A DNA stretch of 23,135 nt from assembly GCA_031459625.1 (NCBI GenBank), contig JAVKIH010000025.1, forward strand, positions 1-23,135, in the 5' to 3' direction. The notes under the pieces were generated by a model. That model saw only the letters and a list, made by a program, of their open reading frames with translations. It did not search any database and was not told the DNA's origin. Position 1 is the first letter of the stretch. Each line of letters opens with the position of its first letter. Position numbers and translations under genes: made by a program. Of this stretch, positions 1 through 23,135 are shown piece by piece. The DNA comes from Candidatus Geohabitans tengchongensis (GTDB lineage Bacteria > Sysuimicrobiota > Sysuimicrobiia > Sysuimicrobiales > Humicultoraceae).

Positions 1-1508
1 GACTTGATCGTCTCCAGCGTGGGCGCGTAGGTGCTGGGCCGGCCGATGCCCAGCTCCTCCAGCGCCCGCACCAGCGAGGCCTCGGTGTAGCGCGGCGGCG
101 GCTGGGTGAAGTGCTGGCGCGGGTCGACGCGCAGCAGCCGCAGCCCCTGGCCGTCAGCCAGGGCGGGGAGCCACCGCTCCGCCTCCTCCTCCCCGTTGTC
201 GCTGGCTTCCCGGTAGACGACGAGGAAGCCGGGGAAGCGCAGGCGCGCGCCGGTGGCGCGGAAGAGGAAGGGGCCGCCCCGGATGTCCACGGTGAGGGTG
301 TCCAGCACGGCCGAGGCCATCTGGCTGGCCACGAAGCGCTTCCAGATCAGCTCGTAGAGGCGGTGCTGGTCCCAGCGCAGGTGGCGCTTCACCTGGTCGG
401 GCGTGCGCGTCACCGCGGTGGGGCGGATGGCCTCGTGTGCCTCCTGGGCCTCGCGCCGCGAGCGGTAGCGGCGCGGGGTGTCGGGGACGTAGGCGGCGCC
501 GTAGGCGGCGGCGATGTAGCGGCGGGCCTCCGCCTGGGCCGCCTCGCTGACGCGCACCGAGTCGGTGCGCATGTAGGTGATGAGGCCCACTGTGCCCTCG
601 TCGCCCAGGTCGACGCCCTCGTAGAGCTGCTGGGCCAGGCGCATCGTCCGCGCCGCGGTGAAGCCCAGCTGGCGGTAGGCCTCCTGCTGCAGGGTGCTGG
701 TGATGAACGGGGGCGCGGGGTGGCGCAGGCGCTCCCCCTGGCGCACCTCGGCCACCTGGTAGGCCTGCCGGCGGATCTCCTCGACCAGGGCCTGGGCCTG
801 GGCCGCGGTGCGGATGACCTCGACGTTGGCCTCCAGCGGCGTCCCGTAGCGCGTCCCGTCGCGGCTTACCAGCCGCGCGGGGACGGCGGCGTCGGGGCCG
901 TCCGGGGTGAAGACCCCCTCGATGGACCAGTACTCCTCCGGGCGGAAGCGCGCGATCTCGCGCTCGCGGTCGACCACCAGCCGCACGGCCACCGACTGCA
1001 CCCGCCCCGCCGACAGCCCGCCGCGCACCTTCTTCCACAGCAGCGGGCTGAGCTTGTAGCCGACCAGGCGGTCCAGGATGCGGCGGGCCTGCTGGGCGTC
1101 CACCCGGCGCAGGTCGATGTCGCGCGGCGCGGCCAGCGCGCGCTCCACCGCGTCGCGGGTGACCTCGTGGAACTCGATGCGCCGGATGTTGGGGTTGACC
1201 GGGGTGAGGGCGTCCTTGAGGTGCCAGGCGATGGCCTCTCCCTCGCGGTCGGGGTCGGTGGCCATGACGACCCCCTGGGCCTTGCGGGCCGCCTCGCGCA
1301 GCCCCTTGAGCACCGCCCCCTTGCCCTTGATGACGATGTACTTGGGGGTGAAGTCGCGCTCGACGTCGACGCCGAGCTGGCTCTTGGGGAGGTCGCGCAC
1401 GTGCCCCATGGACGCGGCCACCTCGTAGCGGCGCGCCGGCAGGAACTTGCGCAGCGTCCGCGCCTTCGTGGGGGACTCGACGACGACCAGGGTCTTCGGC
1501 TTCGCCAT
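1..1508 (-). CDS. topA: Type IA DNA topoisomerase I (3' end outside window)
   Basis: Not in the ORF track because it has no stop in the window. Manual translation from ATG 1508: MAKPKTLVVVESPTKARTL...SMGHVRDLP...ATDPDREGEAIAWHL...RRILDRLVGY...SAGRVQS...GLITYMRTDS (catalytic Tyr). Confidence 0.97.
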   Translation of the reverse strand, partial: MAKPKTLVVVESPTKARTLRKFLPARRYEVAASMGHVRDLPKSQLGVDVERDFTPKYIVIKGKGAVLKGLREAARKAQGVVMATDPDREGEAIAWHLKDALTPVNPNIRRIEFHEVTRDAVERALAAPRDIDLRRVDAQQARRILDRLVGYKLSPLLWKKVRGGLSAGRVQSVAVRLVVDREREIARFRPEEYWSIEGVFTPDGPDAAVPARLVSRDGTRYGTPLEANVEVIRTAAQAQALVEEIRRQAYQVAEVRQGERLRHPAPPFITSTLQQEAYRQLGFTAARTMRLAQQLYEGVDLGDEGTVGLITYMRTDSVRVSEAAQAEARRYIAAAYGAAYVPDTPRRYRSRREAQEAHEAIRPTAVTRTPDQVKRHLRWDQHRLYELIWKRFVASQMASAVLDTLTVDIRGGPFLFRATGARLRFPGFLVVYREASDNGEEEAERWLPALADGQGLRLLRVDPRQHFTQPPPRYTEASLVRALEELGIGRPSTYAPTLETIK

Positions 1509-1521
1509 GGGTGACACGTCT

Positions 1522-1651
1522 TGTCTGTTTCCCCGGTCGGGACCGGACGAGACCTCGCCCGGGCCGTGTGACACCGCCCGGGGCGGTGGCCACCGGACCC
1601 GCCGACCGGGGACGGTCACAGACACCGAGCGGCGGATGGACCATCCGCCGC
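1522..1651 (-). other. Putative structured 5' leader of topA (nested stems plus upstream hairpin)
   Basis: Complementary pairs 1522-1528/1618-1624, 1530-1540/1602-1612, 1543-1550/1555-1562, 1572-1578/1582-1588 and 1629-1639/1641-1651. Confidence 0.4.
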
Positions 1652-1701
1652 CCCCCGCGGCCCTCCCGGGCCAAACTCATCCCCTACGGTAGCACAGGGT
1701 G

Positions 1702-2559
1702 TCAAGGCAGCCGCACGTAGCGCTGCCCCGGCAGGGCCCGCACCAGGCCGCGCAGCTCCAGCACGGTCAGCGCCGCTCCCACCGTGGCCACGGGCAGCGC
1801 ACAGCGGCGGGCCAGGACGTCGATGTGCTGCGGCTCCAGCGTGAGGTGCCCGTAGAGGAGGGCCTCGGGGCCGTCCAGCGCCACGGGCTGCGGCGCCGCG
1901 GGCGGGGCGGCGCGCCGGGGGAGGCGCAGCGCGTCCAGCACGTCCTCCACGTGGCGCACCGGGGTGGCGCCCTCGTACAGGAGGCGCAGCGGCAGCGCAC
2001 TCGTCGGGGCGAAGACCGACCCCGGCACGGCCAGCACCTCCCGCCCCTGGGCCAGCGCGCACTCGGCCGTGATGAGGGCGCCGCTGTCCTCCCGTCCCTC
2101 CACCACGACGACGCCGAGGCTCAGCCCGCTGATCAGGCGGTTGCGCAGCGGGAAGTGGTGGCGCAGCGGCGGCGTCCCCGGCGGGTACTCGGAGAGCACG
2201 GCGCCGGCGGCCACCACCTGCGCCAGCAATCGCGCGTGCTCGGGCGGGTAGGCGCGGTCGGGACCGCACCCCAGCACCGCCAGCGTGCGACCGCCGGCGG
2301 CCAGCGCGCCGCGGTGGGCCGCCCCGTCGATGCCGCGGGCCAGCCCGCTCACCACCGTGACGCCGTGGCGGGCCAGGTCGCGTCCCAGCTGCTCGGCGAT
2401 GTGCAGGCCGTAGGGCGTGGCGCGCCGCGCCCCCACGACAGCCACGGCCACCGCGTCCTCGGGGCGCAGCGTGCCGCGCACGTAGAGCAACGGCGGCGGT
2501 TCGGTGAGCGTGCGCAGCGCCACCGGGTAGGCGTCGTCCTCCGGCCGCACCACCGTCAC
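1702..2559 (-). CDS. dprA: DNA-processing protein DprA (Rossmann fold + C-terminal winged helix)
   Basis: YP..L....PPPLLYVRG, VAVVGAR.ATPYG, VVSGLARGIDG.AH.GAL, FPLRNRLISGLS, SGALITA, LELRGLV. GTG 2559 follows GGAGG; GTG 2655 is an alternative start. Confidence 0.95.
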   Translation of the reverse strand: MTVVRPEDDAYPVALRTLTEPPPLLYVRGTLRPEDAVAVAVVGARRATPYGLHIAEQLGRDLARHGVTVVSGLARGIDGAAHRGALAAGGRTLAVLGCGPDRAYPPEHARLLAQVVAAGAVLSEYPPGTPPLRHHFPLRNRLISGLSLGVVVVEGREDSGALITAECALAQGREVLAVPGSVFAPTSALPLRLLYEGATPVRHVEDVLDALRLPRRAAPPAAPQPVALDGPEALLYGHLTLEPQHIDVLARRCALPVATVGAALTVLELRGLVRALPGQRYVRLP

Positions 2560-2658
2560 CGCCGCCTCCGGCCTCGGCGCCGGTGTCGGCGTCGGCCGAC
2601 CTTGCCCCCGGTCTCCCTGCCGCCCGCGCACGCCTCCTCCCTGCCGTCCGCGCACCCC

Positions 2659-4243
2659 TCACCCCGCTCCCGCCGGCCGCGCCGCTTCGTGGTCGCCCGG
2701 GCCGGCCGGCGCCGCAGGGCTCCACGCCGGCTCCCGCGGCCGGTCCAGCGCGCGGTAGGTGACCGCTTCGAGCAGGTGGTGGCGCGCGATGGCCGGCGCC
2801 CCCTCGAGGTCGGCGATGGTCCGGGCCAGGCGCACCAGCCGGTCGTGGGCGCGCGCGCTCAGCCGCAGCTGCGCCAGCGCGTCCCGCAGGAAGGCGCGGT
2901 CCTCGGCGCTGAGCCGGCAGTGGCGGCGCAGGTCGCGCGCGGTGGGTGCGGCCGCCCAGGATGCGCGCTCGCCCCGAGCGTGACGGAACGCCCGCGCCCG
3001 CGCCACCTGCGCCCGCAGGGCGGTCGAGCCCTCGCCGTCCGGTTCGGCGGTGATCTCCGCCGGGGCCAGCGCGGGCACCTCCACGTGCAGGTCGATGCGG
3101 TCGAGCAGCGGCCCGGAGACGCGGCCCAGGTAGCGGGCCACCTGCGGCGGCGTGCAGGTGCACTCCCGGCGCGGGTGGCCGTGGTAGCCGCAGGGGCAGG
3201 GGTTCATGGCGGCGACGAGGAGGAAGCGCGCGGGGTAGCGCACCGTGCCGCCGGCGCGCGCCACGGTGATGCTCCCCTCCTCCAGCGGCTCGCGCAGCGC
3301 CTCAAGCACGTCGCGGTGGACCTCGGCGAGCTCGTCGAGGAAGAGCACCCCGCCGTGCGCCAGCGTCACCTCGCCCGGGCGGCCGGCCGTGCCCAGCAGA
3401 GCGCTGCGGCTGGCGGAGTGGTGCGGGGCGCGGAAGGGACGCGCGCTGAGGAGGCCGCCGCCCGGTGGGACCAGCCCGGCCACGCTGTAGATCGTGGTCA
3501 CGTCCAGCGCCTCCTCGGGGTCGAGGGGCGGGAGGATGGAGGGCAGCCGGCGCGCCAGCATCGTCTTGCCGCTGCCGGGCGGGCCGAGCAGCAGGACGTG
3601 GTGACCGCCAGCGGCGGCCAGGACCATGGCGCGGCATGGCGCGGCGCCCCTGCCCCTGCCCCTTGACGTCGGCGAAGTCCGGACCTTCCTGGGCGGATGG
3701 CGCCCGCGCCGGCGCGACGGGCGGCACCGGCTCGCGCCCCAGTAGCCGGACCACGGCCTGGGCGAGGGAGGCGGCCGGCACGACCGTGACGCCCTCCACG
3801 ACGGCCGCCTCGGCGGCGTTGCCCTCCGGGACGACCAGGCGGCGCACGCCCAGGCGCCGCGCCAGGCGCGCGACGGCCAGCGCACCGCGGACCGGGCGGA
3901 TTCGTCCATCCAGGGAGAGCTCACCCACGACGAGCGCCCCGTCGGCCAGCGCCGGCGGAACCTGCCCGGTGGCGACGAGCAGCCCCAGGGCGATGGGCAG
4001 GTCGTAGGCGGCGCCGTCCTTGCGCAGGTCGGCCGGTGCCAGGTTCGCCAAGATGCGCCGCGCCGGGACCCGGTGGCCGGAGTTCTTCACCGCCGCGCGC
4101 ACCCGCTCGCGGGCATCCTGCTCCGAGGCGTCGGTGAGCCCGGTGATGGCGAACGCGGGCAACCCCGGCGAGACGTCGACCTCCACCTCGACTGGCACCG
4201 CCTCGATGCCTGCGAGCGTCGCGCTTCCCACACGCGCCAGCAT
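2659..4243 (-). pseudogene. comM: ComM/YifB Mg-chelatase-like AAA+ helicase, frameshifted at 3625-3644
   Basis: N-half (from ATG 4243): VEVEVDVSPGLP, NLAPADLRKDG..YDLPIA, GELSLDG, DFADVKGQ. C-half in another frame: GPPGSGKT, RPFRAPHHS, GVLFLDE, NPCPCG, SGPLLDRID, ARTIADL. Removing one 10-bp repeat copy restores a 524-aa ORF. Confidence 0.93.
3625..3644. repeat. Exact 10-bp tandem duplication (CATGGCGCGG x2) causing the comM frameshift
   Basis: ggac-catggcgcgg-catggcgcgg-cgcc read directly from the sequence. Confidence 0.95.
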
Positions 4244-4286
4244 CTCTCCCCTTTTCATCGGCCGGATGCGGCAGAATTAAGGGACG

Positions 4287-4877
4287 ATGGCGGAGAACCG
4301 GCTCCTCTCCATCGGGCTCGCCCTCCTTCTCCTGACCGTCTCCCTGGGGCTGGGGTGGCTGGCCGGGCGGCTCTTCGAGGCCGGGTCCGCCCCGACGGTG
4401 AACGAGGCGGCGCTGCCGCCGCCCCCGACGATTCCACCGGGCTCCGCTCCCGCACGGATGGTCGGCGGGCCGCGGACGCCCGGCGCCACCGCCACCGTCC
4501 GGCCGACGCGGCCGGCGCCGGGCGGGGCTCCTGCCGCAGCCGGCCCGATGTCGACGCCGACGCCGTCACCGCAAACCTCGCCGCCTCCGCCGGCCGCGCG
4601 CGCCACGCCCATCGTGCTGGGACAGAGCGAGGTGGTCTCGCCGGCGCCTGCTAGGCGTCCGCTGCACATCGTGCAGGTGGCAGTCGTGGAGACGCGGGAG
4701 GAGGCGCAAGCCCTGATGGTCCGGCTCCGGGGCCTGGGGTTTGCGCCCTACCTCGTCGCCACGCGCGAAGGGTTCGCCGTGCGCCTGGGGGCGTTCCGCC
4801 GCGCCGCACACGCCGCGGCCCTCGTCCGCCGGGCGGAGGCGGCCGGAGTGTCCGTCACGGTGATCGTGCGTCCCTGA
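4287..4877 (+). CDS. SPOR-domain protein (N-terminal TM, Pro-rich linker, C-terminal SPOR)
   Basis: Hydrophobic N-terminus, Pro/Ala/Thr linker, then HIVQVA...EEAQAL..RL...G...FAVRLGAF...AA, the SPOR pattern. Confidence 0.8.
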   Translation: MAENRLLSIGLALLLLTVSLGLGWLAGRLFEAGSAPTVNEAALPPPPTIPPGSAPARMVGGPRTPGATATVRPTRPAPGGAPAAAGPMSTPTPSPQTSPPPPAARATPIVLGQSEVVSPAPARRPLHIVQVAVVETREEAQALMVRLRGLGFAPYLVATREGFAVRLGAFRRAAHAAALVRRAEAAGVSVTVIVRP

Positions 4878-4915
4878 CGGGATCCCGCGGCGGCCGGCCC
4901 CGTGGCCTTCGGCCC

Positions 4916-5467
4916 TCAGACCGGTTCCACCGGGTCGCCCACGCGGATCGTCCCGTCGCTGAGGATCGCCGCGCGCAGCCCGCCCCGGTGCACCAGGCCG
5001 CGCAGCACCCCCGGCCGGGTGAGCTGCTGCAGGTGGTGGCACGGTTCGCACAGGCCCACCCCGCGCAGGCGCACCTCGCCGACGCGGAACTCCCGGTGGA
5101 CGAAGTGGTTGAGCGGGACGCCCCGCGTGACGATGTTGCGGCGCGTCTCCCCCGGGTCGATGACGACCCCGTAGTCGCGGGCGAGCGCGTCGACCGCCTC
5201 GGCCTCGACGAGGGTGACCTGCTGGCCACCGTGGCCGTGTGGCGACGGGGCGCCCTCGTAGTAGCGGTCGCCGACCAGCCCGCGTCCGGCCTCAGCCCTG
5301 ACCTCCGTCACCGACTGCATGGGGGCGCCCGGGGCGGCGGCGATGTGGATCGATTCCACGACGCCACGTACCACCAGGGCGGGCTGGCTCGCCGACCGGG
5401 CCGCTGTGCCCCCGGTCGACCGGCCCGCCCGGCCGTGACGGAGATGGTCAGCAGCACGGTCGGCCAT
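4916..5467 (-). CDS. MOSC-domain protein
   Basis: GVVESIHI, GRGLVGDRY, QVTL, TRRNIVTRGVPLN, FRVGEVRL, CEPC, GGLRAAILSDGTIRVGDPV. Start uncertain (ATG 5467 or GTG 5374). Confidence 0.88.
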   Translation of the reverse strand: MADRAADHLRHGRAGRSTGGTAARSASQPALVVRGVVESIHIAAAPGAPMQSVTEVRAEAGRGLVGDRYYEGAPSPHGHGGQQVTLVEAEAVDALARDYGVVIDPGETRRNIVTRGVPLNHFVHREFRVGEVRLRGVGLCEPCHHLQQLTRPGVLRGLVHRGGLRAAILSDGTIRVGDPVEPV

Positions 5468-5618
5468 CGCCGGGAAGCTTTCCCCGGCGGGGCGGACCCA
5501 CCCTGCCGGTCGGGGCGCTACCCGGAACTCCTTCATGCCGGTCGGAGGGAAGTCTGCGGGAGGTCTAGGGCCGGCCCGCGCCGGGCACGAACCGATGGAC
5601 CGAGGAACGACAGCGGCC

Positions 5619-6752
5619 ATGGCTGACGACGCCGTCACGGAGGCCCGAAAGGGGGACTCGGAGGGATGGCCCCCCAGCGTCCCAGAGCGTCCCATCGCCT
5701 TCCTCCTCCTGGACGGTCTCCGCCGCCCCGGGCGAGGCAGCGACGTGCTGCTCTGCGCCCTGGGCCTCACCCTGGACGGGGAGCGTGTGCCGCTCGCCGC
5801 CCGGCCGGCCGCCCGCGAGGACGAGCACAACTGGCGCGAACTCCTGCGCGGGCTGCGCGAGCGCGGCATCGGGGGCGAGCTCGTCCTCATCGCCTCCGAC
5901 GGCCATCCGGCGTTAGTCAAAGCGGCGCAAGCCACCTTCCCGGACGTTCCGCAGCAGTTGAGCGTCCCCCACCGGCTGCTCGCGCTGGCCCGTCGCATCA
6001 GCCCGCGGTGGCGCCGCGCCTGCATGAACGAAGCGCGCCAGATCTTCACGGCGCCCGACCGCGGCACCGCCGTGGCCCGGTTCCGCGAGTGGCACGGGCG
6101 GTGGCTGCGCCTGGGCGAGCCGGCGGTGCGAACGATGGAGCCGGACCTGGCCGCCTGCCTGGCCTTCTACCGCTTCCCGCCGCACCTCTGGCCGCGCATC
6201 CGCACCGTCAGCGCCGTCGAGCAAGCCTTCAGGCACGTGCGGCGAGAGCAGGAAATCACCCGGATTCCTGAGCCGGCAGTGCCGGAGGCGACAGAGCTGG
6301 ACCGCTCCGACTTGCCCCCAGCGGAGCCGGTGGCGGTGGACCCCGAAGCGGTAGGTGCGGCAGCCCCCTGGCCTCGGGGTCCCGTGCCTGAGATGCTCCC
6401 CGACGTCGAGCCCGGGGAAAGGACAGAGCCACCTGCGCCCGTCGTCGGCCTCTCCGACACCGCGCCCGTGCTCGACCCCCAGCCCCTCTCTCCGACTGAC
6501 GCAGCCCCGGCTCAGGAGGTGTGGGCGCTCCAGGAGGTGGACCGCGAGCCCGTCTGGCCGGTCGGCCCGCAAGGGAGCATCCCGTCCGGCCGCGTCGAAC
6601 CCGGCCCCGCCGCAGCGGACGGACCACCGCAGGAGGTGCAGCCCCGCCCGGCGCTGCGCGAGGGTCTGACCAGTTGGCGCTGGGTCGCCCTGGTTGTCCT
6701 CGTCGTGGTGCTGGGGCTGGCGGCGGGCGTGGTCCTGGCCCTGCGCTCCTAG
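5619..6752 (+). CDS. IS256/Mutator-like DDE catalytic domain fused to Pro/Glu linker and C-terminal TM anchor
   Basis: FLLLDG...LG...DGER, E..W..LL..L.ERG, LIASDGHPAL..A....FP....QLSVPH, FYRFP...W..IRT.S.VE..FR.VRR match the IS256 core. C-terminus WRWVALVVLVVVLGLAAGVVLALRS. ATG 5619 follows GAGGA; ATG 5595 is an alternative. Confidence 0.8.
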   Translation: MADDAVTEARKGDSEGWPPSVPERPIAFLLLDGLRRPGRGSDVLLCALGLTLDGERVPLAARPAAREDEHNWRELLRGLRERGIGGELVLIASDGHPALVKAAQATFPDVPQQLSVPHRLLALARRISPRWRRACMNEARQIFTAPDRGTAVARFREWHGRWLRLGEPAVRTMEPDLAACLAFYRFPPHLWPRIRTVSAVEQAFRHVRREQEITRIPEPAVPEATELDRSDLPPAEPVAVDPEAVGAAAPWPRGPVPEMLPDVEPGERTEPPAPVVGLSDTAPVLDPQPLSPTDAAPAQEVWALQEVDREPVWPVGPQGSIPSGRVEPGPAAADGPPQEVQPRPALREGLTSWRWVALVVLVVVLGLAAGVVLALRS

Positions 6753-7126
6753 CCGCCCCGGTCCCCTTCTCCGAACGCATCGCGCACCACCTCGATCCGC
6801 GCCCGGCCGGCCCGCACGGCCAGCGCCACCACGTCGAACCGGCAGGGTCGGTCTGCCAGGCCCCGGGCGGCCACGAACGCCCGCGCCAGTCTGAGCAGCC
6901 GGCGTCGCTTGGCCGCGTCGACCGCCTCTGCCCCGCCGCCCGCCCGGCCGGAGCGGCGGGTCTTCACCTCCACGAAGACGACGGCTTCGCCGTCGAGGGC
7001 CACCAGGTCCAGCTCCCCCAGACGCGTCCGCAGGTTCCGGGCGATGATCCGGTACCCGCGCGCCTGGAGGTACCGGGCGGCCACCTCTTCGCCGCGCCGG
7101 CCCAGCACCTGCCGTCTTCCGCTCAC
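6749..7126 (-). CDS. yraN: YraN family (UPF0102) PD-(D/E)xK endonuclease
   Basis: LGRRGEEVAARYL..RGYRII.RN.R...GELDLVA, VFVEVKTR, CRFDVV. Confidence 0.93.
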   Translation of the reverse strand: MSGRRQVLGRRGEEVAARYLQARGYRIIARNLRTRLGELDLVALDGEAVVFVEVKTRRSGRAGGGAEAVDAAKRRRLLRLARAFVAARGLADRPCRFDVVALAVRAGRARIEVVRDAFGEGDRGG

Positions 7127-7213
7127 ACCTCTCTCATCGGCAGGGCGGCCATGGTTTGCCGGGGGGGTGGAGTGGGGCGGCCGGGTCAGGAGACCTCCCC
7201 GGGCCGGCCGGGC

Positions 7214-7235
7214 GGGTGCGCCCGCGGGCGCACCC
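7214..7235. repeat. Perfect 22-bp palindrome abutting the rnhB stop (possible terminator or stabilising hairpin)
   Basis: GGGTGCGCCCGCGGGCGCACCC is its own reverse complement. No U-tract follows. Confidence 0.6.
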
Positions 7236-8069
7236 TCAGCGAGGCGCGCGGCCGTCCAGTTCCGGGAAGAGCGGCTCCTGCAGCAGGCGGACCGTCAGGA
7301 AGGAGCGGCGGTGCTCAGGGGTGAGACCCAGGCGCCGGATGGCCGCGACGTGGGCGCGGGTGGCGTAGCCCTTGTGCAGGGCGAAGCCGTACCCCGGGTA
7401 GCGGGCGTCGAGCTCGCGCATGATGGCGTCGCGGGTGACCTTGGCCACGATGGAGGCGGCGGCGATGGCGGCGCAGCGGGCGTCGCCGTCCACCAGCGCC
7501 TCCTGGGGCAGAGGGAGGTCGAGGCGGTAGCGTCCGTCCACCAGCACGAAGTCCGGCGGGGGCTGCAGCTGCAGGACGGCCCGCCGCCAGGCCAGGCGGG
7601 TCGCCTGCAGGATGTTCAGCCGGTCGATCTCCCCTACGTCGGCCACGCCGACGCCCACCCGCGCCCCGCAGGCCAGCAGCGCGGTGTACAGCGCCGCACG
7701 CCGGTCCGCGGGCAGGACCTTGGAGTCGTTCAGTCCCGGCAGGTGCGCCAAGGCGCCCTCCGGAAGGATGACCGCCGCCGCGACAACCGGCCCGGCGAGG
7801 GGGGCCACTCCGGCCTCGTCCACCCCGGCCACCCGGACGAACCCCTCAGCGCGGCGGGCCCGCTCCACGGCCAGCAGCGCCTCCAGCCGCGCCCGCTCAC
7901 GTTCGCCCCGCGCCCGGCGGCGCAGGGCCTGTGCGGCCAGGCGGCGGACCCCCGCCCGGGCGTCCCGCGCCAGCCGCCGCAGCCACCGCTCGTCGACCTC
8001 GCCGCCCAGCAGCGCGGCGATCTCCCGGACGCTCAGGCGTGACGGCGGCGGCAATCCGGCCGGACGCAT
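7236..8069 (-). CDS. rnhB: Ribonuclease HII with N-terminal helical extension
   Basis: GVDEAG..PLAGPVVAAAVIL, LNDSK, NILQAT, LVDG, GD....IAAASIVAKVTRD, HKGY, HRRSF. Confidence 0.95.
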   Translation of the reverse strand: MRPAGLPPPSRLSVREIAALLGGEVDERWLRRLARDARAGVRRLAAQALRRRARGERERARLEALLAVERARRAEGFVRVAGVDEAGVAPLAGPVVAAAVILPEGALAHLPGLNDSKVLPADRRAALYTALLACGARVGVGVADVGEIDRLNILQATRLAWRRAVLQLQPPPDFVLVDGRYRLDLPLPQEALVDGDARCAAIAAASIVAKVTRDAIMRELDARYPGYGFALHKGYATRAHVAAIRRLGLTPEHRRSFLTVRLLQEPLFPELDGRAPR

Positions 8070-8123
8070 CGCGTCGGCGTCAGGCGATCCCGGCCACAGG
8101 CGCGCGGTGCACCGCCCGCTCCC

Positions 8124-8768
8124 TCAGTGGATCAGGCCGATGCGGTCGGGCGGCCAGTAGATGACGAGCGCCCGGCCGATGACGTTCCGCTCCGGGACGA
8201 AGCCGAAGAAGCGGCTGTCCTCGCTGTTGCAGCGGTTGTCTCCCAGGACGAAGAGGTGGCCCTCCGGGATCCGCTGGGGGCCGTAGGTGCTGGTGCAGGC
8301 GCGGTCGCCGCCACCCAGGGGCGTCGGGTAGCGCTCGCTGAGGGGACGGCCGTCGATCAGCACCAGCCCCTCCCGCAGCTCCACCGTCTCCCCGGCCAGC
8401 GCCACCACCCGCTTGACGAAGTCCTTGCTGGAGGCGAGCGGGTAGCGGAAGACGATGACGTCGCCGCGGCGGACGTCCCGGAAGCGGTAGGCGAACTTGG
8501 CCACGAGGATGCGGTCGCCCACCTGCAGGGTGGGCTCCATCGAGCCGGTGGGGATGTAGAAGGCCTGGACGACGAAGGTGATGATGAGGAAGCTCAGCAC
8601 CGCGGCGACGAGCGTGGCGTCCACCGTCTCCAGGACGGCGTGGCGCCACGGCGCCGGCACCAGCGCGGTGCGGCGGAGGAGCACCCGGACGAGGCCGAGC
8701 CCGACCGCGGCCAGCAGGATGAACGTGGGGATGGTGAGCGGCAGGCGCTCCAGCCACTCCAGCCGCAT
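8124..8768 (-). CDS. lepB: Signal peptidase I
   Basis: Two N-terminal TM segments, IPTGSMEPTL (Ser), GDRI, DFVKRVVAL.GE (Lys), GDNR.NS.DSR.FG. Confidence 0.95.
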   Translation of the reverse strand: MRLEWLERLPLTIPTFILLAAVGLGLVRVLLRRTALVPAPWRHAVLETVDATLVAAVLSFLIITFVVQAFYIPTGSMEPTLQVGDRILVAKFAYRFRDVRRGDVIVFRYPLASSKDFVKRVVALAGETVELREGLVLIDGRPLSERYPTPLGGGDRACTSTYGPQRIPEGHLFVLGDNRCNSEDSRFFGFVPERNVIGRALVIYWPPDRIGLIH

Positions 8769-8786
8769 GCCCGGCCGTCCGGCGGC

Positions 8787-9128
8787 CTAGCGCTGCTCCC
8801 GGATGCGCGCGGCCTTGCCGACCTTCTCCCGCAGGTAGTAGAGCTTCGCCCGCCGCACCCGGCCCCGGCGCACCACCTCGATGCGCTCGATGCGCGGCGA
8901 GTGGACGGGGAAGATGCGCTCCACGCCGATGCCGTGGCTCACCCGCCGGACGGTGAAGGTCTCGCGGCGCCCCGCGCCCTTGCGGGCGATGACCACGCCC
9001 TCGAAGACCTGCGTGCGCTCGCGCCCGCCCTCCACGACCTTGATGTGCACCCGCACCGTGTCGCCCGGGCCGAACGCGGGGAGCGTGGCACGCAGGCCCT
9101 CGCGGTCGACGACTGCCAGCTTGTCCAT
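8787..9128 (-). CDS. rplS: 50S ribosomal protein L19
   Basis: [41 protein letters not shown]. Confidence 0.98.
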
Positions 9129-9158
9129 GGAGCCCTCTCCCTCCGATTACGACCCCTG

Positions 9159-9164
9159 ATTATA
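9159..9164 (-). promoter_or_regulatory. Perfect -10 box (TATAAT) upstream of rplS
   Basis: attata on the + strand in a GC-rich background, 30 nt before the rplS ATG and ahead of a GGAGG SD. No good -35. Confidence 0.55.
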
Positions 9165-9259
9165 GGCGACCGGGGCGGGTGCTGCCCAGGCATCCCGGAC
9201 GCGCGGCGTCCGCGGCGCGCAACCGCGGTCCGCCCGACCGGCCAGGCAGCCCGGGCCGA

Positions 9260-10144
9260 TCACGCACCGCGCTGAGGCGCCTGCGGACCCTCCTCCCCGG
9301 CCCCGACATCGGGGCGCTCTGCGGGACCGCCGTCGCCGCCGGTGCGGGCGTCCCGTCGTTCCGCCGCCCCACCGCCCGCACCCTGCACGGCTGACCGCTC
9401 GCCCGTGGCGCTCCCCTCCGCGCGGTCGAGCTCGGCCAGCAGGCGCCGGTCCTCCTCGGTGAGCACCGCCCGCTCCAGCAGGTCGGGCCGCCGCTCGCGG
9501 GTGCGGCGCAATTGCTCCCGCCGGCGCCAGCGCCGGATCTCGGCGTGGTGCCCGGAGAGGAGGACTTCGGGTACGCGCATCCCCCGGAACTCCGCCGGCC
9601 GCGTGTAGTGCGGGTAGTCCAGCAGCCCCTCGCTGAAGGACTCCGCCGCCACGGAGGCCGCATCGCCCACCACCCCGGGGACGAGGCGGGCCACCGCGTC
9701 GACGATGACCATGGCCGGCAGCTCCCCGCCGCTGAGGACGTAGTCGCCGAGGGAGATCTCCTCCGCCCCCAGCCCCTCCCGCACCCGCTCGTCGATCCCC
9801 TCGTAGTGGCCGCAGAGGATCACCAGGTGCCGCTCCCGGCTCAGCTCCCGCACGAGCGCCTGGGTGAGCCGCCGCCCCTGCGGGGAAGGGAGGAGCAGGC
9901 GCGGGGTCCCGCCGGCCTCCCGCCGGATGGCCTCGACGGCGGCGAAGAAGGGCTCCGGCTTCATCACCATGCCCGGCCCGCCCCCGTAGGGGACGTCGTC
10001 GACCTGGCGGTGGCGGTCGGTGGTGAAGTCCCGCAGGTCGTGGATGCGGATGTCCACGAGACCCCGCGCCCGGGCCCGCCCCACGATGCTCACTTCGAGC
10101 GGCGTGAACGCCTCCGGGAAGATCGTGACGATGTCGATACGCAT
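9260..10144 (-). CDS. trmD: tRNA (guanine37-N1)-methyltransferase
   Basis: [63 protein letters not shown], plus a Gly/Ala-rich tail. Confidence 0.97.
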
Positions 10145-10151
10145 GCGGGCC

Positions 10152-10835
10152 TCACGCGGGAGTCCGGGACCGGCCCGGTGCCCGGGCGGGGGCCGGCGTT
10201 GCGGCCCGGTCCAGCGTTGCCGCCCGGGCCGGCGTGCCGGCCCGGGCCGGCGTCCGCGTGGGGCGCCGGATCGTGGGCAGGTCCGGGGGGACCTCCACCG
10301 TCATCGTGCCGGCGGCCGGGTCGATGGCCCGCACCACGGGGCGGGTGGCCGGCAGGAGCACCTCCGCCTCCGGCCCGGTCACCCGGTAGACGTCGTGCGC
10401 CGCGCCCCGCAGCACCTCGGTGACGGTGCCGAGCACCTCCCCCGAGGTGGTGCGCACGGTGAGGCCCAGGACCTCGCCGACGTAGTAGGTGCCGGGCGGC
10501 AGCGGCACGCGCGCTTCCCAGGGCACGAGGAGGTCGGCGCCGGCCAGCGTCCGCGCCGCCTCGGGGTTCTCGACGCCCGCCAGCTTCACCAGGGCCACCG
10601 CGCCCTGCCAGCGCACCCCTTCCACCTTCCGCACCTCCGTGCGGTCGCCCCGGCGCACCAGCACCTCGCGCAGGCGGGTGAAGCGCTCGGGGAAGTCGGT
10701 CTCCGGGCGCACCTTCACCTCCCCGCGCACCCCGTGGGGACGCAGCACCCGCCCCACCACCAGGGCGCGGCCCGGAAGGCCGCGACCACCGGCCGGGTGG
10801 GGGTCAGGGCTCGCGGACCTCGATGACGATCCCAT
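10152..10835 (-). CDS. rimM: 16S rRNA processing protein RimM
   Basis: [14 protein letters not shown]...TDFPERF, YY...V.GL.V....G..LG.V.EV...AHDVY, LLP, between ylqD and trmD. Start uncertain. Confidence 0.92.
10192..10263. repeat. Four degenerate 18-bp tandem repeats encoding the RimM tail ([24 protein letters not shown])
   Basis: Units start at 10192, 10210, 10228 and 10246; consensus gccggcgtNnnngcccgg. Confidence 0.7.
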
Positions 10836-11208
10836 CCTTGACCAGGATCTCGCTGCGCCCGAGCTTCTGGAAGAGGTTGTCGCCGACGCGGATCTCCGTG
10901 AGGCTCTCCACCGTCCCCTGCGGGAACTCGCTGTTGAGCTCGAGCTGCTCGACCTCGCGCAGCCGGGCCTGCAGTTCGGCGCGCGTCGCCTCCTGCCGCG
11001 CCCGCTCCACCTCGAGCTGCTGCCGCACCGCCCGCGCCTGCGGGGTGATCTGCCGCTCCAGCTCGGTACGCCGGATCTGGGTCTCGATCTGGCCGATCAG
11101 CTCCTCGACCCGCTCGATCGCCTCCTCCAGCTCCCGGCGGTAGAGGCGCTTGAAGCTCTCCGTCACGACCGCCTTGATGACGATCGGGCGGATCACGGTG
11201 ATGGCCAT
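10804..11208 (-). CDS. ylqD: YlqD family protein
   Basis: [17 protein letters not shown], coiled coil, QGTVES...I.VGDN....L...[22 protein letters not shown]; canonical position before rimM. Confidence 0.85.
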   Translation of the reverse strand: MAITVIRPIVIKAVVTESFKRLYRRELEEAIERVEELIGQIETQIRRTELERQITPQARAVRQQLEVERARQEATRAELQARLREVEQLELNSEFPQGTVESLTEIRVGDNLFQKLGRSEILVKDGIVIEVREP

Positions 11209-11555
11209 GGGTCCTCCTCCTCGTCCCGTCCTGGACCGACCGGGCTCCCCGGCCGGTCCGCGCCGGCACCGGCGTCGCCCTCCTGGTGGATGGCGAGGTG
11301 CGCGTGCGTCCGCCACCGCTGGCCGGCGGCGCGCACGACGGCCCGCAGCGACCGGGCGATGCGTCCCTGGCGACCGATCACCTTCCCCATGTCGTCGGGG
11401 GCGACCCGCAGCGTCACGACGGTGCCGCGGGCGTCGGCGCGGGCCTCGGTGTGCACGGCCTCCGGCCGGTCGACCAGGCCCCGGGCGATGAAGCCCACCA
11501 GGTCGGCCAGTCGTCGCCCGGCCTCCGCGGGGTCGTCCGCGGGCCCGGCGCTCAC
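11193..11555 (-). CDS. khpA: KH-domain RNA-binding protein KhpA/YlqC
   Basis: [46 protein letters not shown] overlap with the rpsP stop. Confidence 0.9.
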
Positions 11556-11836
11556 GACGGCGGCGCGGCGGCGCGGCGCCGCTCCTCCCACTTGCGCAGG
11601 ATGCCGGTCCTCTCCAGCAGCACCCGGGCCGCGTCGGAGGGGCGCGCCCCCCGGCTCAGCCACAGGAGCGCCTTCTCCTCGTCCACCTGGATCGTCGACG
11701 GCTCGGTGCGCGGGTTGTAGTAGCCAAGCGCCTCGATGTACTTGCCGTCCCGCGGCCGGCGCGAGTCGGCGACGACCAGCCGGTAGGAGGGCTGATGCTT
11801 CTTGCCCAGGCGCATCAGCCGGATCTTCACCGCCAT
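11552..11836 (-). CDS. rpsP: 30S ribosomal protein S16
   Basis: [45 protein letters not shown]. Confidence 0.98.
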
Positions 11837-13188
11837 GGTGGTCCACCTCCAGGGAAGGGGCCCGCCTCGCCGGCGGCGCCCCGCTGTCGCTTCCCCCGCC
11901 GGCCCAGGCCCTGCACCTGACGTACCAGGCGGCGGGCCTCCTCGAACTGCTTGAGCAGGCGGTTGACGTCCTGCACGCTCATTCCCGAGCCGCGGGCGAT
12001 GCGCCGCCGGCGGCTGCCGTCGATGATGGCCGGGTTCTGCCGCTCCTGCGGGGTCATGGAGTTGATCATCGCCTCCACGTGGACGAGCTGCCGTTCGTCC
12101 ACCTGCAGCGTCCCGCGCATCCGGCCGAGGCCGGGGAGCAGCTCCAGGAGCTGATCGAGCGGCCCCATGCGCCGCACCTGGCGGAGCTGCTCCAGGAAGT
12201 CGGCCAGCGTGAACTCCCCGCGCCGCAGCCGCCGCTCCAGCTGGGCGGCCGCCTCCGCGTCCATGGTGGCCTGGGCCTTCTCGATGAGCGTGAGGACGTC
12301 GCCCATGCCCAGGATGCGCGCGGCCATGCGGTCGGGGTGGAAGGGCTCGAGCGCCTCCACCCGCTCGCCGACCCCGACGAAGAGGATGGGCACGCCCGTG
12401 ACCGCCACCACGGAGAGGGCCGCGCCGCCGCGGGCGTCCCCGTCGAGCTTGGTGAGGATGAGCCCGTCGAGGCCCAGGGCGGCAAACCCCTGGGCCATGC
12501 GCACTGCGTCCTGGCCGGCCATGGCGTCGAGGGTGAGGAGGACCTCGGTGGGCCGCAGCGCCTCGCGCATGCGGGCCAGCTCCGCCATGAGGATCTCGGC
12601 GATGTGCAGCCGCCCGGCCGAGTCGACGATGAGCACGTCGTGGCCGCTGCGGCGGGCATGGTCCACCGCGGCCAGCCCCACCGCCACCGGATCGGTCGCC
12701 CCCGGCTGGGTGAAGGTGGGGACCCCGGCCTGCCGCCCCACCGCCTCGAGCTGCTCCACCGCCGCCGGGCGGCGCAGGTCGGTGGCCACGAGGAGCGGGT
12801 GGCGCCCGCGGCGGCGCAGCAGGTAGCCGAGCTTGGCGGCGGTGGTCGTCTTGCCGGTCCCGTGGAGCCCCACCAGCAGGAGGACGGTGGGGGGCTGCGG
12901 CGCGGTGCGCAGGTCGCGGTGGGCCCCGCCGAGCAGGCGGACGAGCTCGTCGTAGACGATCTTGATCACCTGCTGGGCCGGGGTGAGGCTCTTCCAGATC
13001 TCCTGGCCCACGGCGGCCTCGCGCACGCGGGCGACGAAGTCGCGCGCCACGGTGAAGTGGACGTCGGCCTCGAGCAGGGCCAGCCGCACCTCGCGCAGCG
13101 CCGCGTCCACGTCCTCGGGGCTGAGGTGGCCGCGTCCGGTGAGCCGCCGGAAGATCTCGCCGAGCCGGGCCTGCAGGCTCTCGAACAT
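11827..13188 (-). CDS. ffh: Signal recognition particle protein Ffh
   Basis: [60 protein letters not shown] domain [16 protein letters not shown]. Confidence 0.97.
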
Positions 13189-13805
13189 CACGCCTCCTTC
13201 ACCGCGTCGAAGACCCGGAACCCACCGCCCCGGGCCACCTCGCGCACGTTGCCGAACAGCGCCGCCACGTGGCGCGCCAGGGTGCGGGCGCCCTGGGCGG
13301 TGCGGGCCACGAACAGGAAGCGCCCGCCCGACCGCAGGCGGGCGTGGGCGCCGGCGAAGAGGGCCAGCACCTGCGCCCGCCCGGCCCGGATGGGCGGGTT
13401 CGTCACCACCAGGTCCACCGGACCGGGGACGACCTCCGCCCCGTCGCCCAGGTAGACGGTGACGTTGGCCAGGGCATTGCGCGCGGCGTTGGCGCGCGCC
13501 AGCTCCACCGCGCGCGGGTTGACGTCCACCAGGTGCGCCCACCCCTGCGGCGCCAGCGCCGCCGCCACCAGGCCGAGCACGCCGTAGCCGCACCCCAGGT
13601 CGAGGACCTGGTCGGCCGGCCCCACCGGCATCGTCTCCGCCAGCAGGCGCGTCCCGCGGTCCACGCCGCGCGCGCTGAAGACGCCCCGGTCGGTCTGGAA
13701 GACGAAGCGGCGCCCCCGCAGCGTCACCGCCAGCTCGCGGATCCGGCGGCGCGGGGTGGGGACGGTGCTGAAGTAGTGGCCGGGGACGTCCGGACGCGGC
13801 GTCAT
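13188..13805 (-). CDS. Class I SAM-dependent methyltransferase, RsmC/YbxB-like (small domain)
   Basis: [43 protein letters not shown]. Its stop overlaps the ffh start (TGATG). Confidence 0.88.
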
Positions 13806-13879
13806 GAGCGGTCGCCCCCCGCCCGCGGCGGCCTCACCCGCGGCGGCCTCGCCCGCAGCGGCCCTGCCCGCGACGGCAT
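13802..13879 (-). CDS. Putative 25-aa bridging mini-[28 protein letters not shown]
   Basis: Its ATG overlaps the ylxM stop (TGATG) and its stop overlaps the methyltransferase start (ATGA). Confidence 0.3.
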   Translation of the reverse strand: MPSRAGPLRARPPRVRPPRAGGDRS

Positions 13880-13881
13880 CA
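13822..13881. repeat. Four 15-bp tandem repeats between ylxM and the methyltransferase
   Basis: cccgcggcggcctca / cccgcggcggcctcg / cccgcagcggccctg / cccgcgacggcatca. Confidence 0.85.
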
Positions 13882-14349
13882 GGAGACCTCGCCCACACCG
13901 GCCTCATCGCCCGCCGCGAGCTGTCCGGCCACGGCGTCCACCTCTCCCGCCAGGGCGCGCAGGTCGGGGTGGTCGAGGTCGTCGGCCAGGACCCGCAGCC
14001 GACGGGCCACGGCGCGCAAGGTCCGGCGGGCGGCGGCGGGCGCAGCCAGGGCCGGCGGGGTGCGGCCCGCAGACACGGGACGGGAGGGCGCGGCCTGGGG
14101 GGCCGGGGCTGGGCGCGGGCGGCCCACCAGGCCCAGGTGTTCCTCCAGGCGGATCAGCGCCTCCATCGAGCGCTGGAGGCTGTCGTGGACCGCCTGGCGG
14201 GTGATGCGCAGCCGCTCGGCGATCTCGCCCAGCGAGAGGTCGTCGAAGTAGTAGAGGCGCATGAGGCGCTGCTGGCGCGCCGTGAGCAGACCGCCGTAGG
14301 TCTCGAAGAGCTGAATCGTCAGCAATCGCCTGGCCAGGTCGCGGCGCAT
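13879..14349 (-). CDS. ylxM: YlxM/UPF0122 sigma4-like HTH protein with Pro/Ala insertion
   Basis: LFETYGGLLT.RQ...M.LYY.DDLSLGEIAE...ITRQAVHD.L.RS...L..LEE.LGLV, between ftsY and ffh. Confidence 0.9.
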   Translation of the reverse strand: MRRDLARRLLTIQLFETYGGLLTARQQRLMRLYYFDDLSLGEIAERLRITRQAVHDSLQRSMEALIRLEEHLGLVGRPRPAPAPQAAPSRPVSAGRTPPALAAPAAARRTLRAVARRLRVLADDLDHPDLRALAGEVDAVAGQLAAGDEAGVGEVS

Positions 14350-14394
14350 CGCGCTCCCTGCCCCCGTCCCCTCGACCCAGTTTCGACCCGATTA

Positions 14395-14416
14395 TGTAAA
14401 GGTACTTAACTTGACA
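14395..14416. promoter_or_regulatory. Operator-like palindrome TGTAAAG-N8-CTTGACA
   Basis: 6/7 inverted repeat in an AT-rich patch just downstream of the predicted ylxM promoter. Confidence 0.6.
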
Positions 14417-14429
14417 AACTCCTCTTTCG

Positions 14430-14458
14430 AGCATACCCGACCGCACGGGCACGGTCAA
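14430..14458 (-). promoter_or_regulatory. sigma70-type promoter of the ylxM-ffh-rpsP operon
   Basis: Minus strand reads TTGACC (14458-14453), 17-bp spacer, TATGCT (14435-14430). Confidence 0.75.
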
Positions 14459-14491
14459 CGGGAGGAGTGCGATGGCCTGCAGAAAACGGCG

Positions 14492-15409
14492 CTACAGCGC
14501 CTCCGCGGGCGGCACCAGGGCGTCGACGAAGGCGTCGGGGTCGAAGGGGACCAGGTCCTCCACCCCTTCCCCCGTCCCGAGTAGCTTCACCGGCAGGCCC
14601 AGCTCGCGGGCGATGGCCAGCACGATCCCCCCTCTGGCGGTTCCGTCCACCTTGGTGAGGGCGATCCCCGTCACCTCCACCGCCTCGTGGAAGAGACGGG
14701 CCTGGCTCAGCGCGTTCTGCCCGGTGGTGGCGTCCAGCACCAGGAGGCGCTCCACCGCCGGAGGGTCGGCGCGGCGGACGATCCGGTCGATCTTGCGCAG
14801 CTCCTCCATCAGGTTGACCTTGGTGTGGAGCCGGCCGGCGGTGTCGATGAGCGCCACGTCGGCCCCACGGGCGCGCGCCGCCTCCAGCGTGTCGAAGACC
14901 ACCGCCCCGGGGTCGCCGCCCGGGCGGTGCGCCACCACCTCGGCGCCCACCCGCGCGCCCCAGCGGGACAGCTGTTCGGCGGCCGCGGCGCGGAAGGTGT
15001 CGGCTGCGCCCAGGAGGACGCGCTTCCCCTCGGCGCGCAACCGCCATGCCAGCTTGCCGATGGTGGTGGTCTTCCCCGTGCCGTTCACGCCCAGGACGAG
15101 GATGACGGCGGGCGGGGGCTCGGTGCGCAGGGGGACGGGCGGGCCGAGGAGCTCGCGCAGGGCCTGCCGCAGCGCCGCCCGCACGTCCGCGGCGGTGCGC
15201 AGTCCGCGGCCCGCGCGCAGGCGGTCGACGATGTGTGCGGCGGTGGCCGCGCCGACGTCGGCGAGGATCAGCGCCTCCTCCACCGCCTCGAGGGTGCGTG
15301 CGTCGACGGGGCGCCCCACCAGGGCGTCGAGGGAGGCGGCGAGCTGCTCCCGCGTCCGCCCCAGCCCCTCGCGCAGCCGCTGCCACCACCCCCGCCCGGT
15401 CTCCGCCAT
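14492..15409 (-). CDS. ftsY: SRP receptor FtsY (NG domain only)
   Basis: EEALI.ADVG, GVNGTGKTTTIGKLA, DTFRAAA.EQL, DTAGRLHTKVNLMEEL, DATTGQNA, TKVDGTARGG. Confidence 0.97.
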   Translation of the reverse strand: MAETGRGWWQRLREGLGRTREQLAASLDALVGRPVDARTLEAVEEALILADVGAATAAHIVDRLRAGRGLRTAADVRAALRQALRELLGPPVPLRTEPPPAVILVLGVNGTGKTTTIGKLAWRLRAEGKRVLLGAADTFRAAAAEQLSRWGARVGAEVVAHRPGGDPGAVVFDTLEAARARGADVALIDTAGRLHTKVNLMEELRKIDRIVRRADPPAVERLLVLDATTGQNALSQARLFHEAVEVTGIALTKVDGTARGGIVLAIARELGLPVKLLGTGEGVEDLVPFDPDAFVDALVPPAEAL

Positions 15410-15459
15410 CGCTCAGGTCCCTGAGGGCGTGTCCCTTCGCGCGCTGCGGGCGTGCCGCG

Positions 15460-18400
15460 TCAGCCGGCCAGCGCCGGCGCCGTCGGACGGTCGCTCAGGC
15501 GCACCGAGAGCACGGTGGAGACGCCGGGCTCCTGCATCGTCACCCCGTACAGCACGTCGGCGACCTCCATCGTCCCCTTGTTGTGGGTGATGATGACGAT
15601 CTGGGTGCGCTCGGCCAGGTCGCGCAGCAGCGTGGTGAAGCGGCGGGTGTTGGCGTCGTCGAGCGCGGCCTCGACCTCGTCGAAGACGCAGAACGGGCTC
15701 GGGTGGACGCGCAGCATGGCGAACAGCAGGCTGAGCGCCACCAGCACGCGCTCCCCGCCGGAGAGCATCCCCAGCGGCCGCATCGCCTTGCCGGGGAGGC
15801 GCACGACCACCTCGAGCCCCGGCTCGGCGCTCCCCTCCGTCCCCTCTGCCCCCTCGGGGTCTGCGGGCTGCACGAGCTCGAGGCGGGCTTCGCCGCCCTC
15901 GAAGAGGCGCACGAAGAGGCGCCCGAACTCGGCGGAGACCGCCTCGAAGGTCTCCCGGAAGCGCACCCGCAGCACCCCGTCCAGGTGGGCCACCAGGCGC
16001 AGGAGGGTGGCGCGCGCTTCGTGCAGGTCGTCCACCTGCCCTTCGAGCACGGCGATGCGCGCGGCCAGCTGCTCCTGCTCCTCGATGGCCCGCAGGTTCA
16101 CGGCGCCGAGGGCCGCCACGAGCCCGCGCAGCGCCTCGAGCCGCCCCTGCGCCTCCTCCCGCGGCAGCGGCAGGCGCACGTCCGCCACCGCCTCCCACGT
16201 CGTGCCGAGGTCCTCGCGCACGCGGCGCAGGAGCGTCTCCCACTCCGCCGCGGCCTGGGCGGCGCGCACCTCCAGGCGGTGGAGGGCCCCCTCCGCTTCG
16301 TGCACCTCCGCTTCGAGCCCCTTCACAGTCTCCTGGGCGGCCGCCTGGGCGGAGGCCGCCTCCGCCCGCTCCGCCTCGAGCGCCTCGAGGCGCATGCGCA
16401 GCGCCTCGGCCCCGGCGACGAGCTCGTCGCGGCCGCGCTCCACCTCGGCCAGCTCGGCGGCCAGGTCGCGGCTGCTCTCGGCCAGCAGGCCCGCTCCCTC
16501 CAGCAGTCTGGCGTGGCGACGGGCCAGGGTCTCGCGCGCGCGGGTGAAGTCCTCGCGCCGCTGGCGGAGCCCCTCCAGCCGGGCCTCCAGCTCGGCCAGG
16601 CGCAGCCGCAGGCGCTCGACGTGGGCCCGGTCCTGCTCCACCGCCCGCTCCGCCGCGTCCAGGGCCCGCTCTGCCACCGCCAGGGCCTCGGCGGCGGCCG
16701 CCGCCTCCTCTCCGGCAGCGGCGACCTCGTCGGCCAGCGCCGCACGCGTGCGACGCACCTCCTCGACCTGCGCCTGCAGGCCCTGCGCGTCGCTGCGGGC
16801 CTCTGCGGCTGCGGAGGGCAGGTGCGCGCGCTCGCGCCGGACCGCCTCCAGGTGGGCGGCCGCCTCCGCCACCTCCCGCTCCAGCGCCGCCACCTCCTGA
16901 TCGGCTGCAGAGAGTGCTGCCGCGGCATCCTCCAGGGCCCGCACGGCGGCCCCGCGCGCGGCTTCCGCATCCGCGTACGCCGCGCGTGCCTGCGCGAGCT
17001 CCCGCTCCGCTTCGGCCAGCAGGTCCTGCCGGCCCAGGAGGTCCCGCCGGCCCGGGACACCCTGCCGGCCCGGGAGGTCCTGCCGGCCCGGCGGCGAGGC
17101 GTCGACTGCGGCCCCACCGCTCACGGTGACGGCCCCGTCGGGCCAGAGGACCTCGCCGGCCACCGTGGCCACGGGACCGGGCCACTGCCGGCGGACGATT
17201 CGTGCAGCGTCCAGCGTCTCGGCGATCAGGGCGTCGCCGAGCAGCGCAGCCACGGCGCGGTCCGCCGGTGGCGGGGCGCTGACGAAGGCCACCGCCGGGC
17301 CCAGCAGGCCGGACACCTGAGGAAGCTCACTGGTGGTCGTCTGAGGGTGCACATCGGCGGACCGAGGGCGCAGATCGGCGAGCGGCAGGAAGGTCGCGTT
17401 CACCCCCACGCGGCGTGCGGCGGCCACGGCGGGCGCGGCGGCGGCGAAGTCGGCGGTCATCAGAGCGAAGAGGCGCGGGCCCAGCACGGCCTCCACCGCC
17501 GCCCGCGCCCGGGCGTCCACCGTCACCTGCTCGGCCAACAGCCCGAGGAGCCCCGCGCGGGTGACCTCGTCCATCGCCTGCAGCAGGGCACGGGCCTCGC
17601 CCTCTGCACCGGTCGGGCCCGCCTCCTGCAGCGCCTGGAGGCGCGACTCCAGGCGCTCCACCGCCACCTCGGCCGCCCGCGACCGGGCCTCCGCGGCCCG
17701 CAGCGCCGCCTCCGCCTCTGCCCGTGCCGCCTCCCGCGCCGCCCGCGCCGTGCGGGCGGCGGCCAGGTACTCCTCCGCGTGATGCAGGCGCTCTGCCGCC
17801 GCGCCTTCCGCGTCGGCGGCCTGCGCCGCCCGCGCTTCGGCCCGCCGGAGCCGCTCCAGGGCCGCCTCGGCCTGGCGCGCGAGCGCCTCCAGGGCGGCGT
17901 CCGCCGCCGCCAGCCGCTCAGCGGCCTGGCGCTGCCGCTGGACCGCCGCCTCACGGCGGGCCTGCGCCTCCTCCACCGCCCGTCGCAGCGCTGGCCGCAG
18001 GTCGGGAGCTCCGGGCTCCCCCGGGGCCAGTACCGACAGCTGCGCCCCGATGGGGTCGCCCGTCATCCCGCCGCCGGGAGTCCCGCCCATCTCCGGCGTA
18101 CCGGGACGGGAGGAGAGCTGGGCGCGCAGCGCCTCGGCGGCGCGCTCCGCCTCCCCTCGGGCGTGCTCGAGCGCCGCCAGCGCCTCCTCGACCTGGGCCA
18201 GCTCCTCGGCCGCCTGGGCCGCCTCGGCCCGCAGGCGCGATTCCTCGCGCTGCTGCTCCTCCAGGCGCCGGCGGGCGCGCTCCACGCCCGCGTCTGCCGC
18301 CGCGCGGTGTTCCGTCAGCGTCAACCGCTCCTGCTGCAGCGCCTCCCACTGGCGGGCCAGCACCTCGCGACGGGCGGCCAGCGCCTCGGCCGCCTTGAGC

Positions 18401-19194
18401 GCCTGCGCCGCGCGGGCGGTGACCTCGTCCAGGCGGGTCCGAGCCGAGGCGACCTGGGCGGCCAGGCGCCGCTGCGCCTGTTGCAGCCGGCGTCCCTCGT
18501 CGGCGAGGAGCCCCTGCTCCAGGGCGGCGATCTCCGCGGTGTAGTCCCGGTACTGCCGCGCCGCCGCGGCCTGCTCGGCCAGGTGGGCGTGCTGTGCCCG
18601 CAGCTCCCCGAGCAGGTCGCCGAGGCGCTGCAGGTGCTGGGCGGCGTGCTCCAGCCGCCGCAGGCTCTCGGCGCGGCGGCGCTTGTAGCGGGCCAGGCCG
18701 GCCGCCTCCTCCAGCCACAGGCGCCGCTCCTGGGGGGAGGCGTTGAGGACGGCGTCCACCTCGCCCTGGCCCACCATGGCGTAGGAGCGCCCGCCCAGCC
18801 CCGTCCCCAGGAAGAGCATCTGGATGTCCCGCAGGCGGCAGGGGACGCGGTTGAGCAGGAACTCGCTCTCCCCGCCCCGGGTGGCGCGGCGCGTGACGCT
18901 GATCTCGCTGAAGTCGAGGGGCAGCGCCCGGTCGGCGTTGTCCAGGGTGAGGGTGACCTCGGCCAGGCCGTGGGCGCGCCGCCCCTCGCTGCCGGCGAAG
19001 ATGATGTCCTCGGTGCGGGCCCCGCGCAGCGCCCGCACGTTGGGCTCCCCGAGGGCCCAGCGCACCGCGTCCTGCAGGTTGCTCTTGCCGCTGCCGTTGG
19101 GGCCGACGATGGCGGTGATCCCGGGGGAGAACTCGACCACCGTGCGGTCGGCGAAGGTCTTGAACCCCGCGAGCTCGAGGCGCTTCAGGTACAT
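15460..19194 (-). CDS. smc: Chromosome segregation protein SMC (1244 aa)
   Basis: MYLKRLEL.GFKTFAD, Walker A GPNGSGKSN, DIIF.GS, Q-loop GQGEV, hinge ..LG..TFLPL, LSGGE, FDEVEAALD, ITH. GAGGAGG SD before ATG 19194. Confidence 0.96.
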   Translation of the reverse strand: MYLKRLELAGFKTFADRTVVEFSPGITAIVGPNGSGKSNLQDAVRWALGEPNVRALRGARTEDIIFAGSEGRRAHGLAEVTLTLDNADRALPLDFSEISVTRRATRGGESEFLLNRVPCRLRDIQMLFLGTGLGGRSYAMVGQGEVDAVLNASPQERRLWLEEAAGLARYKRRRAESLRRLEHAAQHLQRLGDLLGELRAQHAHLAEQAAAARQYRDYTAEIAALEQGLLADEGRRLQQAQRRLAAQVASARTRLDEVTARAAQALKAAEALAARREVLARQWEALQQERLTLTEHRAAADAGVERARRRLEEQQREESRLRAEAAQAAEELAQVEEALAALEHARGEAERAAEALRAQLSSRPGTPEMGGTPGGGMTGDPIGAQLSVLAPGEPGAPDLRPALRRAVEEAQARREAAVQRQRQAAERLAAADAALEALARQAEAALERLRRAEARAAQAADAEGAAAERLHHAEEYLAAARTARAAREAARAEAEAALRAAEARSRAAEVAVERLESRLQALQEAGPTGAEGEARALLQAMDEVTRAGLLGLLAEQVTVDARARAAVEAVLGPRLFALMTADFAAAAPAVAAARRVGVNATFLPLADLRPRSADVHPQTTTSELPQVSGLLGPAVAFVSAPPPADRAVAALLGDALIAETLDAARIVRRQWPGPVATVAGEVLWPDGAVTVSGGAAVDASPPGRQDLPGRQGVPGRRDLLGRQDLLAEAERELAQARAAYADAEAARGAAVRALEDAAAALSAADQEVAALEREVAEAAAHLEAVRRERAHLPSAAAEARSDAQGLQAQVEEVRRTRAALADEVAAAGEEAAAAAEALAVAERALDAAERAVEQDRAHVERLRLRLAELEARLEGLRQRREDFTRARETLARRHARLLEGAGLLAESSRDLAAELAEVERGRDELVAGAEALRMRLEALEAERAEAASAQAAAQETVKGLEAEVHEAEGALHRLEVRAAQAAAEWETLLRRVREDLGTTWEAVADVRLPLPREEAQGRLEALRGLVAALGAVNLRAIEEQEQLAARIAVLEGQVDDLHEARATLLRLVAHLDGVLRVRFRETFEAVSAEFGRLFVRLFEGGEARLELVQPADPEGAEGTEGSAEPGLEVVVRLPGKAMRPLGMLSGGERVLVALSLLFAMLRVHPSPFCVFDEVEAALDDANTRRFTTLLRDLAERTQIVIITHNKGTMEVADVLYGVTMQEPGVSTVLSVRLSDRPTAPALAG
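17021..17092. repeat. Four in-frame 18-bp tandem repeats in smc (PGRQDL/PGRQGV/PGRRDL/LGRQDL)
   Basis: aggtcctgccggcccagg / aggtcccgccggcccggg / acaccctgccggcccggg / aggtcctgccggcccggc. Confidence 0.9.
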
Positions 19195-19286
19195 CCCGGC
19201 CTCCTCCTCGCCCGCCCGCGCTTGTCGGCCCGGCGGGGCGGGCGCCCCTGCTGCGACGGCGGCCGCCGCTCCTGTGGAGCGGCGAC

Positions 19287-20477
19287 CTAGGAACGGTGGG
19301 GCGCGTCGACGCGCGTGCGCCTCAGGACCTCCTCGTAGAGCGCCGCCAGCCGGGCGGCCACGGCCGGCGTGGCATAGGCCCGCGCGGCCTCCCGCGCGCG
19401 GGCCCCCATCTGCGCGCGCCGCTCGGGGTCGGCCAGCAGGCCCCGCACGGCCGCGGCCAGCGCCGCGGGGTCGGGCTCCACCACGAGCCCGGTCACCCCG
19501 TACGTCACCACCTCGGGGGCGCCGCCGCGCGCGACCGCCACGACCGGCGTACCCGCGGCCATCGCCTCCACCAGCACGAGGCCCTGCGTCTCGGTCTGGG
19601 ACGCAAAGACGAAGAGGTCGGCCGCGGCCATCGCCGCCAGGGCCTCCTCGTGCGGCAGGGCGCCGGTGAAGCGGACGCGCCCGCCCAGCGCCAGGTCGGC
19701 AGCCAGCGCCTCGAGCCCGCCCCGGCTGGGGCCGTCGCCGACAATGAGCAGATACGCCTCCTGCCCGTCGACAACCTGCCGGAAGGCGCGCAGCACCTGC
19801 TCCACCGACTTCTCCGGGGCCAGCCGGCTGACGGTGACGAGGAGCGGGGCCCAGCCTGGGGCGAGCCGCGCCCGTGCCGCCGCCCGGTCGATGGCGCCGA
19901 TGGCCTCCACGTCCACCCCGGACGACGGCATCACGGTGACCGGCGTCCCGACGCCCTGGGCGCGGAGGAGGTCGGCCACGTAGCGCGACGGGGCGATGAT
20001 GTGGTGGCAGCGCCGGGCGAAGGCCGCCGTGTAGCGCAGCACGAGGCGGCGGCTGAGCGCCGGGTGCACCCACGGCACGTAGTGGACGTACTCGTGGTAG
20101 AGGGTGTGGTGGGTGAAGACGACCGGCGCGCGCAGCCGCCGCGCCACCCCCAGCGCCAGCCGGCCGACGATGAAGGGCGAGTGCGCGTGCACCACCGCCA
20201 CCCCGGCGGCGGCCAGGGTCCGGGCCACCCGCCGGCGGGCCGGCAGGGCCAGGGGGAAGTCCGGCTGCCCCGGCGGCAGGAAGGACGGCAACCGCAGCAC
20301 GTCCGGCTCGGTGTCGGTGTGGCCGGGGTAGCGCGGGGCCACCACGAGGACGCGGTGACCGGTGGCCCGCAAGGCGGCGGTGAGCGAGCGCACGGCGTGC
20401 ACGACCCCGCTCACGCGTGGGACGTAGGACTCCGTGACCATGGCCACGGTGAGGCGGTGCGGAGGGGCGGCGGACAC
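19287..20477 (-). CDS. GT-B glycosyltransferase family 4 (diacylglycerol glucosyltransferase-like)
   Basis: TESY.P.VSGV, H.HSPF..G, T.HTLY.EY.HY, SRLAPEK, VGDGP, F.F.SQTETQGLVLVEAMAAG.PVV. Confidence 0.9.
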   Translation of the reverse strand: MSAAPPHRLTVAMVTESYVPRVSGVVHAVRSLTAALRATGHRVLVVAPRYPGHTDTEPDVLRLPSFLPPGQPDFPLALPARRRVARTLAAAGVAVVHAHSPFIVGRLALGVARRLRAPVVFTHHTLYHEYVHYVPWVHPALSRRLVLRYTAAFARRCHHIIAPSRYVADLLRAQGVGTPVTVMPSSGVDVEAIGAIDRAAARARLAPGWAPLLVTVSRLAPEKSVEQVLRAFRQVVDGQEAYLLIVGDGPSRGGLEALAADLALGGRVRFTGALPHEEALAAMAAADLFVFASQTETQGLVLVEAMAAGTPVVAVARGGAPEVVTYGVTGLVVEPDPAALAAAVRGLLADPERRAQMGARAREAARAYATPAVAARLAALYEEVLRRTRVDAPHRS

Positions 20478-20742
20478 GGCGGATGCGATCGGGACGCTCC
20501 TCTCAGGATCCGGCGCTGTGTGAATCCGGCCCTGCTAGGTTCGGGGGCGGGCCGGCCGCTCCCTGGCCGCTGCGGTTCCCCGACCGCTGTGCGCGGCTCC
20601 AGCCAGGCGCGGCCACAGGCAGCTGCGGCACCACCTCCGCCTCCATCCGACGCATCCGCGGATCCGTCGAAGGGCAGAAGGGATGGCCGGCACGCCCGGG
20701 AAAAGCTAACCTCGGCTTCCCCAATCAGAGTCGAGGGTGGCG

Positions 20743-21063
20743 ATGGCGCGGCCGGAGATCCTGCGCCGGATCTGGCGCTGGTACTGGGCGTTGCTCCTGG
20801 CGAACGCACTCGACCTGCTCTTCACCTACACGGCGGTCGAGCGCGGCGTCGAGGAGGCCAACGTCCTGCTGCGGCCCATCCTGCTCACCCCCTGGCCGGC
20901 CGTGGCCAAGTTCACGGCGCTCGGCCTGCTGGCCGGTGGGCTGCTCCTGCTGGTCTGGCAGGGCGGCCGGGCGGGGCGCGTGCTGGTGATGGTGCGGGCC
21001 ACAGCGCTCGTCTACCTGCTGGTCGTCGGCTTCCACCTCCTGGGCCTGCTCCTCACGACGTAG
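20743..21063 (+). CDS. Small membrane protein, DUF5658-like
   Basis: Three hydrophobic segments and an N.LD...T......G..EAN pattern. Its stop lies 1 nt before the next gene. Confidence 0.7.
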   Translation: MARPEILRRIWRWYWALLLANALDLLFTYTAVERGVEEANVLLRPILLTPWPAVAKFTALGLLAGGLLLLVWQGGRAGRVLVMVRATALVYLLVVGFHLLGLLLTT

Positions 21064-21064
21064 C

Positions 21065-22048
21065 GTGACCCTGCGCTGGGGCATCCTCAGCACCGCACGC
21101 ATCGGGGTGCGCCGGGTGATCCCGGCCATTCTGCGCACCCCGCGCTGCGCCGTCGTGGCCGTGGCCAGCCGCGACCCGACCCGGGCCCGCGAGGTGGCCG
21201 ACCGCTTCGCCATCCCCCGGGTCCACGCCGGCTACCAGGCCCTCCTCGACGACCCCGAGGTGGACGCTGTCTACAACCCGCTCCCCAACAGCCTCCACGC
21301 CCCCTGGACGACCCGGGCCCTCGACGCCGGCAAGCACGTCCTGTGCGAGAAGCCGCTCGCCCTCGACGCCCGGGAGGCCCAGGCGATGGCCGACGCGGCG
21401 CGGACAGCGAGACGGGTCCTGCTGGAGGCCTTCATGTACCGCTTCCACCCGCAGGTGGAGCGGATGGTCGCGCTGGTGCGCGAGGGCGCCGTCGGCCGGC
21501 CGTGGCTGGTGCGGGCGGCCTTCACCTTCACCGTGCACAGCCCCGACGACATCCGGCTGCGCGCCGACCTGGGCGGCGGCGGGCTCATGGACGTGGGGTG
21601 CTACGGGGTGAACGCGAGCCGCCTAGTGCTGGGCGAGCCGGTGTGGGCCCGGGCGGCGGCGCAGGTGGAGGGCGACGTGGACGTGCGCCTGGCCGCCCTG
21701 CTGGGCTTCCCGGGTGGCGCGGCGGCCCAGGTGGACTGCGGGCTGCGCGCACCCTACCGCCAGAGTGTGGAGGTCGTCGGGGAGGAGGGCACGATCACGC
21801 TGGCGCGCCCCTTCCAGCCGGAAGAAGAGCCCACGGTGGTCCACCTGCGCCGAGGCGACGAGGGGATGCCCATCGAGATTTCGGGGACCAACCAGTACGT
21901 GCGCATGGTCGAGCACTTCACCGCCTGCGCGCTCGACGGCCTTCCCCCGCGCTTCCCTCCGGAGGAGGCCGTCCAGAACATGCGGGCGATCGACCTGATC
22001 CGTGCAGCGGCGGGGCTGGGAGCGCCGGGACGCGGCCCGGCGCCGTGA
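21065..22048 (+). CDS. Gfo/Idh/MocA family oxidoreductase
   Basis: RWGILSTARIG, LLDDPEVDAVY.PLPN.LH, GKHVLCEKPLA, EAFMYRFHP, GGGGLMDVGCY. Confidence 0.93.
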   Translation: MTLRWGILSTARIGVRRVIPAILRTPRCAVVAVASRDPTRAREVADRFAIPRVHAGYQALLDDPEVDAVYNPLPNSLHAPWTTRALDAGKHVLCEKPLALDAREAQAMADAARTARRVLLEAFMYRFHPQVERMVALVREGAVGRPWLVRAAFTFTVHSPDDIRLRADLGGGGLMDVGCYGVNASRLVLGEPVWARAAAQVEGDVDVRLAALLGFPGGAAAQVDCGLRAPYRQSVEVVGEEGTITLARPFQPEEEPTVVHLRRGDEGMPIEISGTNQYVRMVEHFTACALDGLPPRFPPEEAVQNMRAIDLIRAAAGLGAPGRGPAP

Positions 22049-22122
22049 GACTCCCGCTGCGGGCGGTCGCCAGTCCCCCGCGGCCAGCTGGATAGGAGGT
22101 AACGGCCGACCGTAGTGGCGCG

Positions 22123-22503
22123 CTATCGGTCAGGGAACTGGTGGTGGACCGAGCCGAGGGCCGCCTGGACCGACTCGTAGATGGGCATGAGCTCGACTAC
22201 GCCGGCGATCTCCAGGATGCGCCGGGCCGACTCGCCGCGCGGGGCGACGACCATCAGGCGCTGCCGGGTAGTGGCCAGCCGCTCGGCAAAGCGCAGGAGC
22301 GCGTGCACGCCCTTGCTGTCGAAGTAGGCCGTCCCGGCCAGCGAGACGATGACGCCGTGGCGGTCGGTGCGGGCGGCCCGCTCCAGGACTCGCTCGAACT
22401 CCCGCACGTTGGTCAGGTCGAGGTCGCCGCGCACCTCCACCAGGGGAATCCCCTCGACGAACGTGCTGGTAAACCCTCCCTGCACGGCGGGCATCCCGCT
22501 CAC
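22123..22503 (-). CDS. STAS-domain anti-sigma factor antagonist (RsbV/SpoIIAA-like)
   Basis: VEVRGDLDL, YFDSKG (phospho-Ser motif), RRILEIAG, IYESV..AL. Confidence 0.85.
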   Translation of the reverse strand: MSGMPAVQGGFTSTFVEGIPLVEVRGDLDLTNVREFERVLERAARTDRHGVIVSLAGTAYFDSKGVHALLRFAERLATTRQRLMVVAPRGESARRILEIAGVVELMPIYESVQAALGSVHHQFPDR

Positions 22504-22552
22504 CCCCTGCGCGGTCTTCCACCCCTCCAGGTACCTTCCGACCCTCCCTCCG

Positions 22553-23135
22553 TCAAGGGTCCGCAGGACGGGCGCCCGCGCCCGTGAGCGCGATGTCGAC
22601 CCGCACCGTCGTGCCGGTCTCCCCCCGCTCGATGGTGACGCGGTCCGCCAGTGCCCGCATCAAGGCAAGCCCCCGACCGCGGCCCTCCTCGCGGGGCGTG
22701 CGCCATCGCCCCACGTCCCGCACCTCCACGGTCAAGAGCCCCTCGGCCAGGGACGCACGCAGGTGGATGGGCCCGCCCGCCGGGCCGTAGGCGTGCTCGA
22801 TGATGTTGCTCACCGCCTCCGAGACGGCCACCTGCACCCCCAACATCTGCCGCCGGTCCAGCCCGGCCTCGGCGGCCAGCCGGCTGACGGCCTGCCGGGC
22901 GATGCGGACGGCGGACGGCTTGGCCGGGAGGGTGAGGCGGAGGCCGTCGAGGACGATGGGCTGCACGCGCAGGACGACCACCGCGACGTCGTCGCGCGCC
23001 TCCTCGTGACGGAGGAGGGCGTGCTGGATGGCCGCAGCGGCCTGCCCGCCGGGTGCGCGCGCCTGGTCGCCGACCACCCCCATCAGCCGCCGCAGCCCCT
23101 CGGTGAGGTTGCGCGTGGCCTCCACCAGCCCGTCG
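22553..23135 (-). CDS. SpoIIE/PP2C phosphatase fused to RsbW-like HATPase_c (5' end outside window)
   Basis: PP2C C-terminal motifs DGLVE...RDDVAVVVL, then AVSEAVSNIIEHAY, VEVRDVGRW, GRGL.LM..L.D, GTTV. Confidence 0.85.
   Translation of the reverse strand, partial: DGLVEATRNLTEGLRRLMGVVGDQARAPGGQAAAAIQHALLRHEEARDDVAVVVLRVQPIVLDGLRLTLPAKPSAVRIARQAVSRLAAEAGLDRRQMLGVQVAVSEAVSNIIEHAYGPAGGPIHLRASLAEGLLTVEVRDVGRWRTPREEGRGRGLALMRALADRVTIERGETGTTVRVDIALTGAGARPADP

Follow-up and report, generated by a model that had tools for sequence, protein, structure and literature searches.

Domesticated DDE transposases are familiar in eukaryotes, where they include RAG1, PiggyMac and the plant MULE-derived FAR1/FHY3 and MUSTANG. 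For prokaryotes, the accessible portion of a review on exaptation (PMC8987985) presents Cas1 and Cas9 as host proteins derived from mobile elements, and TldR provides a further comparator; a term search of that portion of the review returned neither DDE nor IS256. The sole solved relative, by sequence, of the gene analysed here is the ISCth4 transposase (6xg8), for which the available sections of the structural study (PMC7780238) assign residues 1-165 to dimerisation and end recognition, describe a loop II (360-368) that steers the end into the active site and give subterminal TGTAAA as the end motif of the IS256 family. In the related Muta1 transposase, the DDE residues and the His are each described as required in the part available of PMC5225508, and YraN is presented in the corresponding part of PMC13663708 as a soluble PD-(D/E)XK nuclease that works with ComM. 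In the literature covered, mostly open-access main texts, we found no description of the family reported here or of a bacterial IS256-derived or membrane-anchored domestication.

The window, that is, the whole stretch of DNA analysed, comprises 23,135 nucleotides of contig JAVKIH010000025.1 from Candidatus Geohabitans tengchongensis. A sequence-only reading of this window had proposed that the open reading frame at 5619-6752 is a domesticated, tail-anchored IS256-type nuclease associated with the yraN-comM-dprA cluster. The features of the locus are as follows.

5619-6752, forward strand: whole gene (377 aa), IS256-derived core followed by linker and predicted C-terminal membrane helix
5694-6248, forward strand: aa 26-210, DDE core of RNase H-like fold carrying a four-helix insertion domain (PF00872, 6xg8 by sequence, model)
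5712-5714, forward strand: D32, first catalytic Asp (GAC), equivalent to ISCth4 D175; 59/60 homologues
5898-5900, forward strand: D94, second catalytic Asp (GAC), equivalent to ISCth4 D241; 59/60 homologues
5961-5972, forward strand: SxxH form of the C/DxxH motif, S115 (AGC at 5961) and H118 (CAC at 5970), equivalent to ISCth4 C262 and H265 (homologue alignment)
6219-6221, forward strand: E201, catalytic Glu (GAG), equivalent to ISCth4 E348; 59/60 in the main form, 0/15 in paralogues
6261-6665, forward strand: Pro/Glu-rich linker, approximately aa 215-349, predicted disordered (low pLDDT), variable in length and sequence
6666-6746, forward strand: predicted C-terminal membrane helix with G366-x-x-x-G370 (helix 350-376 in the model)
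5471-5618, forward strand: 5′ region of the gene, without riboswitch (Rfam scan, local alignment)
6749-7126, reverse strand: yraN (UPF0102), convergent neighbour (PF02021, E 4.8e-29)
4916-5470, reverse strand: MOSC-domain gene, divergent neighbour (PF03473, E 8.5e-15)
4287-4877, forward strand: SPOR-domain membrane protein gene (PF05036, E 4.1e-7)
2659-4258, reverse strand: comM, split over two frames in the assembly (PF13541, PF01078, PF13335)
1702-2655, reverse strand: dprA (PF02481, E 1.6e-71)

The frame is open over its 377 codons, with no internal stops, as had been stated. The proposed IS256/Mutator-like core, with Asp at 5712 and 5898 and Glu at 6219, is borne out by the codons, by spacings of 62 (D32-D94) and 107 (D94-E201) residues and by the Pfam search, in which aa 29-216 align to positions 163-354 of the 379-position PF00872 profile (E 2.9e-24). 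The start of this match at profile position 163 also confirms the loss of the long N-terminal region, and the short lead of about 30 aa before the first Asp recurs throughout the family (D32 here; residues 17-33 in 57 of 60 homologues). The IS256 equivalog NF033543 scores 110.3 bits, below its cut-off of 150. An AlphaFold2 model built on an alignment of 51 sequences (mean pLDDT 69.8; 78-97 in ten-residue blocks over aa 21-190, mostly below 50 in the linker) predicts a five-stranded RNase H-like core, the helical insertion that is a feature of PF00872, and a helix at 350-376. The best structural match of this model is again ISCth4 (Foldseek E 3.8e-11), with Z 17.6 and rmsd 3.4 over 203 residues aligned to 6xg8_A. 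Hydropathy peaks at 3.11 over aa 356-374 (19-aa window) which, together with the low-pLDDT linker and the modelled helix, agrees with the claimed Pro/Glu linker and hydrophobic C-terminal helix. Judged by hydropathy and the model, the product has the features of a tail anchor, namely a single C-terminal hydrophobic helix, preceding basic residues (on average 3.6 K/R ahead of the helix in homologues) and no N-terminal signal. The basic residues before the helix, and the RodZ_C domain that follows it in paralogues, which we take to be located outside the cytoplasm, point to a topology in which the protein most likely crosses the inner membrane once and has its core in the cytoplasm. Within the helix, G366 and G370 are invariant (51/51).

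The gene lacks the hallmarks of an insertion sequence. The genome's own IS256, on a separate contig (C1), carries 29-nt inverted repeats containing TGTAAA and is only 38% identical to ORF 5619-6752 over the core. Unlike this element, and in keeping with the reported lack of room for a right IS end, ORF 5619-6752 is flanked by no inverted-repeat pair that our search could find; across 84 loci the IS256 end pattern matched four, every one a transposase locus. No sequence counterpart of the dimerisation, NDB and HTH domains or of loop II of ISCth4 is found in the product. Signs of mobility are likewise absent, the main form being present as a single copy in each of 15 genomes and at the same site in four genera, and none of 55 candidates from viral contigs matches the family. 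Database records label the family's proteins as transposases. On C1, the co-resident IS256 (G000; L003:1232-2539) has intact repeats and a transposase frame seemingly shifted near its 5′ end, and another IS256 fragment lies at the start of contig C2.

We surveyed 94 genomes of the phylum, 34 from the source family and 60 others. Matches at E 1e-28 or better occur in 17 genomes, all within the family (17/34, against 0/60 outside it). The main form occurs once per genome in 15 of the 34 family genomes, spanning 7 of 12 genera; in one of these (G008) it ends at the contig end, so that the tail is seen in 14 of the 15. With this query the main form was not found in 19 family genomes, several of them more than 90% complete. 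Named homologue records are labelled CSP1-3 or Armatimonadota, and CSP1-3 corresponds to Sysuimicrobiota in the accessible part of PMC11604079, where transposases are not mentioned.

Conservation was assessed on an alignment of 66 proteins, 60 of them of the main form, with P0002 left out as identical to the query. The first Asp is kept in 59 of the 60, the second Asp in 59, the His in 60 and the Glu in 59; two of the three misses, including that at the first Asp, are fragments, and the first Asp column is also Asp in 36 of 36 transposases. The earlier description of the SVPH motif was right in that the His is kept and mistaken in suggesting a recent single Cys-to-Ser change, since Ser is a family trait (54 homologues, with Cys in the other 6). 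A hydrophobic tail ending no more than 5 residues from the C-terminus is present in 59 of the 60; full-length homologues carry 61-241 aa after the catalytic Glu, and orthologue start codons sit about 20 codons ahead of the core. By the NG86 method, core dN/dS is 0.11-0.29 in all five congeneric pairs (one with the unpublished genome G018), and linker dN/dS is 0.35-1.04 in these pairs and 0.35-1.65 over all comparisons. Against the nearest relative, the core shows 17 synonymous and 4 non-synonymous codon changes (dN/dS 0.08), and the linker 7 and 45, respectively. In a tree of 77 cores, for which the bootstrap is not fully settled, the 41 rows other than transposases all group together in a single clade (100/100, on a branch of 0.8), and the co-resident IS256 is not sister to it. 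Homologous tails, a core under purifying selection with its triad kept and an identity of 38% to the resident element together support the reading of a domesticated, tail-anchored IS256 core; given purifying selection, single copy, vertical inheritance and the loss of element ends, we are nearly certain that ORF 5619-6752 is a domesticated transposase. Among 8000 candidates of 603-2000 aa we found no longer fused forms, which is weak evidence, and the ESM Atlas returned, at the level of leads, only generic Mutator clusters (0.80-0.81). Outside the family, P0109 and P0145 resemble IS256 but have a shortened or re-fused N-terminal part, which in one of them is hydrophobic; they are possibly separate domestications or fragments.

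The association with yraN, comM and dprA is weak. The locus does adjoin yraN, but the gene is antisense to both rnhB-yraN and comM-dprA-topA, the MOSC and SPOR genes intervene between it and comM, and the main form lies elsewhere in 6 of 15 genomes, from three other genera. It adjoins yraN in seven genomes, and in two others, whose contigs are broken (one the unpublished G008), it is found next to the comM end of the cluster, so that the yraN-comM position accounts for 9 of the 15 genomes, in four genera and one nested subclade (93/80). Among the other sites, the gene lies behind Ku-TPR with ligD divergent in two genera (G021 and G003), and likewise at L099 and L102; the remainder are near M20 peptidase, PilZ, DUF2207 and amidohydrolase genes. 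yraN itself is present in 34 of 34 family genomes and, in a check of the order of yraN and comM in genomes without the gene, none of 30 yraN loci had a match to comM within 1.5 kb. The CTAG at 6749-6752 is indeed common to both stops here and is not a family feature; stops overlap at 1 of 12 related loci, with gaps of 3-4906 nt in the rest, which rules out the overlap as a constraint. No conserved partner gene was found beside the main form. The neighbours hint at DNA handling and do not fix a pathway.

Several further features of the window were recorded. The two frames of comM result from a 10-bp tandem duplication at 3625-3644; a contig of run X1 that is identical in all other respects lacks this duplication, as does a close relative (L085), and the split is either an assembly error or a strain-level mutation. 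The SPOR protein (4287-4877) comprises a small domain, a Pro-rich linker and an anchor in the reverse order of ORF 5619-6752, and, at the threshold applied, had a match at just one of the 41 related loci. A small DUF5658 membrane protein gene lies at 20737-21063.

Just upstream of the gene, Rfam identifies a CL00126 (c-di-GMP-I clan) aptamer in 8 of 15 orthologue genomes (including the unpublished G018), in 6 of 7 genera and at both genomic positions; it is missing at ORF 5619-6752 and at six other orthologues. In the 5′ region of ORF 5619-6752, neither an Rfam E-value scan nor local alignment detected a riboswitch remnant, and no promoter or terminator consensus was found. In 14 of 18 distinct leaders, a set containing some near-copies and counted without a shuffled control, the 3′ strand of the aptamer can alternatively form part of a hairpin with a U-rich run behind it, so that aptamer and terminator are mutually exclusive (an ON arrangement); one example leader folds at z -3.1. 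The available part of PMC9262584 describes an ON arrangement of the same kind for the pilM riboswitch and relates that cGAMP switches were originally annotated as c-di-GMP switches. The CL00126 assignment thus stands at clan level and does not fix the ligand. In the L099, L118 and L120 leaders, A replaces G at the start of the GGCAAAC stretch, a position that presumably decides ligand specificity, and this A may shift preference towards cGAMP.

A sample of the regulon in six genomes (7 of 7 loci in the window's own genome and 26 of 50 matches in five relatives) places behind the switch genes for pilin-like proteins, PilB/MshEN, a sigma factor with a roadblock protein, GGDEF-EAL, HD, CAP, GH18, transport-binding and secreted proteins. 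Six GGDEF matches and a comEC gene were identified in the window's genome. Two of its seven c-di-GMP-I riboswitches (G000, L077-L083) are ahead of pilin-like clusters, and one precedes a sigma factor-roadblock pair that recurs behind a switch in relatives. In the sole RNA run that contains the region, coverage is even, at about 24, along an 8.9-kb contig; this resembles DNA and makes the run uninformative on expression.

Of the 185 columns of the core, 44 reach a conservation of at least 98%, and all four catalytic residues are among them, whereas only 6 of 20 acidic columns are. At 40 transposase-conserved positions, 30 are kept in the main form and 10 are changed; the changes include C115S, R121L (the equivalent of the ISCth4 DNA contact R268), N122A and T197V, several of them near the active site. 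The ISCth4 flanking/spacer DNA contacts R279 and K287 align with R132 and R140, which are 100% and 96% conserved, and the mean net charge of the core is +9. The family clade also contains paralogues with three architectures: core, membrane helix and RodZ_C; degenerate tail-anchored; and without a clear tail. The catalytic Glu is absent in all 15 paralogues examined, which nevertheless strongly conserve the insertion domain, indicating that the module is useful without catalysis. The main form keeps E201, N198, F204, R208 and E67; the paralogues mostly lose them while retaining the fold, so the fold alone does not require these residues. The three paralogue groups may share one origin (support 81/88), in which case the Glu loss may be a single event. 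From these conserved residues the core is predicted to be catalytically active, which we judge somewhat probable, and it is on their strength that we use the word nuclease.

The paralogues at L018:1510-2868, L019:796-2166 and L027:1501-2805 combine the core, a membrane helix and RodZ_C and have lost the Glu; two of them precede a peptidase S58 gene. Degenerate paralogues, both tailed and tail-less, were recorded at L028, L029, L030 and L033 (the first two followed by a tRNA gene) and as P0073, P0075, P0077-P0079, P0083 and P0086. Genera g4 and g5 share a recurrent Ku-TPR gene pair (L064:7059-8713, L065:7286-9036, L164).

Our main reading, to which we assign a probability of about one half, is that the protein cuts DNA irrespective of sequence, is tethered to the membrane and belongs to a pilus/surface regulon. 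It would go back to a single event, in the common ancestor of some members of one CSP1-3 (Sysuimicrobiota) family, in which the catalytic half of an IS256 transposase was made into a host gene. The tail would lie in the inner membrane, with the long linker leaving the core room to move on the cytoplasmic side, and the GxxxG helix would pair two copies, a task once that of the lost dimerisation domain. The core would bind DNA independently of sequence through its conserved arginines and hydrolyse phosphodiester bonds with two metal ions, equivalent to the nicking step of transposition with strand transfer absent, and a cyclic dinucleotide would raise expression alongside that of pilin and surface genes. 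Its most likely job would be to nick or trim DNA reaching the membrane, for instance DNA brought by the pilus or competence machinery. That the substrate is DNA at the membrane we consider an even proposition; that it is specifically incoming DNA is doubtful. A fuller version, in which a second-messenger-induced membrane nuclease built from a DDE core would screen or trim entering DNA while dead copies were reused in envelope proteins (the RodZ_C fusions), is tentative. In favour of the main reading, both gene positions adjoin DNA-processing genes and the genome has comEC. Against it stand the insertion domain kept by Glu-less paralogues, the altered neighbours of the active site, the lack of the riboswitch here and at six orthologues, the antisense orientation to yraN-comM and the different location in 6 of 15 genomes, and a regulon whose members include sigma factors and transport-binding proteins that have nothing to do with DNA.

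Part of this evidence would also suit a pseudo-enzyme that does not cut but binds DNA or a protein partner and fastens it to the membrane, its acidic residues holding metal or phosphate, with nucleoid anchoring or a RodZ-like cytoskeletal link as variants. The remodelled surroundings of the active site, the loss of the Glu in 15 of 15 paralogues despite a retained insertion domain, and the seven paralogues in which the core occupies the place of HTH_25 in the genome's own RodZ all point that way. The main form, however, keeps all four catalytic residues across about 55-65% identity, and keeps exactly the residues that the paralogues lose, and we regard such a tether as unlikely. A role as an end-processing partner of Ku and LigD, or as a surveillance nuclease against incoming plasmid or phage DNA, appears more improbable still. 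It draws on the placement directly downstream of Ku-TPR with ligD divergent at the four loci named above, on Ku in all 15 carriers and on a soluble, tail-less paralogue 7-8 kb from Ku in G001 and G019. Yet Ku is also found in 10 genomes without the main form and eight of the nine Ku-negative genomes belong to one genus, so that this co-occurrence is not independent of phylogeny and was rejected as a functional signal; moreover, a riboswitch-terminator stands between the gene and Ku-TPR, the two are apart in G004 and G041 of the same genus, and PADLOC anti-phage models match none of six proteins.

Riboswitch control, the GGDEF-EAL and HD-domain genes of the regulon, a PilZ gene no more than 7 kb away at 6 of the 41 loci inspected and the remodelled rim of the active site would fit a two-metal phosphodiesterase acting on a small or RNA substrate, such as pGpG or a cyclic dinucleotide, with feedback under the riboswitch. 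A conserved arginine surface and the insertion domain suit a polymer substrate better, and we know of no precedent for small-substrate activity in this fold, which leaves this explanation with little probability. That the protein still acts as a recombinase or integrase, with borrowed DNA-binding or in trans on IS256 ends, might be read from its intact triad and from the IS256 with intact inverted repeats in the same genome; it is highly improbable in view of the missing dimerisation, NDB and HTH domains and loop II, a resident IS that is not sister to the family and the want of a conserved adjoining partner gene. A decaying IS remnant with a chance read-through tail would agree with the transposase label in databases and with a linker that evolves near neutrally, and is refuted by an architecture shared by 59 of 60 homologues, by purifying selection on a single-copy gene, by synteny across four genera and by a conserved start and riboswitch.

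Whatever its precise activity, the family is a real, conserved and new variety of domesticated transposase and fails as an insertion sequence. Its origin, selection and regulation are all readable from genomes, and active-looking and dead paralogues stand side by side as built-in controls. A 190-aa DDE core freed of end recognition would reveal what the fold does alone, and the annotation 'transposase' at present conceals such genes. The case extends to one family in an uncultured phylum, with a function that is predicted from sequence. Should the membrane nuclease reading hold, with a DNA-screening enzyme and RodZ_C-fused dead copies, the gene would have founded a small protein family, and insertion sequences would be seen to enter membrane biology by a new route.

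Compared with ISCth4 TnpA (6xg8/6xgw/6xgx; PF00872, NF033543), the product of ORF 5619-6752 shares the RNase H-like core and four-helix insertion domain, the same D-D-E with 107 aa from the second Asp to the Glu, the His of C/DxxH and some flanking-DNA contacts. It differs in lacking the DD, NDB and HTH domains (ISCth4 1-165) and the loop II/C-terminal part, in a shorter first hairpin (60-65 residues between the two Asp, mostly 67-69 in transposases) and in the changes of Cys to Ser and RN to LA. Relative to IS256 elements, it has gained a linker and a membrane helix, has no inverted repeats and is single copy. RodZ, of which the window's genome has an ordinary copy, is organised as HTH_25, membrane helix and RodZ_C (PF13464), and the fused paralogues as core, membrane helix and RodZ_C; the likeness extends to ORF 5619-6752 in that a cytoplasmic module sits on a single-pass anchor, but its product has neither HTH_25 nor RodZ_C by Pfam and is not RodZ. 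The membrane-bound competence nucleases EndA and NucA, which face outward, and YraN are comparable in the role proposed here, which concerns transformation or DNA close to the membrane, and have folds unrelated to the IS256 core. Like RAG1, PiggyMac, FAR1/FHY3, MUSTANG, Cas1, Cas9 and TldR, the family represents a mobile-element enzyme fixed under purifying selection, and catalytic and dead descendants both exist in those systems, as active-looking and dead ones do here. Whereas they have kept DNA- or RNA-guided recognition and are soluble, the present family retains the catalytic half only, is bacterial and DDE-type, and has combined this core with a membrane anchor and a riboswitch.
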